IMG/VR virus record: IMGVR_UViG_3300032268_000293 | Coordinates: 1-64,000 of that record | Origin: a virus | Reading direction: 5' to 3' (one strand) | Length of the DNA stretch: 64,000 bases | Shown: one piece after another, positions 1 through 64,000 of the stretch | Layout of the letters: every line of letters begins with the position of its first letter | Numbering within the stretch: position 1 is the stretch's first letter | The notes under the pieces: generated by a model | Told to the model about the DNA's origin: nothing | Seen by the model: the letters and a program-made list of their open reading frames with translations, nothing else | Database searches by the model: none | Made by a program: the position numbers and the translations under genes

Positions 1-1626
1 AGTCCTAATTTATTAACTGGAATGACTGGAACACAAGCGTATGCTATCAACCAAGCATTAGCAAATGTAGGTGCTGGTGCGATGATACATGGATTTAATT
101 ATGGATATGACTACAGCGTAGCTGGAAGACAATGTGCTATATGGGATCTATTTGGTTTTTGCTTGTCGGGATGGAACTATTCAGACGCAGGAGTTGCCAC
201 TGTTATCACAGATAGTAATAATGCTACTATCTACAGTTCATCTAATACGCACAATGGTGGTAATAATGGAACTTTTGGAACATACAGTAAACAATTTAGA
301 TTTGGAACTTCCAGACAAATAACTACACTTGGTGGCTTTGCTATGGCACCATGGACTAGTGGGAATGCCAGCATAACAAATATGTATAGCAATGCGGTAT
401 ATACAGCAGATCCTTGTTTAGATCCTCTATCTTCACCATCATGTCCAGGTTATACTGCAGCATATTTTACTCAACAGTGTACTGCTAATCCTCTGTATAA
501 TTCTACATGTCCTGGATACGCACAAGCATATTTTACTCAACAATGTACTGTTAATGCAATGTTTGATCCTGCATGTCCTGGATACGCATCAGCATATCTA
601 ACATATCAATGTTCAATCAATCCACTGTTTAGTACTACTTGTGCTGGATACGCACAAGCATATCATGATCAACAGTGTTCTATAAATCCTTTACATGCCA
701 CTACTTGCACTGGATATGCTTCAGCCTATCATAATCAACAGTGTACTGCTAATCCTCTTTACTCTACAACTTGTTCTGGTTATGCTGAAGCATATAAAGC
801 ACAACAATGTTCATTAGATGGATTATACGACAGAACATGCCCAAACTATTCAACTGCTTATGCAACTAAAATGTTACTTGAACAACAAGGCACAGCAGGA
901 ACAGTAGCAACTGCAGGTACAGTGGCACGAAACGATCCTGCCAATCAACCTGTTTCTACAACAACTGCTTCAGCTACAGTTGGTTCAGATGGTGCAGTTT
1001 CTGTTGGGGTTTCTAAAACAGGTGATTCTAATGTGGACAAAGCAATTGCTTCTCCATCACCAACTACAAATTCTTCTGCAGCACCAACTGCTCCAGTTCA
1101 GTTAGCACCACCTCCACCTGCTCCACAACAACAAATGGCTCAGAATGAACCAAAGGGTGGTGGCGATAAACCTGAACCAAGAGGTGGAAATAAACAAGAG
1201 GATAAAAAAGATGATGCTCCGAAAGGCACTGGAGGCAGTTCTCCGTCACAAAATACTAATACTGCTCAAGCGTCATCTGATAAACCAGCAGCACCAACTG
1301 TCCGTCAAGCACTCCAAGAACGAAGAGAAGCTGCAGCAAGAGCAGAAGCAGTAGAAAAAGGTAAAAACCTTGCAAATGAAATGGGTAAAGTTGCTGACAT
1401 GGAATCACAGAAACAAGTTCAAAATGTTGTGATTCAAGCAATGGGATTTACACCTGGTTTTGATTCATATGGTAAGACAATGTTACCAGATGTTGCTGGG
1501 TATAAACCATTCACAGTTTATAACAATCAAAGAAATATTGATAATCGTGCCAACCTAAGAATGTTTGGTGGTACTGATAGATTGCATAATGAAATGGTAG
1601 ATTCTCAATACAACAAAGGAAAGTAA
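1..1626 (+). CDS. Cys-rich repeat protein, 5'-truncated; putative virion or envelope protein
   Basis: Frame is open from base 1; seven ~22-aa C-x-x-NPL-x4-C-x-GY-x-x-AY-x3-Q repeats, then a Pro/Ala-rich linker and charged C-terminal region. Confidence 0.6.
   Translation, partial: SPNLLTGMTGTQAYAINQALANVGAGAMIHGFNYGYDYSVAGRQCAIWDLFGFCLSGWNYSDAGVATVITDSNNATIYSSSNTHNGGNNGTFGTYSKQFRFGTSRQITTLGGFAMAPWTSGNASITNMYSNAVYTADPCLDPLSSPSCPGYTAAYFTQQCTANPLYNSTCPGYAQAYFTQQCTVNAMFDPACPGYASAYLTYQCSINPLFSTTCAGYAQAYHDQQCSINPLHATTCTGYASAYHNQQCTANPLYSTTCSGYAEAYKAQQCSLDGLYDRTCPNYSTAYATKMLLEQQGTAGTVATAGTVARNDPANQPVSTTTASATVGSDGAVSVGVSKTGDSNVDKAIASPSPTTNSSAAPTAPVQLAPPPPAPQQQMAQNEPKGGGDKPEPRGGNKQEDKKDDAPKGTGGSSPSQNTNTAQASSDKPAAPTVRQALQERREAAARAEAVEKGKNLANEMGKVADMESQKQVQNVVIQAMGFTPGFDSYGKTMLPDVAGYKPFTVYNNQRNIDNRANLRMFGGTDRLHNEMVDSQYNKGK
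415..864 (+). repeat. Seven tandem ~66-bp coding repeats (two Cys each)
   Basis: CLDPLSSPSCPGYTAAYFTQQ / CTANPLYNSTCPGYAQAYFTQQ / CTVNAMFDPACPGYASAYLTYQ and four more. Confidence 0.85.
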
Positions 1627-1627
1627 A

Positions 1628-2137
1628 ATGACAGAAGAAATCAAAGATGTCAATAAAAAAATAGATGAAGCGGAAGCAGCAGTAAAAAAGTATGCCAGTA
1701 AAGATACTGTTATCAGTATCGGTGGTTATGAATTTACACCAGCAAAATTAATGGTCGCATTCACAATTGTATCTTCAGTTCTTGGTGGTCTATATGGGAC
1801 ATTCGAAGTTTATAAAGACTATCAGGGTATGAAGAAAAAGATTGCAGAATATGTGTCACCAGATCTAACTGAAATTTACAAGAAGTTAGAGTTGGTTCAG
1901 CAAAGTTCAGAAAAGTCTGTTCAGTATACTCAAGATATCAAGAATGATCTTAAAGCAGACATCCGTCGTCTAGAAGGTGTTGTTGATTCTGTTGAAAGAA
2001 CAGCCAAGCAATCGCAACGTGAGACTGAAGTAGATCTTCGCAACATGAAGAAAGAAAACGAACAATCTCTGAAGCAGCTAAATAAGGACGTAGATGTTCG
2101 TATTCAGCGAGCATTGGATAACCCTTTAGCAAAATAA
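1628..2137 (+). CDS. Single-TM coiled-coil membrane protein
   Basis: TM segment LMVAFTIVSSVLGGLYGTF followed by heptad-rich region. Confidence 0.65.
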   Translation: MTEEIKDVNKKIDEAEAAVKKYASKDTVISIGGYEFTPAKLMVAFTIVSSVLGGLYGTFEVYKDYQGMKKKIAEYVSPDLTEIYKKLELVQQSSEKSVQYTQDIKNDLKADIRRLEGVVDSVERTAKQSQRETEVDLRNMKKENEQSLKQLNKDVDVRIQRALDNPLAK

Positions 2138-2156
2138 TTATTAGAAAGCTGAGGTA

Positions 2157-2435
2157 ATGTTGAACGATAAAAAATTATTTAAATGGCTCGGTATATTAAT
2201 TCTGTTACCATTAGCATTAGCGTATTTTGGTGGTGACAGATTCCGCTATCCGTGCCAAGATCCCAAGAACTGGGATAAAGAGTTTTGTCAAAAACCATTA
2301 TGTGATGTGACTAGAACATGTCCAGAGCATATTTTTAAGGGACAACGAGATCCCAGATTAGGACCACCTGATGAAAAAGCTGCTGCTGCGCCTCAAAAAC
2401 CTGTTACACAAGGAGCAACAAACTGTGGAAAATAA
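2157..2435 (+). CDS. Small exported Cys-rich protein
   Basis: N-terminal hydrophobic segment; four Cys in RYPCQDP...CQKPLCDVTRTCPE; SD GAGG. Confidence 0.6.
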   Translation: MLNDKKLFKWLGILILLPLALAYFGGDRFRYPCQDPKNWDKEFCQKPLCDVTRTCPEHIFKGQRDPRLGPPDEKAAAAPQKPVTQGATNCGK

Positions 2436-2910
2436 CCAAGAATTTATGTATACAGAAGAGCAGTTAATGGCTCGTTTAAGATTCTTTATTGGAATCTGTT
2501 TAGCATTAACATTAACAGGAATTGTTTTCGTTGTTCTTTACTCAATTATTTTTGTAACACAACCACTTAACGCAATTTCTCCAATCGATCAGAAATTTTT
2601 TGAGTTGATCATTCCTATCGCAACATTCCTAACAGGCACGTTGTCTGGTATTATGTTAGCTGGTAATGACAAAGACGCAAAGATGAAAGCATTAGACATG
2701 GCTTCTGGTGTTAACAAACCAACACCATTATCGCCAACACCTAGTCCGATGATGACTAGACCAGCAATGCCACCATCACCAATGCCAATGACAATGAACC
2801 CAACGCCAATGGCATACCCAGATCCAATCGAGCCAGTAATGGTTCCTCCAAGTGTCGCAGTTCCACCAAGAGTTGCAGTTCCACCAATTATTAAAAAACC
2901 AGGAGAATAA
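2425..2910 (+). CDS. Two-TM membrane protein, holin candidate
   Basis: Two TM helices and a Pro-rich tail; directly upstream of the endolysin; GTG start at 2425 after AGGAG. Confidence 0.5.
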   Translation: MENNQEFMYTEEQLMARLRFFIGICLALTLTGIVFVVLYSIIFVTQPLNAISPIDQKFFELIIPIATFLTGTLSGIMLAGNDKDAKMKALDMASGVNKPTPLSPTPSPMMTRPAMPPSPMPMTMNPTPMAYPDPIEPVMVPPSVAVPPRVAVPPIIKKPGE

Positions 2911-2912
2911 CA

Positions 2913-3542
2913 ATGTCCTTTGAATTTGAATTTACATCTCAGAAATTGTCACATATCATTCCAAATGCAGCATATGGTGTTGATGTTTGGTTTAACGAAT
3001 TAAGCGAATTACTTCCAGTATTCGAAATAACAACAGTCGGTAGAGTCGCAGCATTCATTGCTCAAACTGCGCATGAGTCTGGTGGTTATCGTGTTCTGAA
3101 AGAGAATCTAAACTACTCAGCTGATGGTTTGAATAAGATTTTCCCAAAATACTTTGGAGCAAATCGCGACGCTAATCAATATGCTCGTCAACCAGAAAAA
3201 ATTGCCAACGTAGTTTATGGTGGTCGTATGGGTAATGGTGATGAAGCATCTGGCGATGGCTTCCGTTACTGTGGTCGTGGTTTGATTCAGTTAACTGGTA
3301 AAAACAATTATGTTAATTTCGCAAACTACGCTGGTATTTCTCCAGAAGACGCAGCTGAATATTTAGAAACACCACGTGGCGCAGTTCATTCTGGATGCTG
3401 GTTCTGGTATGCAAATGATCTAAACACATTTGCTGACGCAGGCGATTTTGTTGGAATGACTAAGAGAATTAATGGTGGTACGATTGGTCTTGATGATCGT
3501 ATCAAGCACTATAACGAAGCAGTTCACATTTTTGGAGCATAA
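2913..3542 (+). CDS. Glycoside hydrolase family 19 endolysin
   Basis: AAFIAQTAHESGG, ENLNYS, YCGRGLIQLTGKNNY, TKRINGG motifs. Confidence 0.92.
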   Translation: MSFEFEFTSQKLSHIIPNAAYGVDVWFNELSELLPVFEITTVGRVAAFIAQTAHESGGYRVLKENLNYSADGLNKIFPKYFGANRDANQYARQPEKIANVVYGGRMGNGDEASGDGFRYCGRGLIQLTGKNNYVNFANYAGISPEDAAEYLETPRGAVHSGCWFWYANDLNTFADAGDFVGMTKRINGGTIGLDDRIKHYNEAVHIFGA

Positions 3543-3543
3543 G

Positions 3544-3777
3544 ATGAAATACTTACTAAGTTTTTTTGTTGCATTTTCATTCGTTCTTCCAGCATATTCT
3601 GCAGACAAACCTGCCCCAAAGATTGATTGCTCTCAGAAAAAGAATGCTAGTAAAATTGAATGTAAAGAACCACCAAAATCTGATGTAAAACCACAGATTA
3701 AGAAACCAGAAAAAGTAGATCGTAAAGCTCCAGCTGCTACACAGAAAAAAGCAGCTGAAGAAAACGCTAAGAAATGA
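3544..3777 (+). CDS. Small secreted Lys-rich protein
   Basis: Signal peptide MKYLLSFFVAFSFVLPAYSA. Confidence 0.55.
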   Translation: MKYLLSFFVAFSFVLPAYSADKPAPKIDCSQKKNASKIECKEPPKSDVKPQIKKPEKVDRKAPAATQKKAAEENAKK

Positions 3778-3846
3778 TTTTCGATTTCTACGTTATGTTA
3801 TTTCTTGAATTATACTTTTTACCGTATAGAATTATGGGCAGTATGC

Positions 3847-4020
3847 CTACCATGAACCATCATCAATAACTAAGTGAAGACCGAAAAACAAAAGATTTAT
3901 TTTTAAAGTCCAAGTTTTCGGTCCACTTATTTCATCTTTACCATACTCTAATCCCAATCTCCAATGAAAGGGATTTGCAGTAATAGTGATAAACAATCCA
4001 GAATATTTTAACCAATTCAT
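3847..4020 (-). CDS. Hypothetical protein, 57 aa (not in ORF track)
   Basis: MNWLKYSGLFITITANPFHW...HLVIDDGSW; follows the upstream stop codon, with SD GAGGAG. Confidence 0.6.
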   Translation of the reverse strand: MNWLKYSGLFITITANPFHWRLGLEYGKDEISGPKTWTLKINLLFFGLHLVIDDGSW

Positions 4021-4022
4021 AA

Positions 4023-4268
4023 TTACTCCTCTAATGGAACTTCATCAAACTTTTTTTCCTGAATAGTTTTTTCTTTCCAAATCTTTCTAGGATTACCGCA
4101 CATTATACAGTGTGGCTGACCACAATCCATTGCGTGATGCTTAGCATATTTGTGTGGTTCTTTTACTTCGACACCATGCGCCTTCGCAATTTTAACTTGC
4201 CTTTTAACAGCAGTTTTTTTGCTATGAATACGCTTAGAATGTTGTTCTTTAGTTTGGGTATCACTCAT
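4023..4268 (-). CDS. Hypothetical basic protein, possible Zn-binding
   Basis: HHAMDCGQPHCIMCGNPR; translationally coupled to clpP. Confidence 0.65.
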   Translation of the reverse strand: MSDTQTKEQHSKRIHSKKTAVKRQVKIAKAHGVEVKEPHKYAKHHAMDCGQPHCIMCGNPRKIWKEKTIQEKKFDEVPLEE

Positions 4269-4825
4269 TAGTATAGATCCTTTACAATATCACAGAGTCC
4301 GAGTTTTTTTGCTTCTGCTGCAGCAAGCCAGACATCTTGTGGTGGTAGAAGTTTGTCTCTAATTGTTTCTTCGTCTAATCCTGTGCACTTCTTATAATGC
4401 GATATTAACCTTTTGGTCACTAAATCAAATTCTTTAACTTGCGCAAAGAGTTCATGTTCTTTACCAAAAGAACCCCATGAGTATTGATGCGAAAGGATAG
4501 AAGTGTTTGGCGTAAGAACACGTTGTCCTTTCTCTCCTGCAATGAACATGAGCAGACCAGCCGAAGCGATCTGCCCAAGTCCGATAGTTCTAACAGGAAT
4601 ATGGCTACCTTTAATTGTATCAATAACAGCAAACGCTGCATTTAAATCACCACCTGGAGAACAGATGATTAGATTTAAAACATCAAAATTTTCTTCAGAA
4701 AAATTACAATGAAATATCCACTCAACAACATTTTTACAAGAGGAAGTGGATACCTCATCCATAAACAAAAGGAAGTTTTGATTTGAATCACTAGAATCTA
4801 GTTTGATATTTAGTTTGTCTAGCAT
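4268..4825 (-). CDS. clpP: ClpP-family protease
   Basis: ICSPGG, GQIASAG (catalytic Ser), ILSHQ (His), EAKKLGLCD; start adjusted to 4825. Confidence 0.88.
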   Translation of the reverse strand: MLDKLNIKLDSSDSNQNFLLFMDEVSTSSCKNVVEWIFHCNFSEENFDVLNLIICSPGGDLNAAFAVIDTIKGSHIPVRTIGLGQIASAGLLMFIAGEKGQRVLTPNTSILSHQYSWGSFGKEHELFAQVKEFDLVTKRLISHYKKCTGLDEETIRDKLLPPQDVWLAAAEAKKLGLCDIVKDLY

Positions 4826-5348
4826 AGGTATATTCCTCTTTTGGTTTATAAAATATATGACGACCAATTGTTGTGGTCTTGTCGAGTTTCCAACGAGGGT
4901 TTACATAATCTGCGTGATAATATAAAGCACCTTTAGATGGATCCTCAATCACTCCATGGTTAAAATAAACATAGAGTGCTAATTCTCTCGCCTCATTGTA
5001 TATAGCAGGGTTTGGTTTTCTCTGCACAGATCCATCACATAACCATGTAAATTGACATACACCTTGTGTCTTTTGAGTCACAACACCACAGATTGAGGAA
5101 TCAAACTTCTGTGATTTGACACGATTAATTGTAACAGCAGCAACTGCTATTCTTCCTTCTTTTGGTTCATATCCTGCTTCGTAATATATGTTATCAGCAA
5201 GACAATCAACTTCTTTTTTTTCTTTTGTGTTTAAAAACTCGTAAGGAACATTAACAATACTTGACGCTAACATTTTCCCATGAGCAGTAGTAAACAAGTA
5301 AGCAAAAATAACAACGATAATTAACAGAACAGTTGTTATAAACTTCAT
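4791..5348 (-). CDS. Cell wall hydrolase, SleB/Hydrolase_2 family
   Basis: CLADNIYYEA, VTINRV, CQFTW, GALYYHADYVNPRW, IGRHIFY; N-terminal TM. Confidence 0.9.
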   Translation of the reverse strand: MKFITTVLLIIVVIFAYLFTTAHGKMLASSIVNVPYEFLNTKEKKEVDCLADNIYYEAGYEPKEGRIAVAAVTINRVKSQKFDSSICGVVTQKTQGVCQFTWLCDGSVQRKPNPAIYNEARELALYVYFNHGVIEDPSKGALYYHADYVNPRWKLDKTTTIGRHIFYKPKEEYTYARQTKYQTRF

Positions 5349-5411
5349 TCTATCTCCTTAATTAGTTAAAGAAGGCACAAACAACTTGTGCGTGCGCCTT
5401 CCAATCCCATA

Positions 5412-5693
5412 TCAGGTGGACTTCTTGATAGTAGTCTTTTCTTGTGTAGTTTGGGGGATTTGACTTACGAATCCGTTTAATGCATTTGCTTTCGCAATGA
5501 TTTCAGATTCGTTTGGATATGACGGGAATCCTGGATGTTCAGGAATCATGCCACCATTGAGTTTAGCAACCTCGACTTTAGTTGACCAATCGTTGCTAAC
5601 CACTTCACGCTTACCATAATACTCTTCAGTAAGCATATCTTTCGCCATTTTTAAAAGTTCGAGGCGAATCTCGAACGGAGTCATATTTGACAT
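5412..5693 (-). CDS. Hypothetical phage protein
   Basis: TPFEIRLELLKMAKDML...IIAKANALNGFVS; late promoter upstream. Confidence 0.7.
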   Translation of the reverse strand: MSNMTPFEIRLELLKMAKDMLTEEYYGKREVVSNDWSTKVEVAKLNGGMIPEHPGFPSYPNESEIIAKANALNGFVSQIPQTTQEKTTIKKST

Positions 5694-5756
5694 AGTAATT
5701 ACCTTTCTGTGTTGTGTGTGAAAAATTCAAATTTGTGTGTTCATAATATATACACT

Positions 5757-5764
5757 TATTTATA
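5757..5764 (-). promoter_or_regulatory. T4-type late promoter TATAAATA
   Basis: Exact match ~65 nt upstream of the 5693 start. Confidence 0.6.
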
Positions 5765-5766
5765 AT

Positions 5767-6050
5767 GGTTGGTTATTCTGTTACGAGGAAACCAACCGAA
5801 ACCCTAGTCAGCTATTAAGCTGCCAATGCGTAACTTTCGTCATTTGCATTTACTTTATTTGCTTGATTTACGGTCATCGCCTACCGTGTTGCCGTCTCTA
5901 CTATCTAGCCCTGTCGAAACCAATGCATCCCCATCAAAAACGCACTACAAGGTTGCCCATTATTAAGAGGGGTGTAGTGCCCTTTTGGTGGAGATGGGGA
6001 GAGTCGAACTCCCGTCCAGAACTCCTTCGCTTTGAAGGGATTACAACAAT
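5767..6050 (-). ncRNA. ssrA: Circularly permuted (two-piece) tmRNA
   Basis: Acceptor piece ends GGAGTTCGACTCTCCCCATCTCCACCA (CCA at 5986). After a 53-nt spacer the coding piece starts GGGGATG (5932), pairing with CATCTCC including G3:U. Tag frame ANDESYALAA-stop at 5847-5815. Confidence 0.92.
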
Positions 6051-6051
6051 T

Positions 6052-6168
6052 CTAAAAATCTGAATTCTTTTTATCTTCTTCGAAATTACTCCAGTCGTAT
6101 GTTACCAGCTTATACACCCAGTAAACATGTAGAACAATAATCAGCAGAAAAAGAATTAGATTAGACAT
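6052..6168 (-). CDS. Small membrane protein, 38 aa (not in ORF track)
   Basis: MSNLILFLLIIVLHVYWVYKLVTYDWSNFEEDKKNSDF, immediately after the ahpD stop. Confidence 0.45.
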   Translation of the reverse strand: MSNLILFLLIIVLHVYWVYKLVTYDWSNFEEDKKNSDF

Positions 6169-6672
6169 TTAACTATTTAGCACTTTGGCGACGCTGTTCA
6201 TTACCGAAGCAATGCGTCCAATGTCACGAAGTTGTTCAACAGTATAACCTTCTTTCTTCAATGTTTCGTAGTGCGCTTTTACGCAAAAGTGACACTTGCC
6301 AACAATAGAAGCAGCAAGAGAATACGATTCGAATCTTGCTTTAGTTGTACCACCATGTGTAGTAATAGCATTCATACGAAGTTGAGCAGGCAATCCTTTT
6401 AGATTTGGATCATCAGCCATTTCAACATATGGATACCAAACATTATTTTGTGCCATAATACTCGCAGCACACATAGCAGCATTCGCTTCAGCTGGCGCAT
6501 CTGCCAGCAAAACAGAAAGAACTTTACCATTGCCAGTTGCCGCAAGAGCAGCAACTGCGCAACCATATGCCTCATCTGTTGGTAATGTGCTACGATTAAG
6601 GACTGCGTCAAGGTTTAGTTTCGTATCTTTCGCATACTCGGGAAGAGCTTCTTTAATCGCATCAATAAACAT
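6169..6672 (-). CDS. ahpD: Alkyl hydroperoxide reductase AhpD
   Basis: LPEYAKDTKLNL, MAQNNVWY, SIVGKCHFCVKAH (CxxC plus His). Confidence 0.92.
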   Translation of the reverse strand: MFIDAIKEALPEYAKDTKLNLDAVLNRSTLPTDEAYGCAVAALAATGNGKVLSVLLADAPAEANAAMCAASIMAQNNVWYPYVEMADDPNLKGLPAQLRMNAITTHGGTTKARFESYSLAASIVGKCHFCVKAHYETLKKEGYTVEQLRDIGRIASVMNSVAKVLNS

Positions 6673-7217
6673 TATAGAGTCTCTCCACCAACTTGACGAT
6701 TACATGCGCACTTCTCACCAGTTTGAAGAGCATCAAGGATACGTAAAGTTTCCTCAGGTGAACGACCTACGTTTAGATTATTTACTGTGACATGCTGAAT
6801 CACATTATCTGGATCAACAATAAATGTAGCACGAAGTGCTGCACCTGCAGGTGCATAGAATACACCCAGTTGATCGATCAAAGAAACGTCATAATCGCGA
6901 GAAGTATCAGCAAACTGAATGTGCTTCAAATTTTTTAAATCATCATGAGAAGTTTGCCATGCTACTTTACAGAACTCGTTATCTGTAGAACCAGTCAAAA
7001 GAACTGCGTCACGATCTGCGAAATCTTGGAACAACTTATCATAAGCCACAATCTCAGTAGGACACACAAATGTAAAGTCCTTTGGATAATATACGATTAC
7101 TTTCCACTTTCCTGGAAACGATTCTTCCGTAATTGTAAAAAATTGTTCACCTTTACTGCTAATAGGATTGACACCTGTAATAGCAAATCCTTCTAATTTA
7201 TCGCCAACTGTTCTCAT
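6672..7217 (-). CDS. ahpC: Peroxiredoxin AhpC
   Basis: YPKDFTFVCPTEI, RATFIVDPD, GRSPEETLRILDALQ. Confidence 0.95.
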   Translation of the reverse strand: MRTVGDKLEGFAITGVNPISSKGEQFFTITEESFPGKWKVIVYYPKDFTFVCPTEIVAYDKLFQDFADRDAVLLTGSTDNEFCKVAWQTSHDDLKNLKHIQFADTSRDYDVSLIDQLGVFYAPAGAALRATFIVDPDNVIQHVTVNNLNVGRSPEETLRILDALQTGEKCACNRQVGGETL

Positions 7218-7270
7218 TTAAATCTCCTGTGTTTCAAAAAAATAAAGAGGTTTTTCAACCCCATGTATAT

Positions 7271-7299
7271 ATTTTATAATAGTTTTTATTAAATGTCAA
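7271..7299 (-). promoter_or_regulatory. Sigma70-type promoter for ahpCD
   Basis: TTGACA-17 nt-TAAAAT. Confidence 0.6.
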
Positions 7300-7328
7300 C
7301 CATTTTTTCATTGTATTTTTTTATGGTG

Positions 7329-7979
7329 TCAATAACCTCTTTCAATAAAGAATTGATTACGTAGGTCAATAAAACTGTTGATCCATTGATTTCGTTTCTC
7401 GTGAAATATCAATGGTGGTTCGTTATCAACAGACATTAGAATAACAATATTCGGAATAGAAATACCTGTTCGTTCTTCGAATGCTACTGCATAAGCAGAG
7501 CATTGCATAAAATAGTTATGAATGTCATCGCGACGCTTAACTCTACTTGATGTTTTAAAATCTATGACAGCAAGTTTACCTTCGTACTCTGCGATGCAGT
7601 CAACTGTTCCTGCGACTTGTAGGTGGTCAGAATAGAGTGGAGTTTCAAGGCAGTGTATGTTGTTGACTTTTGTGAGGACTGGTTTGAATGAAGACCAAGT
7701 CTCTGCATCAAATATATCTGGCTCAACATGCTCATTATTAAGATAGGATTCGCAGAGTGAGTGGATTCTTGTTCCACGATTTGCTGCTCTGGTTGATATG
7801 CGGTTGGCTTCTGCTTCTCCGACTCGTTTTCTCCAAGCGATGATTGCTTCTTTGCCAAGCAATCCTGTGACGCTTGTAACGGAGGGATAGCGTTTACCCG
7901 AAGGTGTCTCGTAGAGTCTACCTTCGGGAGTCTCAACACGTTGTATTCGCTGTATATCATGATGTATATGTGTAAACAT
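7329..7979 (-). CDS. PD-(D/E)XK exonuclease of T4-like phages
   Basis: YPSVTSV, RGTRIH, AGTVDCI, IDFKTS, YFMQCSAYA. Confidence 0.85.
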   Translation of the reverse strand: MFTHIHHDIQRIQRVETPEGRLYETPSGKRYPSVTSVTGLLGKEAIIAWRKRVGEAEANRISTRAANRGTRIHSLCESYLNNEHVEPDIFDAETWSSFKPVLTKVNNIHCLETPLYSDHLQVAGTVDCIAEYEGKLAVIDFKTSSRVKRRDDIHNYFMQCSAYAVAFEERTGISIPNIVILMSVDNEPPLIFHEKRNQWINSFIDLRNQFFIERGY

Positions 7980-8692
7980 TATTTCCAGTATTTAGAATAA
8001 TCTAATTTGTTCCAATATTCAGTATTGTTTCTGTTCAAAAAATTTTTAATAAGATACCAAGCCATTCCCGTATATCCCATCTTTTGAAATCTTCTACTAT
8101 CTTGCCCAAAATAATGATTCACTAATTTGAATTTCTTAACATCATATTTTTTTGATAAAAAGAAATCCTCACTAGTTCCATATTTTGCAGGGAATCCACC
8201 ATACTCCTCAAATTTATCTCTTCGTGTGAGCATGTATGCGCCAACAGCAAAAGGAACCCAGTATCCCATTATTCTGTTAATTCCATTAAAAATCATAAAT
8301 CCAATTTGTGCTCTAATATCACCATCATAACATTTGGCGTACAATCCAACCAAATCAAGATCATTATACTCCAACTCTCTAATAGTGTCAATTATAACTG
8401 TGTCTTTAAAAAATCTTACATCACTATCAATGAACAGAATATATGGTGTAGTTACAATTTTCGCACCATTATTTTTTGCGATAGAAACTGGTCCACCCCC
8501 AATAACTTCAACATTCAAATCACCTTTGCTCTCTTCAATAACATGTTTTGTGTTATCCGTAGAGGCATCTGCAATAATAATGCGAGTGTTACCAATATTC
8601 TGTTTCTTTAGGTGTTCGAGTAAATGAGAGATATAATTCTCTTCATTCTTACATGGAACAACTATTGTTATTTTATCCCTCAACAACATCAT
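7979..8692 (-). CDS. Glycosyltransferase family 2
   Basis: IVVPCKNEE, DASTD, LFIDSD (DxD), EDFFLS. Confidence 0.9.
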   Translation of the reverse strand: MMLLRDKITIVVPCKNEENYISHLLEHLKKQNIGNTRIIIADASTDNTKHVIEESKGDLNVEVIGGGPVSIAKNNGAKIVTTPYILFIDSDVRFFKDTVIIDTIRELEYNDLDLVGLYAKCYDGDIRAQIGFMIFNGINRIMGYWVPFAVGAYMLTRRDKFEEYGGFPAKYGTSEDFFLSKKYDVKKFKLVNHYFGQDSRRFQKMGYTGMAWYLIKNFLNRNNTEYWNKLDYSKYWK

Positions 8693-9440
8693 CTTTTTCC
8701 TTCGTCCAGGTAACTATTTCCCAACGACCATCGTAATGTTCAACAAGAGCAGTACAAGACTCAACCCAATCACCATCATTCATATAAATGATGCCATCTA
8801 TTTCTTTAATCTCTGCGTGGTGGATGTGCCCACAAACAACACCATCATATCCTCGTTTCTTGCAATACGCTGCAAGATTTTTCTCAAACTGAAACATAAA
8901 GTCAGACGCTTTCTTAACTCTATGTTTTAAATACTTAGATAATGACCAATAACCAAATCCTAGTTTACGACGAACCCAATTGAAGCGAGAGTTCCAATCA
9001 AGAACTAGGTCGTATAGTTTGTCGCCAAGAAACGCAAGCCATGGCGCAAGACGAGTAATCCCATCAAACAAATCACCATGTGTTACAAGATATCGTTTAC
9101 CATTAACACCCAAATGTTCTGTTTGATTTCGTATTTCAACTAAACCAAACGAAAACCCATAGGGAATCATGGGTCTTAGAAACTCGTCATGGTTTCCTGC
9201 TACGTAAATAACTTTGGTTCCTCTTTTTGCATGTCCAAGTATTCTACGAACAACATTAGTATGACTCTGTTTCCATCGCCATTTATTTTGCTGGATTTTC
9301 CAAGCATCAATTATGTCACCAATAAGATAGAGAGTTTCGCAAGTATTATGTTTTAGAAAATTATTAAGTTTATTTGCTTGACAATCACGAGTACCCAAAT
9401 GAACATCACTTATGAATATCGTTTTGTATGTTTTTTGCAT
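8673..9440 (-). CDS. PlcP-like (LpxH2-type) metallophosphoesterase
   Basis: SDVHLG, GDIID, GNHDEFLR, HGDLFD, WLAFLGD, YWSLS, CGHIH, NDGDWVESCTA. Confidence 0.8.
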   Translation of the reverse strand: MQKTYKTIFISDVHLGTRDCQANKLNNFLKHNTCETLYLIGDIIDAWKIQQNKWRWKQSHTNVVRRILGHAKRGTKVIYVAGNHDEFLRPMIPYGFSFGLVEIRNQTEHLGVNGKRYLVTHGDLFDGITRLAPWLAFLGDKLYDLVLDWNSRFNWVRRKLGFGYWSLSKYLKHRVKKASDFMFQFEKNLAAYCKKRGYDGVVCGHIHHAEIKEIDGIIYMNDGDWVESCTALVEHYDGRWEIVTWTKEKDDVVEG

Positions 9441-10208
9441 TTATTTGTTTTCTACATAATCTTCAAACTTTAATTTGGCCAAGATATAATCTTTGACTAG
9501 AGATGAACGAACGATATCATCTACTGTAAATTCGATTCGAGTAAATGCCTTCATGTGTTGGGCAATATCGAAGAATTTAAGAATACCACTGACATCGGTC
9601 TTTCTTTTATTTAGATCCGTTTGGCGGTAGTCACCACACCAGATAATTTTAGACATATGACCAACACGAGTCATAACTGTATCAATCTCATCATAGTTTA
9701 AGTTTTGCATCTCGTCAACGATGATGATTGCGTTATCAAACGACATACCACGAATGAATGATGTAGAGATAAACTGAATATGACCTTGTTCTTCTAGACG
9801 ATCCCATGCGTCTTTGCGATCAAATAACTGATGGCAAATTTGACGATATGGTTGTTCATAGATTTCCATTTTCTCACCAACATCTCCTGGAAGATGACCC
9901 ATCTCACGAGATTGAACTGCTGAACGAACAACAATAATCTTATTGAAAGGATTTGATTTATCTAACACTTCTTCAATTGCTTTATATAGAGCAATAAAAG
10001 TTTTACCTGTTCCAGCTACACCATGTAGTGCTACAAAGTAGTCACCACGTTTATATGCATCATAAAATAACTTTTGATTTTCAGTTAATGGCTGGAATGT
10101 TTTTAAATTATCTAATCTGAGTTTTAATTGATTAGAAGCAACTGGTTTTGTTTCGCGCTCGTCATGATGAATTTCTAATATTTTCTTTGCTGCTGAGGTA
10201 CGAGCCAT
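9441..10208 (-). CDS. phoH: PhoH-family ATPase
   Basis: GVAGTGKT, GHLPG, SFIRGMSFD, VDEMQN, GDYRQTD, DIVRS. Confidence 0.93.
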   Translation of the reverse strand: MARTSAAKKILEIHHDERETKPVASNQLKLRLDNLKTFQPLTENQKLFYDAYKRGDYFVALHGVAGTGKTFIALYKAIEEVLDKSNPFNKIIVVRSAVQSREMGHLPGDVGEKMEIYEQPYRQICHQLFDRKDAWDRLEEQGHIQFISTSFIRGMSFDNAIIIVDEMQNLNYDEIDTVMTRVGHMSKIIWCGDYRQTDLNKRKTDVSGILKFFDIAQHMKAFTRIEFTVDDIVRSSLVKDYILAKLKFEDYVENK

Positions 10209-10217
10209 TAGAATTCC

Positions 10218-10463
10218 TTATAGTTGTGAAGACGTTTTATTTAATTTGCTACCTGGAGATCTCTCATGTACTTTTTGTAATACCTCCTTAAATCCTGTAT
10301 CCATTTTGCGTACACCAACTCTTACTGGATCACAAATCATTGGCGATTGAATAACAGTTTCTAATTGAGGATTCTGTTCCCTAAACGAGTCTAGTTCAGA
10401 GATTTTCATCATCTTCTCAATTTGTTCACCTGTTTCTTTATTTCTAAAAATGTATGTAGGCAT
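10218..10463 (-). CDS. FmdB-like small protein
   Basis: MPTYIFRNKETGE N-terminus; usual position upstream of phoH in T4-like phages. Confidence 0.6.
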   Translation of the reverse strand: MPTYIFRNKETGEQIEKMMKISELDSFREQNPQLETVIQSPMICDPVRVGVRKMDTGFKEVLQKVHERSPGSKLNKTSSQL

Positions 10464-10468
10464 ATTTT

Positions 10469-11161
10469 TTATTTAGTGATATAAGTTCGGTTTAGCATTG
10501 TATGGTTGTGATCAGTTGGACCCCAATCTCCATCTGGATGAAAAGCCACAACAACCATACTTTCATTATCTGTTCTAAAACGATGCAACTCTCTTTCCTC
10601 GATACAGAACAATGTTCCTGGTGTCAAAAGAATTTCTTTTTCGTTGATCTTATCTTCTTTTAGACAAGCATATCCTTTACCAGAAATAACCATACCCAAA
10701 CGGACACTTGGATGGATGTGATATGATTGATTTACCTGCGGAGGAAAAAACAATGCATTTAAAGATGGATCACCTTGTCTCGGTGGATAAACAAGAAGAC
10801 TATCGCTACAACCATCAATGTAAACAAGACGACCAGAGTCCTCAAGTGGACCACCAACCATGTCCTGTCCCTTAAAACCAATTCTAGTAATGATTGCTAC
10901 TTTACCACTATATCTAATTTCTCGACATCCCAACGACCAGCAAGAAAAATACTGACCAGCAGTTGCGTTCATTCCATTGGGAAGTAAAACATCACCAGAG
11001 AACACATAACCATAGATGTTTGAATACTCATTTGTATAAGTAAATCCTTGATCATAATTCCCACTTATACACTCAGATGCGTCATACATCGCTGCTGTAG
11101 ATGGGTACATCGTATTAGTATAATCAAGCCAAACTTCATCTTGTTTAGAATAAATTTTCAT
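10469..11161 (-). CDS. Cupin-domain protein
   Basis: YHIHPSVRLGMVISGKG and ERELHRFRT cupin motifs. Confidence 0.7.
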   Translation of the reverse strand: MKIYSKQDEVWLDYTNTMYPSTAAMYDASECISGNYDQGFTYTNEYSNIYGYVFSGDVLLPNGMNATAGQYFSCWSLGCREIRYSGKVAIITRIGFKGQDMVGGPLEDSGRLVYIDGCSDSLLVYPPRQGDPSLNALFFPPQVNQSYHIHPSVRLGMVISGKGYACLKEDKINEKEILLTPGTLFCIEERELHRFRTDNESMVVVAFHPDGDWGPTDHNHTMLNRTYITK

Positions 11162-12342
11162 TTTTTTGCATACTCCGCAAAGGTATTGTTATTTGTAAAG
11201 AATTCATATCCAGGAAATGTTTCGTGGAACTGCATATTTGTGTCAATCGCATAAACTGATTTTTTTTGTATAACGATTTTCGCTAACGAACCCATCTTGA
11301 CTTTTTCTCTGTAGTATTCAGAGTCTTTGTTAAAGTTGTAGATGATTTCTTTGCATGGTTGTTTATAGGTGTTCCATGTGTTACCAATAAGTTTATCCGT
11401 GTTGTTCATTGCCCACAACTGAAAATCTGGTGAAGAGAAAAACATAAAGAAGTTATCTTCTAATCGTATTGTGTTTCTTCTAATACCCTCAACGAATGAT
11501 AGAATCCTTACGTAGACAGATTGCCATTTGAGTGTGAAATTTATCCACCAAAAGTATTGGTAAGGTGTTGTAATAGGAACAGGGGATTTATCAATAACTT
11601 CCTGTAGAATTCTAAAGATTCTATCGCCATCTCTTTCGAATCTACTCAGTTCAGTTTGTTTCGACTTTTCTAAATTAGAATACATCTTTCTTGTAATAAA
11701 GTCTCTAACAATATCATTATTGATTTCAGAAAACAGTTCTTCACTTCCTCGATCGACCATATAAATTCTAGAAACAGCAGAACCAAACAATTGATCATTA
11801 CCCTCTCCAGTTACAACAATGTAATTAGGATGACCAACATAAAATGGAAACTTGTAGCTTACATCAACATGCATGTATTTCTTGATGTAATTATTATAGA
11901 AATTTCTGTTTTCGCAAACACTTCCATCATTCATCAAGACAACGAAATTCTGTTTAAGTTCTCTTTGAGTGCATATCTTCATAAACGCTACAACAATCAG
12001 TGTGCTATCAATACCACCAGAATACATAATAACAATTTTTCTGTTAGATTTAATAGAGAGTTGTAGTAGTTCTTTTGCTCTTTCCTCGCAAATCTGCTCG
12101 AAAGATTTATCTATCTTGTTAAATTCTGGCATAGCAAGAAACGGCAACAGGTGCGTTCTTACAGGTGTTGTGATAATACCAGTTCTATCATGGAGTGTCA
12201 TATTTGCAGCAAAGACATTAAACATGTTAGAGAACAGTTTAATGCCATCAACCTTTTCTTCTAAGTCCCGAAGAACTGTAGAAGCTGATCTGTCGAATAG
12301 GTCTATGCTGTTGTAGAAAACGAGCTCATTAGATTTTTCCAT
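11158..12342 (-). CDS. Asparagine-synthetase-like PP-loop ATP pyrophosphatase (no glutaminase domain)
   Basis: MYSGGIDST PP-loop and VVTGEGNDQLFG. Confidence 0.7.
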   Translation of the reverse strand: MEKSNELVFYNSIDLFDRSASTVLRDLEEKVDGIKLFSNMFNVFAANMTLHDRTGIITTPVRTHLLPFLAMPEFNKIDKSFEQICEERAKELLQLSIKSNRKIVIMYSGGIDSTLIVVAFMKICTQRELKQNFVVLMNDGSVCENRNFYNNYIKKYMHVDVSYKFPFYVGHPNYIVVTGEGNDQLFGSAVSRIYMVDRGSEELFSEINNDIVRDFITRKMYSNLEKSKQTELSRFERDGDRIFRILQEVIDKSPVPITTPYQYFWWINFTLKWQSVYVRILSFVEGIRRNTIRLEDNFFMFFSSPDFQLWAMNNTDKLIGNTWNTYKQPCKEIIYNFNKDSEYYREKVKMGSLAKIVIQKKSVYAIDTNMQFHETFPGYEFFTNNNTFAEYAKK

Positions 12343-13141
12343 ACAGTCTGCACTCTTTATCAAAATCTTTCATGATAGAAGATATCTTTCTAATATCATA
12401 CTCGTCTTTAATCATTGTTGTGTATTTAATTCTGATATTCTCAGTGTCAGAAAGTTTATGGACATAAGATTTAAACTTGAAAAATATCTCTTGTGCTGCA
12501 TCTGCCAAACTTATGTTTTTAATCAGAGCATAGTCAGTTACAAAAGGATAGATGTGCCTGTTATCTTCAGTAAGTTTTTTCTTGTAAATTTCTTTCGCTT
12601 GTCTGAATTTCTCAAGATAGATCTCAGCTTGAAGTGGAAGGTCTTTATGATGGGGAAGTCTATACGTTGAGATAAACGCATGAATAGTATCAAGAGCAGC
12701 AGATTTTTCCTGCAGTAATTTGAAACGATAAATTCTGGAGATCGAAAGTTCTTCGAAAGTTTTGGCTACTTTATTATCAATTGTGTTGTATTGATACATC
12801 CAACTTTCGGATGTTAAAAACATTCGAGGAAACTGCGTCGCATGAGAAAGATTAAACCATGGTGTGGTGTTTAACATTTCTGTTAAAGCAATAATTGTTG
12901 ATGACCATGTTGACATGCATATAATTCTGCTTGTCTCTGCGTCCATCAAACCATGTAGATTATTCTTAGGATGATAATTGATTGCTAGGGAATGTGGGGT
13001 CAATGATTTATGCACAAGGAAAACTGAGAGTTCATCAATATTCTCATCATAATCGCTTGTTATTTTATCAAAGTTTAATTCTGACAAAACACCAATCATT
13101 TGTTCTCTTGGGTCTACATGATTTACGTCATCAAATTCCAT
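12329..13141 (-). CDS. Hypothetical protein; C-terminal half resembles tail-fibre assembly proteins
   Basis: QAEIYLEKFRQAK...YPFVTDYA...ISLADAAQEI; SD AGGAG. Confidence 0.45.
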   Translation of the reverse strand: MEFDDVNHVDPREQMIGVLSELNFDKITSDYDENIDELSVFLVHKSLTPHSLAINYHPKNNLHGLMDAETSRIICMSTWSSTIIALTEMLNTTPWFNLSHATQFPRMFLTSESWMYQYNTIDNKVAKTFEELSISRIYRFKLLQEKSAALDTIHAFISTYRLPHHKDLPLQAEIYLEKFRQAKEIYKKKLTEDNRHIYPFVTDYALIKNISLADAAQEIFFKFKSYVHKLSDTENIRIKYTTMIKDEYDIRKISSIMKDFDKECRLYGKI

Positions 13142-13149
13142 TTTTTCTC

Positions 13150-13701
13150 CTATGCTGAAACGAACCACTCAGGGATATTTCGCTTTGTCCATTTTGCAAA
13201 ATGCTTCTTCTTTTCTATATAGTATTTTTTATACGATGCGATTGAATCTCCTGGAATTTTACAGTCGTCAGGCATCGCAGGTGTTGGTTCAGTAAAAGAA
13301 CCACTTGAAATATTCTTGGGGAAATTATTCTTGAGTATCTGCATAAGACCACTCCTCTCAACACTATGAATCTTACCATAGCGATGTGTGTATTCTACGC
13401 AGGTACATTCTAGAAGTTCTGCGAGCCACATATAGTTTTGCGTATTCGCTCGGCACCAAATTGCAGATGGGTGATTGATGTGAGATGCTTTAAACAAAAT
13501 ATTCTCAAGTTCAAAATCATCAAGTTTCCATCGCTTGATATTTCTTCCGCTCTCTGTTTTACCAAGATACTCTTTTCCATCAAGAATACGGTGAGCAGTA
13601 GAAAGAAGTTGAGCATACTCAAGAATCATCTTAACGACATGTTTGTCAAGATGCATCTCAGAACAAATGCTTGGGGTTTTGTCAAGATAGAATATATTCA
13701 T
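13150..13701 (-). CDS. Pyrimidine-dimer DNA glycosylase (DenV-related)
   Basis: MNIFYLD, DKHVVKMILEYAQLLSTAH, HINHPSAIW, EYTHRYGKIH, PAMPD. Confidence 0.8.
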   Translation of the reverse strand: MNIFYLDKTPSICSEMHLDKHVVKMILEYAQLLSTAHRILDGKEYLGKTESGRNIKRWKLDDFELENILFKASHINHPSAIWCRANTQNYMWLAELLECTCVEYTHRYGKIHSVERSGLMQILKNNFPKNISSGSFTEPTPAMPDDCKIPGDSIASYKKYYIEKKKHFAKWTKRNIPEWFVSA

Positions 13702-14198
13702 CGTAATGCGTTAACAGCACGTAGTTGTAAAATGATATTGTCGAGTTTCATTAGTGTTTGACGGATAACTGCATCATTGTGTAAAATACCATGCCCACCA
13801 GCAAGAACAAACGGATCAATACAACCAACTGAATCATCAATTAAAATTGATTCTGGTGCTGCATAATTGGCTTTCTCTTGTTTGCTTCTTACAAAATTTG
13901 CTTTGTATGTGATATTATGTTTACGTAACCAAACAAGTTTTTGACGTTTCGCTTCTGCTCCCTGCGCAGGATCAAATGTTCCCATTGATGTAAGCATCTC
14001 AATTTTAATGCCTCTAAGATTCATCACATGAGATAACAGAATATTTGCATTTGGCATTGGATCTAGTTCCTCAAAGATCTTACCGTCCATAACAGCCGAG
14101 CGAAACTTTTTTCGATCCTCTTTGTTAGGATCATATTCTCTGTATGCTTTGTCAAAGTTGGCAACAACACCATCCATGTCAAGGTATAAGGTAATCAT
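13698..14198 (-). CDS. HAD-family 5'(3')-deoxyribonucleotidase
   Basis: LYLDMDGVVANF and ILIDD. Confidence 0.8.
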   Translation of the reverse strand: MITLYLDMDGVVANFDKAYREYDPNKEDRKKFRSAVMDGKIFEELDPMPNANILLSHVMNLRGIKIEMLTSMGTFDPAQGAEAKRQKLVWLRKHNITYKANFVRSKQEKANYAAPESILIDDSVGCIDPFVLAGGHGILHNDAVIRQTLMKLDNIILQLRAVNALR

Positions 14199-14572
14199 TT
14201 TACAAATTTCTCAAAATTAGGTGGCTCCCATCCATCAGGTTTTAGAATTTTCCCATCTTCCCGACGTCTTACTGCTCCAGTTACTAAATCAATCTTTGAA
14301 AGATTTGACTTAGCACCTTCGTCCCATGCTGCCTCGCAGTTCCAACCACGTGCATGCATGTAACCAACGATAACCCAAATCATATCAAAACATGCATCAA
14401 GTTCTTCGGCATCATCAGAAACTGCTTCTGCTTCCCAGAACTCCTCAAACTCTTCACGAATCAAACCTTTATAGAGCTGAGCAAGTTCGGATACTTCAGG
14501 ATCTGGTGTTCTTGGGTATTTCTGCCCACATGCATTCATAAAAACACCAACATCTGTAAATACTTTACTCAT
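14195..14572 (-). CDS. MazG-like / PRA-PH NTP pyrophosphohydrolase
   Basis: LIREEFEEF, LDACFDMIWV, SNLSK, RREDGKILKP. Confidence 0.82.
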   Translation of the reverse strand: MSKVFTDVGVFMNACGQKYPRTPDPEVSELAQLYKGLIREEFEEFWEAEAVSDDAEELDACFDMIWVIVGYMHARGWNCEAAWDEGAKSNLSKIDLVTGAVRRREDGKILKPDGWEPPNFEKFVK

Positions 14573-15078
14573 GATTTCATCCCACAGTTTTTGTCATAAC
14601 AAGTATAATTCTGCATTGTTTTTGTGTCAAGTTTACAAACTGGACAAATCGTTTTAGCCAAAGAAGTTACTTCTTCATTTATTGTAAGATTAATATGTTT
14701 GCCTTGTCCTGTCACACTATAATCAACTTTAGATTCAGAAGGATTGACGACAAATTTCTCAGGCATTTTTGTCAATTGGTCTGCTGTCCAGCTGAATGTC
14801 ATTGGTGAAGTAACATCAGGGTTAATCTGATAGTCAGAAATGTCAACGTTGACTGTATCTAGATTAATATGTGAAAAATCAATTTCTTGATCATCTTCAT
14901 ATGTCGTCTCATTATCATTATCATACACAAAATCAAGTTTACCATCGAAGCGATAACCACAACCACGAAGAAAATCTTCAAAGTAGTATACAACATCTTC
15001 TAATTGATCGACTTCAAATTCTACAGTAGTTTCTGGACTACCAAACCCATGTTGTTTTGATTTAAATGTGAATTTCAT
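14569..15078 (-). CDS. Hypothetical protein
   Basis: Coupled ORF; FEDFLRGCGY; C-terminal CPVC...C...C. Confidence 0.65.
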   Translation of the reverse strand: MKFTFKSKQHGFGSPETTVEFEVDQLEDVVYYFEDFLRGCGYRFDGKLDFVYDNDNETTYEDDQEIDFSHINLDTVNVDISDYQINPDVTSPMTFSWTADQLTKMPEKFVVNPSESKVDYSVTGQGKHINLTINEEVTSLAKTICPVCKLDTKTMQNYTCYDKNCGMKS

Positions 15079-15515
15079 AGTTCTGCTTTCTCACCTTCTT
15101 TTGTAAAAAATACATCAATTTTTTTCTCATCAGACCATGTTTTGCAGTAGTCGTTATCTTCATCGCAAATTTGAATCGCTTCTTCTTCAGTAACTACTCG
15201 ATGAGAAACAATAGTCTCACCAATATGTTCTTGAGAAAATTCTTTCGCTTCATTCATAGTCACAGTATCAAGAGCCCACTCTTTTTTACCAACAGGTACC
15301 TGAACCATGTAACGCATACGAAACTGCGAAACTGTGTCAACAAGAACCCATTCCATATCTTCCTTTAATTTCATAGTCCAGCTTCCATCTTTATTATCTA
15401 ACCACTCAATTATATCTCCTTCTTTCCATTTTGTCAAGTCAAGAATGTCTTGATTTAATGGAAGATAGAGTTCTCCATTTTCATCTTCTTCGATGTTTAT
15501 AATCCAAGATTTCAT
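15075..15515 (-). CDS. Hypothetical protein with AbrB-like N-terminus
   Basis: GELYLPL...WKEGDIIEW..NKDGSW. Confidence 0.55.
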   Translation of the reverse strand: MKSWIINIEEDENGELYLPLNQDILDLTKWKEGDIIEWLDNKDGSWTMKLKEDMEWVLVDTVSQFRMRYMVQVPVGKKEWALDTVTMNEAKEFSQEHIGETIVSHRVVTEEEAIQICDEDNDYCKTWSDEKKIDVFFTKEGEKAEL

Positions 15516-15724
15516 TGCATCGTTTCTTCTGGCCAAGGGTGATCACGCATCACTTCAAGGAACTCTTGGAATTTTTCTTGTGTTGAGTTTGTTCTAAACT
15601 CTTGGGCAATTACACCAAGAAATACACCAAAGACTTCCATCGGTGTAACATCACCCTCAGAAATAACCTCATCATATAAGGAACGAACCCTTTGGTAAAT
15701 TACTTCGAAATTTTTATCCATCAA
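15512..15724 (-). CDS. Hypothetical protein
   Basis: Overlap-coupled ORF in operon. Confidence 0.55.
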   Translation of the reverse strand: MMDKNFEVIYQRVRSLYDEVISEGDVTPMEVFGVFLGVIAQEFRTNSTQEKFQEFLEVMRDHPWPEETMQ

Positions 15725-16151
15725 TTTTCTCCACAGTTACATTACATTTTTTAAGAAATTCTATGCCTATTTCATCACGATAACTATTTCTATAATAAAC
15801 ATTTTTGATACCTGCGCCATATACTAATTTGGCACAGTGAATGCAGGGAGCATGAGTTAGGAACATAGTTGCGTCATTACCAGATTCGCCATCTCTAGCG
15901 AGTTTACTTATCGCATTGGCTTCTGCGTGAATAACTTCGTCTTTAGTTTTTGTAACAACCCCACCATCTTCGTGAACTTCGATAACTTCTTCGCAGGAAT
16001 TATCCCAACCTTCTGGCGTTCCGTTGTACCCGATAGAGATAACTCTATGGTTTTTGACCACGATTGCTCCAACTTGGAGACGCTTTGCGTGGCTGAGTTC
16101 GGCGAACCTCTCAGCCATGTCCAAATACGCATCAACCCACTTTCTCTGCAC
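15714..16151 (-). CDS. dCMP deaminase
   Basis: GYNGTP, HAEANAI, PCIHC. Confidence 0.92.
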   Translation of the reverse strand: MQRKWVDAYLDMAERFAELSHAKRLQVGAIVVKNHRVISIGYNGTPEGWDNSCEEVIEVHEDGGVVTKTKDEVIHAEANAISKLARDGESGNDATMFLTHAPCIHCAKLVYGAGIKNVYYRNSYRDEIGIEFLKKCNVTVEKIDG

Positions 16152-16602
16152 TTTTCACCTTCGATTTTTTTGATGGTTCTGCTACCACCACACCCTCTGG
16201 CAAAACATCAGGAAAGTTTTTCTTGACAAACTCTGCCGTAATTTTTGGATAGAGAGCATCTAGTTTCTGATCTTTTATCGCATTAATGATTTTAACTTCT
16301 GATGCATGTAAAGACTCAAGCAATTGAACATATAACTGTTCACGACGCAGACGTTTAACATCACTGAATTTTGTGAAAATGTAAAACTTCTTAGTCTCCA
16401 TTCGAAGATTCGCTGCAGTCATTCCTATTGGTTGGGGCGCAGGTTTAAATGGCGGTGATCCTTCGGGAAGAACGAATTTATACTCTGTGTCAAAAGCGCA
16501 TTTCAACACAGTCTTAAATGCGAAATCGTCTTTATAATTTGCTACTTTAGATGGATCTTTAACAATCTCATCAAAGACTTCGGTAATGTATTTTGTTGCC
16601 AT
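16132..16602 (-). CDS. T4-like hypothetical protein
   Basis: LPEGSPPFKP, RREQLYVQLLESLH; follows rnh. Confidence 0.7.
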   Translation of the reverse strand: MATKYITEVFDEIVKDPSKVANYKDDFAFKTVLKCAFDTEYKFVLPEGSPPFKPAPQPIGMTAANLRMETKKFYIFTKFSDVKRLRREQLYVQLLESLHASEVKIINAIKDQKLDALYPKITAEFVKKNFPDVLPEGVVVAEPSKKSKVKSAEKVG

Positions 16603-17474
16603 TAGAACTCCTCCACTTCGTCTAGTAATAGTTTACAGCGATGTTCAGTCAGATATTTAAAAACTGACATTTTATCGCCCTTTGGTTTAGTATTTAGAAA
16701 CACTTGGTGTACCTCTTTCTGAATCTCTTCAGGAATATGTTTGAAATCTACAAGAAGAGTATTTCGTCCCCAGTTACGACGCTCTTCATCAGTCTTACAC
16801 GCAATAAAACCATTGTCGAAAAATTCTTGTAGACGTTTTGCTGTAACAGACTTTTGTTTCGTTCCAGTTATAAATGTATCATCAGGAGAAAATATATTGG
16901 GAATACCATCACCTGAATCACCACGAACAACGTGTTCAATAATCTGACGAGTAATTTCAGAATGCTTGCTAGTTACTGCTTTCTTCTGAATCGGCGACCA
17001 TTGTTTCACGTTATCGAACACATGAAGTTGTTTGAAGTCTTTATCGCTGGAGATAATCATAACTTTATCGTTGTGACCAAACTCTTGTGTAAGAAATGTC
17101 AATGATGCGATAATGTCATCTGCCTCAGCACGATCCATGTGAATAACTTTCCAAGGAAAGTGTTCTTGAATCTCAAGACGAATATCGTTTAGAGTATCAA
17201 AGATTAAATTCCAATCAAGATCTGAGTTCTCTCTATGTTTTTTACGCCCAGCTTTGTAGTTTGGGAACACATCGCGACGCCAGTAACGACGACCATCACA
17301 ACAAATAACAACCTCACCATATTCTTTTCCGTATTTCTTTTTGTAGTACTTGATCGTTGATAGAGTTGAGTGGCGAATCAGATTCTTAATATCTGCTGGC
17401 GAACCCTTCTTCAGATCGCTTTGAAACGCAAGGATGTTACTCAATGCAACTTGACTATAATCTATTAGAATCAT
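16602..17474 (-). CDS. rnh: T4-type RNase H / 5'-3' exonuclease
   Basis: MILIDYSQ, YWRRDVFPNYKAGR, EADDII, SSDKDFKQL, GDSGDGIPN. Confidence 0.93.
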   Translation of the reverse strand: MILIDYSQVALSNILAFQSDLKKGSPADIKNLIRHSTLSTIKYYKKKYGKEYGEVVICCDGRRYWRRDVFPNYKAGRKKHRENSDLDWNLIFDTLNDIRLEIQEHFPWKVIHMDRAEADDIIASLTFLTQEFGHNDKVMIISSDKDFKQLHVFDNVKQWSPIQKKAVTSKHSEITRQIIEHVVRGDSGDGIPNIFSPDDTFITGTKQKSVTAKRLQEFFDNGFIACKTDEERRNWGRNTLLVDFKHIPEEIQKEVHQVFLNTKPKGDKMSVFKYLTEHRCKLLLDEVEEF

Positions 17475-18568
17475 TTAAATGCTCTCACTAAAATTGTTTC
17501 TTCGTTGATACGACCATTTGGTTGGGCTTCTTTCGTTTTGATATTACGAAACTCTGGAGTGAGACTGCGCTTCGGAGTTGACAACACTTTTGGTAGGAAC
17601 TCTTCAGGTTTTCTGAGAGTCTTCATACTAGAACCTTTAACAGTGTAGTTGATAATGGTTGTACCTTTAACACCAAGTCCATTACTATCAGCAGAACGAT
17701 AAACTGCTAGACGACGATACTTCGTGCTATAAACCCACAACTCATCAGCACCAATAATGTCGGCAGGATTAATACTCTTAAGTTTTAACTCTGCGAACTC
17801 TTTTAGGTATTTCATCTTAGCAACCTGAACTGAAGCAGGTTTTGCTTTACGAGCACGTGGTTTACGAATTGCTTTAGCAGCAACTTTCTGCTCTTCGCAT
17901 TGTTCAACTAATGACTCGAGAAGAGTAATAAAACGCTTGAGTTCTATTTTCTTAAAATTACTGTATCCCTCAACAAGTTGTTCATCTGTACCTTCGTACG
18001 CTTCTTGCATTTCAGCGATACGTGGTTTGATAAATGAAGCAATGTGTTTTACAATCTGTGCATTGTAGGATTTGATTGGTGTTTTAAATTTGAAATCTTT
18101 CGGGCAACCAGAAAGAACAAACTCATCAATCTCACCTTCAATCTCACCACCAACCTCACGTGCTTTCTCAAGAATACGATCTTGAATATTGACAACAACA
18201 GTTGGTGCTGCTACCTTTGCTTTTGGTTTATTGATTTTTTTTGTGGTGAGTTCTTTGATTTTGTTGTTTAGAAACAACTGTTCAGATTCTTGGAGTTTGC
18301 CACCAAGGTCAACTGAACGAATAAGAACACCGATAGTGTGAAAGTCAAAATCAGGCAACGAGTCAAGATGCTCTGCTAGTTGCGCATGCTTTTGCTTTTT
18401 GTAATGTTTGACGACCCATGATTTACGAGATTTCGAATCTGTGTTTTTGGCATGCCAATTCAACACAGCATTCAAATCGTAATCATCATCAGACAAGAAT
18501 GGTTCGTCGCTTTTGCCAGAAACTCGATCAATGAGTTTCTGACGCTTTTCTGCTTTATCACTAGACAT
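17471..18568 (-). CDS. Hypothetical protein, 365 aa
   Basis: Long ORF with its own promoter and SD AAGGAG; KTLRKPEE, NGRINEETIL. Confidence 0.75.
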   Translation of the reverse strand: MSSDKAEKRQKLIDRVSGKSDEPFLSDDDYDLNAVLNWHAKNTDSKSRKSWVVKHYKKQKHAQLAEHLDSLPDFDFHTIGVLIRSVDLGGKLQESEQLFLNNKIKELTTKKINKPKAKVAAPTVVVNIQDRILEKAREVGGEIEGEIDEFVLSGCPKDFKFKTPIKSYNAQIVKHIASFIKPRIAEMQEAYEGTDEQLVEGYSNFKKIELKRFITLLESLVEQCEEQKVAAKAIRKPRARKAKPASVQVAKMKYLKEFAELKLKSINPADIIGADELWVYSTKYRRLAVYRSADSNGLGVKGTTIINYTVKGSSMKTLRKPEEFLPKVLSTPKRSLTPEFRNIKTKEAQPNGRINEETILVRAFK

Positions 18569-18590
18569 AGAAGTCTCCTTTCAAGTATAT

Positions 18591-18619
18591 ATTATACCTG
18601 AAAACATAATAATTGTCAA
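18591..18619 (-). promoter_or_regulatory. Early sigma70-type promoter
   Basis: Perfect TTGACA-17-TATAAT. Confidence 0.85.
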
Positions 18620-18622
18620 GCA

Positions 18623-18814
18623 TTATTTACTGCCAGAAATCCTCAGTCCAGAGACTCCTGCAAAGAGAATTGCTGCTGCAGCCCAAGTCTCAATTGTGTA
18701 TTGGATTGCCAATACTGGGAACAGAGTATTAAGAGACCAGATTGTAAGAATCGGTCCAATAACAACAAGAAAGATAATAAACGCAATTAGAAACAACACT
18801 TTAGTCATAATCAC
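18623..18814 (-). CDS. Small membrane protein
   Basis: Two hydrophobic segments. Confidence 0.6.
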   Translation of the reverse strand: MIMTKVLFLIAFIIFLVVIGPILTIWSLNTLFPVLAIQYTIETWAAAAILFAGVSGLRISGSK

Positions 18815-19041
18815 TTCCCTTTAATAATTGCCATTTTCTCACAAGTAGAACGAACATCTTTATTACCAGTAGATAATTGAGATGCACATGCTGCGACAGT
18901 TGGATCAATACCACGTGCAATCGCAGCATTAACAATCTCTTTAGAATTATTACTCTCAATCACATTGTAGTATGTCACACAACCAATCAAAGTTGTAGCG
19001 ATAATACCCAACACACTAATAAACATATTACCTTCATTCAT
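18811..19041 (-). CDS. Small membrane-anchored protein
   Basis: Likely start MNEGNMFISVLGII; AIARGIDPTVAAC. Confidence 0.55.
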   Translation of the reverse strand: MNEGNMFISVLGIIATTLIGCVTYYNVIESNNSKEIVNAAIARGIDPTVAACASQLSTGNKDVRSTCEKMAIIKGK

Positions 19042-19423
19042 TTTCTTTTTCCTCTTCAAGAACAACTGGGTCTGGATGTGGTGGATAATCTTCTGTAAGT
19101 TCTCCACTGAATTCAATAATCGATTCGTAACGGAAAGATCTCCAATCTTGTTTATCAAGATCAAAAACTGCGATTGAATCTTCAGGAGATTTTCTTTTAC
19201 CGTTTCCAGTAGACTTCTTATCTTCTGGGATAAGTTCTTCATTTAACGTACACCTCATCTTTCTAATTTCACCATTCACTTTCTTGAATGTGAGATTAAC
19301 CTCAATCTCTTTCAACAATCCAGCGAACCATTTTTTAAAGTTGGGATGATTAAGTTCTTCTTTGCGTCTCTTCTCTTCCTCAACATCTATAACGTCTATA
19401 ACATCAATAATATCATTTGTCAT
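19034..19423 (-). CDS. WYL_2/Sm-like SH3 beta-barrel protein
   Basis: TFKKVNGEIRKMRCTL, VFDLDKQDWRSFR. Confidence 0.7.
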   Translation of the reverse strand: MTNDIIDVIDVIDVEEEKRRKEELNHPNFKKWFAGLLKEIEVNLTFKKVNGEIRKMRCTLNEELIPEDKKSTGNGKRKSPEDSIAVFDLDKQDWRSFRYESIIEFSGELTEDYPPHPDPVVLEEEKENE

Positions 19424-19751
19424 TTACTTCTCTCCATAAATCAGTACCCTCAAGAATAACACCCTTCTTTTGCGGATATGCTACACTAAATCTTTCACTC
19501 AATTCGTCTTTTGTCCCACCTTGGCAAATGAATGCTTGGTTAGTTGTGTTGTATAAGAAATATTCGCTGTTGTGTTTCTCAACACGCATAGGAACAACGT
19601 TCTCTTTAAACTGTTCTTGTATTTCAGCAAGATCGTTCGATAATTCATTATGTAATTGTTTTACAAGATATTTCGCATAAAGTTCTCTAAGAACCCAACC
19701 AGTATGAACTGCACCAATAATGATGGCAACTAAAAATAACAGATCAATCAT
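19413..19751 (-). CDS. Membrane-anchored hypothetical protein
   Basis: N-terminal TM; coupled ORF. Confidence 0.6.
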   Translation of the reverse strand: MIDLLFLVAIIIGAVHTGWVLRELYAKYLVKQLHNELSNDLAEIQEQFKENVVPMRVEKHNSEYFLYNTTNQAFICQGGTKDELSERFSVAYPQKKGVILEGTDLWREVNDK

Positions 19752-20416
19752 AACAACTTATCTTGTTTGTACTCAGACAGGTCAACTTCCATAGGAACAA
19801 CCTTCCAACCAATTGCGTTCAAGTCGTTCTGAACTTCATCATCAATATTACCTTCACCACCAGAGCAGTACCAATTCAAGTAGTCGCCTTCGCCGAGGAT
19901 ATCAGCAATCAAACCACCAGTAGCACGCCAGCTGTAACCTGTAGTGTAGTCGCCGTATACTAAGTCGTTATTACACAAAGTTGCGTAGAAACGGACACAG
20001 TAGTTTCTACTATTACGCATCTTAGTTTTGATGGTATCGGAGTCTTGAATATTGCGTATAAGATTTGGTTGTTGAAGATCGATATGATCTTTGTCATCAG
20101 TAATGAAGTCTGTTTGCTTTTCAAAATCAGCCATCCACTCTTGACGTAGTTTCTCAAGAGTACCTGCTCGATCGCGTAGATAAACCTTGCTATGAACAGT
20201 AGAGAAAAAACTACTGAATGTGTTAAATTGTTCTTCAGTTAAAAACATCTCAAGTTTGTTAAAATCCAACTTACCAGAGTTGTCAGTCTTACCAATCATC
20301 ACATGAATGTAATCAGGATGAGCATCGAACACATTAATATATGTGGTTACGTCGCCATGGTCGATCTCCAAGTGTTCATGAATTTCAGTCTCAAGTTTAT
20401 CAATTTGACTGTCCAC
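19748..20416 (-). CDS. Hypothetical protein
   Basis: SD AAGGAG; YATLCNN, SWRATGGLIAD, DYLNWYCSG. Confidence 0.7.
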   Translation of the reverse strand: MDSQIDKLETEIHEHLEIDHGDVTTYINVFDAHPDYIHVMIGKTDNSGKLDFNKLEMFLTEEQFNTFSSFFSTVHSKVYLRDRAGTLEKLRQEWMADFEKQTDFITDDKDHIDLQQPNLIRNIQDSDTIKTKMRNSRNYCVRFYATLCNNDLVYGDYTTGYSWRATGGLIADILGEGDYLNWYCSGGEGNIDDEVQNDLNAIGWKVVPMEVDLSEYKQDKLL

Positions 20417-20549
20417 GATGCTTCTCCTTGCGTGTGTATTTCTTTTTGTTTAACTCAACTCGACAACGATATTTTGGTGTGCGCAAATCCTTAGCAATCC
20501 AATTTCTTGGTTTACTTACGGGAATAACCAGCGCACATCGAGTATCCAT
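20400..20549 (-). CDS. ArfA-like basic peptide, 49 aa (not in ORF track)
   Basis: MDTRCALVIPVSKPRNWIAKDLRTPKYRCRVELNKKKYTRKEKHRGQSN resembles the ArfA core N-x-I-x3-L-x2-P-x-(F/Y)R-x-RVE-x-NKK...Y-x-RK-x-KH; SD AAGGA. Confidence 0.6.
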   Translation of the reverse strand: MDTRCALVIPVSKPRNWIAKDLRTPKYRCRVELNKKKYTRKEKHRGQSN

Positions 20550-20697
20550 CATCATGTCCTTGTGTATATTGTTGCATACCTAGAGTATTTAAATAACTCT
20601 CCAACTCTTTATATTTTACCTCGGAAATATCATTAATGTCAACCCCCAAGATTTGCAGGACTCGAACAGTGGCAAAATCAAGTTCGCTCTGATACAT
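20512..20697 (-). CDS. Hypothetical protein
   Basis: Overlap-coupled ORF. Confidence 0.5.
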   Translation of the reverse strand: MYQSELDFATVRVLQILGVDINDISEVKYKELESYLNTLGMQQYTQGHDDGYSMCAGYSRK

Positions 20698-20926
20698 CTT
20701 CGCGATCTTTCTTATTCATTGACCATGGTTTATTTTTTGCGTCACGTTCTGCAAGTTCTGCTTGAATCATCTGTCGTTTAAATGTATTTCTTTCATCTTG
20801 AGATTTGAAAGGCATTAAAGCCAACAGTCTCTTTACTGTTTTCGACATAACATATGTTGATGTTGGTTTCTGTGTCCAAGAAATAAATTCAACATGCTCT
20901 GTTTTTCTAACTTTCTTTTTAGCCAT
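20678..20926 (-). CDS. Hypothetical basic protein
   Basis: SD GAGGAG; MSKTVKRLLA...FKRQMIQAEL. Confidence 0.65.
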   Translation of the reverse strand: MAKKKVRKTEHVEFISWTQKPTSTYVMSKTVKRLLALMPFKSQDERNTFKRQMIQAELAERDAKNKPWSMNKKDREDVSERT

Positions 20927-20935
20927 AATTTCTCC

Positions 20936-21220
20936 TCATAGCATTCTTATTAAACCAATAGTATCAATTGTTGTTAGCAGGATGTAGTTAGCCAACATGC
21001 CAAATGATTTCCGAGTATAACTAGCCCAAGCATACATAGCACAACCAAAGATCCAGATAGGATATAAAACAAGTAAGGGAGGATTAGGGACTGTGAGTGC
21101 CATAGTGATCGAACACCCGATAGAGATCGCCCAAGCCAAAACCTCAACAACGAAACGTAATTTGTTACTTTTCCAATCATCTTTTATCCATGCAAATGTA
21201 TTTATCAAAAATCCTAACAT
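20936..21220 (-). CDS. Small multi-pass membrane protein
   Basis: Three hydrophobic helices. Confidence 0.65.
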   Translation of the reverse strand: MLGFLINTFAWIKDDWKSNKLRFVVEVLAWAISIGCSITMALTVPNPPLLVLYPIWIFGCAMYAWASYTRKSFGMLANYILLTTIDTIGLIRML

Positions 21221-22095
21221 ACTTCCACCACTTTTAGTTCAAAGGTATTAGAGATACCTTCGTAACCGAGATATCCACGAGGATTACACACAACACGTGT
21301 GTTCCCGATCATATAATCATATCGCTCATGCGTATGACCATGTGTCCACAATTTAATTTGGGGGTGATCTAAAATATATTCTACATAGTCGTTGTGATAA
21401 CCACCATTCATGTACTCATCGTCAGAGTAACGAGGATGCATAGATTGCCTTGATGGGGTGTGATGTCCAACAACAACTACTTTATCGTTTTCAGAAACAA
21501 TGTGTTTGATGTAATCAAAACATTTTTTGTTTTCTTCAACAGCATCTTCAGGACAAAACGTCGCGACACGTGTTTTGAATGATGGGATTTGACGCCCATC
21601 TTCCGTAACCTCAAATGTTTTGTAACTTACCTCACGATTGCTGTTTTTTACACAGTTAAAATCGTTCATCATACTTTTGATGTGATACATTGTCATTGGA
21701 TCTTCATTGTTCATGTTAGTCCACAATGTACCACCAACAAATGTAATGTCATCAATCTTCAAAAGTTCTTTATCAAGAACATGAACATTCGTCAAGTATT
21801 TGAATTTGTGCTTCAACGAAGACAACGTATATCTGAAGTCGCCATGGTAATGTTCATGATTACCAGCTACATAGATAACATGTGGAAACTCAGAAGCGCA
21901 ATCCTGAAAGAATCTATGATACATGTTCGATTTGTTTCTTGCGAAACCAGTCTCGACTTGTTGTTCGTTCCATTCATCAAGATCGTTCTCAACTAGAATG
22001 TCACCAGAGAGGATGAGTACATCAACATCTCCAGGATTCTTTAGGATAAGTGGTCCGAACTCTAAATGAACATCGGAACATACTGCAATTTTCAT
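21214..22095 (-). CDS. Calcineurin-like metallophosphoesterase
   Basis: SDVHLEF, LSGDI, GNHEHY, GHH, HGHTH, CNPRGY. Confidence 0.9.
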   Translation of the reverse strand: MKIAVCSDVHLEFGPLILKNPGDVDVLILSGDILVENDLDEWNEQQVETGFARNKSNMYHRFFQDCASEFPHVIYVAGNHEHYHGDFRYTLSSLKHKFKYLTNVHVLDKELLKIDDITFVGGTLWTNMNNEDPMTMYHIKSMMNDFNCVKNSNREVSYKTFEVTEDGRQIPSFKTRVATFCPEDAVEENKKCFDYIKHIVSENDKVVVVGHHTPSRQSMHPRYSDDEYMNGGYHNDYVEYILDHPQIKLWTHGHTHERYDYMIGNTRVVCNPRGYLGYEGISNTFELKVVEVC

Positions 22096-22098
22096 AAA

Positions 22099-22476
22099 TT
22101 AACCTCTACGCATTCTTGAAATATCTTTCGCTTCCTCTTCGCTAAAAACAGGAACAGCGTTAGACTTATGTAAAGTGCCGATACCAATAATTTTGGTACC
22201 AGTGTAAACTGGATTTGGTTTTAAAGTGCCACCATGAGAATTACCAGTGCTGACGCTAGGATAGTGGACAGATTCTCCCCGAGGTGGAGTACTACGATTT
22301 GACTTGTAAGTGTCACTGACTGATACAGTTGTTTTAGGTTTGACATCGTATTTCCTTTTCAAAATTTCCCATGATTCTTGTTGAGCAAAAAATCTGCGTT
22401 TTTCCTCAGCAGATTTAAATTTCTGCTTACGTTTCTTGGTAGAAGTGGTGGTAAAAAAAGCAGGCATCATACCCAT
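22099..22476 (-). CDS. Hypothetical early protein
   Basis: YTGTKIIGIGTLHKSNAVPVF; directly behind a promoter. Confidence 0.7.
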   Translation of the reverse strand: MGMMPAFFTTTSTKKRKQKFKSAEEKRRFFAQQESWEILKRKYDVKPKTTVSVSDTYKSNRSTPPRGESVHYPSVSTGNSHGGTLKPNPVYTGTKIIGIGTLHKSNAVPVFSEEEAKDISRMRRG

Positions 22477-22496
22477 AAGTTTCTCCTTGTAAGGAT

Positions 22497-22525
22497 ATTA
22501 TACTTTAGATTCGTATTATTGTCAA
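22497..22525 (-). promoter_or_regulatory. Early sigma70-type promoter
   Basis: Perfect TTGACA-17-TATAAT. Confidence 0.85.
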
Positions 22526-22549
22526 GCATTAACCCTACTGTAAGTAAGG

Positions 22550-23575
22550 TTATTTTACCTCAATACTGTAAGACGCTACACGAGTAGCAAGAGAATTGTC
22601 CAGCAGAAATTCTATATTAGCTGGAGTTTTTTTGTTTGTTTGTATTACAACTGTATCTGTTTCAAAATAATTGTTCGTATTGAAAAATACGTAGTTGTTT
22701 TTTCTAGATGAACCAGCAGGATAAAACTCAATCATCTTAAGATCGTGTGACGTATGTTTCATTTGTTTCAAAACAGAACCATTGGAATCTTTCAATGTTA
22801 TAATAAAATAATTTACGTTATACTTAGAAATATTCTCTAAGTCAAACCCAACATCATGGCAATCTTTTGAGTCGACTTGTTTACTTTCAGTAAAACAGTA
22901 TGTATTTCCATTTCTTGTTTTTGTTTTTGCAGGATTCATGAATATCGATCCAGCAATTAGAACAGGATGATAAAACGAACTTCCATAATAAACATTACTT
23001 TGAAAATCTCTGTCTACTGATTCTTTACCAGCGTATTTTGCGAAATTCTGAAAATCATTTACCCACTTATGTTGCCATGAAACAAAACCATTAATCGAAA
23101 CTCTAGTGCTAATGTCGTGAGGATAAACGTCAATCTTGTTTGTTGAGAAATGATAAGCAGATGTTTGAGAGATTTTTTCAATCATAGTTCTACGATTGTT
23201 CATCTCATCAATCTTAGATTTAATTCTGTCATCAAATAATGGTTTATCACGTTCGATTTGAAATACACTCGGTTTCGTTTCATCAACAACAGCACGAATA
23301 GTTACTATCCAATGCTGGTGAGTTCTTTGAGAACGCAAAACTTCTGACTCGAGTATAATTCCTGAAACATAATCATCTATTTCTTCGGAATACTGTTTAC
23401 CATCAGTTTTTCTATGACCAAGATTAAAAGAACCTGTCACTTTCTCAACTGCTTCAATTTTTGCTCTGCGTATTGCTTCTTCTTGGGTATCGCCTTTACC
23501 TGTTGTCTCAACAGTCACGGCAGCAAATGTTACATTAGTAAAAAATAAACAAGCAATCAAGAAATGTGGTTTCAT
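22550..23575 (-). CDS. Secreted protein with LPP20/FlgT-N-like N-terminal domain
   Basis: Signal peptide; VETTGKGDTQEEAIRRAKIEAVEKV. Confidence 0.55.
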   Translation of the reverse strand: MKPHFLIACLFFTNVTFAAVTVETTGKGDTQEEAIRRAKIEAVEKVTGSFNLGHRKTDGKQYSEEIDDYVSGIILESEVLRSQRTHQHWIVTIRAVVDETKPSVFQIERDKPLFDDRIKSKIDEMNNRRTMIEKISQTSAYHFSTNKIDVYPHDISTRVSINGFVSWQHKWVNDFQNFAKYAGKESVDRDFQSNVYYGSSFYHPVLIAGSIFMNPAKTKTRNGNTYCFTESKQVDSKDCHDVGFDLENISKYNVNYFIITLKDSNGSVLKQMKHTSHDLKMIEFYPAGSSRKNNYVFFNTNNYFETDTVVIQTNKKTPANIEFLLDNSLATRVASYSIEVK

Positions 23576-23694
23576 TTGGATTTAACCCAGTCTCCGACTT
23601 TCTTAAGATCTTCGCCAGCACCCGAAAGGGTGCCACCTACTGTTCCGCACCCAATCAATGCAGTAGTCAAAACAAGCATAACAAGTTTTTTCAT
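23572..23694 (-). CDS. Entericidin-like small lipoprotein, 40 aa (not in ORF track)
   Basis: MKKLVMLVLTTALIGCGTVGGTLSGAGEDLKKVGDWVKSK; lipobox LIGC and GAGEDL motif. Confidence 0.7.
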   Translation of the reverse strand: MKKLVMLVLTTALIGCGTVGGTLSGAGEDLKKVGDWVKSK

Positions 23695-24362
23695 TATCGT
23701 AATCCCTCAATCATTGCTTTTAGTTGATGCGAAGCAGCAATAGAATGTTTAGAAACACGAACTTCCACTGATACTAGGTTGCTATCTTTCTCAATGTTTC
23801 GATTTGTAATGACAAGACCACGCAAAAGAGCAGCAGAATTGTCTGTCATTTGTTCTTTAACATAAGTAGCAACACGCTGACCACGATTACGTTCTTCAGC
23901 TGTCATAGTTTCTGAATTGCCACCACCATCTTCAAGATCATCAAGATTTGATGCTTTATCATTTCCCTCAGTCTTATTGGATTTTAAAGATTCATTTGCG
24001 TCAGTTTTGAGCAAAGTCTTTGTGATTGTTTTTGAGAATTTATTTGAACTTACATCGTTTGATAAAAACTCAGCAACATTTCGTTTAGCACGCATCAATG
24101 CAATATTATATGCGTCTTCACGTGAAGATGTGTGATTTGTTTGGATGTAAGCAGTGCCTGTAGAAACAAGACCAAAGAAATTCCCCTGTTCGTCAAACTC
24201 AACTTTAATGAGTCCGTTCGATTTTAAGAATTGGGCTTCTTTCTTTTCCAGTTTAGCAACTGGAGCAGGTGCTTCGGGTGGGAGTTGTGTGACAGTTTTG
24301 GTTGACGAACAACCAGCAACGAACAGCGCACAAACTGACATAACAATAACACTTCGTTTCAT
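23694..24362 (-). CDS. LPP20-like lipoprotein
   Basis: Lipobox VAGC; AYNIALMRAKRNVAEFL. Confidence 0.65.
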   Translation of the reverse strand: MKRSVIVMSVCALFVAGCSSTKTVTQLPPEAPAPVAKLEKKEAQFLKSNGLIKVEFDEQGNFFGLVSTGTAYIQTNHTSSREDAYNIALMRAKRNVAEFLSNDVSSNKFSKTITKTLLKTDANESLKSNKTEGNDKASNLDDLEDGGGNSETMTAEERNRGQRVATYVKEQMTDNSAALLRGLVITNRNIEKDSNLVSVEVRVSKHSIAASHQLKAMIEGLR

Positions 24363-24394
24363 AATTTAGATCCTTTTCAAGTTAAGGTAGAATA

Positions 24395-24423
24395 ATTATA
24401 CCTTACATACTATTTTTTGTCAA
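24395..24423 (-). promoter_or_regulatory. Early sigma70-type promoter
   Basis: Perfect TTGACA-17-TATAAT. Confidence 0.85.
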
Positions 24424-25589
24424 GCATTATCTTGTGATCTTCTTGAGTTTGGGCGAACAGGAACAGGTTGCTTTACAGTTTCTTCAGTTTTTTGTTCGTT
24501 TTCGTTCCAAGGATTTTTCGGATCAAAGTCTTCTTCCTTCTTTTTAAAGAAATCTTTGACTACTTTGAAAAATTCTTTTGGTGGTTCTTCGGCTGGTGGT
24601 CCCTGTAAAATTGAGGGATCCCATTCTTGCGTTTTTGGTTCTGTTGGTTGATAGACTGCAGTAATTCCAGTGTATGGATCGTAATTCAAATCTCCTGGTT
24701 TCATCTCAGAACCTTGGATCGAAGAAACAATTTTATTCCATCTGTTCTCAGATTTTTGTTCATCAACTTCTTCGTCTAGCAAACGAGCACGTTCTTTACC
24801 CTTCTTAAACCAATTGGTAATTTCTTCGTCTTCAGATTTCGTTTTATTTAATAAAGATTCCCTATTCGCTGCAATTAATAATAAAACGGCAAGTGGATCA
24901 AACACGAAAACAATCATGAGGATGACGATACGCACAGCAGACTCAAGTAAAGAGTCGTCCATCGTATCGCCATACATCAATGCTGCGATGTATTTTATTG
25001 GTCCGACTTCGGCTTCGACTTTACGGACTTCGCTGGCGATTGGCGCACGCTCTTGGTTGAGACTTGCGATTTCGGTTTGGGACCTCTGGATTTCGTTGAT
25101 GAGGTTGGTTCGCTCTTTGGCTTGTCGCTGTCTGATGGAGACTGCGTTTGCGGCTCCTCGTTCGTCGCTACTTCTTGCGAGGGTTTGGTCGACTTGCGCA
25201 TCCAGTTGAGTAATTGCTTTACGAGCTGCATCTATATTCTCCTTTTGTGTTTTTATTTTCTCATCGATGAGGGATAATTTAGATACAATATCACCTGTTG
25301 GCACTGCTTGGTCTAAATGTGCTTTTGACAAATAACCAAAGATACCCATTGATGTGAGTATCATTAACACAACAACAGCAGTTGTGAAATATGTTTTAAG
25401 TAGTGTTGGGATTGTTGACCAGCTTCTATACAGCCATGATGCTGCAACAAGTTTGCTTACTTCAAGAGCAGTTCCCATTATTGCGATGGGCACAACAGCA
25501 GTTGAGAAAATAGCAATAAGACCCATCACAGAATAATACGCTGCTATTGCAGACAATAATAGTCCGCAACCAAATAGTAGGTATATCAT
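24420..25589 (-). CDS. Multi-TM coiled-coil membrane protein
   Basis: Three N-terminal TMs, SMGIFGYLSKAH, coiled coil, EVGPIKYIA, VFDPLAVLLL. Confidence 0.75.
   Translation of the reverse strand: MIYLLFGCGLLLSAIAAYYSVMGLIAIFSTAVVPIAIMGTALEVSKLVAASWLYRSWSTIPTLLKTYFTTAVVVLMILTSMGIFGYLSKAHLDQAVPTGDIVSKLSLIDEKIKTQKENIDAARKAITQLDAQVDQTLARSSDERGAANAVSIRQRQAKERTNLINEIQRSQTEIASLNQERAPIASEVRKVEAEVGPIKYIAALMYGDTMDDSLLESAVRIVILMIVFVFDPLAVLLLIAANRESLLNKTKSEDEEITNWFKKGKERARLLDEEVDEQKSENRWNKIVSSIQGSEMKPGDLNYDPYTGITAVYQPTEPKTQEWDPSILQGPPAEEPPKEFFKVVKDFFKKKEEDFDPKNPWNENEQKTEETVKQPVPVRPNSRRSQDNA
24995..25231 (-). CDS. Candidate overprinted nested gene, 78 aa
   Basis: AAGGAG 7 nt before ATG; local GC rise matches the overlap; amphipathic N-terminus and S/K/P-rich tail. 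Confidence 0.5.
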   Translation of the reverse strand: MQLVKQLLNWMRKSTKPSQEVATNEEPQTQSPSDSDKPKSEPTSSTKSRGPKPKSQVSTKSVRQSPAKSVKSKPKSDQ

Positions 25590-25975
25590 TTCTTTATATG
25601 TTTCCTGTGAGTTTTAATCATAATCCATTCATTATAATAATTGTCTTCTAAAAGTACATTATTGTCAAATTGGAATTTCGCTTCCCAATAATTAGTGTTA
25701 CCTCTAGTCGGACACAACATCAAAATTTTGCGTGTGAAACTTTCCTTACCATATTTATCAATATCTGCAAGTAGTTCTTTGTTCGAACCCCAGTAGTCAC
25801 GCCAATCACTCTCAACTCTTGTTCGTTTTTTCTTACCTTTTACTTGCCTAGTTTTTGCTTGGCTAAAGTATTTACGACCAATGTATTTTTTTCCTGTTGT
25901 ATTGTTTGTAATTTCGTATATGAACCCATACCAATCTTCAGGGTCATTCAGGGGTTGGTTGTTGTATATCCACAT
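25586..25975 (-). CDS. GIY-YIG endonuclease
   Basis: YGFIYEITN...KYIGRK, YWGS, YWE, YYN. Confidence 0.85.
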   Translation of the reverse strand: MWIYNNQPLNDPEDWYGFIYEITNNTTGKKYIGRKYFSQAKTRQVKGKKKRTRVESDWRDYWGSNKELLADIDKYGKESFTRKILMLCPTRGNTNYWEAKFQFDNNVLLEDNYYNEWIMIKTHRKHIKK

Positions 25976-26093
25976 TTTCTGGTTTCTTGTCAGTCAATCC
26001 TTCTACTTGAGAAGTGTCTAATGATTGACCTTGTGGATTTTTAAGTTTACTGAACCAGTCGTCGCCTTGTAGTTCTGATGTGTTTTCAGGCAT
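25944..26093 (-). CDS. Small hypothetical protein
   Basis: MPENTSEL..., SD GAGGAGG. Confidence 0.4.
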   Translation of the reverse strand: MPENTSELQGDDWFSKLKNPQGQSLDTSQVEGLTDKKPENVDIQQPTPE

Positions 26094-26241
26094 CTTCTTC
26101 CTCCTCAAAGTCTTCCTCTTCATATATATCACCACCACAGAATGGGCAATATACAACATCGGTTGACTGAAGATCGTCTACCTTAAATGAGATTTTTCCA
26201 TGCGATCCGCATGATTCACAATCAAAATATTTAACTGCCAT
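26086..26241 (-). CDS. Small zinc-ribbon protein, 51 aa (not in ORF track)
   Basis: MAVKYFDCESCG...VYCPFCGG plus acidic tail. Confidence 0.65.
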   Translation of the reverse strand: MAVKYFDCESCGSHGKISFKVDDLQSTDVVYCPFCGGDIYEEEDFEEEEDA

Positions 26242-26941
26242 CTCTTACCTTCGTTAATCCGAGTTTATTAAAAACCTTAAACCACATCCAACCAATATCA
26301 AACTCTACTGGTTTTCTACTTAATTTTGGGTTTGCTGGATCACCATGATGGTTATTGTGTAATTCTTCACCACCTATGATAATTCCCCACGGAATTATGT
26401 TAGTCGATTTTTCTTTGGTGTCATAATTTCTATAACCATAATAATGTCCCATACCATTTATAACACCTGCTGCCCAGAATGGAATCCATACCATTTGAAC
26501 TGCCCAGAACCAAATTCCCCACCAACCGAACAGAATTAAACTAATTACCAACATTAAAACAATTCCAGCATATGGAAATTTTGAATAAACATTTCTTTCC
26601 ATCCAGTCATCTGGAGTTCCAACACCATACTTCTGAATCATTTCTTTATCTCTTGCGGATTGAACATAGCAAGAAACCCCAGCGAATAAAACAAACCAGA
26701 TACCCTCATTGTGAGGACTATGAGGATCGCCCTCTTTGTCCGAGTTCTGATGATGTTTACGATGTATCGCAACCCATTCTTTTGTTACCATGCCAGTTGT
26801 TAACCACAACCAAAAGCGCATGAAATGGGATAGAACTGGATCAAACTCTATACCTCTATGTGTTTGTCCTCTGTGTAAATACAGTGTAACACAAACAATG
26901 GTAATGTGTGTCATTACCAACAGATAAATTATTTCAATCAT
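26231..26941 (-). CDS. Delta-9-type fatty acid desaturase
   Basis: His boxes HRGQTH, HRKHH, HNNHH; GDPHSP; EFDIGW. Confidence 0.92.
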   Translation of the reverse strand: MIEIIYLLVMTHITIVCVTLYLHRGQTHRGIEFDPVLSHFMRFWLWLTTGMVTKEWVAIHRKHHQNSDKEGDPHSPHNEGIWFVLFAGVSCYVQSARDKEMIQKYGVGTPDDWMERNVYSKFPYAGIVLMLVISLILFGWWGIWFWAVQMVWIPFWAAGVINGMGHYYGYRNYDTKEKSTNIIPWGIIIGGEELHNNHHGDPANPKLSRKPVEFDIGWMWFKVFNKLGLTKVRDGS

Positions 26942-27572
26942 CTTGCCTTTCGTACATTACGGTATTGGTATCTCCCAATGACCATTTTGCATTTGTTTCG
27001 ACAGACCAGCGTTTAGTAGCCACTCTAAAATCTGGCGTCTTAAGTTCTTTAGGATTACTGCTTGGCTCTAATATAATTAAACGATTATTAGGCTGAGCAG
27101 CAAACTGCCCATTATCACACTGAATGAAATTATAAGACTTGTGATCTTCGGGGTCTTCAGAAAACCCTGTATCAAGTATGTTAAAATCAGGATGAGCACT
27201 ATCAACTGTAAAAAGATAAACACCATGCTGCCAATCTCCATTCTTTAATTTAAACTTACAACGCATTGATTGTAGTTGTGCTTTCTTTATGACAGTTATA
27301 TCGTAAGAAAGGCAATCCCACAACTGTAGATAATCTAGTGGTAATGGCTCACCCTCAATAGGTTTCCAGCAGTAAGCATGTAGTGGTAGCTTATCGTATA
27401 ATGCACCATAATTATTCAAGTAAGATTCAATACGAAATGCTTGCCCTCTTAGCGACTTAATACTTACCCACCAACATGGTTCAAGTTCTCCGTGACCCTT
27501 TTCAAAGTCATAGAGAAACTCTCTACGAACAAAACATTTTACTGGTGGTAAGTTGGCTAGAATATGTGACAT
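26934..27572 (-). CDS. Hypothetical phage protein
   Basis: MSHILANLPP, GALYDKLP, LQLWDC, EDHKS, NGQFAAQPNNR. Confidence 0.7.
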   Translation of the reverse strand: MSHILANLPPVKCFVRREFLYDFEKGHGELEPCWWVSIKSLRGQAFRIESYLNNYGALYDKLPLHAYCWKPIEGEPLPLDYLQLWDCLSYDITVIKKAQLQSMRCKFKLKNGDWQHGVYLFTVDSAHPDFNILDTGFSEDPEDHKSYNFIQCDNGQFAAQPNNRLIILEPSSNPKELKTPDFRVATKRWSVETNAKWSLGDTNTVMYERQDD

Positions 27573-27895
27573 TAAAACCCCACCGATGAACCACAACCAC
27601 AAGAAGTTTTTGTTTTAGGATTAGTAATTACAAATCGAGACTCAAAGGGTTGCTCTTTATAATCAAGTGTTGCTTCGTTCAAATATTCCATTGACATGTA
27701 ATCTACAATCAATTTAACATCCGATGCTTCAAAAACAAAATCACCATCATCTATTGTGTTTTCAAAAGTAAACACATACTCGAAACCATTACAACCACCA
27801 CCACGAACAGCAACCCTAAGACCTTTAAGTGATGAGTCATTTTCTTCAATAATTAAATCGCGGATTCGTTCAGAGGCATTAGATGTCAATTGCAT
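27572..27895 (-). CDS. A-type Fe-S carrier (IscA/ErpA, HesB family)
   Basis: LRVAVRGGGCNGFEY and SCGCGSS. Confidence 0.92.
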   Translation of the reverse strand: MQLTSNASERIRDLIIEENDSSLKGLRVAVRGGGCNGFEYVFTFENTIDDGDFVFEASDVKLIVDYMSMEYLNEATLDYKEQPFESRFVITNPKTKTSCGCGSSVGF

Positions 27896-28890
27896 TAAGC
27901 AGCCTTACCCCATACGTCGCCCCAGTCACCAGACAACGCACCCTTGGCATAATCAGTAGCACGATTTTCGAAGAAGTTGGTATGGGTTGGGGCATTAATC
28001 ATTTCCTCTACCCATGGTAGAGGATTCTTTTTAACTTTGAAGATTCCCTTCAAGCCAAGAGAGATAAGACGACGATCTGCGATGTAACGAATATACTTCT
28101 TGACTTCTTCAGCCGACAGGTCTCTCATGTCACCCATACTGAATGCGAGATCAATAAACTTATCTTCAAGTTCAACCATCTTTTCAGCAATAGCATAAAT
28201 CTTGCTCTTCAAATCATCATTCCACAATTCTCTGTTTTCTTCTACATATGTTCTGAACAATTTAATCATTGACTCTGCGTGCATTGTTTCATCAACAATA
28301 GACCATGTAACGATTTGTCCCATACCCTTCATCATACCATGACGTGGGAAGTTCAACAACATAATGAAAGAACTAAACAACTGCATACCTTCAGTGAATG
28401 CTGAGAATGCTGCGATGTTTGTTGCTACTGATTCTGCTGTTCCATTTGCTTTAGACAAAGCCATAAAGTAATCATGCTTGTCTCTCATTTGCGCATATTC
28501 TAGAAACTCGTTATAGGTTGCTTCTGGCATACCAACTGTTTCAATCAGATGAGAATACGCAGCAACGTGCAATGCTTCTCTAGCAGAGAAACCAAGCAAC
28601 ATCATACGCACTTCTGGTTGCTTAAAATATGGTAAGTAATTATTTACGTAACCACCAGCAACATCAACGTCACCTTGAACAAAGAATCTGAAAATGTTTG
28701 TCAGGAAATGTTTTTCATGTTCTGTCAGTTTTTTCTTCCAGTCCTTCACATCTTCCATCATCGGCACTTCTGTATGAAGCCAGTGCGCTTGCTCATGTTT
28801 TAACCAAGCATCATATGCCCATGGATAATTAAATGGTTTAAACGAATTTCTATCGTCTGTTAATTTTAGTTTTTCTTTCTTCGACACCAT
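27895..28890 (-). CDS. nrdB: Ribonucleotide reductase class Ia beta subunit
   Basis: FFVQGDVDV, REALH, EGMQLFSSF, DETMH, NFFE. Confidence 0.95.
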   Translation of the reverse strand: MVSKKEKLKLTDDRNSFKPFNYPWAYDAWLKHEQAHWLHTEVPMMEDVKDWKKKLTEHEKHFLTNIFRFFVQGDVDVAGGYVNNYLPYFKQPEVRMMLLGFSAREALHVAAYSHLIETVGMPEATYNEFLEYAQMRDKHDYFMALSKANGTAESVATNIAAFSAFTEGMQLFSSFIMLLNFPRHGMMKGMGQIVTWSIVDETMHAESMIKLFRTYVEENRELWNDDLKSKIYAIAEKMVELEDKFIDLAFSMGDMRDLSAEEVKKYIRYIADRRLISLGLKGIFKVKKNPLPWVEEMINAPTHTNFFENRATDYAKGALSGDWGDVWGKAA

Positions 28891-28914
28891 CTGTGTTTCC
28901 TTTAGTTTCTAGTA

Positions 28915-30711
28915 TTATCCCTCGCAAGCAAGGCACTCATTTCCTTCAGCAAGAGATTTTAAATCGATCTCCTGTATTACTTCTCGTTCTATCTTCTTAG
29001 ATACTTTATCTGCCTTGCCAATCTTTTCGGATCTGCAGTAGTAAAGTGTTTTTAATCCTTGTTTCCATGCTTGGAAGTGCACTGCGTGAACATATTTAAT
29101 GTTTGAGTCAGGTCTGAAGAATAAGTTAAGCGACTGGGCTTGATCAATATATTCTTGTCTGTCTGCTGCATGCTGTACAAGCCATCGTTGGTCGAGTTCC
29201 ATTGAAGTTTTGAAAACATCTTTTGTCCATTCATCAAGGAACTCGAGATGTTGAACACTTCCATCGTTGGCGATAATACTTGACCAGATTTCGTTATAAT
29301 CCAACTTACTTTCTGCATCACACTTCTCCTTAATAATTTTATCAAGCCACTTGTTTTTATTCAGCGAAGAACCCGAAAGAGTATCCTGCCTATAAGCATT
29401 GGCACGATAAGGTTCAATACTAGGACTAGTGTTGCCCATAAGAATGGAAGAAGAAGCATTGGGAGCAATAGCCATGAGATGACTAAAACGATTCCCAGTG
29501 CCCACTGCATCAGGTGCTTCACCACGCTCCAATCCGAGTTCTTTATTTGCACGATCTAACCCTTCTCTAATGTGTTTAAAGATTTGTCTGTTTCTTCCGA
29601 CGGAGAGTGCTGATTCCCACGGCATGTTATTTCGTTGTAGATAAGCATGCCAACCCAAAGCACCGACACCAATGCTGCGCTCACGTATGGCACTATACCT
29701 TGCACGCTCAATGGAGGTAGGAGCATTAAGAATGAAATACTCCAAAACATTGTCAAGCATTTCAGCAACATCACGAAGAAAGTTAGGATCTGTTCTCCAT
29801 TCATCATAGTACTCCAAATTTAAAGAAGATAAGCAACACACTGCAGTGCGTTCTTCGTTGGTTGGTAAAATAATTTCAGAACACAAGTTTGACTGGTGAA
29901 CTTTAAGACCTTTGTCTTTTAACCACTGTGGTAAATGGCGATTTGATGTATCAACGAAGTGAAGATATGGCTCACCTGTCATCATACGCAACTCTAAAAT
30001 TTGTTGCCATAATGCACGAGCAGAAACCACTTCTCTTATGTCACCACTGTGTGGATCTTTCAATTCCCATGAATCATCTGCTTCTGGGTCTAACATACAC
30101 TTTTCAATAATCTGCATAAATGCGTCAGGAATATTGATTGCGTGATGTAGATTTAAACAACGGAGATTCTGATCTCCTGTTGGTTTGCGCATTTCTAGGA
30201 AAGGAATAATATCTGGATGGCTAATGTCGAGATAAGCAGCATAACTGCCACGACGAGTGCGTCCCTGACGGTAAGCCAAAGAACTCGCATCGTAAATCTT
30301 GAGGTGTGGCATAACACCAGTCGATTTATCATCTGCCGAACGAATGCCAAAACCAATACCGACACCGCCACCGAGCATACTAAGCCAATTAGTTTCACTA
30401 AGATTATCAACTAAACCCTCCGCTGTGTCTTCAATATAATTTAAAAAACAAGAGATAGGCATACCCCTCTTGCTTCTCCCAAAGGATAGAATTGGTGTTG
30501 AATATGACAACCAATGCTTGGATGAATAGTCGTACAACCTTTGAGCATGAGCAGGATTACTGCCAAATGCATTCGATACATACGCAAATCTTTCTTGTGG
30601 GGATTGTTCTTCTTCTTTCATGTAAGATTCACGTAGACGTTTAACACCTAATGAATCAAATAAACTGTCTCTACTATAATCTACTACCAGACCATTAATG
30701 GTATCTTGCAT
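28915..30711 (-). CDS. nrdA: Ribonucleotide reductase class Ia alpha subunit
   Basis: PISCF, SNLCSEI, IAPNASS, KTLYYCR, C-terminal CLACEG. Confidence 0.95.
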   Translation of the reverse strand: MQDTINGLVVDYSRDSLFDSLGVKRLRESYMKEEEQSPQERFAYVSNAFGSNPAHAQRLYDYSSKHWLSYSTPILSFGRSKRGMPISCFLNYIEDTAEGLVDNLSETNWLSMLGGGVGIGFGIRSADDKSTGVMPHLKIYDASSLAYRQGRTRRGSYAAYLDISHPDIIPFLEMRKPTGDQNLRCLNLHHAINIPDAFMQIIEKCMLDPEADDSWELKDPHSGDIREVVSARALWQQILELRMMTGEPYLHFVDTSNRHLPQWLKDKGLKVHQSNLCSEIILPTNEERTAVCCLSSLNLEYYDEWRTDPNFLRDVAEMLDNVLEYFILNAPTSIERARYSAIRERSIGVGALGWHAYLQRNNMPWESALSVGRNRQIFKHIREGLDRANKELGLERGEAPDAVGTGNRFSHLMAIAPNASSSILMGNTSPSIEPYRANAYRQDTLSGSSLNKNKWLDKIIKEKCDAESKLDYNEIWSSIIANDGSVQHLEFLDEWTKDVFKTSMELDQRWLVQHAADRQEYIDQAQSLNLFFRPDSNIKYVHAVHFQAWKQGLKTLYYCRSEKIGKADKVSKKIEREVIQEIDLKSLAEGNECLACEG

Positions 30712-30729
30712 TTAACACTCCAATTATTA

Positions 30730-31383
30730 TTATTGTACAAATTCCTTAGACAAAGGAAATATCTTTGCGATGACCTCGGCACATGCTTTGGCGATGAGTG
30801 TGTGTTCTTTTTGTGTTCCGTTTGCTGAGCGTAACTGTATATAGTGTATCCAAGATCTCAGTGTTCCATTCATGTAAAGTTTAGACTCAATAAGACCTTC
30901 TGGCAAAACAGCACGAGCCTGTTCTTTAGCAATACCATTTGCGATCGCCCACTCATATTCCCTCTTTGCTGCATAAATCACTCTTTGTTGAGCACGTTCC
31001 CACTCAATTTGAATCATTTTATCCTCAGTTTCCACACTATTTTGTCTATTTTTTTCATCTTGAAGACGTGCCTCACGAATGACAAAATTAAGATCTTTTG
31101 TAGGATCAGCATAGCGTTGAGAGAATTCTTGGAAAGAGAAACTACGGTGGCGTAACATTTGTCTAGCAATATCACGTGTTGTAGTAATTTCCAAACATAC
31201 GTTCACCATCTCAAGTGGTGACCAATGTTGATTTTTAATTAGATACTTAATTAGTTTTTCACTTGTATCTTTGTTACTTTGATTGCTTGGATTACTAACA
31301 CGTGCGCAGAATGCCACAAGATCCGTCATGTTTTCAGCAAAGTATTCGGCAGGTTGCGAATATGAGATTAATTCTACTTTCAT
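30730..31383 (-). CDS. thyX: Flavin-dependent thymidylate synthase
   Basis: RHRSFSFQEFSQRY, HWSPLE, KEQARAVLP. Confidence 0.95.
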   Translation of the reverse strand: MKVELISYSQPAEYFAENMTDLVAFCARVSNPSNQSNKDTSEKLIKYLIKNQHWSPLEMVNVCLEITTTRDIARQMLRHRSFSFQEFSQRYADPTKDLNFVIREARLQDEKNRQNSVETEDKMIQIEWERAQQRVIYAAKREYEWAIANGIAKEQARAVLPEGLIESKLYMNGTLRSWIHYIQLRSANGTQKEHTLIAKACAEVIAKIFPLSKEFVQ

Positions 31384-31445
31384 TTTGTTTCCTTCATCAA
31401 TAACTCTTTGAGCCCACATTTCCTCATTCTCAAGAATAGGAATAT

Positions 31446-32459
31446 TCAAATTTTCTTCCATACAGTATATCTCGCTTTCGCTTCTAAACCACTAACAGTG
31501 TATTCATCGATAAGTTTCAAAACCTTTTCTTGCGTGTAACCAGCAAGAATTAATTCATTTATATCTTTATATCCTGTCTCTGGCATTAAGGAAACAGTGT
31601 AACCAAGATCAATACACTTCTCAATTTGCTTACACAGTTCTTTATTTCTTGGTTCGTTATCAAAAACTACAACGAGATTAGTAGAAAGACCGCGAAGATA
31701 GAGACTATCAAAACTTGCTCCTGCAACAGCAATGGTGTTTGATAGAAAAAGAGAGTCAATCGGTCCTTCAACCGCATAAACTTTTTCAGCAAAATTGACA
31801 CGTTCAAGTCCATAAATTCTCTCCATATCATCATCAAGTTTGATTGTCATATATCTCGGTTGTTCATCGCCGAAAGCTCTACCCTGAAAAGCAAAAACTT
31901 TTCCGTGTTCATTAAAGAAGGGGATTACTAATCGAGGATGATCATTATCTTCTGAGGTGTATGTATATTTAACTCTGTTAACATACTTCTTCCACTTTGG
32001 CGCATAAAAAAGATTTTCATAATGTGTGCGTGGAATTTTACGTTTCTCAACATATAACACAGCAGGATGATCTGCTGGCATTGTATCAATCCGTCTAAGA
32101 CCACTAAGAGTATCATCTTGTAACTCGACAAAAACTGGCTTTGTGTCAGCAATTTCTATCGTTTTATGCGCATTATATCTCTTTGGACCCGACTTATAAC
32201 GCTCCATTACATACTGCTCATAAAGGTATGGGTCAACGTGTTTAATCAGATTGCCTGCGTTTGTTGACACTCCACAATTATGACACTTGTAAAACAAGTC
32301 ATTTTTTGAGGGATATGCGTATCCTCTTGCCTTCAGTTTGTTCTTGGTGCTATCGCCACAGAAGGGACAGGAGAAATTGAAGGTGTTGTCTTTCTTCTCC
32401 TTGAAATTTCGAAGGCGAGAAGAAAGTTGGGTGATGTATTTTAGATCAATGTATAGCAT
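31446..32459 (-). CDS. DNA primase (T4 gp61-like)
   Basis: CPFCGDS...CHNC zinc finger; FQGRA; VEGPIDSLF; FDNEPRN. Confidence 0.93.
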   Translation of the reverse strand: MLYIDLKYITQLSSRLRNFKEKKDNTFNFSCPFCGDSTKNKLKARGYAYPSKNDLFYKCHNCGVSTNAGNLIKHVDPYLYEQYVMERYKSGPKRYNAHKTIEIADTKPVFVELQDDTLSGLRRIDTMPADHPAVLYVEKRKIPRTHYENLFYAPKWKKYVNRVKYTYTSEDNDHPRLVIPFFNEHGKVFAFQGRAFGDEQPRYMTIKLDDDMERIYGLERVNFAEKVYAVEGPIDSLFLSNTIAVAGASFDSLYLRGLSTNLVVVFDNEPRNKELCKQIEKCIDLGYTVSLMPETGYKDINELILAGYTQEKVLKLIDEYTVSGLEAKARYTVWKKI

Positions 32460-32466
32460 ATTGTAT

Positions 32467-32495
32467 ATTATACCCCGAATGGGGTTAAAGAGCAA
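32467..32495 (-). promoter_or_regulatory. Sigma70-like promoter of primase
   Basis: TTGCTC-17-TATAAT. Confidence 0.55.
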
Positions 32496-32531
32496 ATTTT
32501 ATTTTAGAATTTTATACTGCTGTAAACGATG

Positions 32532-33785
32532 TTACCAAGTACCAGCACTATACGCTGTACGTTTCCATATATCAGTTGAATTATTTACATAATTCGCTAC
32601 GCAATAGTATATGTAAGAAGTATCAAAGGCTATCATACCTGTTTTATCACCAGCTGCGCCATAACTATGAGTAGGAGGATTAGTTGATAAAATTAATCTA
32701 TCAGCATTGATATACTGACTGTATGAAATAGCTGCCAGTGAAATGCCACCAAATGTAGAGTTTGCTTTATCATAAACAGAGTGTAGGATAGAATAATATC
32801 CACCGAAACTGTTTCTTGACACATCTGTTAAAGTAGGTATCAATGTCTGACTATTGTTTACTGTTATTATTGAACCAGCACTTTGTGTTATGGCATTAGA
32901 AGTATTAGTAGCAGAATACACAAGTGTATCAGAAAGTTGTAGTGTTCCCGCTGTTAAAACTACTGGTCCCATTGTAATAACACCTTTAACTAAAACTCCA
33001 GCAGAAGCATTATTTACAGTCACAGTACCATAATTACCACCAACCATAATAGTTGTACCACTACCAGTAATGCTTAATGTAGATGAAGATAAATCGCATC
33101 CTCTAAATACTGTGTATGCAGATGATGTTTTTGTAGCTGCTGTTGTTACTGTACAACCAATAAGATCAACTGTTCCTGTTGTATTATCTGCTGAGATAAC
33201 AAGATTTGTCATCTTTAGACCATCAATGGTACAACCTTTTGTAATGGTCAAAGTACCAGACAGTGTAGTATTTTTACCCACCAATTCATGTGTGGTTAAA
33301 ACAGTAAACTGAGTATTAATTGTTACATTTTCTGTATAGTCGCCTGGATGTAAAATAATTGTTTTTCTTTGTCCGACACCAGTTGTTTCAAATGCCAAGG
33401 CTGCTAATACTTGTGCTTGAGCAATAGTCTTAACTGGATCACCAATAGTTCCATTACCACTATTATCAAAAGCAACAGGGCTAACATGGATTTCTGGACC
33501 ATATCCTGTAATGTATGGACTTACAGCATCTAATTTATTGCTATATGTAATCGCACCAGTTGATTCGTTATATTGTAAAACTCGTTTAGTTGCATATGCG
33601 CTCGTACCACCACTTTGAGTAATAGCTCCAGTTGTGATTGCTATACCACCTGGTGTTACACCGTCGGATATTTTTAATGCACCAATTTCTGGATCATAGA
33701 ACAATTCACCAGTTACACCAATATGAGAGGCAGCAGGATTGCCACCCATTTTATCGGCGAATAGTTTATATGTTTTATTTGACAT
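32532..33785 (-). CDS. Tail fibre/spike-like structural protein
   Basis: N-terminal GELFYD...LKISDGVTPGG; Thr/Gly-rich beta-helix-like body; C-terminal GDKTGMIAFDTSYIYYC...WKR. Confidence 0.65.
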   Translation of the reverse strand: MSNKTYKLFADKMGGNPAASHIGVTGELFYDPEIGALKISDGVTPGGIAITTGAITQSGGTSAYATKRVLQYNESTGAITYSNKLDAVSPYITGYGPEIHVSPVAFDNSGNGTIGDPVKTIAQAQVLAALAFETTGVGQRKTIILHPGDYTENVTINTQFTVLTTHELVGKNTTLSGTLTITKGCTIDGLKMTNLVISADNTTGTVDLIGCTVTTAATKTSSAYTVFRGCDLSSSTLSITGSGTTIMVGGNYGTVTVNNASAGVLVKGVITMGPVVLTAGTLQLSDTLVYSATNTSNAITQSAGSIITVNNSQTLIPTLTDVSRNSFGGYYSILHSVYDKANSTFGGISLAAISYSQYINADRLILSTNPPTHSYGAAGDKTGMIAFDTSYIYYCVANYVNNSTDIWKRTAYSAGTW

Positions 33786-33842
33786 TTTATTTCCCTTGTT
33801 ATAAGATAATGTCCTTTTTCAAGGGAAATTAAATTGTTAGTT

Positions 33843-34169
33843 TTAGTTTATGAACTTTGCAAAGAAATCTGAATGGCCAATAACATATCCAAGAACTACT
33901 GCACCGCCAATGAGCATCCATCGCCACTTCTCAAGAACATCAACACGATTGTCAATCTTATGCATCTGATCTGACAGAGATTGATGTTGAGTAGTAGCGT
34001 CATGTTTAATTGATGCTGTCGAAGCATCAATTTTGTCAACGATTTCTCTTGTGGTAGTTGTAATTCTAGAATGCACTTCTTTTACATCGGAACGAATTTC
34101 GGAAATATCCTCTTTTAGATTTTCGACATTCGTCTCAAGAGAAGCGACTCTCTCTTCTACTGGACTCAT
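33843..34169 (-). CDS. Coiled-coil plus C-terminal TM protein (XhlA-like, lysis-associated candidate)
   Basis: ERVASLE heptads; RVDVLEKWRWMLIGGAVVLG. Confidence 0.55.
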   Translation of the reverse strand: MSPVEERVASLETNVENLKEDISEIRSDVKEVHSRITTTTREIVDKIDASTASIKHDATTQHQSLSDQMHKIDNRVDVLEKWRWMLIGGAVVLGYVIGHSDFFAKFIN

Positions 34170-34780
34170 TTTACTTCCTCGTATATTTGCTTTTGAGTTC
34201 GATACCATTCTTGCCATCCCTTCAACTTGCTTCTTACTTCGTAGCAGGTTGCGTAGTTGTCGACGACGACTTCAAGGACTTGACTGGCTTTAACATCGGA
34301 GGTTCCTCCATCAGTTCCTTGGGTGCTTCTGGAAACTTGATTTTGACTGGCACTGTCGTGGAGCACGACTGCAGAGTTAGGCAAGCTGCACTGATTATCG
34401 AGATCTTTAGCAACGACATCTTTAATGATTTGTTTGTTTTCATTAGCAGTTTCCCTTACTATTTCTATTTGTTTTACAACCTTTTCAACAATCTTTACAT
34501 TCTGTTGCTTTGACTTTTCTTCAGCAACTTGAACTTTTCTCTCAAACTCTTTCGTTGCTTCTATCCAAGTTTTAGAAGCATAGTGATAGCCTTCTAAGAA
34601 TAAACCAGCAACTAAAAATATTCCAGCAATTGCCTTAACAATATTTCCATATAATGATATGAATGGAAGTTTGGAACCAACTGTTCCAATTATAATACCG
34701 ATAATACCAATACTAAAAATAGCATGAATTGCATAGGCAATCCACTCGGCAGGAATAAACGATAACATCCAAATACTCAT
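34166..34780 (-). CDS. Rz-like inner-membrane spanin
   Basis: N-terminal TMs, coiled coil, DNYATCYE..KLKGWQEWY. Confidence 0.65.
   Translation of the reverse strand: MSIWMLSFIPAEWIAYAIHAIFSIGIIGIIIGTVGSKLPFISLYGNIVKAIAGIFLVAGLFLEGYHYASKTWIEATKEFERKVQVAEEKSKQQNVKIVEKVVKQIEIVRETANENKQIIKDVVAKDLDNQCSLPNSAVVLHDSASQNQVSRSTQGTDGGTSDVKASQVLEVVVDNYATCYEVRSKLKGWQEWYRTQKQIYEEVK
34234..34443 (-). CDS. Rz1-like outer-membrane lipoprotein spanin nested in the Rz-like gene
   Basis: Lipobox LQSC then Pro-rich STTVPVKIKFPEAPKELMEEPP; alternate frame. Confidence 0.65.
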   Translation of the reverse strand: MKTNKSLKMSLLKISIISAACLTLQSCSTTVPVKIKFPEAPKELMEEPPMLKPVKSLKSSSTTTQPATK

Positions 34781-34781
34781 G

Positions 34782-35279
34782 TTATACTTTCTTTATTCTC
34801 TTTAACATTCTTATCTGCTTCACTTTCTTTCTTACGATAGGTTCGTCAGTGGAAACGGCAGAACCAGTGGCATTTGTTGGCACTTCTTCTGATAAGAACT
34901 TCTCTACTAGTAGAAACTCTTCACAGAGAATTATATCTTCTCTTCTAATTTTTGTCAAAAGATTATCGTAATCTTCTTCCAAATTTACCATTGATCTTTT
35001 ATTCTCAACACATTCTCTCACAAGAAAATATGCAGTGGCTAATGTCCCAAGTTTTGATCCAAGACCTGGAACTTTTTCCATAATTCGTTTAATTCTAAAG
35101 ACCATTCTATGTAACATAGAATACTGATCTTTCTCAGTCCATGTCATATCTTTCAGTTTCTTTAAAGGATTTCCCTTTTGATCGATGATGCCGAGTTGAT
35201 ATGCTTTTGTCTCTTCGAATGGAGTAACAAGCATACTTAGAATTCTAAACGCAATTAAATTATCAACTAACTGTGACAT
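34782..35279 (-). CDS. T4-like hypothetical protein
   Basis: LVTPFEETKAYQLGIIDQKG, HRMVFRIKR. Confidence 0.7.
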   Translation of the reverse strand: MSQLVDNLIAFRILSMLVTPFEETKAYQLGIIDQKGNPLKKLKDMTWTEKDQYSMLHRMVFRIKRIMEKVPGLGSKLGTLATAYFLVRECVENKRSMVNLEEDYDNLLTKIRREDIILCEEFLLVEKFLSEEVPTNATGSAVSTDEPIVRKKVKQIRMLKRIKKV

Positions 35280-35650
35280 TAAATTTTCCTTAACTCTGAA
35301 ATGATATTTTCATCAAGTTTTATATCAGAGGAAATGATGTTTGTTCCTGGTATAACTTCTGGCATTTTATTTAAAAAAACTAAAAATGTTACTAGTAAAT
35401 TCCAATCGTTTTTCTCTATTTTATAGAACAGCATTTTTATTGCTGATTCTCCAAATATGTTAAAAAGAACGATAAGGTGATTAAGAATTAATCTTTCTTT
35501 TAACTCATCGTTCTTTTTATATCGTGTAAATAATTTTTTAATGTATAGAAATTTCTTCAGATCTTCCTCAAACTCTGTAACAGTAGAGCATTGAGGATTA
35601 TCGTAATTATGCATTGCATATTGAAGAAATTCAGCATCACTTTTAAACAT
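35279..35650 (-). CDS. T4-like hypothetical protein
   Basis: YDNPQC, EFEEDLKKF, ERLILNHLIVLFNIFG. Confidence 0.75.
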   Translation of the reverse strand: MFKSDAEFLQYAMHNYDNPQCSTVTEFEEDLKKFLYIKKLFTRYKKNDELKERLILNHLIVLFNIFGESAIKMLFYKIEKNDWNLLVTFLVFLNKMPEVIPGTNIISSDIKLDENIISELRKI

Positions 35651-35669
35651 AATGTATTAAAAAAATCAA

Positions 35670-36608
35670 TTACGCATTTGTAAATGTAATACCTTGAGTT
35701 GGTGCTGATGTAGAACCAGAGGAACTTGTCGCTGCTCCAGCAGAAGCAACAGGAATCCACTTACCGTTACCGTCAGCATATGCCCAAGCCCACTGAGTCA
35801 TATACAATCCAGCTACTGCAGCTGTTCTTGCTTTATAGTATAATGATCCTCTTTCGCCTGAGTTAGCTGGCTCAATTGACATTGTGTTAGCTGAAGTTAC
35901 GTTCATAATAAACGTAAATACTTTACCAGAATCACCTGCTGTCATTGATGGAAGTGTTACGTTCCATGCGCCACCAGACATGTTAAGTTGGATAAGAGAG
36001 TTAACAGCCAACTGAGATGTGTTCAATGAAGTGTTAGCAGAAATAGTAATAATTTGTGTATTATTTGTAATACCACCTGTTGTTCCTACGAATCCTAGAG
36101 AAACAAACTTAGGATAGTGGAAATTGTGGAATACGTTACCAGAAACGTCAACAGAAGCTACTGGAGTGCCACCAACACGTAGACTTAATAATCTACTTGA
36201 TGCATTCGACAATGTATTTGTAATATTTAAATCGAGTGCTGTGTGAATAACAGAAGAACTGTTCCATGTCTCAACCAACGCTAGTGATGTTCCACCAACT
36301 GTTGCTAAATCACCAATCTGGAATGTAAACTTAGTTGCGCCAACATTACTTAATGTTAATGATGGTAAGTTAGATCCACTTCCAGATATACGGAAAGCTC
36401 CATTAGTAGCATTACCACCAGACGCTTTAACAATAAAAGAGTTTGTTGTTAAAGTGAGAGTTGGGTTTACAGAATTACTGCATGTTAAACCACCAAGCAG
36501 AGAATCTAATGTGAGTTTTCTATTGTCACCAGATTGGACAATTAAAAACAACTCTGCGCCAGTCAAAGCTGACGCTGAGTTTAATTCAGATATCTTTTTA
36601 GATGCCAT
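35670..36608 (-). CDS. Tail-fibre-like structural protein
   Basis: MASKKISELNSA...IVQSG N-terminus; Ser/Thr/Gly-rich. Confidence 0.6.
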   Translation of the reverse strand: MASKKISELNSASALTGAELFLIVQSGDNRKLTLDSLLGGLTCSNSVNPTLTLTTNSFIVKASGGNATNGAFRISGSGSNLPSLTLSNVGATKFTFQIGDLATVGGTSLALVETWNSSSVIHTALDLNITNTLSNASSRLLSLRVGGTPVASVDVSGNVFHNFHYPKFVSLGFVGTTGGITNNTQIITISANTSLNTSQLAVNSLIQLNMSGGAWNVTLPSMTAGDSGKVFTFIMNVTSANTMSIEPANSGERGSLYYKARTAAVAGLYMTQWAWAYADGNGKWIPVASAGAATSSSGSTSAPTQGITFTNA

Positions 36609-36643
36609 TTTTTATTCCTTATAAGGTTATCTCAATGTATTTA

Positions 36644-37894
36644 TTAACTATCTGGGAACTCGATATCATCAGCAGCATCGCCAGTGATTAGAGAACGACC
36701 AGCAACTAATGTTTCATACTGAACACGACCAGCACGACCACCAGTTCCCTCAGTTCTTAGTACCCATCCTGGAGACATAACTGCTGCTGGCTCACCAGAA
36801 CCAAGATCAGCAACGGCAGTAGCTTGATCAGCTGCAGCTTGGATTTCAAAGTACTGAGCATTGTTACCAGTACCAGAAATGTCAATAATAGTTTCTGTTG
36901 TATATGTAAGACCAGTCAATGTACCAGCAGTTGTAACAATCGCAGAACCAGCGTTAGTTTGTAAAGTAAAACCAGTTACGTTTGGTGATGTGCCAGTTAC
37001 TGCAGATACTTTATATGTTGTTCCACTTGTATATCCAGTAATAGTTCCTGTTCCACCTAATGTCCCAGTAATAGTAACACGATCGCCAGCAGCTAATGAA
37101 GAATTACCGCAAGTAAATTGACCACCAGTTCCTGAAGTAGCAACAGTTGCTGCAATAGTACCAGTTGTATTTGCAGCTTTTACGCTAAACACACCAGTTG
37201 CGAAATTAGCAGTAGCAACATAATATGATGTATTGTTTGTTAGTCCAGTTGCGGCAGTACCACCACCATGGAAATATTTAACTTCTTCTCCAGCAACTAA
37301 ACCATGAGTTGCATATGTAACAGTATCAGCAGCAGTTGTTATTCCAGATGTTGGAATGATGCGAGCAGGTTTAGCGATAGCAACTGTTGGCACTGATGTG
37401 TAAGAAGAACCTACGTTTGTCACAGCGATTGCTGTTACTGCGCCACCAGAAATAGTTGCTGTTGCTGCAGCTGATGAACCACCACCACCAGAGAATGTTA
37501 CTGCTGGTGCAGTTCCGAGATATCTTGTACCAGCAAAAGAAATGTTAACATCAACAACATTGTCGCCACCAGCTTGCGCTTCTGTAGCATCAACACCGTA
37601 TGTATTTCTCTTGTCTGCCAGAGACAAATTCTTAGGTGATTGCTGAACACGAACTGGCTCGGAAGCGATCGTTAGCGTTGCATTCGATCCTTCAAAATTA
37701 CTTGTTAGTGTTAGAGCAGTATTGCTTGTGATAGATAATACTTTATATTTTACTGTTCCGATAATTAATGTATCGCCAGCGTCGATGTCGGTAAGGAACG
37801 TTGTTCCTGAACCTGTTACTGCTGCTGATCCGTTGGTTACATCAATCGATGTTCCTGTTGGCGTCGCAGCGTCTTGTTTTCCCCAAAGTGCCAT
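36644..37894 (-). CDS. Virion structural protein (fibre/decoration-like)
   Basis: MALWG N-terminus, GWV...GRAGRVQYETLVA C-terminus; Thr/Gly/Ala-rich. Confidence 0.7.
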   Translation of the reverse strand: MALWGKQDAATPTGTSIDVTNGSAAVTGSGTTFLTDIDAGDTLIIGTVKYKVLSITSNTALTLTSNFEGSNATLTIASEPVRVQQSPKNLSLADKRNTYGVDATEAQAGGDNVVDVNISFAGTRYLGTAPAVTFSGGGGSSAAATATISGGAVTAIAVTNVGSSYTSVPTVAIAKPARIIPTSGITTAADTVTYATHGLVAGEEVKYFHGGGTAATGLTNNTSYYVATANFATGVFSVKAANTTGTIAATVATSGTGGQFTCGNSSLAAGDRVTITGTLGGTGTITGYTSGTTYKVSAVTGTSPNVTGFTLQTNAGSAIVTTAGTLTGLTYTTETIIDISGTGNNAQYFEIQAAADQATAVADLGSGEPAAVMSPGWVLRTEGTGGRAGRVQYETLVAGRSLITGDAADDIEFPDS

Positions 37895-37911
37895 TTTAGT
37901 TTTCTCCTTGT

Positions 37912-39996
37912 TTATCTAGAATTAGGAAGATGTAATGGATAACCTGTCATCTCTACACCACTTCCTTTTTTCTTTGGTGTTGACCCCTTTTGTCTTGCGC
38001 CAGATGCAGAACCTTTCGGTCTACCACGCCCACGTTTTTCTGTTGATGATTCTTTTTCATCATCAGCATCATATCCCTTTTCATCCTTATCCTTTTCACC
38101 CTTATAGTATTCTGTACCATATTTACCAGTTACTTTACGAGAAGGAAGATCTGACATTTTAATTTCATCAAGATTAAATCCTTTAAATGAAACCAACTCT
38201 ACTTCTTCTTTCTTGGTTCCAAGATCTGCTGATAATTTTGCAGCGATTGCCATCTGGCGACGCTTTTCCATAGATTTGCCAGCAAATTGTGGAGCATCTG
38301 ATTTCTTAAAGTCTTTAATAACATCGCCCATAGATGCTTTTGTCATATTCATTTTTTCGGCGATCTCGATGAACTGCTCGATTAACGCCAATTCTTCTTG
38401 GGTAAATTCCATCTCTATTTCCTCGTTAGTAGGTTTTGGTAAGTGTGGGGTTACTTTGAACTTATGTAGTTTACCATCACCCAACTCTTTATGAGCCTGG
38501 ATATGTACATTCTTACCATCGTTCTTAGTTACTTTTCCTTGCATCTTGTCACCAGTCTTACTGGCGTAGAAGTCGACATGCTGATCAGATACTTTATGAA
38601 TATCCATCTTAGCGTGGTCAGGATGCATAACACCTTGTGATGCGTATTCGCGACCATTAATACGAGCTTCTTCTATCTGAACTTCTTCAGACCACTCTCT
38701 GCGTTTTCTCATAAACTCAGAACGACCTCTTCCAACAGTACCACCGATTCTATCTGTTTTCTTTGCTGCAGTTTGAGCATTGTTGAAATGGCGGTCTTCT
38801 CCATCCATGTCGCCTTTAGCATTTGCTTTTGCTGCTTTTTTCATGTGACCCATAACTACATCACCATGAACTTTTCTGACTACCTTTTCAGTTGACTTAG
38901 TGTCATTACCATTGACATGTGCATTTGCAAATTTGTTGTAGAGAGTTCGAACTGTTAAATCGCCTTCTTCTAGTTCAACTTCTTCTTTCATTTTCTTTTT
39001 CGCTAATGCCTGTTTAGCAAGTTCACGTGCACGGCTCATTGGCGATTGCGTTGTTCCATCTGAATTTTTAACAGGTTTAGATTTTGTATATGGACCATCA
39101 AATGGTACATTATCTTTACGACTTAATGTTGCTCGTGAATTTGGTGAGAAGTTTGTTGAAGAACCGCCACCGATTTCATCACCTTTACGACGATAAGCAG
39201 ATGCTGGCTTTTCGTAGTATCCTTCTTCTACTTGTTCAGCTTCTTCTTTTTTCATTAGACCCTTAACAGCACCCTTTACCATGTTGATCTGCTTTTGACC
39301 AACTTTATGGAAGAAACCTTTTTTACTGTCTTCTTTGTCTGACTTCAATTTTGCAATTCTGTCATCAGATTGTTTATCGATAGATTTCTTTGCATGATCT
39401 GCAGCATCAGAACGCAATTTCTTAATCTGATCGTCTGTTAATTCATTAATCTCTTCTTCTTTTACTGGAACGCAGTTAGGAACTTTCTTTCCGTTCTTCA
39501 TTTTCATACCAACTGCAGTGTAACCTTTCCAGCAAGCATCCTTTAAATCTCCAGTTGCTTTTTCAACTTCATCGATTTGCTCAACTTCTTCTTTATACGC
39601 TAGTTTCGATGCTGCCTTCAAAACACCACTAAGACGCTTTGCTGACTTCTTAGATGCATCAGCAGACTTACCCATCTCGTGTTTTTGAACAGCTTGATTT
39701 GCTGACTTAGCAAACGCCAACTTAGGATCTTTAGCACGTTTCTCTGCATCTTTTGCTGAAGAAGCACGTCTCTCTGACTCACGTGCTTTATCTGTAGCAT
39801 CGCCAGCAGCTTTATAAGCATAAGAAGCAAGAGTCTTTTTATCTAACTCATCTAATTCTTCAACTTCTTCTTTCATTTTCTTCGCACGCAGCTTGGCCAG
39901 ATCTTCACCTTCGATCTTTCCGTCTTTATCTACATCGATTTTTTGCTGTCCGCCTTTTAACGCTTCCAGGTATACTTGTCTAAATGGGTTGCTCAT
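37912..39996 (-). CDS. Putative internal head polyprotein with repeated acidic linkers
   Basis: About eight KEEVE(L/Q)xE-type linkers separating basic modules. Confidence 0.6.
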   Translation of the reverse strand: MSNPFRQVYLEALKGGQQKIDVDKDGKIEGEDLAKLRAKKMKEEVEELDELDKKTLASYAYKAAGDATDKARESERRASSAKDAEKRAKDPKLAFAKSANQAVQKHEMGKSADASKKSAKRLSGVLKAASKLAYKEEVEQIDEVEKATGDLKDACWKGYTAVGMKMKNGKKVPNCVPVKEEEINELTDDQIKKLRSDAADHAKKSIDKQSDDRIAKLKSDKEDSKKGFFHKVGQKQINMVKGAVKGLMKKEEAEQVEEGYYEKPASAYRRKGDEIGGGSSTNFSPNSRATLSRKDNVPFDGPYTKSKPVKNSDGTTQSPMSRARELAKQALAKKKMKEEVELEEGDLTVRTLYNKFANAHVNGNDTKSTEKVVRKVHGDVVMGHMKKAAKANAKGDMDGEDRHFNNAQTAAKKTDRIGGTVGRGRSEFMRKRREWSEEVQIEEARINGREYASQGVMHPDHAKMDIHKVSDQHVDFYASKTGDKMQGKVTKNDGKNVHIQAHKELGDGKLHKFKVTPHLPKPTNEEIEMEFTQEELALIEQFIEIAEKMNMTKASMGDVIKDFKKSDAPQFAGKSMEKRRQMAIAAKLSADLGTKKEEVELVSFKGFNLDEIKMSDLPSRKVTGKYGTEYYKGEKDKDEKGYDADDEKESSTEKRGRGRPKGSASGARQKGSTPKKKGSGVEMTGYPLHLPNSR

Positions 39997-40427
39997 TTAA
40001 GGTGACTCCTTATCATCCATCCGTGTTTTTCGTGAGTATCTATTCTGCCAGCGAGAAAATCAGCCAAACCTTGCTTGTTTTCTCTCGTAGCGATCTCCAT
40101 TGATTTATTTAGGGATTCTAAAACTCCATCATTCGCATTTTGAAGATCTTGGAGCATTTGTTCAACTGTAACCGACACATTTCCCTCATTTAATGTCTTA
40201 TATTCGTATATTTCGGAAATAGTCCTTGGAGCATATTCCCTCATAGCACGAATTTCTTCTGCGATATGGTCAATAGAACCATAAACATCTTCATACAACT
40301 TACCAAAGAAATCGTGAAACTGGGAAAAGTTTATTCCTTCTACATTCCAATGGTGTGATTGCGCTTTAAAATACATAACAAATGTATTTCCAAGTAAAAC
40401 TCTAAGCGACATTACTAATTCATTCAT
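39993..40427 (-). CDS. dps: Dps / ferritin-like protein
   Basis: HWNVEG..FSQFHDFF..LYE, DHIAE, HEKHGWM. Confidence 0.92.
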   Translation of the reverse strand: MNELVMSLRVLLGNTFVMYFKAQSHHWNVEGINFSQFHDFFGKLYEDVYGSIDHIAEEIRAMREYAPRTISEIYEYKTLNEGNVSVTVEQMLQDLQNANDGVLESLNKSMEIATRENKQGLADFLAGRIDTHEKHGWMIRSHLK

Positions 40428-40709
40428 TTAACAATCCCATGCTTTTCTAGACCAATAATTTGCGCTAGTCTTATCATTAGTATTTCCCTGTCCAGCTGAT
40501 CTTGCGCAGTAAGATTTTTTGCGAGCAGGAATATGTTTTTTAATGGAAAGGTTTTTATCCCCAAAATTTACCTTTTGTGCTTTACCATCTCCGTCTGGGT
40601 CAACGTAAACCTTTGACTTTTTTACATCACCAGACATAGGTTTATTAAGTGTAACGTTCTTTCCCTGATATGTAGCTTCGTTTAACAAGTATTCTTTGAA
40701 GGGAATCAT
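40428..40709 (-). CDS. Small basic protein with capsid-targeting-like N-terminus
   Basis: MIPFKEYLLNEA; VNFGD, RKKSYCAR, ANYWS. Confidence 0.7.
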   Translation of the reverse strand: MIPFKEYLLNEATYQGKNVTLNKPMSGDVKKSKVYVDPDGDGKAQKVNFGDKNLSIKKHIPARKKSYCARSAGQGNTNDKTSANYWSRKAWDC

Positions 40710-43700
40710 TTCGTGAACCTCTTGTGTTGTAATCTTGATTTTTCGATTTGACGAATTCTCGGAGCAACTCTACGTGCTAGTCTATCAACCAACGCTTTTC
40801 TAGTTTGCAAGAATCTCTCAACTCTTTCTTTTTCTGGTAATGTTGCTTTGTTTGGATCTTTACGGAGCATTCTGCGCTTGATCATTGATGTAGCCAAACG
40901 ACGAGCACGCTTGTTTATTGTAGATTGATTTGATGTTTTTCTCAATGCGATTTGCGCACGAACCTCACGTTTTGATTTGGTTCTAGCAAAACGCTGTTTA
41001 CGACGGATGCGTTCCATACGAGAGATCTCGAGAATGACAATCTTATCTTCTTTGAGTTTTGCTTCTTCTTCATCATCTTCGTAACCATCAGTATCTAATT
41101 CTTCACCAGTCTCGTCATCAACGATTGCTATCTCATCGTCTTCATATGCGTCAATGATATGCTCTGGTTCTGACATTCCAGTAATTTCGTCTTCAAAATC
41201 ATCGTCCTCGAAATCTTCTTCTTCACTTTCTTTCTCTTCTTCTTCAGTCATATGTCTTTTTTGCATTGCAGTAAAAGAAGACTTTTTATTAAGATCATCT
41301 AATTGAGAAATATTTTGAATACCAAGGAATCTCTTTATACTTTCGTAGGACATTTTTCCTGTGTCGCCTACCTTAAATTTATCATCCTCTTCGCAGCCAC
41401 AATCTTCATCTAATTGAGATTCTTCTTTAACTTGTTTCTTTTGCTCTGCTTCTTTTTTCTCACGTGCTTGACGTTCTTGTTTAGCAAGACGTGACATCTT
41501 CTTTAGGAAAGATGGTTTGTTGTAGTATGCAGTAGCCTCGCCAAGTTCTTCTCTTGACTGCAAATAATCTCTAACAGTAGTGATGTAATCTTGCGCTAGT
41601 GTAATTTTAGATTGAACCCACTCTGGCATATTCTCATCATCTTCGATCATGTCGATCAAATCTTCGCAATTACGTAGAGTAGTTTGTAGTTGCGTGCGAG
41701 CCATTTGACCTTCATAGTCATACTCGCCTTTGTCGATTGTTTTTGCTGCTTCTTCTAGAATATCAAAGTCTTCTTTTAAACCAAACGCTGCGGCAACTTT
41801 CTTGTCGCCATGCTTAGTGCGCAGATAGTGAGAGATAGCGTGGTCTTTAGTTTTGAATTCAGAAGTATCTATAATCTTATGTTGAGTCTTGATTAATCCA
41901 CGTAGAGACTTAATATCATGATTCTTCTTAAGAGAGTCGTACTCTGCCTTAATATCTTCATCGATCTCTTCAGCTTCTTCTTTAATGTTTGTTGGCTTGT
42001 CTTTATATACTGTACCAAGATGCTTTGCGCCAGACTTATGTAACGAATTACGTCCATTGGCATTCATGGTGTGGTTGACATCATAACCACCAGATTTATG
42101 CTTATACACTTCAATACCATCTAAGTTATCGCGATGTGTTTTAACTTTGTCAGTAGCATAAGAAACTGCTTGATCTAGTTTTTTGAATGGAGCATTTTCG
42201 CTTAGTTCAGTTTCTTCTCGCATCTGCTTGTATTTATCGAGGAGATCTTTGTTCTTAGCATAATCTTTTGTTGGCATAGCATAACGAGCAGTCTTAGCAT
42301 TATCTAAATGATACAGTGATTTTTTTGAGTCACCTTTCATATGCGCAGCAACTGCCTTATCCATATGGTACTTAAAAGTGCCTTCTTCTAAGTCATCTTC
42401 TTTTGAAGCATTCTTAAAACGCAATTTATGTGCACGAATCTTTCTACCATGTTTGTCTAACTTAGTGTCAGAAGTCGAAACCTCATCATATCCCTCAGTT
42501 ACTTTTTGTGGTAGTAATTTCTCGTCGTAGTTAATACCAGCTTCTCTTGCTGTTTGAAGCATGTTTTTTACAACTGAAAGATATTCAGCACGCATTGGTT
42601 TGTTTCTAATTTTTCTTAATGCATTATTAACAAGCTGGTCAGCAGAAGAAGACTTCTCGACATCTGTAACACCAAGAGCATCAGCAATAATTCTTGCCAC
42701 TTTTATTTTATCTGATGAACTAAACTTCATCTCTATTAGTTCTTTAAAAGTTTTCATAGATTCTTCCATGCCCTCTTCTTTTTCCATGTGATATTGTGCT
42801 CGAACTTGGTCAATATCGTGTATTGCGTGATTGATATAATCTGCGTGGTGATGTAGAACACCGAGTTTAGCAAGATATTCTTGTGCTTTCTGAGCAGAAA
42901 TGTTAAATTGCTCAAATTCTTCGTCTGTCATCTCATCATTGCCAACTGCTTTATTTAAAATACCGTAATAATCATCAGTTGCTTTCAATGCATTTAAAAT
43001 AGCAACTGGGTCTAAATCTTCTTGTTTAGTTAAATGATGAAAAGCATCCAACACTTGTGGATGCTGTAAATTTTTTGGTGTGTAGTTTTTATAAGAGAAC
43101 TTTGTTGGCTCATCTGCTACTGTGTAATCCTCAACCAACGTCACATCGTGCAACCACTTACGATGTGTATTACCATCAGAATCAACGACAGTAAGATAAT
43201 TACTACCTCTATTAAGTATTTCATATTTGTGATCATTAGACTCAACGATCTGACCAACTTTAAACACTTCACCTCTATAATAGGACTCTCTCAACCAATC
43301 TGTTACTGTAACTTGTTCTTTTACTGCGTCAAGACCCATTGCTTGTCTCAACTCATTCATCAGTCTGCGACCATCAGCTGTGGTCAATGTGGTTGGAAGA
43401 CCTTTCTTAAATGTATCAAAATCGCCTTTTTTAGCAGCATCACGCATTTTGGTACCAGACATTCCAGATGCGTCATCGCTATCTGGATCACGCTCTCCAG
43501 CCGAAACTACTTGTATGGTGTTGAAATTGAACTCTTTACCGTTGTACTGATTCAACAGTTTTGTATATTCCATAACACGATCGCTTCCTGCGACCATGAT
43601 AATGTCTTTGTATTTTTTGTTGAGTTCTTTGGCGACTTCGATAAATGTTCTTGTGGTTGGACCAGCAGCCATAAAATTGGCTGTTGGGAACATTCTTTTT

Positions 43701-43915
43701 AGGAAATAGACTTTGCGGTCTACTGGGAGAGGGTTTTTGGTTTTGTCCTGAGTTCTGGACGCATAGATTACATGAGAAGCATTATGTGTAGATGCAAGAC
43801 GCTCTACAGCACGAACCAACAGTTCGTGACCTGTCGTTGGTGGCTGGAAGCGACCAAACGCAAAAACTACTTTTTTGGAAGGGAGTTCCTTCAGAAATTG
43901 GGTATATGCTTTCAT
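40706..43915 (-). CDS. Cytidylyltransferase-like domain fused to a long multi-module polyprotein
   Basis: FAFGRFQPPTTGH, VAGSDR, SAGERDPD, MSGTKMR; many (L/I/V)xE linkers downstream. Confidence 0.75.
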   Translation of the reverse strand: MKAYTQFLKELPSKKVVFAFGRFQPPTTGHELLVRAVERLASTHNASHVIYASRTQDKTKNPLPVDRKVYFLKRMFPTANFMAAGPTTRTFIEVAKELNKKYKDIIMVAGSDRVMEYTKLLNQYNGKEFNFNTIQVVSAGERDPDSDDASGMSGTKMRDAAKKGDFDTFKKGLPTTLTTADGRRLMNELRQAMGLDAVKEQVTVTDWLRESYYRGEVFKVGQIVESNDHKYEILNRGSNYLTVVDSDGNTHRKWLHDVTLVEDYTVADEPTKFSYKNYTPKNLQHPQVLDAFHHLTKQEDLDPVAILNALKATDDYYGILNKAVGNDEMTDEEFEQFNISAQKAQEYLAKLGVLHHHADYINHAIHDIDQVRAQYHMEKEEGMEESMKTFKELIEMKFSSSDKIKVARIIADALGVTDVEKSSSADQLVNNALRKIRNKPMRAEYLSVVKNMLQTAREAGINYDEKLLPQKVTEGYDEVSTSDTKLDKHGRKIRAHKLRFKNASKEDDLEEGTFKYHMDKAVAAHMKGDSKKSLYHLDNAKTARYAMPTKDYAKNKDLLDKYKQMREETELSENAPFKKLDQAVSYATDKVKTHRDNLDGIEVYKHKSGGYDVNHTMNANGRNSLHKSGAKHLGTVYKDKPTNIKEEAEEIDEDIKAEYDSLKKNHDIKSLRGLIKTQHKIIDTSEFKTKDHAISHYLRTKHGDKKVAAAFGLKEDFDILEEAAKTIDKGEYDYEGQMARTQLQTTLRNCEDLIDMIEDDENMPEWVQSKITLAQDYITTVRDYLQSREELGEATAYYNKPSFLKKMSRLAKQERQAREKKEAEQKKQVKEESQLDEDCGCEEDDKFKVGDTGKMSYESIKRFLGIQNISQLDDLNKKSSFTAMQKRHMTEEEEKESEEEDFEDDDFEDEITGMSEPEHIIDAYEDDEIAIVDDETGEELDTDGYEDDEEEAKLKEDKIVILEISRMERIRRKQRFARTKSKREVRAQIALRKTSNQSTINKRARRLATSMIKRRMLRKDPNKATLPEKERVERFLQTRKALVDRLARRVAPRIRQIEKSRLQHKRFTK

Positions 43916-44023
43916 TTAATCCATCTATATGAGTAATAATCAATTATTTAGTCATCTTTTATTCTCATAGTACCTTTACAGGCGATACCGTTAATACTAC
44001 AGATGCTGTACCTTTTAAATCGC

Positions 44024-44260
44024 TCATACTATTGCTAGCAATCCTTGTGCTGCTGCTACAATCCAACGGCAAGCAACTTCGTCGTTAGCCAATTCTTGTT
44101 GCGCTCTGATCTCGGCGACTTCTTTAACAAGAAAATCATATTCTTCTTTAGTTAATTGACCACTTGTATATTGCTCGTAAAATGAGATCAAATCATTAGC
44201 AAGAACTCCTGCTGCTCCACCCATTCCTGCTTGTTGCTGTAGTTGTTCTAATAGATTCAT
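44024..44260 (-). CDS. Hypothetical protein
   Basis: Coupled to the upstream lipoprotein gene. Confidence 0.55.
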   Translation of the reverse strand: MNLLEQLQQQAGMGGAAGVLANDLISFYEQYTSGQLTKEEYDFLVKEVAEIRAQQELANDEVACRWIVAAAQGLLAIV

Positions 44261-44601
44261 CTTCCTCTCCATACATTAGTAATTATTTCTACTCTTGTTT
44301 TCTGTAGTTTTAATACACCTTCGCAGAATTTTTCATTGCTAGATGCTTGGGCTTTTTTCAACGCTTCTTCTAAATCACCCAACGCTTGTGCTTGCGGGTC
44401 TTTTCTTAAAGTAGCATAGGTTTTTAATTGCTCAACTTTCGAAAATGTTGTTTTCCAATCTCTATCAACGCAATTTAGTTTATCGACTGACAATTTTACT
44501 TCAACTAATCTATCGAACATAACTGGATCGTGTGGTTTTGGCATTATGAAAGAGCAACCTGTTAGCACAACTAATGCTATACCTGCTATTAGTTTCTTCA
44601 T
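44257..44601 (-). CDS. Lipoprotein
   Basis: Lipobox LTGC. Confidence 0.7.
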   Translation of the reverse strand: MKKLIAGIALVVLTGCSFIMPKPHDPVMFDRLVEVKLSVDKLNCVDRDWKTTFSKVEQLKTYATLRKDPQAQALGDLEEALKKAQASSNEKFCEGVLKLQKTRVEIITNVWRGR

Positions 44602-44603
44602 GT

Positions 44604-45815
44604 TTACCTCGGTCTATTTAAAAAGTTATTTCTAGAAAATTCAAGACGATCAACCAATTTAACAACACGATCTCCCTGAACAGCTACGAATCCTTCTGGT
44701 GTTGTAGGAACAAGAGAATTACCTCGCTCAACAAAACCAGAAACCCCTGTCTCTAATTTATTTAATTTGTTTACAATTATCATTTTACATGTAACAATCA
44801 AAGAAAACGCTTCATACGCTTTCTCAAGAACAACTCTGTTCTTATCGAGAAAGTCAATTATCTGCTGTCTCTCATCATTCTTCTTTTGTTTGGTGGCAGC
44901 TGTTTTAACTTTATCAATATCTTTTTGCAGTTCATCATGAACATACTGAGCAAACCCATGCGCCTGAGAGACACCAACGTAACTACCAGCACGAACATTA
45001 GCATTATTGTATTTTGCCATCAATGGATACAGCTGCTTATGTGTTGAGAGATAAGATAAGAATGATGTTGGTATTGCTACTTTAAGTTTCTCTAACTGAG
45101 CATGTGCTTTTAGAATAGTGGCTTGCTCTGATGCAGAGAGCGATAGATCCTTTGTTTTGTCTTTAAGGATAGCGTCATCAACAAACACATTCTTTGATTT
45201 CTTTAATCCAGCAATAGAATAACCGAAATTGGCTTTCATTGTAGCAGGATCAGAGCCAGTGTAGTAAGTATGAAAAATAATACCCATTTTACTTGCGATG
45301 ATTCTTCTACCAAGATCACTATCAGCAACGACAGCATATACAATAGTATTGGGTTTGAAAGTAACATGTTTTACTCCATCAATTGTTTGTGGCTTTAGAT
45401 CGCCTTCAGTATAAAGAAAATCGCCCTGAACAGTTCCATTAATACCAAGATCTCTGCAGTATTTTAAAGCATACTTCATTTTCTCAACAAGACCTGGAGA
45501 ATGTCCATGGTTTGCGATAATATCTGCTTCTGTTCTGTTAAGTTTCGGATTCGCATTGAATGCTGACTTTGAAGCGACCCAATAATCTGTTCCTGAATCG
45601 TGAACAATAATTGAAGGAGAACCATCCCACTTCGTAGTAATTAATGTTCCTGATGGTTTATTATACAAAGCATTGACATAAATCTGAATACTCTCTATGG
45701 CAAAATCTAAACCTGCCTTACCTTCCTCGAACATCAAATCTTCTAGATGCGAGAGATGTTTTAAACGAGTAGTATCGTTTACTGCTTCTGCTATGTAACC
45801 TTTTAAATTATACAT
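44604..45815 (-). CDS. Ligase-like nucleotidyltransferase fold protein of T4-like phages
   Basis: HLSHLED, TTKWDGSP (KxDG), QGDFLY, PEGFV, VKLVDRLEFSRNNF. Confidence 0.6.
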   Translation of the reverse strand: MYNLKGYIAEAVNDTTRLKHLSHLEDLMFEEGKAGLDFAIESIQIYVNALYNKPSGTLITTKWDGSPSIIVHDSGTDYWVASKSAFNANPKLNRTEADIIANHGHSPGLVEKMKYALKYCRDLGINGTVQGDFLYTEGDLKPQTIDGVKHVTFKPNTIVYAVVADSDLGRRIIASKMGIIFHTYYTGSDPATMKANFGYSIAGLKKSKNVFVDDAILKDKTKDLSLSASEQATILKAHAQLEKLKVAIPTSFLSYLSTHKQLYPLMAKYNNANVRAGSYVGVSQAHGFAQYVHDELQKDIDKVKTAATKQKKNDERQQIIDFLDKNRVVLEKAYEAFSLIVTCKMIIVNKLNKLETGVSGFVERGNSLVPTTPEGFVAVQGDRVVKLVDRLEFSRNNFLNRPR

Positions 45816-45823
45816 TTCTTGCC

Positions 45824-47125
45824 TTATTTGATTACGATGTATAGAGAACTATCAGTGCTCAACTTCTTAGAACTAAAATAACAGAATGTCATATTCTCCT
45901 GAAATTTGGTTTTCGGTGAAATCATGAAACTATAAAGATATGAGATCAAGTTCGCGAATCTATCTTTAGTTAATTTATCTGCCTTACTGAACAATGCTTC
46001 TGCTTGCTTGTAGTCTTTAATCGTATTTGATAAACGTGGGAATTTGGTAAACATCTCTTTTAATTCTGTTTTGGCTTTGGTATAATCGCTTGCTGATACA
46101 CCAACACCACTACGAACAGTATAACCATACTTCTGCTTTTGATGTGGTCCATACTGTTTAGCATCAACAGCACCAAGTTGATAACCTGCACCAATAAATC
46201 TACCTTCTAGAGATACATTTAATGTTGTGGCAGATGCTTTAAAACCACAACGAACAGCAAAACCAGATTTCGTTTGGACAATAAAATTAGCAAAAGTATC
46301 TGACAAATCTACTTTAGAAAATGTCATGTCATAATCTAATTTCTGATTCATTTGAGATGCTGGGTCAGTTATCTCGAGAACAGCTTTATCTTCAGTAACT
46401 TGCTTTAAAGAAATAGGAATAAGATCTTTCTTCTTGAATGCTGCAGCAATACCATTATTCAGTTCTTCAATAGAAGTTGCATTTACAAGTTTCTTAATGT
46501 CGTATGTTTTCTTAATCATCCAAACGTCAGCTGGATTCCAGTTGTCATTTGCTTTACCAGATAATTTTCTGCCAGTCTTATACAAGTTATCAGTTAGATT
46601 TGACGCTTGTCTTTCATAATGATACCCTTTGTTACTGCCCATAAACTTCTTTATAACAACTGTTTGTTTTGCAGCGGATTCATAATAAATTGATTGGTAT
46701 AAGTTTTTCTTGCTACCAATTTTCTGCATAATCTGTTCTTCAGTTAAGGTTTTGTTCGATTCAATTGCTGCCTCAAACATATACATGCTAATCAATTCTT
46801 TTAACTCAGTAAGAGCACCTGTGTTGCTCTTGGAATTTTCGCTGAAATGATTAAAACAATTATTGATTGAACTTTCAGAACCTTTTATAAGAACAACTTT
46901 TTTATTGGCATCAATTAGAGTTATAGTATCTTTACCAGATGCTAATTCAATTACAAGACTTATGTCTTTTGTCTTTGCTGTTTTTGTGATGGTGAACACC
47001 GATTCACCAAGTTTATACTTGTTATCAGTAAACTTCTTTCCTGTTGATGGTGGAATCTTATCTGATTCCTTTAGAACTATTTTATGTCCCTCACCATACT
47101 TTGAACTACCAACAATTGATGCCAT
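45824..47125 (-). CDS. Hypothetical protein, possible PD-(D/E)XK nuclease
   Basis: TELKE...DNWNPADVW...IPISLK. Confidence 0.5.
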   Translation of the reverse strand: MASIVGSSKYGEGHKIVLKESDKIPPSTGKKFTDNKYKLGESVFTITKTAKTKDISLVIELASGKDTITLIDANKKVVLIKGSESSINNCFNHFSENSKSNTGALTELKELISMYMFEAAIESNKTLTEEQIMQKIGSKKNLYQSIYYESAAKQTVVIKKFMGSNKGYHYERQASNLTDNLYKTGRKLSGKANDNWNPADVWMIKKTYDIKKLVNATSIEELNNGIAAAFKKKDLIPISLKQVTEDKAVLEITDPASQMNQKLDYDMTFSKVDLSDTFANFIVQTKSGFAVRCGFKASATTLNVSLEGRFIGAGYQLGAVDAKQYGPHQKQKYGYTVRSGVGVSASDYTKAKTELKEMFTKFPRLSNTIKDYKQAEALFSKADKLTKDRFANLISYLYSFMISPKTKFQENMTFCYFSSKKLSTDSSLYIVIK

Positions 47126-47137
47126 ATTTTTCCAAAA

Positions 47138-47857
47138 TTAACTCTGTTTTTTTCTTTGCTTACAAAGAACTCTCTCATATTTATTGTTCCATTTAATGAC
47201 TTGTTTAAACAACTTGGGTATTGCTTGGTTGTTGTGAGCATCGTAATTAAATGTTCTGAGATAGTATCGTAGAGTTTTTGAATCTCGACTTTTTCTGGCT
47301 CTAGAAAGTAATTGAGTTATTGGAACATTTGGTCGATTTCTTTTAAAGTCCAAGTATATACAATGGGCATATGCTTGTATTTCATCAAACTCCGAAAGAT
47401 ATTTTCTTTCTTCGTTCTTTTTAAGCTGTTTTACTTTTTTGTAGGGAAGAACATAATTTGACCACTCATCACATCTTCTATCAAACTGCATAAAATGCAC
47501 AAGTTCATGCATAGCAATTTGAATGAGTCTGAATTTAAATTTATTCCACGTTGTTTCTGTAAACGGGAATTTGTCAAAGTAATCTGTATAAATGTGTATA
47601 GCACACTGTCGTTCTTGTGGGTCATATTCACCACCCATTGCGACGTTTGTTAAATAGAATTTCGACTTCAGTTTCTCTGGGCGATACTCAACTTTAGTGC
47701 GCCATTTTTTGAAGTAGTTTGATAGACCCTTAGAATCGTTGCGATACAGGTCTAAATCGTTCCAAATTTTTGATGGAATGAATTTTGCTCTGAACGGACG
47801 TTCAGAGAAAGGTAGAAAATCTATGAAATCGATATTTACTTGTTTGAGATGTTCCAT
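47138..47857 (-). CDS. Putative zincin metallopeptidase
   Basis: HELVH and downstream DEIQAYA. Confidence 0.65.
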   Translation of the reverse strand: MEHLKQVNIDFIDFLPFSERPFRAKFIPSKIWNDLDLYRNDSKGLSNYFKKWRTKVEYRPEKLKSKFYLTNVAMGGEYDPQERQCAIHIYTDYFDKFPFTETTWNKFKFRLIQIAMHELVHFMQFDRRCDEWSNYVLPYKKVKQLKKNEERKYLSEFDEIQAYAHCIYLDFKRNRPNVPITQLLSRARKSRDSKTLRYYLRTFNYDAHNNQAIPKLFKQVIKWNNKYERVLCKQRKKQS

Positions 47858-47891
47858 AGCAACCCCATAAGGTCAGGAATATTTATCCTTT

Positions 47892-47920
47892 ATTATACCT
47901 TATGGGTTGTTCGGTGTCAA
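47892..47920 (-). promoter_or_regulatory. Sigma70-type promoter within an inverted repeat
   Basis: Perfect TTGACA-17-TATAAT; ATAAATA just downstream. Confidence 0.75.
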
Positions 47921-47925
47921 ACAGT

Positions 47926-49275
47926 TTATCCGAAAAATTCGTCTAAACTCTGGGTTTCTTGCGTTTCGAAGTGTTCATCGAACATATTTCGCGAATTTTT
48001 AGCCAAGTTTGGATCGAAATTCGTTTTTGTAAGAAGTTCGTTTAGATACCCAGTTGGCTTTTGTTCAGCCAAATCAACATAATGCTGGGCAATACGCTTA
48101 CGATCAAACTGCTGGATTAACTCATAGTTGTTGTTGACGATACGCATATACTCAGTCTCTGGCATATCGCAGTACTCAGCGATCTTTTCGCCATATTCTT
48201 TTGGTGTATAGGACTTCTTAAGCATACAGTAGTTGACCCCTGCTTTCAGAAGAACACCATTACCTTCTTCGTTGTTGGAAACGCCATAGTTCACAGCGAT
48301 GGGCACAGTCCCGATACGCATAGCATCCACGACAACCCGATTGAAATGCTCACCAAAAGTGTTAGACCAACTAGAATCAATAAGAAATCTAGAAGTTGAT
48401 AAAATCTCGTCACGTTTTCCTCCAGAAATAAAACCAAGATACTCGAAGTTGCCTGAGTTTTCGGCATTTTCCCAAATACGTTTACCTTCCCTATCAGGTG
48501 TTACGTCTGGGTCATATTGCCTAGTAGCAAAATAATCTTCTTTACATTTTTCCTTCGACATCATGTATGCTGCTTCAATACCATAACCACCAACAAGGGT
48601 TTTGACATTTTTCATGTAAGGTACTGCACGAATAAGGTCGTCCACACGCTTCCAGCGTTTAAATGTCTGTATTGACAGGATTTTGTTCTCGCGACCAGCA
48701 AACTGCGGAGTAGGTGGTACGCCAGCGATATCCTGAGGGTTTAAAATTAACGCTCGAGGTGTGGACATAAAATCAGCTGAGTCATACGCAGCAGGGTGTA
48801 CGCATGCGAGACCAGCAAAATGTTTTTCAAATATACTAATCCAAGGATAGAGTTTCTTTAGATTTGCGTCATGAATAATTACAATTTGTTTTGCTTTGAC
48901 ATTCTCAATCATTGGCAACCAATCTTTATATTTCTCGGTGTCCTTGTTTTTAAAACCGAAAATAGATTGCCAAATAATAATATCGTGTTTGTTTGCGTCT
49001 TCAACAAATTTGTCGATGGACTCTTTTACTTTATAAGAATAATATGGTGCCATCCAACCATCACCTTGATGAACAGGATAACCAGAACCAATACCAATCT
49101 CCCATCCTTCCTTCAATTCAGAAGGAATCTCAACAGGACGAACTGTCTTTGTGCCTTTAAGGTAGGCAAAATTTACTTCATGACCAAGTTCTTTTAATCC
49201 TGCCATTAGATGTTCGCAGTGATTAATGATTCCACCAAAGTTGTTGAAGGTGTGCATTACCATTAAAATTCTCAT
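47926..49275 (-). CDS. GT-B (GT4-like) glycosyltransferase, candidate DNA glycosyltransferase
   Basis: N-terminal FGGIINH, FKRWKR, EHFNRVVVDAMRIGTVP; ends SLDEFFG. Confidence 0.75.
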   Translation of the reverse strand: MRILMVMHTFNNFGGIINHCEHLMAGLKELGHEVNFAYLKGTKTVRPVEIPSELKEGWEIGIGSGYPVHQGDGWMAPYYSYKVKESIDKFVEDANKHDIIIWQSIFGFKNKDTEKYKDWLPMIENVKAKQIVIIHDANLKKLYPWISIFEKHFAGLACVHPAAYDSADFMSTPRALILNPQDIAGVPPTPQFAGRENKILSIQTFKRWKRVDDLIRAVPYMKNVKTLVGGYGIEAAYMMSKEKCKEDYFATRQYDPDVTPDREGKRIWENAENSGNFEYLGFISGGKRDEILSTSRFLIDSSWSNTFGEHFNRVVVDAMRIGTVPIAVNYGVSNNEEGNGVLLKAGVNYCMLKKSYTPKEYGEKIAEYCDMPETEYMRIVNNNYELIQQFDRKRIAQHYVDLAEQKPTGYLNELLTKTNFDPNLAKNSRNMFDEHFETQETQSLDEFFG

Positions 49276-50102
49276 GTCCAAAGTCCTTGTCTAATTTTAA
49301 TCAAACGAATCATCATGTCTTCGTCTTCTTGTTCATAGCGTTGCTCAATTTCAGTGCACAAGTCAAGTGCTTTTTTAGTTTCTTCTTTTTCTTCTTCGGT
49401 ACGATCCTCAAAGTCAAGGAATCCTTTATCAGCCTCGCGACGTTTATCGCAAATAGCAGACCAACCAGATGCTTCGTGGGCATCAACACGTTTTGGTCGC
49501 TCAACTGTCCACCAAGTATATAGATCTAGAATTTCTTGCGCTTTAATTGCTTGGTGAGTTAATTTACCAAAACCCTCATCATCGGGTTTGAGACCCCAAT
49601 CTTCACCAGCTGTCAATTTACGTTGCCATTCTAGATTAGCAAGTCCGCACTCTGGATTGCGCCAAGTGCGCCAACGGAACCATCCTGTGGCATACCAAGG
49701 TGATTTAAACTTCTTGCGTGACTCTTCATCCCAAACAACATGCCACCACGCAAGTTCTACTTCCACAAAATCGACAAGTTCATTGAAGAGGCATGGTAGG
49801 AAGCGATTTCCGACATCACACCAGTTTCCTGGCTTAATGTCACGAGGGTGGGCAGTAAGAGAATGAGTGCGAGTAACCCAGCGATTATTGATGTAGTATT
49901 TAACAGAGTAAATCGCATCAGGAATGTATAGAATTGCTCCCTGAATCGCATCAAGACCTTCTTCGGCAAGCCAGTATCGAAATTTGTGTGCTTCTTTTGC
50001 AGCTGCATTCCAGTTTCTCCATCCCTTTGATGTTTCTGCGTGTGGCTTTGGTGTCCCACGAAGCCAGTCGGCGAATTTAGTGCATGACCAATAGTTGCGC
50101 AT
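49272..50102 (-). CDS. Trp-rich hypothetical protein
   Basis: Coupled ORF; FNELVDFVE, LYTWWT, MIRLIKIRQGLWT. Confidence 0.7.
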   Translation of the reverse strand: MRNYWSCTKFADWLRGTPKPHAETSKGWRNWNAAAKEAHKFRYWLAEEGLDAIQGAILYIPDAIYSVKYYINNRWVTRTHSLTAHPRDIKPGNWCDVGNRFLPCLFNELVDFVEVELAWWHVVWDEESRKKFKSPWYATGWFRWRTWRNPECGLANLEWQRKLTAGEDWGLKPDDEGFGKLTHQAIKAQEILDLYTWWTVERPKRVDAHEASGWSAICDKRREADKGFLDFEDRTEEEKEETKKALDLCTEIEQRYEQEDEDMMIRLIKIRQGLWT

Positions 50103-50105
50103 GTT

Positions 50106-50321
50106 TTACCTCTTTAAATTTATGTATTCTTTAAAATAATTATCAAATTTGTTAATTAAGCTCTCAATGTCACTGCTGTTTGTAAGATCCTCAACTATGC
50201 GCTTCTCATCCATATTAAACTGTTTCGCATATCTTCTTGCGATACTTAGAAGAGTCGCAACTCTCATGTTAGGACTCTTCAAATTTAATGAAAGTTTTTG
50301 TCTTTCTTCACGAAAACTCAT
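50106..50321 (-). CDS. Hypothetical protein
   Basis: Overlaps the dioxygenase stop. Confidence 0.55.
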   Translation of the reverse strand: MSFREERQKLSLNLKSPNMRVATLLSIARRYAKQFNMDEKRIVEDLTNSSDIESLINKFDNYFKEYINLKR

Positions 50322-51631
50322 ACAAAGAATTCATCAATATCAGCCTTTACCGCATTGGGATGATACTTCGCCAAATCTTCTTCACCAAGTTTGTTGCGAA
50401 GGTAATCATACCACTCTTGTTCTTCCCACATTCCTGGGGAAACACCATTCCATAGTTTTTTCCATAGAGGGTGTTCTTTGTTCAATCTACGAGACTCAAC
50501 ATATTCATATCTAGTATTTTCGTATTCGTACGATCCAAGTTCTAACATGTTTTCACGCAAATAAACAACAAGCGAAACACGCTCAGAACCTTCTTCGCAT
50601 ACGATTGGTGTGTTACCATGAATAACCTCATGATTGTTTACCAACAACAAATCTCCTGGACGAACATTTACGGCAATACGAATTTCAGGGAAAATCAAAT
50701 AACCACCTGTGTATCTACCATCATTAGAAAGTGTCAACAGATTTGAAAGACCATCAGAAAAGTCGCCAGCATCACGATGAGCAGCAGTTCTAAATGTTTT
50801 ATTTACTGTTACTGTAGTAAAAGGTGTCTCAGGAATAACAAATCTTGGATCAATTTTATCTGTTGCTACTTTCTGAGCGGAATATCTTGTTGGTAATAGT
50901 GTCTCAAAACCTCTAGCCAAATGCTGAAGGAAGGGATACGCCATCTTAAACTTCTCAAAATTATCACGAGTATATGTAGTCGCACGACCAAACGGAATAC
51001 GAGGATAACGATCGAACCAACCTGCGATACCAGAATCAACTGGATTACCATAGGATGTTTCACTAACCATCTTCATAGTTTCTTGTGTTGATTCTGCTCT
51101 CTGCGCAGGTGTCAACGGAATAATACTGTCAACCCACTCATCAAAATTAAATTTGTTGCGGAAACGTGAGATAACCCAAACATTATTCTTACCCGAACCC
51201 AATGCTTTCAAACGTGACTCTGGTGTTGGATAACGTGAACGAATTTCTTCAATAACATCCTCATCTCCGAGTTTGGCTTTTTCTGCGTTGAGTAAAGCAA
51301 GCATTAGTTCTTCCTGATAATTTGTTACCCACTCACGACCTTCGCCTGTTACCGATGTCCCTTCTTTGATACCAGAAGCAAGTCCACGATTTTCAGTACG
51401 AACAGCAGCCTCACGCAATCCAGCATATGCTGCGTCTTGTTCTTCCTTTGAGAAAAAGTTTTTTCTAAACTTAAAGGCAATATGCCTTTCGTCTGGATCA
51501 ACTCCATAACCAGATGGAAGATAACAATCCGTATCCTCTTCAATCAAAATATCATAATTGGACTCATCAACAAACATACCAAGTAAATGTTCGCAGTCAT
51601 GTTTTTGTTCTAGTTTAATTACACGTGTCAT
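50318..51631 (-). CDS. TET/JBP-family 2OG-Fe(II) dioxygenase
   Basis: FTTVTVN..FRTAAHRDAGD (HxD), GGYLIFPE, IHGNTP, ERVSLVVYLRE; ends IDEFFV. Confidence 0.85.
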   Translation of the reverse strand: MTRVIKLEQKHDCEHLLGMFVDESNYDILIEEDTDCYLPSGYGVDPDERHIAFKFRKNFFSKEEQDAAYAGLREAAVRTENRGLASGIKEGTSVTGEGREWVTNYQEELMLALLNAEKAKLGDEDVIEEIRSRYPTPESRLKALGSGKNNVWVISRFRNKFNFDEWVDSIIPLTPAQRAESTQETMKMVSETSYGNPVDSGIAGWFDRYPRIPFGRATTYTRDNFEKFKMAYPFLQHLARGFETLLPTRYSAQKVATDKIDPRFVIPETPFTTVTVNKTFRTAAHRDAGDFSDGLSNLLTLSNDGRYTGGYLIFPEIRIAVNVRPGDLLLVNNHEVIHGNTPIVCEEGSERVSLVVYLRENMLELGSYEYENTRYEYVESRRLNKEHPLWKKLWNGVSPGMWEEQEWYDYLRNKLGEEDLAKYHPNAVKADIDEFFV

Positions 51632-53022
51632 ACTTTAAACCCTTCGAAATTGTTTTCTTCTATTCTTTTACCAAAAGAACTTTGATCAAATAGAGGAACA
51701 TCATTATCAACTTTACCCATACCACCCAAATTACTTTGAGCACTCATCTCAACATCATATAGACGCATATGTTTACGATCAACTCCAACAATAAATCTCT
51801 TATAGAAATTTGGATCAGAATAACGATTCTTCAACTGTTTCACCATAATCTGATTCAACTCCGCAAGTTCCTCTGTACTAATTAGAGCAATCATTAAGTC
51901 TGCTGTTGCTGGCAAACCGAAAGATTCAGAAGTATCTTCAAGACCAACATCAGTGTTACTATAACCAGAACGTGTAGTTTGTGTAGCAGAAACAATTGGC
52001 ACTTTATACTCAACAGCCAAACCACGAAGTTCTTCTGCGATTGCTTTAATATATGTATAAGAGTTTACATTTCCACTCAGTTTCAAACGCTGACTTGCAC
52101 AAATATTAATATAATCGATAAAGATAATGTCTGGCGTAAAGTCTTTCTTCAATCTCAACTCTTCAAGCAAAGCACGGAAATGACCAGCATGAGCAGAAGT
52201 GGTAGGATATTCTTTTACGACCAATTTACCATTCGTCTTTTCTTTCAACTTCTCAACACGAGAATCAAAGACCCTACGCTCAACCATCTTCAATCCTTCC
52301 ATAGAAAGATCAAGTAGGTTTGCGTCAATACGTTCTGCAATCTTTTCCTCAGCCATCTCCATGGTTATGTATAAAACATTAACACCCTTCATCAACATAG
52401 ACGAAGCAAAATGACACATTGCCAAAGATTTACCAACACCAGTACCAGCAAGAATAATGTTCAGCGTTTTCTTACTGACTCCTCCGTTCGTGATTTTATT
52501 GAGAAGTTCAATGTCGAAAGGAATCTTCTCTTCAACCCTGTGATAAAAATCATAACGATCAGCAGCATTTTCAAGATAGTCATGACCAACATGATTATCA
52601 AATGAAACGGCAAGAGCATCGCTAAGAATAGAAACAATCGCATCTTGGTTACGGTTTTTATCTTTTCCATCAATTATTTTGATTGAACTGAGAATAGCAT
52701 TATAAACTGCTTTATCTTTACAGAATTTTTCTGTTGATTCAACCAACCACTCCTCATTAGAATGTTCATCCGCAAAATCTTCAACAAGTTCGTTAATGTT
52801 TTTTACTTGTTCGTCAGTAACATCAGTTCTATTACTTACTTCAATTTTAACAATATCTTTACTTGGAACCTTACCATACTTGTTAAAGAATTTATCAATT
52901 TCCTCAAAAACAATACGATCTGTTCTCTCAGTAAAATACTCAGGAACCAGAAAGGGCATAACCTTTCTGGAATATTCCTCATTAGAAATTAGATTTGAAA
53001 AAATCTGATTTTCAATTCTCAT
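51628..53022 (-). CDS. Replicative helicase (T4 gp41-like)
   Basis: [37 protein letters not shown]. Confidence 0.95.
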
Positions 53023-54070
53023 TCAATTCTTCCTCTAGTTCTTCAATTTCTTGCTCAACGTCACTACCATAATTATACTTTGATTTACAATATTTGTCAA
53101 GTTGAGTTAAGATATCCTCAGTGAAGAAATTAGAGGGATTGCTTGCAATGTTTTTACCGAATACTTTTCTACCATCATGAACCTCGATACGACCACCCTG
53201 CGCTTTCCAGATTCCTGCTTCAACAGCAAGATCGGTTAGACCATGATGACGATCTAGACCTTTAGTGAAAGACAATTTTGTTTCAACCATAGATTTCTCT
53301 CTTGTGAAACGAGACTTCTCAAGTTTACACTTGATAATATTACCAACAACTTCAGTTCCGTCTTTATCTTGCGACTTAGAAAGGAACACGATTGTTGATG
53401 CTGCATATTTCAAGCCATCGCCACCACCCATAACTTTAGTTGGAATGTAAGCACCAACTGCTGCGTAAGTATGATTAGTCACAACCATAGCAATATCGAG
53501 TTTAGCCAACTTCAAAGATAGCACCCTGAAAGCACCTCGAATCAACTGCGCACGAGTCATATCTCGTGTATCTTTCCCCTCAAGCGTATCTTCCATTTCT
53601 TTAGCAGTTGAAAGCATACCCAATGAATCAAGGAACAACATCAAAGGTGGGCGATCTTTCTTTGGTGTCTTTTCATAAGCATCTAGAATCTTAGATGCTT
53701 GAGTGCGGAATTCTTGAATCGTAGAAACAGGAACAATAACAAAACGCTTGGTGTCAATACCACGTTCCTGAAGCATGTCCTTCGTCAACGCACCTTCTGT
53801 TTCAAAGTAAACGACTCCAGCTTGTTCATTAGTTCGAAGAAAATTTCCCGCAATGCCAAGAGCATAAAAGGTTTTTCCTGTGGAAGACTCACCAGCCAAA
53901 GCTGTAACTTTGTTGCTAGGTAAACCACCATAGATGCTACCACTGATAAGAGCATTAAAGGCATAAGAACCAGTATCGATAAAACTGCCAGTATCACCAA
54001 CCACACCATCATCAGCCAATCCCGCATATTCATTATCAAGTTCCTTTACAATATTTTTTAAAAAACTCAT
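53012..54070 (-). CDS. uvsX: RecA-like recombinase
   Basis: [31 protein letters not shown]. Confidence 0.93.
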
Positions 54071-54279
54071 TCTTTTGTCTCCTCTTCATCTTGTTTCACA
54101 TACTGAATCTCCTGCGCAATCATTGCCAAATATTCGACAGCGCAAACTAAACAATATGATAATTTTTCGTAACCAAATTCGGGCATGTTTACACGAAACA
54201 CGTAGTCATCTCTAACTTCACCATGTTTCGGACATACACACTTTGGTGGTTTTTCTAGTTGTATATTTTCAGTTTCCAT
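54067..54279 (-). CDS. Small putative Zn-binding protein
   Basis: CPKHG...YCLVC. Confidence 0.55.
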
Positions 54280-54285
54280 AATAAG

Positions 54286-54314
54286 ATTATACCTCTTTTC
54301 TGTTTAAATGTAAA
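54286..54314 (-). promoter_or_regulatory. Sigma70-type promoter
   Basis: TTTACA-17-TATAAT. Confidence 0.7.
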
Positions 54315-54318
54315 GTAA

Positions 54319-56799
54319 TCATGCGAAGAATTCATCTAGATCGTTTTTCTCAACAATACTCCAGTCAATTGCCTCAAGAATTATTGAAAGTGGATCAAGA
54401 AACACCTTCTCAAACTGTTTATCATAATCTATGTATTTATGTAGATTCAGCTCATTTGGTAAAGTACCAACAAACGAAATAATGTTTTCGTGTATTGTGT
54501 TTGGTTCACGCAAGTAAACGAATTTAATTTTATCACCATTCTTAATCAATTGATATTTGTTTAAGAGATTCATTTCTTTCATGTAGTGATTATATAACAA
54601 AGCACCACGGACATGAATTGGCGTAGCCTTTTTATAGATTGTTGATGAAGATTTATAATCATTCAAGTCATTTACGCCACGTGGGAAAGCAATCTCTTCC
54701 ACACTCATCGTATTAAATTTCTTTTGAAAGTCAAGAACGAACTTCCTTAGTTCTTTCTCATCACCACCCATAATCACTTTAATGGCATCTTTTAAAGTCT
54801 CACGAATAGTAGCAGGTGTTGACGACTTAACCACCTCAAGACCCATAATCTTCATCTTGGGTTGCGCATACTGAACACCCTCAGAGTTATGGACATTGAG
54901 AACGTAGCGTTTCTTAGCAGTCCATATACCTTTGTCGGCGATAGACTCACGCTTCATAATCATTTTTTGATCATAAGCATTCTGTCTTCGAGCAAGTTCT
55001 TGATAACATTTATCGATGAATGGTTGAACCTTGTCTTCGCATATCTTGTCGATTGTAACTATTACTTTTTGGGTGTCTTTTTGTTGTTCTTCTGTGAAGA
55101 TAGAATCAACAAGCGGAGCCATATTAATATACACAGAGTCAGTATCAACAGCAATAACATAGTCTGCTCCTTCAGTCTTTAACAATTTGTTGAAATATTC
55201 ATTGAGTCTATCGTGGATCCAACGAATAGAAAGTTGACCAGAAAGTGTAATACCTTCTGATAATCGTTTATCGTAGTATCGGAAATATTGATTAGCCAAA
55301 GCACCATAAGCAGAGTTAAGAGCAATCTTTAATGCCATCTGTAGGTTGTTGAGTCTAGATATCTCATTAGTCAATGCATGATTCTTTGTGTTCTCATATT
55401 CCTGCTGCACTTTCAGCATCTGCTTCTTTGACTTGCTTCGATCAGTATACATTTTCTCCATCAACTCAGGGAGGAAACCACGTACGTCTTTACGATAACA
55501 CCATCCATTCGCAGAAACAGCAAGTCCATTATTATCTGGCTCTTCTTTCAGAAACAAATCTACTCCACCAGAAACGCTTTTAACAATAGTCTCGGGAGAC
55601 ATATTATACTGCATAATCAAATGCGGATACAGACTATTCAAGTCAAACGAAACTACCCACTTATGAAATCCAATCAGAGGATCTTTAACATACGCACCTT
55701 CAATTGCTGTGTCTTTAGAGTTACCAGTCTTTGGTGGTATAACAATCTTTTTTGCACGCAAATGATTGTAGATTATAGTATCCCACATGCGAACCTGCGA
55801 AAACACATCTTCGTAGTTCACCTTTGCGTTATAAGCCATAACAATCGCCAACTCGACAAGTTTCATCTTGTCTTCAAGCATGTCAACAAGAGAGGTGTCA
55901 TGAATATTATAGTCAACGAAATCACGCCAGTGGTTTGTATAGAAATCTTTGAAAGAATCTCCTGGGTTTTCTTTCTTACGCTCACCAAGTTCCACAAAAG
56001 CAATATGGTCAAGACGATACGATTCCTGCATCGTATAAGTAAACTTCTTATAGAGATCGATGTAGTCAAGAACACTTACGCCAATAATATCATACGCAAT
56101 TTCTTTATTGCCTTTGATGTAGATTTCTCTGCGTGTGATCATATTCCAAGGCGACATCTTCTTAGAGTCATCTTCGCCGAGAACGTTGTGAATACGTTGA
56201 ATCAGATATGGGATATCGAACAGATTGATGTTCCAACCTGTAACAATATCTGGTGTGTTCTTACGCCAAAATGTTAAGAACTCGCGAAGCAGTTTTGCTT
56301 CCGAGTCACAGTGAATGTAGAAAGGACATTGACCATCGTAAGGTTTGCGACCAAACACAGTTAGACGTTTGGTCTTGTTGTCCATCAACGAGATTAGAAG
56401 TATTTCCTCATTCGCCGTTTCGATGTTAGGAAAACCATCCTCAGTCTCAGTTTCAATATCAATAGAGAAACACCTAATCTTGTCCTTGTCGTAAACAATT
56501 TCTGACGGATAATTATCCGAGATGTATTGGTAAGCATAATTTAAATTTCCATAAATTTTAAAACCCTCAACACCCTCGTACTTCTCGATAAAGTCTCGTG
56601 TGTCTTTAATATTACCTGGAGAGAATGAATACACAACTTCGCCATCAAGTGTGCGCATCATCTCTTTTGAATTTTTATGTTTTGATGTTACGTAGAGAGT
56701 TGGGTGGAAATCTATCTTCTCTTTAAATGTCTCACCATTCTCATAACCTCGAACGAGAATTTTATTCCCGATAGAACAAATGTTCGTATAAAACTGCAT
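54319..56799 (-). CDS. Family B DNA polymerase (T4 gp43-like)
   Basis: DIET exonuclease motif, SFDLNSLYP, KIALNSAYG, DTDS, KKRY; ends LDEFFA. Confidence 0.97.
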   Translation of the reverse strand: MQFYTNICSIGNKILVRGYENGETFKEKIDFHPTLYVTSKHKNSKEMMRTLDGEVVYSFSPGNIKDTRDFIEKYEGVEGFKIYGNLNYAYQYISDNYPSEIVYDKDKIRCFSIDIETETEDGFPNIETANEEILLISLMDNKTKRLTVFGRKPYDGQCPFYIHCDSEAKLLREFLTFWRKNTPDIVTGWNINLFDIPYLIQRIHNVLGEDDSKKMSPWNMITRREIYIKGNKEIAYDIIGVSVLDYIDLYKKFTYTMQESYRLDHIAFVELGERKKENPGDSFKDFYTNHWRDFVDYNIHDTSLVDMLEDKMKLVELAIVMAYNAKVNYEDVFSQVRMWDTIIYNHLRAKKIVIPPKTGNSKDTAIEGAYVKDPLIGFHKWVVSFDLNSLYPHLIMQYNMSPETIVKSVSGGVDLFLKEEPDNNGLAVSANGWCYRKDVRGFLPELMEKMYTDRSKSKKQMLKVQQEYENTKNHALTNEISRLNNLQMALKIALNSAYGALANQYFRYYDKRLSEGITLSGQLSIRWIHDRLNEYFNKLLKTEGADYVIAVDTDSVYINMAPLVDSIFTEEQQKDTQKVIVTIDKICEDKVQPFIDKCYQELARRQNAYDQKMIMKRESIADKGIWTAKKRYVLNVHNSEGVQYAQPKMKIMGLEVVKSSTPATIRETLKDAIKVIMGGDEKELRKFVLDFQKKFNTMSVEEIAFPRGVNDLNDYKSSSTIYKKATPIHVRGALLYNHYMKEMNLLNKYQLIKNGDKIKFVYLREPNTIHENIISFVGTLPNELNLHKYIDYDKQFEKVFLDPLSIILEAIDWSIVEKNDLDEFFA

Positions 56800-56824
56800 G
56801 ACACTCCTTCATGTTTATCTTACT

Positions 56825-56853
56825 ATTATACTTAGAGCGGAGTTTTTTGTAAA
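56825..56853 (-). promoter_or_regulatory. Sigma70-type promoter of the polymerase gene
   Basis: TTTACA-17-TATAAT. Confidence 0.7.
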
Positions 56854-56854
56854 A

Positions 56855-57421
56855 TTATTTTCCATGCACCAACTGCATAATATCATATGCGCAGTCGTGA
56901 ACAGGATGGTGCTTAATTACATTGGCACCTTTATCGAATGGAATCTTAAGATCGCAATATCCATTCTTCGTTGTTTCGCAAAGACAATCTAGAGCAGTTC
57001 GAACATCACGCCAACAGTTATATGGCGCAAGCAAATCAACATCTACTGCTTTACATAAACTATCAATTACCATCTGATCAAGAGAACCACGTGACCAGAA
57101 TGTTGGGTTACTTGGTTTACCAATGTAGTCACGCAACTTCTCAATCCCATCAAGAACAGAAATATCATTCTTTGACGGAACAAAACTCACTTCTCTAATC
57201 GAAGGATGAATTTTACTCCACCATTCAATAGTAGATTTGTCAATCGTGCGATTATAATTTTTTACTTGTTCCTCAACATTCAATTTAACGAACAACGCAT
57301 CTTGTAGATAGTCGTCGTAAGTTTTTTCTGTATTTGTTGGGTCAAATCTAATAATCGCAGCAGACAAAATAACACTGGTGGATTCTACACCAATAGTCTC
57401 TACGTCAAACATATACATCAT
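56855..57421 (-). CDS. DEDDh 3'-5' exonuclease (DexA-like)
   Basis: FDVET, TIEWW, WSRGSLD, RDVRT, HHPVHD. Confidence 0.82.
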   Translation of the reverse strand: MMYMFDVETIGVESTSVILSAAIIRFDPTNTEKTYDDYLQDALFVKLNVEEQVKNYNRTIDKSTIEWWSKIHPSIREVSFVPSKNDISVLDGIEKLRDYIGKPSNPTFWSRGSLDQMVIDSLCKAVDVDLLAPYNCWRDVRTALDCLCETTKNGYCDLKIPFDKGANVIKHHPVHDCAYDIMQLVHGK

Positions 57422-58131
57422 TCGATTTGTTCCTTCACTAATGTATCAAGTTCTTCTTCAGTAAGTTCTTGCATCAAACCGCACCACTGAGTAGGTTTAA
57501 TTTTCTTACCATCCCAATACTCACCCCATGATTTACCATCCCATGTGGCAAATTGATCATAGTCACGATCTTTAGTTTTAATGATATAGCGACCAATCTT
57601 TTCTGGTTTAATTTTACCATCAATCATTTCTGTTCTAGGTAATCCCCACAAAACATCAGTAGTAATATTATCTATGTAGTCTTCATGCGCATTCTCTAAA
57701 CCTGCGAAATCTATTACATCACTAGGCAGCGAATCAATAGAATCTTTATCAGAAAGACTGTATTCATAACAATCGTCATGTCCCTCAATAAACTGCCCAG
57801 CATATCCCATTCCTGGCTCGTGGTAATATGCTTCCACATCCCACCCCTGCCCATCAAGATATTCATAAAGAGATGTTGGTGGGGACCATGCTGATTCGAA
57901 AGCAATCCAAATACAATTATCTTCCTGTCGTTCCCAGTCTATAATACCCATCTCCCATTTTGTTCCCCAATTATTGACTGACCAATCATACTCCCACTCA
58001 CCAGAAGGATTTGGGCGCAAGTGCTGGAATACTTGTTGATTTTCTTTATCTTCTAAAACCTTTTGTAAGGTATCAATTTTAGTTACATCATCATTGCGAA
58101 AATATGCGCTGTTATCACACCAATTAGGCAT
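57418..58131 (-). CDS. DUF1281/YubB-like protein
   Basis: MPNWCDN, NWGTKW, FESAWSPP, YHEPGMGYAG. Confidence 0.75.
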   Translation of the reverse strand: MPNWCDNSAYFRNDDVTKIDTLQKVLEDKENQQVFQHLRPNPSGEWEYDWSVNNWGTKWEMGIIDWERQEDNCIWIAFESAWSPPTSLYEYLDGQGWDVEAYYHEPGMGYAGQFIEGHDDCYEYSLSDKDSIDSLPSDVIDFAGLENAHEDYIDNITTDVLWGLPRTEMIDGKIKPEKIGRYIIKTKDRDYDQFATWDGKSWGEYWDGKKIKPTQWCGLMQELTEEELDTLVKEQIE

Positions 58132-58275
58132 CTTGATTCTCCTGTTCAATAATCTTTACTTCATCATAAAATTCTAATTCGATTAATTCTGTAGCTTTTA
58201 TTTCGGCTTCCATTATGTCCATACATGTCTCTGATCGGACAACTTTACTATTATTATAACATTTAACAAAAAAGA

Positions 58276-58404
58276 TCATTTAACATTCTCCTTGATAACT
58301 ATTTGTGTTTGGTTAACAAATCCATCAAGGTATCTAGCAATTCCAGTAAACCCCACAGTAGCAACAGCAATGCCAAGAAAAAATCCCACAATCAAATTAA
58401 TCAT
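58276..58404 (-). CDS. Small membrane protein, 42 aa (not in ORF track)
   Basis: MINLIVGFFLGIAVATVGFTGIARYLD... Confidence 0.55.
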   Translation of the reverse strand: MINLIVGFFLGIAVATVGFTGIARYLDGFVNQTQIVIKENVK

Positions 58405-58946
58405 GAGGAAAGTTCCTTTATTGTTTTTACTTCAAACTCTCCCCATCGTTTCTCAGCAGAGTTTGTCAATGAACCATCTTTACTCGAAAAAGAAAACGAA
58501 ATACCTGTTTTGGTCATACGGTTTTTCCAGATCGGAAATGGTAATACAAACATACGATAACCGATCTTATTAATATTCTCATCCATATATGTTATAAAAA
58601 TACGCAACGCACCTTTCTTATTTCTAACAGATGCTGGCGACAAACAGCACCATGTGCGTTGAACATCCTTACCTTTGTATTTACTGTGATTCAATGAACG
58701 AGCACGCATATACTTTGCGTCAGAATGATCATTAAAATCTTCACCATCTTCATTACTACGTTTGAGTTGTTTGTTGTTGTCAGCAATAACCTGCTCAAGC
58801 AAATTAGAAACTGACAACAAACCTGTTTTGGTCAACTCAATGGCTTGCTGTTTTGTTACACCACCATTTTTCTTAAGATGTTCCCAAAGATATTCAACTG
58901 CGAGACCATCTGTTATTGCAGAATATTCGGTGTGATTCGCAGCCAT
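58401..58946 (-). CDS. Hypothetical protein
   Basis: LLEQVIA...DFNDHSDAKY (possible nuclease-like D..DAK). Confidence 0.6.
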   Translation of the reverse strand: MAANHTEYSAITDGLAVEYLWEHLKKNGGVTKQQAIELTKTGLLSVSNLLEQVIADNNKQLKRSNEDGEDFNDHSDAKYMRARSLNHSKYKGKDVQRTWCCLSPASVRNKKGALRIFITYMDENINKIGYRMFVLPFPIWKNRMTKTGISFSFSSKDGSLTNSAEKRWGEFEVKTIKELSS

Positions 58947-59140
58947 TATTTGCTCCAAGCAGTTTTACGTGGGAATGAGGATGCGAAACCAGAAGTGCCA
59001 AGATTAAACCCACGGGAATTTTTTCCAGTCATTTTAGACTTTGGGTTTTTGGTAGATTTATAGACAGTGACAGTGCAATTGAGCACAGGGTCAACATAAG
59101 TGGTCAGAACATTACGAGGTTTTTTCATCACGATCTCCAT
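58946..59140 (-). CDS. Small basic early protein
   Basis: First ORF behind a consensus promoter. Confidence 0.55.
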   Translation of the reverse strand: MEIVMKKPRNVLTTYVDPVLNCTVTVYKSTKNPKSKMTGKNSRGFNLGTSGFASSFPRKTAWSK

Positions 59141-59157
59141 ATCAAGTTTATAGAATA

Positions 59158-59186
59158 ATTATACTATAAACCCGAATATTTGTCAA
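59158..59186 (-). promoter_or_regulatory. Early sigma70-type promoter
   Basis: Perfect TTGACA-17-TATAAT. Confidence 0.85.
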
Positions 59187-59215
59187 GTATTAACCCTACA
59201 TTGCATAGGGGTATT

Positions 59216-59449
59216 TTATTCGCCTGGAGGTGAGTGCAGACGGGACTCTTTTTCAACAAGCATCTCCAACCAATTAACAGCTTCGTTCTGATTCTTGAAA
59301 TGTCTTGTGTGAAACTCGCAAGTTGCTGGATTGATAGCAACGATCATAACATATTTGTCTCGATATACAGATGCTTTGAATACCCAGTCCCCTCTTCGGA
59401 CTGGTATAAATGAAACAAGTTTACCGTATATTTTTGATTTCTGCATCAA
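59216..59449 (-). CDS. Hypothetical protein
   Basis: 77-aa ORF. Confidence 0.55.
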   Translation of the reverse strand: MMQKSKIYGKLVSFIPVRRGDWVFKASVYRDKYVMIVAINPATCEFHTRHFKNQNEAVNWLEMLVEKESRLHSPPGE

Positions 59450-59453
59450 AATA

Positions 59454-59479
59454 TTTAGGGGAACCGAAGTCCCCCTAAA
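59454..59479 (-). terminator. UUCG-capped hairpin, probable terminator
   Basis: TTTAGGGGGAC-TTCG-GTTCCCCTAAA followed by TATTTT. Confidence 0.65.
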
Positions 59480-59560
59480 CAGTTTTATTTCACTTTACTG
59501 GCGTTGGTGTTTTACCATTCACCCAATCCCAATCATCATCTGTCATTGGGATCCAGTTTG

Positions 59561-59698
59561 TCATTTGCATTCTCCGTATTGTCGCATTAAGTCTTGCGCT
59601 TCTTTATACTTTCCATTTCTAGAAAGTTCAGCAGCAGCACGAGCATAGCCAATACCTTTCAACATGACATAAAATTTGCGGAAAAATGTTTTCATCAT
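59561..59698 (-). CDS. Small protein, 45 aa (not in ORF track)
   Basis: MMKTFFRKFYVMLKGIGYARAAAELSRNG...; ATGA overlap with the hsp20 stop. Confidence 0.5.
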   Translation of the reverse strand: MMKTFFRKFYVMLKGIGYARAAAELSRNGKYKEAQDLMRQYGECK

Positions 59699-60171
59699 TT
59701 CCCCTCAGTCAATAACTGTTTCTCAGCTTTTGACTTAACTGCGATTTTCTTTGGTTGCTTTGCTTCTGGAACCAAACGCTCCAAAGCAATTTTAAGCATA
59801 CCATTAAAAATCTCGGCATCTTTAACTTCTACTTCATCATTCAATACGAATGAACGAGTGAAGGCACGATTGGCGATACCTTTGAACAAGAAACCATCTT
59901 CTTGGTCTTCAGCTTTAATATTACCACGAACAACCAATTTACCACCATCAATTTCAATATCAATGTCTTGCTGAGCAAAACCTGCGACAGCAATCTCGAT
60001 CGTGTAATGATTCTCACCATTCTTGCGAATGTTATATGGTGGATAATTAGGAATGTTTTTGGCTACATCATCATGTAGTTTTTGTAAACGATGCCAATGT
60101 TCATCGAAACCTACAAAAAATTTGTCAATGTCTTTAGTGCCCCAGAAAGTGGGGATAAAATCGTGTCCCAT
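59695..60171 (-). CDS. Small heat shock protein Hsp20 (IbpA-like)
   Basis: NYPPYNI, IEIAVAGF, GIANRAFTRSF, NGMLKIALER. Confidence 0.95.
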   Translation of the reverse strand: MGHDFIPTFWGTKDIDKFFVGFDEHWHRLQKLHDDVAKNIPNYPPYNIRKNGENHYTIEIAVAGFAQQDIDIEIDGGKLVVRGNIKAEDQEDGFLFKGIANRAFTRSFVLNDEVEVKDAEIFNGMLKIALERLVPEAKQPKKIAVKSKAEKQLLTEGK

Positions 60172-60181
60172 AATTTTCTCC

Positions 60182-60406
60182 TTACTTAGTTGCGAATGCT
60201 TTTTTGGCATCAAAAGAAGTTGCAGCTGAACCCACTGTAGTGAAAAAATCTACAGAAGATTTGGCGACATTCTTAGCAAATGATTGCTGAGCATCGATAT
60301 AAGTTTGGAGTTGTTTTGCGACTGCCTCGTTTTGAACGAATGTCTTAACGAATTGAGTCTTTGCACCAGAAATGGTGTCGATAGTTGTGTTGATTGCTTG
60401 TAACAT
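60182..60406 (-). CDS. Small helical protein, phasin-like candidate
   Basis: Ala/Gln/Thr-rich amphipathic helices; SD AGGAG. Confidence 0.45.
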   Translation of the reverse strand: MLQAINTTIDTISGAKTQFVKTFVQNEAVAKQLQTYIDAQQSFAKNVAKSSVDFFTTVGSAATSFDAKKAFATK

Positions 60407-60419
60407 ATTTTCTCCTATT

Positions 60420-60556
60420 AAGCGAGTTAAATTAAAAAATGCTACCCCGAAGGCATAGCGATCCTGCTTACTGTTTACAGGGACACCTTATCGTAGTGTC
60501 AGCCTTAAGACGCTCCTAAGGTAGTAGAGTCTTTACGTTCCCATCCCGATTGGGAC
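60420..60556 (-). ncRNA. Candidate structured leader RNA of the hsp20 operon
   Basis: Five consecutive hairpins, including GCTATGCC-TTCG-GGGTAGC, between a late promoter and the SD. Confidence 0.5.
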
Positions 60557-60561
60557 AAAAA

Positions 60562-60569
60562 TATTTATA
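60562..60569 (-). promoter_or_regulatory. T4-type late promoter TATAAATA
   Basis: Exact match. Confidence 0.65.
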
Positions 60570-60574
60570 ACAGG

Positions 60575-60757
60575 TTACTTCTTTTCTGCAGGTTTTTTAT
60601 CATCTTTTTTCGCAGGTGCTGGCGCAGATGCTGCTGGCTTTGCGTCCTTAGCGACTGCTGCTGGCTTCGCTTCTTCTTTCTTAGCTGGTGCTGCTGCTTG
60701 AGCAAAAACGGATGTTGAGAAAACTGCTGCTGTAAACAATGTTGCGATTGATTTCAT
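60575..60757 (-). CDS. Small secreted Ala/Lys/Pro-rich protein
   Basis: Signal peptide ending SVFA; low-complexity tail. Confidence 0.7.
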   Translation of the reverse strand: MKSIATLFTAAVFSTSVFAQAAAPAKKEEAKPAAVAKDAKPAASAPAPAKKDDKKPAEKK

Positions 60758-60781
60758 AAGATATCTCCTATCATGTTAAAA

Positions 60782-60949
60782 TTACTCAGCTTTTGGAACC
60801 TCGGAATCTTTTTGAAGTTTCTCAAACTGAGGTACTGCTTGCGTCCTAATTTTATTAATTAGTTCTGCAACTTTGATGAAGGGTTGGTCACCCAATGCGC
60901 CAAGAATAACATCAATTTCTTCTGGCTTAAATTTCAATTCAATATTCAT
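60782..60949 (-). CDS. Hypothetical protein
   Basis: ILGALGDQPFIKVAELINKIRTQA; SD GGAG. Confidence 0.65.
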   Translation of the reverse strand: MNIELKFKPEEIDVILGALGDQPFIKVAELINKIRTQAVPQFEKLQKDSEVPKAE

Positions 60950-60989
60950 ATACTCTCCAATAATATAACGCTCCAAGTATTAATTTGGT

Positions 60990-61415
60990 TTACTTGTTTA
61001 CGTTTTTTTTCCCAATATTATATTTTGGTACTAGTTCCCATTCATCTTTCTCTTTAAAAGAAAGAACCTTTATTTGCGAAAGTGATGCTTCTGGTCTCGA
61101 TTCTTTCGATTTTGTTACAGAAAGCAAACCCCAATCTTGCAGTAATACTGCAACTGTGTTTCTTCGCTCAATATCGCTGCTAGTTAGATTAGACTCTTTT
61201 CCGTCTAAAGCAAATAACTCTTTGAAATGCACAATATAGTATCTACCTTGTTTGTGCAAAATATGACAGGATTGGTAAAGTTTCTTTTCTTTTCTTGACG
61301 CAATACCAATACGTGTCAATGTCTCCTTAATTTTAAGGAAGTTATCTGGTTCGGGTAATGTCACCTCGAGCATGCTGTCTGGAGTCCAGTCATAGTAAAC
61401 AGTCTCAACAGTCAT
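60990..61415 (-). CDS. regA: Translational repressor RegA
   Basis: DNFLKIKETLTRIGIAS, LYQSCHILHKQGRYYIVHFKELFALDG. Confidence 0.95.
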   Translation of the reverse strand: MTVETVYYDWTPDSMLEVTLPEPDNFLKIKETLTRIGIASRKEKKLYQSCHILHKQGRYYIVHFKELFALDGKESNLTSSDIERRNTVAVLLQDWGLLSVTKSKESRPEASLSQIKVLSFKEKDEWELVPKYNIGKKNVNK

Positions 61416-61789
61416 AATTTTCCACCTTTTTCGAATTTTTGTTTTATCATATTAAGTTGTTCTTCGGATAATATGGAAAGAGCAACTTTTGCCTTTTCTC
61501 TACTATAATTATAGTAGTTCATTACCATAGTCAAATCGTCTCCAGTTTCCAGCTTGTGCCATTTAGAGAATCGCTTTTTCTTGGTAATACTATTTAGCAA
61601 ATAACGAAATTGCCACTTTTTTGGTATATAGTGGCGAACATTCATCTCATTTGCTTGTAGGCATGAGTCAACAAAAAATGAAAGACCTTTATTTACGATG
61701 TATGGATCGTAAAATTTTTGAAAAGATGGATCGTCCGATAAATCGTCCTTTGTAATATTAATACAATTTAGATAGTCAAATGGCGACAT
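61412..61789 (-). CDS. Clamp loader small subunit (T4 gp62-like)
   Basis: ANEMN, KKKRFSKW, YYNYSREKA; synteny. Confidence 0.9.
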   Translation of the reverse strand: MSPFDYLNCINITKDDLSDDPSFQKFYDPYIVNKGLSFFVDSCLQANEMNVRHYIPKKWQFRYLLNSITKKKRFSKWHKLETGDDLTMVMNYYNYSREKAKVALSILSEEQLNMIKQKFEKGGKL

Positions 61790-61796
61790 CGCACCC

Positions 61797-62735
61797 TCAC
61801 TTAAACTTACAGCCGACCATAATTTCAGTCATTGCTGCGATATTATTAAGTTCTGGGTTTGCGACAAATGCTGCTTTGTATTGATAATCTGCTAAAATCA
61901 AAATAAGTTTTGGTACTGAACTTGCGTCCATAAAATCAACTGCATTGTCGTAAAGAGTCTTAAACAACTGAGAGGTGTCAATATCAGAATTTTTAGCAAT
62001 CCATTTGCGTGTGTTTGCGAAATCCTTATCTTTTAGATAACCAATGAGTTCTTTAAAAGAGTCATCAGAAAGATTGATAAGAATACCAGTGTCGATTCGA
62101 CCATTCACCGAATAACGCTGAAGTTCGTTCAGAACTCTACGGAAATCGGGGAAATATGTCTCAACAAGTTTCGCGACTGCTTTACTATCTACATCAGCAA
62201 CACCCTCTTGTGAGAGGATATCCATTACTCTGCGATAAAACGCAGCAGCAACTTTTGGTTTTTCTGCTGAGGGGATTTTAAATTCAATTACTGAACATCT
62301 TGACCAGAGTGGTTCGATGATTTTGTGCTTGAAGTTGCAGGTGAAGATAAATCGACAATTGTTGGAAAATTCTTCGATAAAAGAGCGCAGGGCTGCTTGG
62401 TTTGCTGTTGTGAGATTGTCTGCTTCGTCAAGGATGACAACTTTCGTTGATGATTCGAGACTAACAGACGAGGCAAAGCTCTTGATTTTTGTACGTAGGA
62501 TGTCAATTCCGTTCTCCTCAGATCCATTAATAAACATATATTCAGCACCGACTTCTCGGCACAATGCTTTTGCTATGGTAGTTTTACCTACACCTGCTCC
62601 ACCTGAAAATAGGAACATAGGTAATTCACCACCAGCAACAAAATTCTTAAATGTTTCTTTTAGTGATTCTGGAAGAATACACTCATCAATCGTTTGTGGG
62701 CGATACTTCTCTACCCAAAGAAAATGGTCTTTCAT
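61797..62735 (-). CDS. Clamp loader large subunit (T4 gp44-like)
   Basis: WVEKYRP, GGAGVGKT, LDEAD, SRC, PDFRR. Confidence 0.95.
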   Translation of the reverse strand: MKDHFLWVEKYRPQTIDECILPESLKETFKNFVAGGELPMFLFSGGAGVGKTTIAKALCREVGAEYMFINGSEENGIDILRTKIKSFASSVSLESSTKVVILDEADNLTTANQAALRSFIEEFSNNCRFIFTCNFKHKIIEPLWSRCSVIEFKIPSAEKPKVAAAFYRRVMDILSQEGVADVDSKAVAKLVETYFPDFRRVLNELQRYSVNGRIDTGILINLSDDSFKELIGYLKDKDFANTRKWIAKNSDIDTSQLFKTLYDNAVDFMDASSVPKLILILADYQYKAAFVANPELNNIAAMTEIMVGCKFK

Positions 62736-62755
62736 AATATAGTCCTGAAGTAAAA

Positions 62756-63421
62756 TTATTCAGCAGTTGAGCCAGTCTCAACAGCAACGTAATATGCTAG
62801 TTCTGCGCTTGTGTTCTTAAAACGACAAATCTTCATTTTAGCAATAGTAACGTCATATGCTCCAGGAAGCATCTTAAGGTTTTCAACTTTCAGATATGCT
62901 GTAAAATTTCTATCAGTTGTACCAAGATCAATTTCGAATTTATTACTTAGCGGATTCTTGTTGTCGAATACACGTGCAGTAACATTAGCACCATCACCAG
63001 AAATAGAAACATCGTTTACTTTCAAAATACCAGCAGAACGGATGACATGGTCTAGATCGCCTGATGTAAGTTTAAAAGAAATGTTTGTGTCATCCTCTGG
63101 GAATGCGATAGATTTGGTAGGTGCTTTCAATGTATTAGTGTCTGCTGCTTTGTACTTGATAACATTCTTACCTTGTTTAACTTCGACGATGTCGTTATTA
63201 AATGTAAACTCTGGGTCTTCGAAGAGTGAAACAACACCGAGGAATTCGTTTACATCATAGATACCAAAATCTTGTGGAAAAGATTCCTTTACAGTTGCTT
63301 CAGCAAAAACATTATTACCTTCGTTCTTTGTCGAAAGTTTATTACCCTGCTTAATTAGCAGATTCATGTTGATGGAGGCGAAGTTCTTCACGAGAGTTTG
63401 TGTTTCTTTAGTCAGTTTCAT
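62756..63421 (-). CDS. Sliding clamp (T4 gp45-like)
   Basis: KNFASIN, FGIYDVNEFL, ENLKMLPGAY; synteny. Confidence 0.92.
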   Translation of the reverse strand: MKLTKETQTLVKNFASINMNLLIKQGNKLSTKNEGNNVFAEATVKESFPQDFGIYDVNEFLGVVSLFEDPEFTFNNDIVEVKQGKNVIKYKAADTNTLKAPTKSIAFPEDDTNISFKLTSGDLDHVIRSAGILKVNDVSISGDGANVTARVFDNKNPLSNKFEIDLGTTDRNFTAYLKVENLKMLPGAYDVTIAKMKICRFKNTSAELAYYVAVETGSTAE

Positions 63422-63450
63422 ATTTTCTCCTTGTCATAATATGTATAAAG

Positions 63451-63479
63451 ATTATACCGCAATTGTGTGTTTGTGTCAA
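63451..63479 (-). promoter_or_regulatory. Sigma70-type promoter of the gp45 operon
   Basis: Perfect TTGACA-17-TATAAT. Confidence 0.8.
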
Positions 63480-64000
63480 ATAAAATTTCTACTGTTCGCG
63501 GAATGCTTTACACTCCAAGGAACATCGAAAACGAAAGTGACTCTGTCAACAGAATCAATGTTTAATGCTGAATGTTGTTTCTTGTTATCAAACCAAAAGA
63601 ACGTTCCTGGTTCAATTATATGAACTTCGCCATCAACTTCATAACGATATCTTCCCTGAAGAGAAAGATGAAATCTATCTTTGTTGAGATAGTATGTTCC
63701 ATCGTCTATGTGTTGACCAACACCATCTCCTGGTTTTAATCTGAAGAATGCTGCTCTAGCAGTTTGAGAAATACCCTGATCCCTCAACCAAAGTCGTATT
63801 TCTCTATACTTCTTGTAGAGTGGTGTCTTGTATAAACCCTCCACATTTTTTGGATTCTGTCCTTCTGGAACAACAGCCATAACCAGAGGTAAGAACCCAT
63901 ATGGATTTTTATCACCACCAATATTTTTATACGTGCTGACTGCTTGCCAATCTTGTTCATTAGCAAGAACCTTGTCTCGAATTTTACTTATGTCGAGATT
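63476..64000 (-). CDS. Aspartyl/asparaginyl beta-hydroxylase-like 2OG-Fe(II) oxygenase, 5'-truncated
   Basis: HID, RFHLSL, WFDNKKQHSALN, RVTFVFD; frame open to the window edge. Confidence 0.8.
   Translation of the reverse strand, partial: NLDISKIRDKVLANEQDWQAVSTYKNIGGDKNPYGFLPLVMAVVPEGQNPKNVEGLYKTPLYKKYREIRLWLRDQGISQTARAAFFRLKPGDGVGQHIDDGTYYLNKDRFHLSLQGRYRYEVDGEVHIIEPGTFFWFDNKKQHSALNIDSVDRVTFVFDVPWSVKHSANSRNFI

Follow-up and report, generated by a model that had tools for sequence, protein, structure and literature searches.

Can a phage exchange the phospholipids of its host for sugar lipids? The question is raised by a minus-strand gene run in a 64,000-nucleotide stretch of viral DNA (positions 1 to 64,000 of IMG/VR record IMGVR_UViG_3300032268_000293; hereafter the window). 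An earlier note had proposed that three abutting genes of this run, encoding PhoH, a PlcP-like phosphoesterase and a GT2 glycosyltransferase, form a lipid-remodelling cassette that scavenges phosphate. The phage is T4-like, and its host probably belongs to the order Burkholderiales; its two-piece tmRNA, of the beta type, likewise suggests a betaproteobacterial host. The list of open reading frames places the trio at the same coordinates as the note had claimed (Table 1), and the PhoH, Metallophos and Glycos_transf_2 matches all exceed their Pfam cut-offs.

Table 1. Features of the cassette and adjoining genes, with positions in the window.
Feature	Positions	Strand	Basis
phoH-like ATPase, 255 aa	9441-10208	minus	PF02562 E 5e-45; phrog_170 E 3.5e-82
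plcP: PlcP/LpxH2-type Mn-metallophosphoesterase (predicted phospholipase C), 255 aa	8673-9440	minus	Pfam Metallophos E 7e-12
Short stand-alone GT2 glycosyltransferase, 237 aa, predicted diacylglycerol glycosyltransferase	7979-8692	minus	PF00535 E 4e-19
plcP end/GT2 start, out-of-frame 20-nt overlap	8673-8692	minus	sequence
PD-(D/E)XK exonuclease, final gene of the run	7329-7979	minus	phrog_298 E 6e-73
Putative terminator-like hairpin and T run, past the exonuclease gene	7247-7262	minus	consensus scan alone

The genes are tightly packed. plcP starts at the base directly after the phoH stop codon, the GT2 ATG lies 20 nt within the 3′ end of plcP, and the exonuclease ATG overlaps the GT2 stop (TAATG). 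The plcP/GT2 overlap probably couples translation of the two genes. In relatives, PlcP ends in a basic C-terminal extension, variable and ~40 aa long, that the window protein lacks; set against bacterial PlcP, the phage enzyme has lost this extension to the overlap with the GT2 gene. The place given to phoH in the cassette did not hold up. Its product scores 153.8 bits on PF02562 (cut-off 27), but of 79 GT2-centred loci only 25 have phoH within 3 kb, and of 80 plcP-centred loci 8 have it within 6 kb. It abuts the pair in none of these relatives, unlike in the window, and it stands outside the conserved module. The exonuclease gene is the next one after GT2 in 10 of the 79 GT2-centred relatives. 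Elsewhere, P0353 (341 aa, with an N-terminal GT2 match) was checked as a candidate PlcP-GT2 fusion and is not one.

JGI and GenBank annotate the middle gene as LpxH, and viral surveys place lpxH under LPS biosynthesis (PMC10653327, PMC9611531). A true LpxH would hydrolyse UDP-2,3-diacylglucosamine, so that lipid A synthesis would be boosted or perturbed by the phage and LPS modified by the GT2. Comparison with characterized proteins points elsewhere. The window protein shares 53% identity with the P. aeruginosa PA3219 ortholog (E 8e-93) and 45% with the 281-aa S. meliloti LpxH2/PlcP (PMC3087551), versus 22-27% with LpxH. On the LpxH model NF003743 it scores about 50 bits (48-50) against a cut-off of 134, and on TIGR01854 36.7 bits against a cut-off of 190. 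Across 41 Burkholderiales genomes the NF003743 scores fall into two groups, with LpxH at 226-326 bits and a second paralog at 35-55. Two tallies of the analysis, this one among them, each count one unpublished genome; neither genome contributed any sequence, and the conclusions do not rest on them.

Residue-level features agree with this placement. The mark of PlcP/LpxH2 is a five-block metallophosphoesterase signature in which block 3 reads GNH(D/E) (PMC3087551). Taking the defining residues from that source and from our own alignment, we found all five metal-binding blocks in the window protein (D12/H14, G41-D42, G82-N83-H84-D85, H121 and G204-H205-x-H207), and their residues are invariant or nearly so across the family alignment. 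The four motifs singled out earlier, GNHD (82-85), WLAFLGD, YWSLS and NDGDWVESCTA, are all present in the translation and are common to the window protein and the characterized P. aeruginosa and S. meliloti PlcPs. At the same alignment places LpxH has GNRDF, HGHTHRP and LGDWYE; thus the phage reads GNHD and CGHIHH where LpxH reads GNRD and HGHTHRP.

The phylogenetic comparison with PlcP, LpxH and LpxH2 that the note had called for gave the same answer. In two IQ-TREE trees (146 and 135 rows, including 14 LpxH rows and excluding L213), LpxH and PlcP are separated by a split with an SH-aLRT support of 100 and a branch length of 3.6-5.0, and in both the window protein joins the orthologs of PA3219 and of S. 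meliloti PlcP.

Structure is the one respect in which LpxH remains close. The AlphaFold2 model of the window PlcP (pLDDT 83.6 overall, 52-75 in the cap) has as its best PDB match LpxH 5b49, the sole solved relative, with Z 19.3 over 202 aligned residues that include the helical cap; other matches reach Z ≤14.8 over 159 residues, without the cap. The two enzymes share a superfamily and a two-part build, a metallophosphoesterase core with a helical lipid-binding cap, but fall in paralogous clades, and the phage gene sits in what would be a lipid-swap operon rather than among lipid A genes. Its relatives occur in plcP-agt operons, and P. aeruginosa lpxH2 fails to replace E. coli lpxH, in work that PMC3087551 cites. 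Judged by its sequence, the middle gene encodes an enzyme of the PlcP (LpxH2) type rather than LpxH, as the note had supposed. The LpxH reading is, on the same evidence, already largely refuted, and we give it very little credence.

The partner gene encodes a glycosyltransferase of a different kind from the one usually found beside plcP. It scores 69.6 bits on PF00535 (cut-off 23.3); a match to PF13506 (GT21; 29.4 bits, cut-off 21.7) is overlapped by this stronger generic one. Its AlphaFold2 model (pLDDT 96) has a GT-A fold, with TarS (Z 20.6) and PcManGT (Z 20.4) among its fold neighbours. An assignment to Agt (GT-B; Glycos_transf_1/Glyco_transf_4) is ruled out by the PF00535 match, by the fold, and by a BLASTP E of 5.3 against viral and cellular GT4 proteins. 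Conserved positions of the family are D42, D89, D91, E175, D176, R200 and R201, and the catalytic signature, D89-S-D91 (DXD) with E175-D176, is kept. No transmembrane segments were found in PlcP or GT2. The GT2 protein is predicted to be an inverting GT-A enzyme, soluble or peripheral, that retains its catalytic aspartates. Selection on both genes is strongly purifying: plcP has a dN of 0.03-0.06 with synonymous sites saturated (omega ~0.02-0.04), and omega for GT2 is ≤0.09.

For the GT2 model, Foldseek and VIA-align returned generic GT-A neighbours only, so the acceptor cannot be read from the fold. The nearest curated families are enzymes that act on non-lipid substrates or on lipids other than diacylglycerol, and every score lies below its cut-off. 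TIGR04283 (arsenosugar-associated GT2) is matched by 84 of 85 family members, with a best E of 1.7e-36, and was rejected as an assignment for the window protein, which scores 58 bits against a cut-off of 182.

Close copies of plcP occur on >580 viral contigs. Of the 63 loci with room downstream of viral plcP, 32 have an Agt-like GT4 there and 29 a GT2; no locus combines the two, and 2 lack both. Identity between the viral GT4 and Agt1 is 39.5%. GT4 and GT2 labels interleave on the plcP tree, and after phage plcP genes that are almost identical either one glycosyltransferase or the other is found, each excluding its alternative. Seen from the other partner, 69 of the 72 close viral loci have plcP immediately upstream of GT2, and in all 73 distant loci (31-71% identity) the two genes are adjacent, in either order; the pairing persists at 31-40% identity and through the change in gene order. 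These counts bear out the view that plcP is dedicated to a glycosyltransferase, and the contrast drawn earlier between the GT2 here and the usual GT4 also stands. Bacterial plcP is typically in an operon with an enzyme for a phosphorus-free lipid (Agt, Pgt, BtaAB or OlsB); in the window the gene that follows encodes an uncharacterized GT2.

Alternatively, PlcP might be a real phospholipase C while the GT2 acts on some other acceptor, for instance polyprenyl phosphate, a sugar of LPS or capsule, or a lipid resembling hopanoids or carotenoids, with a surface change, for example superinfection exclusion, as the main outcome. PHROG matches to GtrB-like O-antigen conversion enzymes (E 2e-6, confined to the N-terminal 50 residues), nearest NCBIfam families that include HpnB (hopanoid), CruG (carotenoid acceptors) and TIGR04283, and fold neighbours among wall-teichoic-acid, N-glycan and polysaccharide GT2s would fit such a role. 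These matches, however, are below family cut-offs or reflect generic GT-A likeness, and the GT2 lacks the transmembrane helices that GtrB, ArnC and DPMS possess. It also occupies the exact slot of Agt and never occurs together with it. Because GT2 is almost never found without plcP, a substrate unrelated to the PlcP product would be hard to explain, and we consider another acceptor unlikely; diacylglycerol is the acceptor that we infer.

plcP is reported to adjoin non-GT4 glycosyltransferases, Pgt among them (PMC4796936). The phage GT2, with its predicted diacylglycerol acceptor, resembles the diacylglycerol glycosyltransferases Pgt (GT21, processive, from M. loti and A. tumefaciens) and MgdA in being an inverting GT-A enzyme, although these are longer and membrane-embedded. 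The cyanobacterial MgdA is a GT2.

With a true PlcP relative and a GT2 in the place of the usual partner, the phage probably swaps phospholipids for sugar lipids. We favor a membrane-lipid renovation module that converts phospholipid to diacylglycerol and then to glycolipid, freeing lipid phosphorus for nucleotide synthesis. PlcP would act on the inner membrane of the host from its cytoplasmic side, splitting glycerophospholipids to yield diacylglycerol plus the phosphorylated head group. The GT2, probably coupled to it in translation, would then move a sugar from a nucleotide sugar to diacylglycerol, as the retaining GT4 Agt does in bacteria and would do in half the phage relatives, and the phosphorus-free glycolipid would keep the bilayer intact. 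Since an inverting GT2 replaces a retaining GT4, the anomeric linkage of the product is probably opposite to that of Agt, with beta expected here and alpha for Agt. Use of host-lipid phosphorus in phage nucleotide synthesis would be the likely benefit, and an altered cell surface may be a side effect. The sequences themselves establish family membership, fold, conservation of the catalytic residues, strict gene linkage, the alternation with Agt and purifying selection; substrates, product, timing and benefit are deduced.

The benefit may be questioned separately from the chemistry. The swap could serve infected-cell stability, lysis timing or receptor display instead of phosphorus supply, and bacterial lipid remodelling does alter phage attachment and membrane proteins (PMC9938194, PMC9804370). 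The cassette lies within a constitutive-looking run of early/middle genes, and a fatty-acid desaturase is encoded in the same genome. A Pho box scan of the window gave 3 weak matches against a chance expectation of 8.3, none of them upstream of the cassette, and in only 3 of 80 relatives was a match (≤3 mismatches), again weak, found within 250 nt upstream; no Pho box lies near it, and nothing in these sequences links expression of the cassette to phosphate stress. Among the sequencing runs listed as containing the stretch, none is an RNA run. Scans for sigma-70 promoters and terminators performed no better than on shuffled sequence, and no T4 late promoter (TATAAATA) was found near the cassette. 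Neither pstS nor a GT4 gene was found in the 79.8-kb record, which is 49% complete. Against a benefit other than phosphorus, plcP adjoins pstS in Pelagiphage Mosig, and bacterial PlcP belongs to the Pho regulon and is enriched where waters are poor in phosphate (PMC4796936). We regard such a benefit as quite unlikely and retain phosphorus supply as the preferred one.

The renovation module can be set beside the phosphate-stress genes of cyanophages and pelagiphages (pstS, phoA and phoH), which are likewise host-derived, carried by T4-like aquatic phages and concerned with phosphorus economy. It differs in that it would tap an internal lipid phosphorus pool rather than uptake, and in that evidence of PhoB control is lacking at the window cassette. 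None of the papers available to the analysis describes a phage PlcP, in keeping with the note's remark that it knew of no characterized phage version; in surveys the gene goes under the name lpxH. Aquatic bacteria save much of their phosphorus through PlcP-driven lipid renovation, one of their major routes to that end. If phages run the pathway, membrane phospholipid becomes a phosphorus store open to viral DNA synthesis, virus-specified glycolipids are possible biomarkers, receptors and antimicrobial sensitivity could shift, and viral 'lpxH' counts in metagenomes have been credited to LPS synthesis, the wrong pathway. An uncharacterized enzyme family, that of the GT2 partner, would also join the known diacylglycerol glycosyltransferases.

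The cellular systems closest to this module are the PlcP-Agt pairs of bacteria, represented by S. meliloti SMc00171, P. aeruginosa PA3219-PA3218, Phaeobacter MED193, SAR11 HTCC7211 and M. trichosporium OB3b. In P. aeruginosa PA3219 is followed by the Agt1 gene (PMC8528852), and the cellular plcP homologs that we examined have an Agt1 ortholog (45-53% identity) immediately downstream, in one case fused. The phage and bacterial pairs share an ortholog-level phosphoesterase (45-53%), the same motifs and a same-strand glycosyltransferase directly after it, which in roughly half of the closely related phages is the canonical Agt-type GT4. The window pair differs in being virus-borne, in its 237-aa inverting GT2, which is unrelated to the retaining GT4 Agt, and in that a Pho box was not found at the cassette. 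The GT2 family was not found beside plcP in the cellular loci examined, and in 400 Burkholderiales genomes it occurred only on one misbinned phage contig.

A distant phosphoesterase-GT2 pair does exist in Acidobacteriota, where an LpxH2-side phosphoesterase lies upstream in 9 of 19 family members; because this phosphoesterase is long-branched, its placement is unsure. A bolder reading, which we put forward tentatively, is that PlcP and the short GT2 make up a two-enzyme pathway of their own, dispersed chiefly by phages, to which two or more viral PlcP clades and this distant acidobacterial counterpart would belong. The glycolipid that it makes from host phospholipids might differ from Agt products in linkage and perhaps in sugar, infected lake cells might carry a virus-specified membrane lipid, and lipid phosphorus might pass to virions on an ecosystem scale. 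Among the ESM Atlas leads for the GT2 protein were an acidobacterial cluster and the label 'diaponeurosporenoate glycosyltransferase'.

The minus-strand genes at the cassette form an uninterrupted run in the window, and the families of the run were confirmed with Pfam, NCBIfam and PHROGs. The earlier note had described phoH, a PlcP-like phosphoesterase gene and a glycosyltransferase gene as abutting; the ORF coordinates bear this out, and its four motifs were all found in the plcP translation. Its inclusion of phoH in a lipid-remodelling cassette was not upheld: phoH varies as a neighbour among related loci and is a bystander. Of 80 related viral loci, 9 have AhpC/AhpD homologs no more than 6 kb from plcP, and the AhpC-AhpD region is thus a shifting island of host-like genes. 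In relatives, PlcP carries a variable, basic, low-complexity C-terminal tail of about 20-45 residues (alignment); the window protein lacks it, its gene instead ending in an overlap with the start of GT2 (window 8673-8700).

Features of the cassette and of related genes in the window
Feature	Position	Strand	Remarks
phoH	9441-10208	-	
plcP metallophosphoesterase, 255 aa	8673-9440	-	start is the base after the phoH stop
GT2 glycosyltransferase, 237 aa	7979-8692	-	ATG 20 nt inside the plcP end
PD-(D/E)XK exonuclease	7329-7979	-	ATG overlaps the GT2 stop
AhpD-AhpC (alkylhydroperoxidase/peroxiredoxin) pair	6169-7217	-	just downstream of the cassette
two-piece (permuted) tmRNA	5741-6097	-	Rfam beta_tmRNA RF01850 175 bits, tmRNA_permuted 154 bits
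fatty-acid desaturase	26231-26941	-	PF00487, E 5e-16
second calcineurin-like metallophosphoesterase, 293 aa	21214-22095	-	PF00149, E 3e-10; unrelated to plcP, among replication and repair genes

Sequence comparisons identify the predicted product of the middle gene as PlcP, not LpxH, as the earlier note had proposed. The window protein scored 50 bits against the NCBI LpxH equivalog (cut-off 134). In 41 Burkholderiales genomes, one of them unpublished, scores from this model are bimodal: LpxH proteins score 226-326 bits and those of a second paralog 35-55 bits, the class into which the phage protein falls. Solved LpxH chains were distant from it (E 6e-5 with a single sequence, 3e-11 with a family profile). 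Anchor genes were taken from PLSDB records of Pseudomonas aeruginosa (270 aa; a family-1 glycosyltransferase gene comes next and overlaps it by 4 nt, which is the plcP-agt1 layout of PA3219-PA3218 that PMC8528852 validated) and Sinorhizobium meliloti (281 aa); both lengths agree with the "LpxH2" proteins of PMC3087551. The anchors are 53% and 45% identical to the window protein, respectively, and 47% identical to each other. The plasmid labels of such records look wrong: chromosomal plcP regions are present in CP090106.1 (S. meliloti, 3.7 Mb, labelled "pSymB") and in P. aeruginosa "plasmids" of 96-167 kb, including NZ_CP137508.1.

The diagnostic motif is GNH(D/E) in LpxH2 as opposed to GNR in LpxH, and P. 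aeruginosa lpxH2 was reported unable to replace E. coli lpxH (PMC3087551). The aligned window protein has GNHD, together with further PlcP-only signatures (WxWxQxH, WLAxLGD, YWSLSxYLK, CGHIHH and NDGDWVESCTAL), among which are the motifs listed in the earlier note. The phylogeny against PlcP, LpxH and LpxH2 that it had called for placed the window protein on the PlcP side: in two maximum-likelihood trees, LpxH lay beyond a branch with SH-aLRT support of 100 and a length of 3.6-5.0, and the window protein fell within a viral clade (support 98-99) nested inside the PlcP side. An AlphaFold model (pLDDT 83.6) was best matched by LpxH 5b49 (Z 19.3 over 202 residues), whereas the next-best phosphoesterase structures reached Z ≤14.8 over about 160 residues; the model thus has an LpxH-type helical cap. 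In LpxH this cap holds the acyl chains. Marine and Lake Baikal surveys have placed viral "lpxH" under LPS biosynthesis (PMC10653327, PMC9611531), and GenBank names the genes of phages Mosig and S-SRM01 UDP-2,3-diacylglucosamine hydrolase; a search for literature joining plcP with AMG terms found none.

The earlier note had also contrasted the GT2 partner with the usual GT4, correctly. In cellular loci, plcP is most often followed by an Agt1 ortholog (45-53% identity to the P. aeruginosa protein), and in one Sphingomonadales MAG a natural fusion, a single 742-aa ORF (locus L025:2043-4271), links PlcP and Agt-type GT4 activities; two gammaproteobacterial MAGs have a gene for an OlsB-type acyltransferase beside plcP. 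This cellular pattern agrees with the published picture (PMC4796936, PMC9239053). Where the viral sequence extends 1 kb or more past plcP (63 loci), GT4 (39.5% identical to Agt1) was present in 32, GT2 in 29, both in none and neither in 2. On the plcP tree, GT4 and GT2 loci are intermingled among genes that share over 90% identity, where most branches are weakly supported.

Conversely, plcP lies immediately upstream of GT2 in 69 of 72 loci and about 700 nt away in 2 more. When more distant loci were surveyed with a GT2 family member 45% identical, each of the 73 loci with enough flanking sequence had a plcP homolog (34-81% identity) next to GT2 and in the same orientation, in the order plcP-GT2 in 26 and GT2-plcP in 47; most of these plcP genes make up a second viral clade in the tree. 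Full-length GT2 family members (279-303 bits) were also found in 19 of 401 sampled Acidobacteriota. Directly upstream, 9 of the 19 encode an LpxH2-side phosphoesterase (268-289 aa, long-branched, 24-30% identical), and the other 10 have unannotated ORFs. That the pairing outlasts such large divergence, and even an altered gene order, strongly supports a shared pathway for PlcP and GT2.

Members of this GT2 family are stand-alone proteins some 235 aa long (48 clusters at E ≤1e-30, 865 at E ≤1e-10) with conserved D42, D89xD91, E175-D176 and R200-R201. No transmembrane segment was found in GT2, and its C-terminus is aromatic and basic. We infer its acceptor from context only, since the modelled fold (pLDDT 96) is generic GT-A, with TarS, PcManGT, WrtF and SpsA all at Z 19-21, and the closest curated family, TIGR04283, matched below cut-off; HpnB and CruG, which use lipid acceptors, were also touched. 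Since GT2 enzymes are inverting and GT4 enzymes retaining (CAZy), the anomeric linkage of the product should differ from that of Agt glycolipids.

Taken together, these comparisons argue that the gene pair encodes a phospholipase C of the PlcP type, with the place of Agt taken by a GT2 typical of phages. Lipid-swap chemistry by the two enzymes is rather likely, and a phosphorus-supply benefit to the phage would be plausible. Neither a Pho box at the cassette nor a late promoter near it was found; of 80 related loci, only 3 showed a weak Pho-box match, and pstS was not found in the 79.8-kb record, an estimated 49% of the genome.

The phage plcP-GT2 pair is real and under strong selection. When the window genes are compared with those of relatives, synonymous sites in plcP are saturated, with dN of 0.03-0.06 and omega of about 0.02-0.04; omega for GT2 is ≤0.09. 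Relatives of plcP are encoded on at least 582 IMG/VR stretches, the best 80 of which are 83-95% identical on contigs whose lengths run from a few kb up to 367 kb. Homologs in cellular genomes share 40-60% identity and were found in 146 of 401 sampled Alphaproteobacteria, a tally that includes one unpublished genome. Phage-type plcP-GT2 or plcP-GT4 pairs at 80-87% identity also appear in MAGs labelled Haliscomenobacter, Polynucleobacter, Gammaproteobacteria and others (loci L005-L008, L121), of unrelated phyla and in one case with two copies; these are probably phage contigs that were wrongly assigned to bacterial MAGs.

The source record is an IMG/VR virus fragment with Kyanoviridae-like (T4-like) relatives. 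Its habitat is probably fresh water, as some of the sequencing runs that partly cover it are freshwater metagenomes; no RNA run was listed among those that contain the stretch. The phage-borne two-piece tmRNA (tag ANDESYALAA, ARAGORN) scores 175 bits with the betaproteobacterial family and so suggests a betaproteobacterial host. The desaturase is a second membrane-lipid gene of the same phage. Elsewhere, on the gut-derived viral contig MT836169 ("Bacteriophage sp.", from human faeces), a PF13528 glycosyltransferase (E 4e-22; locus L003:3781-5705), a third kind of partner, follows a plcP homolog of 43% identity. In the cultured Pelagibacter phage Mosig EXVC030M, a plcP homolog (51% identity) with no glycosyltransferase after it lies divergently beside a pstS-like phosphate-binding gene (locus L001:3894-5729).

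Follow-up and report, generated by a model that had tools for sequence, protein, structure and literature searches.

A small gene in a virus genome encodes a protein whose homology to ArfA, the E. coli factor that rescues stalled ribosomes, is well supported by profile, shuffle, profile-profile and bridging-sequence evidence. The gene is real and conserved, and we think it probable, judging from the sequences, that its product is a constitutively made, release-factor-dependent rescue factor that works in parallel to a tmRNA carried by the same phage. The whole stretch of DNA that we analysed (the window) covers positions 1 to 64,000 of an IMG/VR virus record; the record is 79.8 kb long and has an estimated completeness of about 49%. 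The window has a GC content of about 37%, its genes lie almost all on the minus strand, and it also encodes a family-B DNA polymerase, a ribonucleotide reductase, a DnaB-like helicase and a Tet/JBP oxygenase. The features discussed here are collected in Table 1.

Table 1. Features of the window discussed in the text, with their positions and what each call rests on.
Feature	Position	Strand	Basis or detail
ArfA-like (DUF7230) CDS	20400..20549	minus	49 aa + TGA stop; PF23876 match, synonymous bias, ArfA homology
AAGGA Shine-Dalgarno site	20557..20561	minus	7 nt before third ATG, 4 before second, 1 before first
Upstream 61-aa gene	20512..20697	minus	ORF call; C-terminus conserved in 7 relatives
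Downstream 222-aa gene	19748..20416	minus	ORF call; start region invariant in relatives
Sigma-70-like promoter candidate, TTGACA-18-TAAAAT	20613..20642	minus	Sequence scan, 11/12 matches
Phage-borne tmRNA	5741..6097	minus	ARAGORN; Rfam RF01850, 175.3 bits vs gathering score 84
ClpP-family protease gene, adjoining the tmRNA	4268..4867	minus	PF00574, 101.9 bits, E 1.6e-30

The Pfam model DUF7230 (PF23876) matches residues 15–50 of the protein with 32.2 bits (E 1.2e-7), above its cut-off of 27. Pfam itself gives no function for this family, and it is not mentioned in the literature that we searched. The Pfam model for ArfA (PF03889), on which E. coli ArfA scores 89.5 bits, did not match the protein even at E <= 10. 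The NCBIfam models did not match it either, and with PHROGs it matched unnamed families only. We then have the direct comparison with E. coli ArfA, for which the arfA reference was fetched from NC_000913.3. BLASTP aligned the two proteins with 17 of 37 residues identical (pairwise E 3e-6) and a single 3-residue gap opposite G35-K36-G37 of the ArfA KGKGS loop. A sequence-only reading of this DNA had earlier set the ORF beside the E. coli ArfA core and matched the two, minus GKGS. The core given there agrees with the arfA product of NC_000913.3, and the BLASTP alignment with its gap in the loop is what that reading had described.

ArfA features and a proposed role

We took the roles of residues in ArfA from published work (PMC8012679, PMC5378476) and counted the aligned residues in 142 diverse ArfA-like (DUF7230) sequences, which also make up our family profile. 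In ArfA, F25 is an aromatic residue inserted between RF2 strands, and Q27-E30 is a strand that extends the RF2 beta-sheet (PMC8012679). F25 aligns with Y29 of the window protein, where 140 of the 142 members have Y and the other 2 have F. Q27-R28-V29-E30 aligns with C31-R32-V33-E34, where R32 is found in 132/142 members and V or I at position 33 in 136/142. Going by the alignment, the RF2-pairing strand and the aromatic residue of ArfA appear to be retained.

The same can be said of the basic tail. K37, K38, K39, Y40, R42, K43, K45, H46 and R47 align in order with K33, K34, S38, Y39, R41, K42, K44, H45 and G46 of ArfA, so K45-H46 falls on the ArfA K44-H45 "KH" motif, and the basic mRNA-tunnel tail with its KH motif seems to be kept at near the length of mature ArfA. 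ArfA truncated to N47 is still active, and the natural active form is without the last 17–18 residues (PMC8012679, PMC5378476). In the alignment the ArfA-like protein runs as far as ArfA N50, and so appears to have about the same end as ArfA in its mature, truncated form. An AF2 model built with the family alignment has a mean pLDDT of 76 and a short helix at residues 19–24 followed by an extended chain. We regard the resemblance of this shape to ribosome-bound ArfA as weak evidence.

Other parts of ArfA differ or are missing. Three residues are absent from the KGKGS loop, and all 142 family members have this shortened loop. ArfA A18 aligns with the near-invariant K22, ArfA L19 with D23 and ArfA L24 with K28 (D and K in 139/142 members each). 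With A18T, ArfA still binds the ribosome and RF2 and loses the activation of RF2 (PMC8012679, PMC5378476). L19 and L24 form a hydrophobic patch on RF2 W319, V198 and F217 at the contact with the RF2 switch loop, and the hydrophobic N-terminal minidomain to which they contribute (residues 2–16, I11, A18, L19, L24) opens and activates RF2 as it folds (PMC5378476). Almost a third of the family (44/142 members) cannot form this minidomain because six or fewer residues precede the conserved Asn. The N-terminus of the window protein, MDTRCALVIPVS, is hydrophobic, 15–17 residues long and lineage-specific, with a sequence unrelated to that of ArfA. The alignment thus indicates that the RF2-activating residues and the minidomain are probably not conserved in the DUF7230 family.

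The regulation also differs. E. coli ArfA is made from a non-stop mRNA, whose 3' hairpin is cut by RNase III or acts as a terminator, and it has a hydrophobic C-terminal tail and is repressed by tmRNA. The ArfA-like ORF has an ordinary TGA stop and no hydrophobic tail, a tail being present in only 1 of the 142 members. We found no stable 3' hairpin at the ORF (MFE z -0.98) with a method that recovers the strong hairpin of E. coli arfA. The sequence-only reading had already suggested that the gene is free of the non-stop and tmRNA control of ArfA, and we agree: with the stop codon present and both the hairpin and the hydrophobic tail missing, we expect no tmRNA-dependent repression.

That reading had also placed a tmRNA and ClpP in the company of the ArfA-like gene, and both are indeed in the window. 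The tag of the tmRNA is ANDESYALAA, and ClpP lies at 4283–4774 within the gene listed in Table 1. In the 79.8-kb record, which is only about 49% complete, we found no SmpB or release-factor gene. A tmRNA is present in all five near-complete relatives (~160–174 kb) that carry the ArfA-like gene. Of 61 related loci from viruses, 28 have tRNA or tmRNA genes on the same strand at most 10 kb downstream; many of these loci are near-duplicates, yet they include several distinct types of tRNA/tmRNA array.

We propose the following for how the protein would act. The gene would be transcribed early from the sigma-70-type promoter candidate, as part of a tightly overlapping three-gene unit. On a ribosome that has stalled at the 3' end of an mRNA that was cut or truncated, the basic tail would thread into the empty mRNA tunnel, and the peptide would recruit a class-I release factor of the host (RF2 by analogy, possibly either one). 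The recruited release factor would then hydrolyse the peptidyl-tRNA, leaving a ribosome that can be recycled. Because the factor would be made from an ordinary stop-terminated mRNA, trans-translation would not repress it, and it could add rescue capacity beside the phage tmRNA while infection or host RNases generate many non-stop mRNAs. A further link to defence-cleaved mRNA, also raised in the sequence-only reading, is something that we can purely infer. The ArfA homologue of a pelagiphage (HTVC027P gp30) is reported to be highly expressed during infection (PMC12753301).

The family is also found in cells. A scan of one genome per species gave 44 loci, and in SAR86, SAR11 and several marine alphaproteobacterial groups the gene sits at syntenic housekeeping positions: after tatC in SAR86, after polA next to RNR in several Alphaproteobacteria, and between a response regulator and a PfkB kinase. 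Three better-covered cellular genomes have two full-size RF-1-domain genes and none of ArfB size, and PF03889 had no match in the DUF7230-type genomes among the better-covered ones. Homologues in housekeeping loci, in genomes without an ArfB-size gene, fit a working rescue factor.

The changes at A18, L19 and L24 leave room for a different outcome. The protein could be an ArfA-derived tunnel binder that occupies the A site and the mRNA tunnel and does not activate RF2 in the manner of ArfA. It could instead use RF1 or both release factors, bring in another hydrolase, or be a blocker or decoy that modulates host rescue (by ArfA, or through the access of tmRNA-SmpB) and does not carry it out. 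The K22, D23 and K28 substitutions and the absence of the minidomain in many members speak for this, and binding without activation is a known state, as ArfA(A18T) binds and is inactive. In addition, the ten-residue AKDLRTPKYR is near-invariant in phages of Acinetobacter, Roseobacter and Microcystis, and such constancy across very different hosts would point to a universally conserved partner and not to a species-specific RF2 surface. However, SAR11, SAR86 and other marine bacteria have the same K/D/K residues in genes that are chromosomal and syntenic, and the RF2-pairing strand and aromatic residue are retained. For the inhibitor form in particular, the lack of an ArfB-size gene in the adequately covered cellular genomes is better explained by a working rescue factor, and blocking trans-translation would be self-defeating for a phage with its own tmRNA. 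We consider this alternative, the main one, unlikely and prefer the rescue factor.

We can also put forward, quite tentatively, a more specific version of the rescue factor. DUF7230 may possibly be a distinct mechanistic class that combines the tunnel sensor and the release-factor-pairing strand of ArfA with the charged, near-invariant AKDLRTPKYR motif, which would replace the hydrophobic, species-specific RF2-activating minidomain and read universally conserved surfaces of rRNA or release factor. Such a factor would be independent of host range and always on, and it might work with both RF1 and RF2. Phages of many bacterial phyla would carry it by their tmRNA/tRNA arrays, so that ribosomes stay free while RNases of the host or of its defences shred mRNA. 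Streamlined marine bacteria such as SAR11 and SAR86, which lie beyond the beta- and gamma-proteobacteria accepted as the range of ArfA, would have in it their missing back-up factor.

Evidence for homology to ArfA

The sequence-only reading had claimed ArfA homology and named a profile search as the way to check it. We searched 177,635 distinct PDB sequences with the family profile. There were six matches at E <= 10, all of them ArfA, the best with E 1.9e-4. Searching the PDB with the single ArfA-like sequence gave a weak ArfA match (E 0.56) amid matches to eL31.

The protein is rich in lysine and arginine, and we compared the profile score with that of shuffled sequences. On E. coli ArfA(1–55) the profile scores 23.8 bits, and the best of 20,000 composition-preserving shuffles reached 13.6 bits. 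Lysine and arginine richness is therefore no explanation of the ArfA match. For the profile-profile comparison, hhalign of the family profile against an ArfA alignment gave a probability of 87.7% (P 3.4e-6, 41 columns), and against a single ArfA sequence the probability was 77–86%. The ArfA alignment consists mostly of enterobacterial sequences plus 5 diverse ones, because a class-wide survey for diverse ArfA sequences yielded only 3 matches in 300 genomes.

There are also sequences that connect the two families. PF03889 is matched at E <= 1 by 15 of the 142 family members, with the next-best family matched by 3, and the DUF7230 model is matched by 98 of the 142 collected relatives. From the other side, the second-best Pfam match of E. 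coli ArfA is DUF7230. A protein of Pseudoalteromonas phage J2-1 passes both thresholds (41.3 bits on PF03889 and 28.6 bits on PF23876). In the Roseobacter phage CRP-212 protein and in the SAR11 proteins of 35 aa, an N-half of the DUF7230 kind (N-x-[IV]-A-K-x-L-R-[ST]-P-[KR]-Y-R) is followed by the KKGKGS[YF] of ArfA, and these proteins score as PF03889. With five independent lines of evidence in hand, namely the PDB search, the shuffles, the hhalign result, the cross-matches between the two Pfam models and these bridging proteins, the homology claimed by the sequence-only reading holds up. We conclude that DUF7230 and ArfA both model a single superfamily and differ mainly in the GKG(S) indel.

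We also considered that the resemblance to ArfA might come from convergence or composition, in a generic small, basic, nucleic-acid-binding peptide without a role on the ribosome. The protein is short and has many lysines and arginines, its weak single-sequence match in the PDB sits among the eL31 matches, and Foldseek of the AF2 model against the PDB gave no significant match; three ArfA chains ranked first, with E >= 2, and we take that ranking to be driven by sequence. However, the composition-preserving shuffles never came near the real score, the profile matches ArfA alone in the PDB, and both Pfam models recognise bridging proteins. Over about 33 residues, N, P, [FY]R.R[VI], KK, [YF].RK and KH also keep their order and spacing. 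We find such a generic peptide very improbable, and we regard chance similarity as essentially excluded by the profile search of the PDB, the shuffles and the protein that passes both models.

The gene and its surroundings

The 49-aa ORF noted in the sequence-only reading is present on the minus strand, and its quoted peptide, PRNWIAKDLRTPKYRCRVELNKKKYTRKEKH, is exact. That reading called the ORF "hidden", which is less so than it seemed, since IMG names close relatives ArfA and two phage papers annotate ArfA homologues. The 49-aa version starts at 20549, the third of three consecutive ATGs. The extra in-frame ATGs at 20552 and 20555 allow 50- or 51-aa versions; the 51-aa version (20400..20555) begins MMMDTRC and has the sequence MMMDTRCALVIPVSKPRNWIAKDLRTPKYRCRVELNKKKYTRKEKHRGQSN. 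Several close homologues start MDT... The AAGGA Shine-Dalgarno site and the triple ATG are conserved in relatives: the sequence AAGGRCAYGATGATGG is kept in 7 of them, and the AAGG-C-ATGATGATG block is conserved in the seven diverged relatives.

The family is large. In a set of 5.8 billion proteins the ArfA-like protein has 35 homologues at E <= 0.01, and the family at E <= 1e-3 comprises 1027 clusters at 50% identity. The gene is found on at least 494 IMG/VR contigs. A megablast of the 5 kb around the gene against our phage collection gave no match.

We looked at how the ORF changes among the 7 diverged relatives. Pairwise differences at codon positions 1, 2 and 3 number 90, 69 and 222. In the ArfA-like frame the codon differences are 163 synonymous and 112 non-synonymous, and the other two frames give 44/230 and 6/278. 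One could still suppose that the ORF is spurious, that it covers the ends of two real genes and that it is conserved on account of those neighbours or of regulatory DNA. It shares 44 nt with the upstream gene and 17 nt with the downstream gene, and it holds the ribosome-binding site of the latter. A spurious ORF is hardly credible, however, when the middle of about 95 nt that is free of overlap is the part best conserved at the protein level, its substitutions concentrate at third codon positions in the ArfA-like frame only, and the family is found in hundreds of unrelated genomic contexts. The synonymous bias essentially excludes a spurious ORF.

The neighbours are packed tightly around the gene. 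The overlap with the upstream 61-aa gene shrinks to 38 nt if the start is the third ATG. This upstream gene has a conserved C-terminus, GHDDGY..[CS][AS]GY..K, and it matched no Pfam or PHROG family. The downstream gene has its AAGGAG site (20424–20429) and its GTG start (20414–20416) inside the last codons of the ArfA-like ORF, and AAGGAGAA..ATCGTG at its start is invariant among the relatives.

The sigma-70-like promoter candidate lies about 60 nt upstream of the ArfA-like start, within the upstream ORF. Both of its hexamers are invariant in the 7 relatives, and TAAAAT is kept in one relative despite changes in the encoded residues. The site is also coding sequence of the upstream gene, and for this reason the promoter candidate is suggestive only: the conservation of the hexamers is not cleanly separable from that of the overlapping protein.

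Comparison with other phage proteins and known rescue factors

Annotation of "ArfA" in phages is already known. In the 90%-identity clusters, several members carry the IMG name "stalled ribosome alternative rescue factor ArfA", and ArfA homologues have been annotated in Citromicrobium phage RXM (g10; PMC8953757) and in pelagiphage HTVC027P (gp30; PMC12753301). We found no functional test of a phage ArfA in the literature that we searched. Homologues in cultured phages come from Acinetobacter phages (133, ZZ1, Ac42 and relatives), Roseobacter phages and Microcystis phages, and all of them are annotated as hypothetical. What is new here is the evidence that joins DUF7230 to ArfA, the definition of a subtype without GKGS, without a tail and with a charged motif, and its spread in phages and marine bacteria.

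The published description of ArfA is that of a back-up factor under tmRNA repression, confined to some beta- and gamma-proteobacteria (PMC8012679). Our analysis ties to it a family of "unknown function" with more than 1000 clusters that is present on at least 494 viral contigs, chromosomal in SAR86 and found as hybrids in SAR11. If the protein is active, large phages would have two rescue routes of their own, the tmRNA and an unrepressed ArfA, and one could then test how strongly stalling on non-stop mRNA limits the yield of a phage and whether rescue works against host defences that cut RNA. ArfA-type rescue would also reach further than is now known, and these minimal peptides of 35–50 residues could reveal which features of ArfA are truly needed to switch on a release factor.

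Among annotated phage proteins, J2-1 ATN93434.1, RXM g10 and HTVC027P gp30 are like the window protein in being phage-borne, 40–60 aa long, ended by a stop codon and without the regulatory tail. The J2-1 protein, annotated as ArfA, is also without GKGS and passes both Pfam models. The J2-1 and RXM g10 proteins score as PF03889, unlike the window protein, and RXM g10 keeps a KGRGS loop. What sets the window protein apart from the annotated phage ArfAs is that it belongs to the AKDLRTPKYR type and has a hydrophobic N-terminus specific to its lineage. Salmonella phage Arash and Pseudomonas phage pf16 have an ArfA of the canonical type that stops soon after the basic tail.

The cellular mini-ArfAs share the NxIAKDLR[ST]PKYR core with the phage protein, although their N-termini are much shorter and their genes are chromosomal. 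In the SAR86 form (44 aa) the core is 64–74% identical to the phage core and, like the phage protein, it is without GKGS. The SAR11 form (35 aa) keeps KKGKGSF, unlike the phage protein; a tblastn of this form against phages gave two weak matches only.

We also compared the protein with rescue factors other than ArfA. We rejected an identity with ArfT, as ArfT belongs to a KGG-repeat family unrelated to ArfA and the ORF lacks a motif of the KKGGSTNKK type. ArfT of Francisella has 40 aa and works with RF1 or RF2, and BrfA is confined to Bacillus and is made, like ArfA, from a non-stop mRNA; for neither did we find a sequence relationship to the ArfA-like protein. Both nevertheless work along the same lines: they are small, place a basic tail in the mRNA tunnel and bring in a class-I release factor. 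The KH motif is common to ArfA and BrfA (PMC8012679).

The nearest known system is E. coli ArfA (YhdL; PF03889; PDB 5MDV, 5U4I, 5H5U, 5MGP, 7OJ0). The window protein differs from it in being encoded by a phage, in its unrelated N-terminus, in having K/D/K in place of A18/L19/L24 and in a loop shortened by three residues. The two have the same length once ArfA is in its mature, truncated form, and they share the order of the conserved Asn, a short helix, the P-x-[FY]-R-x-R-V-E strand, KK and the Y-x-R-K-x-K-H basic tail.

Gene neighbourhood of the ArfA-like ORF

We found the gene for DUF7230, the Pfam family of the ArfA-like ORF, beside tRNA or tmRNA genes on the same strand in 28 of the 61 viral loci gathered as relatives (within L073-L136), a count that includes many near-duplicates. 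Because of this pairing, the comparison points to a recurrent translation-gene neighbourhood. A tRNA array usually lies 0.6-10 kb downstream of the DUF7230 gene in those 28 loci; the exception is L123, where the gene is about 2.3 kb downstream of a tmRNA.

The phage tmRNA in the window encodes the tag ANDESYALAA, has beta_tmRNA as its best Rfam model and is about 870 nt from the ClpP gene. We did not find an SmpB gene in the 79.8-kb record, which is about 49% complete.

Two perfect promoter sites flank the ArfA-like region, which is consistent with an early-gene cluster that would be transcribed by host RNA polymerase. A 61-aa gene on the 5' side of the ArfA-like ORF runs 44 nt into the beginning of that ORF. 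Its C-terminus, GHDDGY..[CS][AS]GY..K, is strongly conserved in the seven diverged relatives we compared, and its product had no match among Pfam or PHROG families. Also close to the ArfA-like ORF are genes for a WYL_2 domain protein and a calcineurin-like metallophosphoesterase.

Features in the window and in related loci
Feature	Position	Strand	Basis
tmRNA and ClpP gene region	window 4268-6097	-	
Sigma-70 consensus promoter, 12/12, TTGACA-17-TATAAT	window 18591-18619	-	sequence scan
WYL_2 (Sm-like SH3) domain protein	window 19034-19423	-	domain match
61-aa gene	window 20512-20697	-	
Calcineurin-like metallophosphoesterase	window 21214-22095	-	domain match
Sigma-70 consensus promoter, 12/12, TTGACA-17-TATAAT	window 22497-22525	-	sequence scan
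Group-1 glycosyltransferase	window 47926-49281	-	
Tet/JBP-type 2OG-Fe dioxygenase	window 50318-51631	-	
Canonical ArfA ORF, Pseudomonas phage pf16	L004 1486-1638	+	PF03889, 72 bits
ArfA homologue gp99c, Salmonella phage Arash	L003 1417-1641		PF03889, 68 bits
Chromosomal ArfA-type loci, SAR11	L032, L036, L037, L041, L047		
Chromosomal ArfA-type loci, SAR86	L008-L011		
Chromosomal ArfA-type loci, others	including L026, L034, L035		

DNA-modification genes

The dioxygenase and glycosyltransferase genes are near each other, with the genes for DNA polymerase B and the DnaB-like helicase also close by, and this arrangement suggests that the phage DNA is hypermodified (hydroxymethylated and glycosylated).

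ArfA-type genes in other phages and marine bacteria

The pf16 ArfA ORF is unannotated, with an annotated opposite-strand CDS (pf16_199) covering its 5' end, and the Arash homologue carries the annotation 'ribosomal protein L2'.

SAR11, SAR86 and other marine Alphaproteobacteria carry chromosomal, syntenic ArfA-type genes of 35-44 aa. In the better-covered of these genomes we found only two RF-1-domain genes each, and thus no ArfB-size gene. At L053, in a SAR11 genome (G003), an in-frame hydrophobic stretch (TNLTLLQFFELFL...) immediately follows the TAA stop of the 35-aa gene. It resembles the ArfA tail but sits behind a stop codon, and may be due to chance. The published range of ArfA is some beta- and gamma-proteobacteria (PMC8012679), and the SAR11, SAR86 and marine alphaproteobacterial genes fall outside it.

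Follow-up and report, generated by a model that had tools for sequence, protein, structure and literature searches.

A TET/JBP dioxygenase and a linked GT-B glycosyltransferase: a probable module for post-replicative thymidine hypermodification in a T4-like phage

The window analyzed here comprises positions 1 to 64,000 of the IMG/VR virus record IMGVR_UViG_3300032268_000293, which measures 79.8 kb in full and has a CheckV completeness estimate of ~49%; the phage carrying it is T4-like. As listed in Table 1, a DnaB-like replicative helicase gene is followed by genes for a TET/JBP dioxygenase (TET), a 71-aa protein (p71), a 276-aa protein (p276), and a GT-B glycosyltransferase, GT451. From DnaB through the glycosyltransferase, these genes are joined by coding overlaps or a 3-bp gap. 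The TET ATG and the DnaB TGA overlap as ATGA, confirming that the dioxygenase overlaps the helicase stop, as an earlier sequence-only reading had noted. That reading had also placed the glycosyltransferase two small genes later; the position held, but the second gene, at 276 aa, is hardly small. The sigma-70-like promoter upstream of DnaB is the probable start of a DnaB-TET-p71-p276-GT early transcription unit, and the second one appears to mark the opening of the following unit (p239 onward). Given that a homologue of p71 was seen only in locus L001, which is the record's own, p71 may lie outside the system.

Table 1. Features of the dioxygenase-glycosyltransferase locus and its context, in window positions
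Feature	Position	Strand	Remarks
Sigma-70-like promoter, TTGACA-17-TATAAT	53072..53100	-	12/12, consensus match only; just 5' of DnaB start
DnaB-like replicative helicase	51628..53022	-	Pfam DnaB_C 3.4e-18; phrog_19 1.8e-126; first gene of the unit
Long-form TET/JBP (5mYOX) Fe(II)/2OG dioxygenase, 437 aa	50318..51631	-	Pfam Tet_JBP
C-terminal tail of TET, ADIDEFFV	50321..50344	-	Acidic-hydrophobic, polymerase-like putative clamp-binding motif
p71, 71-aa ORF	50106..50321	-	
p276, 276-aa ORF	49272..50102	-	Trp-rich, mostly helical; virus-only protein
GT451, GT-B glycosyltransferase (Glycos_transf_1/GT4-like), 451-aa ORF	47926..49281	-	Pfam
C-terminal tail of GT451, QSLDEFFG	47929..47952	-	Tail motif
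Second perfect sigma-70-like promoter	47892..47920	-	Consensus match; directly 3' of GT stop
Family B DNA polymerase (gp43-like), C-terminus NDLDEFFA	54319..56799	-	Same tail as TET and GT451
gp45-type sliding clamp	62756..63421	-	Pfam gp45-slide_C 9.6e-09, DNA_PPF 8.9e-07
ThyX	30730..31461	-	Context: ordinary dTMP supply
dCMP deaminase	15714..16151	-	Context: dUMP supply for dTMP

The 437-aa protein scored 80.2 bits (E 1.3e-22) with Tet_JBP (PF12851), where the cut-off is 34.9, and 82.8 bits in a six-frame search. No other Pfam domain was found in it at E<=0.01 apart from a sub-threshold TauD match on the oxygenase core, and the GenBank label "SNF2 DNA repair protein" carried by TET orthologues had no Pfam support. 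The AF2 model of the protein (pLDDT 78.2) matched TET2 (Z 18.4, rmsd 3.5, 255 aligned residues), NgTET1 (Z 18.4, rmsd 3.3, 231 aligned), CcTet (Z 18.3), and CMD1 (Z 18.1); other 2OG oxygenases did not exceed Z 12.8. H285-x-D287, H338, and R351 were invariant in an alignment of 30 orthologues; the HxD...H residues form the Fe(II) triad, and the arginine, by analogy, would bind 2OG. Relative to the ~300-aa phage 5mYOXs, the protein has an insertion of ~100 aa (about residues 88-190) and a C-terminal extension.

GT451 matched two GT-B families, Glycos_transf_1 (5.6e-10; 39.5 bits, cut-off 26.4), over residues 194-385 in the C-terminal Rossmann domain, and Glyco_trans_1_4. Its database record starts at Met3 (449 aa), and this residue, at 49275, is the probable true start. 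A GEHFNR...D block was invariant in 24 homologues and presumably sits where GT4 enzymes have EX7E. More than 324 metagenomic homologues were found, and 50,697 phage records gave no match. No sequence similarity was detectable between GT451 and solved glycosyltransferases or DNA glycosyltransferases of known function, and T4 alpha-GT, beta-GT, and TAGT gave no sequence match either; PF11440, the T4 alpha-glucosyltransferase family, had no match in the contig at E<=10. T4 AGT-family clusters (PF11440) made up 6 of 30 protein language-model look-alikes of GT451 (best 0.98), which we regard as a lead only. Of the 59 GT451-family loci with enough flank, 57 had a TET gene adjacent, in three arrangements (TET-p276-GT, TET-GT, and GT-TET); p276 lies between the two genes in a subset of these loci and is missing where TET abuts GT. 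Thus, GT451 is coupled to TET, and it is predicted to be a DNA 5hmU glycosyltransferase.

Both enzymes end as the DNA polymerase does. An [LI]DEFF C-terminus was found in 3 of 124 contig ORFs, namely, PolB, TET, and GT451. In related loci the tail was present in 64/83 TET ORFs and in 28/30 GT451 homologues, where the linker before it is poorly conserved and of variable length. Across 84 loci, 140 of 1,353 ORFs were tail-bearing, and every one of them encoded PolB, TET, GT451, AADT, TAGT, a Dam-like methyltransferase, GNAT, or one small unknown family. In T4, gp43, gp55, and gp33 bind gp45 through acidic-hydrophobic extreme C-termini (PMC2988020), and alpha-GT, a clamp-tethered phage DNA glycosyltransferase, also binds gp45 (Sommer 2004, cited in PMC13216743). 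The sharing of one tail by the polymerase and DNA-modifying enzymes suggests clamp docking, with the gp45-type clamp as the presumed partner and GT451 as a putatively tethered enzyme; the tail could instead be a signal common to these proteins but unrelated to the clamp. Unlike in T4, the tail in the window plainly reproduces the motif of the polymerase itself, and in relatives it is found on the dioxygenase, AADT, TAGT, and Dam-like methyltransferase as well. Moreover, the T4 substrate is pre-incorporated 5hmC, whereas that of GT451 is predicted to be post-replicative 5hmU. Complex prediction of the clamp trimer with GT451 residues 392-451 gave weak support, scoring 0.59 against 0.00 for the best of three controls. 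Of 80 solved complexes, 58 reached the mark used, as did 2 of 110 mismatched pairs, and at scores <=0.60 just 7 of the 80 solved complexes passed, along with both passing mismatches. Contact agreement in the clamp-GT451 runs was at least 52% and partner pLDDT at least 34, and because a similar clamp-peptide complex has already been solved, the score may reflect structures already known to the predictor.

Profile searches of the whole 79.8-kb record detected neither a C5-methyltransferase (PF00145) nor a member of the ThyA/dCMP-hydroxymethylase family (PF00303), in line with the sequence-only reading, which had seen neither in 64 kb and had correctly named thyX and dCMP deaminase. Since the record is ~49% complete, absence from the contig alone is weak proof, and complete relatives were used to close the gap. 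PF00145 was absent from the complete genomes of four cultured phages that encode a TET orthologue and from five IMG/VR relatives at least 90% complete, two of which (G001 and G002) carry the same p276+GT cassette; PF00303 was likewise absent from these five. Extending the methyltransferase search beyond the window, as had been proposed, thus turned up none, and neither the contig nor the relatives show where 5mC, hmC, or pre-made hmU could come from.

In every one of 80 related loci, an exchangeable cassette followed the orthologous TET gene. It consisted of GT451, alone or accompanied by p276 or a cytidylyltransferase (a sugar-activation gene, in L015/L016); of TAGT, the TET-associated glycosyltransferase; or of the classic thymidine-hypermodification set GATase+AADT+P-loop kinase (P-loop kinase3), in which AADT and kinase are known T-hypermodification machinery (PMC13229309). 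The AADT/kinase/GATase cassettes lay behind TET orthologues of 53-74% identity, and orthologues of the window's TET belong to T4-like myoviruses with genomes of roughly 150-170 kb. In a quick TET tree with SH-aLRT support only, well-supported branches forced at least five cassette switches; for example, L016 (GT) was sister to L031/33/34 (AADT) with a support of 98. Sister TETs feed AADT/kinase cassettes, which act on 5hmU, and because the cassette-bearing genomes lack ThyA homologues, TET is the only visible source of that base.

The closest described enzymes are the ParB-dependent phage T-dioxygenases of 5mYOX clade C1 (e.g., 5mYOX176; O'Toole et al. PNAS 2026, PMC13229309). They have in common with the window's TET the TET/JBP fold and catalytic residues, a C-terminal extension past the catalytic core, and no neighbouring C5-methyltransferase, and they share the GATase, P-loop kinase, and AADT linkage of its orthologues. 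The nearest short-form relatives (~300 aa, about 40-45% core identity) appear by their gene links to match this experimentally validated subclass (PMC13229309), with ParB_N in 48/50 of their records, AADT in 30/50, and a C5-methyltransferase in 1-2/50. The window's TET differs, however, in having 437 aa rather than about 290-300 aa, its ~100-aa insertion falling about at the published "variable insertion" as judged from consensus numbering only. The short forms end in basic K-R-R-K-x-G-x-x-L-N, and the acidic tail occurred in 0/80 of them. Also unlike the ParB-dependent subclass, the ~49% complete contig gave no ParB (PF02195) match at E<=1, and none was found in three complete GT-type relatives (G001-G003). 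With a large insertion and no ParB partner, on which its nearest short relatives depend, the enzyme could differ in activity or specificity. The ParB-independent clade C2 (5mYOX89/97; PMC8256090, PMC13229309) is stand-alone, often next to glycosyltransferases, and has a predicted 5hmU intermediate, as in the window. Nevertheless, the window's TET is closer to the ParB/AADT-linked group than to clade C2, as judged by gene context.

Given the lack of C5-methyltransferase and ThyA in relatives, the cassette exchange, and the ParB/AADT-linked short relatives, the thymine route is well supported on comparative evidence and a 5mC route is disfavoured; of the two alternatives that the sequence-only reading had left side by side, the evidence favours T to hmU to sugar-hmU. 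We consider it fairly likely that this locus of a T4-like phage hypermodifies thymidine after replication, converting T to 5hmU and then to glycosyl-5hmU with probable gp45 recruitment. dCMP deaminase and ThyX would give ordinary dTTP, and the phage would incorporate T. TET, presumably transcribed early together with GT451 in one unit with the replicative helicase, would hydroxylate the C5-methyl of thymine in DNA to 5-hydroxymethyluracil, and GT451 would then glycosylate the hydroxyl of 5hmU, with a host nucleotide-sugar as the donor. Since both enzymes end in the polymerase's tail, the sliding clamp probably recruits them to newly replicated DNA, a step to which the modelling lends weak support. 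GT4 enzymes are usually retaining. The product would resemble base J and may be alpha-linked if GT451 is retaining.

TET might instead make 5hmU while GT451 acts on an acceptor other than a DNA base: a protein of the phage or the host, for instance, a lipid or cell-envelope precursor, or a sugar that another enzyme had put on the DNA. The generic Glycos_transf_1 match, the JGI label "involved in cell wall biosynthesis" on homologues, and the lack of a sequence match to T4 alpha-GT, beta-GT, and TAGT are compatible with such an acceptor, which we nonetheless consider improbable: TET and GT451 adjoin each other across three gene orders and in two or more genomic contexts, GT451 stands where other loci have an AADT/kinase or TAGT cassette, its polymerase-type tail is otherwise restricted to DNA-acting enzymes, and the PF11440 look-alikes, as a lead, point the same way.

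Much the same chain could start from 5mC, if a methyltransferase in the missing genome half or the host supplied it, TET oxidized it, and GT451 glycosylated 5hmC, as in published clade A/B phage systems. The incomplete contig leaves room for this; some 5mC activity has been reported for phage T-dioxygenases (PMC8256090, PMC13229309), so that, by analogy, TET may have dual specificity for T and 5mC; and known phage GT-B DNA glycosyltransferases act on 5hmC (10.1101/2023.12.21.572611). Phage 5mC-TET+GT clusters (Burke 2021; Pyle et al. 2023/2024) also work post-replicatively, by TET and then a GT-A or GT-B DNA glycosyltransferase, and include sugar-activation genes as do some relatives of the window. 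Those clusters, however, need an adjacent C5-methyltransferase, which the window lacks, and modify cytosine. The nine methyltransferase-less orthologue genomes, the sister cassettes specific for thymidine hypermodification, and the rarity of C5-methyltransferases in the records of the nearest short relatives make this route very unlikely, and methylation by the host would reach only scattered sites in phage DNA that replicates fast. It is just as hard to credit that TET has another substrate or end product (5fU/5caU by iterative oxidation, RNA or tRNA bases, or N6-methyladenine demethylation) and that its GT link reflects something besides 5hmU glycosylation: 6mA is also a substrate of fungal CcTet (7w5p), one of the closest structural matches, phage T-dioxygenases oxidize iteratively in vitro (PMC13229309), several orthologues lie near tRNA genes, and one relative (L041) has a Dam-like methyltransferase close to TET, but related loci have no general Dam-like/TET linkage, the polymerase-type tail points to DNA as the substrate, and AADT and P-loop kinase, which alternate with GT451, need a 5-hydroxymethyl on uracil in DNA.

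Thymidine hypermodification as proposed here follows the two-step logic of kinetoplastid base J (JBP1/JBP2 and JGT), in which a TET/JBP dioxygenase converts T to 5hmU and a glycosyltransferase adds the sugar. The likeness drawn by the sequence-only reading is sound to that extent, but the locus does not belong to the kinetoplastid system: the window's TET, which aligns from end to end with the TET catalytic fold, has neither the J-binding domain of JBP1 nor the SNF2 ATPase domain of JBP2, and JGT is GT-A-like (10.1101/2023.12.21.572611), whereas GT451 matches GT-B families. The same reading took it that a C5-methyltransferase accompanies the phage TET systems described so far, a premise that has been overtaken, since phage T-dioxygenases with their GT link were published in 2021-2026, as were methyltransferase-less TET+GT clusters (PMC8256090, 10.1101/2023.12.21.572611, PMC13229309). 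The chemistry is therefore of a recently described kind, and the window's version of it is undescribed. Three features appear to be new: a TET of the long form that T4-like phages carry without ParB, a GT-B family whose gene adjoins a TET gene in 57 of 59 loci, and an acidic-hydrophobic C-terminal tail that the polymerase has in common with DNA-modifying enzymes alone. The modification probably serves as genome-wide protection of the phage DNA rather than as a sparse epigenetic mark.

The contig is a 79.8-kb sequence from a T4-like phage, estimated to be about 49% complete, of which the window is the first 64 kb. As the sequence-only reading had described, the gene for the 437-aa TET/JBP dioxygenase (TET) overlaps the helicase stop, the two genes sharing the bases ATGA, and the GT-B glycosyltransferase gene (GT451) follows two genes later, with p71 and p276 in between. 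From the DnaB-like helicase through GT451, neighboring genes either overlap by 4 to 10 bases or sit 3 bases apart. Perfect TTGACA-17-TATAAT sequences, which are consensus matches only, lie just upstream of DnaB and just past the GT451 stop, and from these flanking matches the five genes DnaB-TET-p71-p276-GT451 look like one predicted early transcription unit. The first gene of the next unit, p239, encodes an HExxH motif (MHELVHF) and is found downstream of the cassette in 22 loci; its product matched no Pfam family and may be metallopeptidase-like. A DUF6267 protein (6.5e-86) and a 433-aa protein (phrog_1462) come after the module in many relatives. Since neither has the acidic-hydrophobic C-terminal tail common to PolB, TET and GT451, and a separate promoter precedes them, they probably do not belong to the modification system.

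Features of the modification locus and its surroundings in the window
Feature	Position	Strand	Remark
Family B polymerase (PolB)	54319-56799	-	replication block
70-aa ORF	between PolB and UvsX	-	replication block
UvsX	53012-54070	-	replication block
TTGACA-17-TATAAT	53100-53072		upstream of DnaB
DnaB-like helicase	51628-53022	-	replication block
Tet_JBP protein (TET)	50318-51631	-	437 aa
p71	50106-50321	-	71-aa ORF
p276	49272-50102	-	276-aa ORF
GT451	47926-49281	-	451-aa Glycos_transf_1 protein
TTGACA-17-TATAAT	47920-47892		past GT451 stop
p239	47138-47857	-	HExxH motif
433-aa protein	45824-47125	-	phrog_1462
DUF6267 protein	44604-45815	-	
gp45 homologue (sliding clamp)	62756-63421		

The assignment of TET was examined by alignment and by structure. 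H285-x-D287, H338 and R351 were invariant across 30 orthologues of 57-84% identity. An AlphaFold2 model of TET (pLDDT 78.2) matched TET2, NgTET1, CcTet and CMD1 with Z scores of 18.1-18.4, compared with 12.8 for the best other 2OG oxygenase, and Foldseek returned the same four families at E values of 1e-6 to 1e-10. The structural match covered residues 1 to ~376-403 with an internal insertion, so the N-terminal half does not form a domain of its own; this full-length TET-fold alignment and the lack of a ParB_N match ruled out the N-terminal ~200 aa as a fused ParB-like or otherwise separate domain. A library-wide search at E<=0.001 collected 1,670 representative TET relatives, ~25 of which were long forms of 430-480 aa. 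Most were ~300 aa and aligned in two pieces, with query residues 188-375 as the core at ~40-45% identity. Since an N-terminal NRG motif and an SGI.G.FDR.PR.PY motif are the same in both forms, the long form corresponds to the short form plus a ~100-aa insertion (approximately residues 88-190) and a longer C terminus. O'Toole et al. (PMC13229309) found a "variable insertion" in phage T-dioxygenases to be essential and specificity-determining, and the TET insertion, placed by consensus numbering only, falls at about the same site. About half of the TET orthologues (e.g., in loci L014, L030, L036, L038 and L045) carry a further insertion of ~20 aa that is rich in Cys (CD......C.....DC..C) and may form a small zinc-binding knuckle; it falls between residues 42 and 43 of the window TET, which is without it. 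In the four cultured phages with an orthologue, the TET gene is labeled either hypothetical or, in Cr30, DLP6 and S-CBWM1, "SNF2 DNA repair protein" in GenBank, a label that had no Pfam support.

GT451 matched the GT-B family Glycos_transf_1 and had more than 324 metagenomic homologues, several on 150-173-kb contigs. Neither GT451 nor p276 had a tblastn match among 50,697 phage records, and megablast with the region gave no match to isolated phages; a GT451 profile found no solved structure at E<=0.1, only glycogen-synthase-type noise at E ~1, and the T4 AGT family PF11440 did not match GT451. The linkage of GT451 to TET was very tight: in 59 IMG/VR loci whose sequence extended 2.5 kb or more beyond the GT451 start, TET lay directly upstream on the same strand in 52 (median gap, 45 bp) and 49 bp downstream in five more. 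The pair was found in two or more genomic settings, one following DnaB and one close to the clamp gene. p276 was present in only part of the GT-type loci, had no Pfam, PHROG, NCBIfam or PDB-profile match, and fell only in viral hypothetical clusters in the Atlas; its AlphaFold2 model was poor (pLDDT 66.9), with no Foldseek match at E<=0.001. No counterpart of p71 was found in 80 related loci, its sole match being the record's own locus.

Comparison of these 80 related loci showed that the slot after TET is a swap site. It held GT451, with or without p276 or a cytidylyltransferase; a series of GATase, 301-aa protein, GNAT, 445-aa protein, AADT (PF18724) and P-loop kinase3 (PF18751) genes; a TET-associated glycosyltransferase (TAGT, PF20691); or a few genes of no recognized family. 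Well-supported branches of the TET tree, a quick IQ-TREE tree with SH-aLRT support only, required the cassette type to have changed five times or more; for instance, the GT-type locus L016 was sister to the AADT-type loci L031, L033 and L034 with support of 98. A ~279-aa protein with a weak Anp1 match (c3_279) was rejected as a GT-cassette member because it follows every cassette type and is thus a core neighbor. In one sub-lineage, L015 (6714-7124) and L016, a 136-aa cytidylyltransferase-like gene takes p276's place between TET and a GT451 homologue (58% identity), which hints at a different, phage-activated sugar donor. Behind TET, the cultured phages encode a 344-aa protein of no recognized family and UDP-galactopyranose mutase (C48C1; L004, 9323-11355); TAGT, a phosphatase, glucose-1-phosphate thymidylyltransferase and an APH-like kinase (S-CBWM1; L005, 5207-7921); and AADT (1.3e-52) with a TAGT-like protein (Cr30; L003, 11027-13164). 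The 445-aa protein of AADT-type cassettes (c13_445; e.g., L064, 5979-7316; L058, on contig G005 at 115121-115228) gave a weak ParB_N match (17.7 bits, E 4.5e-4, profile positions 42-77), and no such match occurred in GT-type genomes; it is a candidate that might act as a divergent ParB-like activator in T4-like phages.

The substrate of TET could be thymine or, with a methylase encoded elsewhere, 5-methylcytosine. The earlier observations that ThyX and dCMP deaminase are encoded and that no C5-methyltransferase or ThyA/dCMP-hydroxymethylase family member is present were confirmed, and the absence held across the whole 79.8 kb. A C5-methyltransferase was likewise absent from all nine relatives with a TET orthologue that were searched: Stenotrophomonas phage DLP6, Caulobacter phage Cr30, phage C48C1, Synechococcus phage S-CBWM1, and five IMG/VR relatives of 90-100% completeness, two of which (G001 and G002) share the p276-plus-GT cassette of the window. 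The same five also lacked a ThyA-family gene, so that the known route cannot supply hmC or hmU before replication. Moreover, AADT and the kinase are known thymidine-hypermodification machinery acting on 5hmU (PMC13229309). Given that TET feeds AADT and kinase in one genome and GT451 in its sister, the orthologues are most simply predicted to make 5hmU in both genome types. Of 50 records carrying the nearest short-form relatives, 48 encoded a ParB_N protein of ~200-225 aa, 30 encoded AADT and 1-2 a C5-methyltransferase; this gene context characterizes the experimentally validated subclass of ParB-dependent T-dioxygenases (PMC13229309). The thymine route proposed from the sequence is thus supported by comparative genomics, through the missing methyltransferase and ThyA genes, the cassette swaps and the ParB/AADT-linked short forms, and we consider the full two-step pathway, from T to 5hmU to glycosyl-5hmU, reasonably probable.

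Exactly three of the 124 contig ORFs end in the (L/I)DEFF tail: PolB (NDLDEFFA), TET (ADIDEFFV) and GT451 (QSLDEFFG). In the complete relative G002 (206 ORFs), the motif occurred on the polymerase, TET, the glycosyltransferase and, in the looser form IDSFF, one baseplate protein; the regular expression also caught a fifth ORF, of 71 aa, whose C terminus MEKYLREK is a spurious match. Across 84 loci, 140 of 1,353 ORFs had the tail, all in eight families: PolB (22/26), TET (64/83), GT451 (28/30), AADT (14/28), TAGT (5/6, plus one further TAGT), GNAT (2/5), a Dam-like N6-adenine methyltransferase (1/1) and one small unnamed family. None of the GATase, kinase, p276, p239, 433-aa protein, clamp, clamp-loader and all other genes had it. 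It was also absent from all 80 short-form ParB-associated TETs (L097-L176), whose C termini are instead basic and conserved (K-R-R-K-x-G-x-x-L-N or R-L-T-D-R-K-G-L-N-K) and could be a partner- or DNA-binding element, the counterpart of the long-form acidic tail. In GT451, the tail is preceded by a poorly conserved linker of variable length. In one TET locus, a D12-class N6-adenine DNA methyltransferase (L041, 7110-7985; PF02086, 1.6e-32) ends in the polymerase-type tail NSSNLDDFF, and a 189-aa protein between clamp-loader genes (cluster c33; L049, 16139-16708) ends in STLDHMFV and is a candidate further clamp client.

The distribution of the tail, irrespective of its binding partner, is an argument that GT451 acts on DNA together with the polymerase and TET. 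Docking of the tails on the gp45 sliding clamp is a well-motivated inference. gp45 co-purifies with T4 alpha-glucosyltransferase, as stated in PMC13216743, and in the literature searched a clamp-binding motif was tied to phage DNA modification only in the T4 alpha-glucosyltransferase work. Complex prediction with the clamp trimer and GT451 residues 392-451 scored 0.59, versus 0.00 for the best of three controls, which lends weak support; a similar complex has been solved, so the prediction may reproduce that structure rather than count as evidence. Of 80 solved complexes, 58 passed the mark used, as did 2 of 110 mismatched pairs; only 7 of the 80, together with both passing mismatches, did so at a score of <=0.60. 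The clamp-GT451 runs had at least 52% contact agreement and a partner pLDDT of at least 34. Tentatively, a joint reading is possible in which the post-replicative hypermodification toolkit of T4-like phages, namely the TET thymine dioxygenase, GT-B and TAGT glycosyltransferases, amino-acid:DNA transferases and a Dam-like methylase, has acquired the clamp-binding tail of the polymerase. The tail would physically couple base modification to the replication fork, and gp45 would take over the role played by the ParB-like CTP-type clamp for short-form T-dioxygenases of small phages, so that members of one enzyme family would rely on two unrelated DNA clamps; this phage would make glycosylated 5hmU.

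Chemistry of this kind has precedents. Formation of 5hmU by TET89 was demonstrated in 2021 (PMC8256090), most contigs with 5mYOX (the TET/JBP family) and a glycosyltransferase lack a methyltransferase and probably make 5hmU (Pyle et al., 10.1101/2023.12.21.572611), and ParB-dependent and ParB-independent phage T-dioxygenases have been defined, with glycosyltransferases in 31% of neighborhoods (O'Toole et al., PMC13229309). The long-form T4-like TET lineage is not described in PMC8256090 or PMC13229309, and the literature searched held no demonstration of glycosylated 5hmU in phage or virus DNA, sugar-bearing end products being still predictions there. The working logic is like that of kinetoplastid base J synthesis, but the phage system has no J-binding or SNF2 domain, and GT451 is a GT-B rather than a JGT-like enzyme; it is not a member of the base J system. 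A table in a review (PMC8228603) lists DLP6 DNA as resistant to restriction enzymes, a supportive external datum.

That TET-like phage enzymes oxidize thymine after replication became established only in 2021-2026. This locus family offers a testable and compact way, needing two genes, to a base-J-like nucleotide in viruses of bacteria, as well as a natural series of exchanged cassettes through which one dioxygenase serves sugar, amino-acid or other chemistries. Cr30 (Caulobacter), DLP6 (Stenotrophomonas), C48C1 and S-CBWM1 (Synechococcus) provide cultured entry points for nucleoside analysis. Such modified DNA resists restriction enzymes, may resist CRISPR cleavage and can hamper sequencing, and new DNA glycosyltransferases and T-dioxygenases are useful reagents for 5hmU mapping. 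Of greatest interest are the polymerase-type tail on modification enzymes and the replication clamp's apparent substitution for ParB. The tail offers a possible answer to how post-replicative modification keeps pace with replication and to what stands in for ParB in the ParB-less enzymes.
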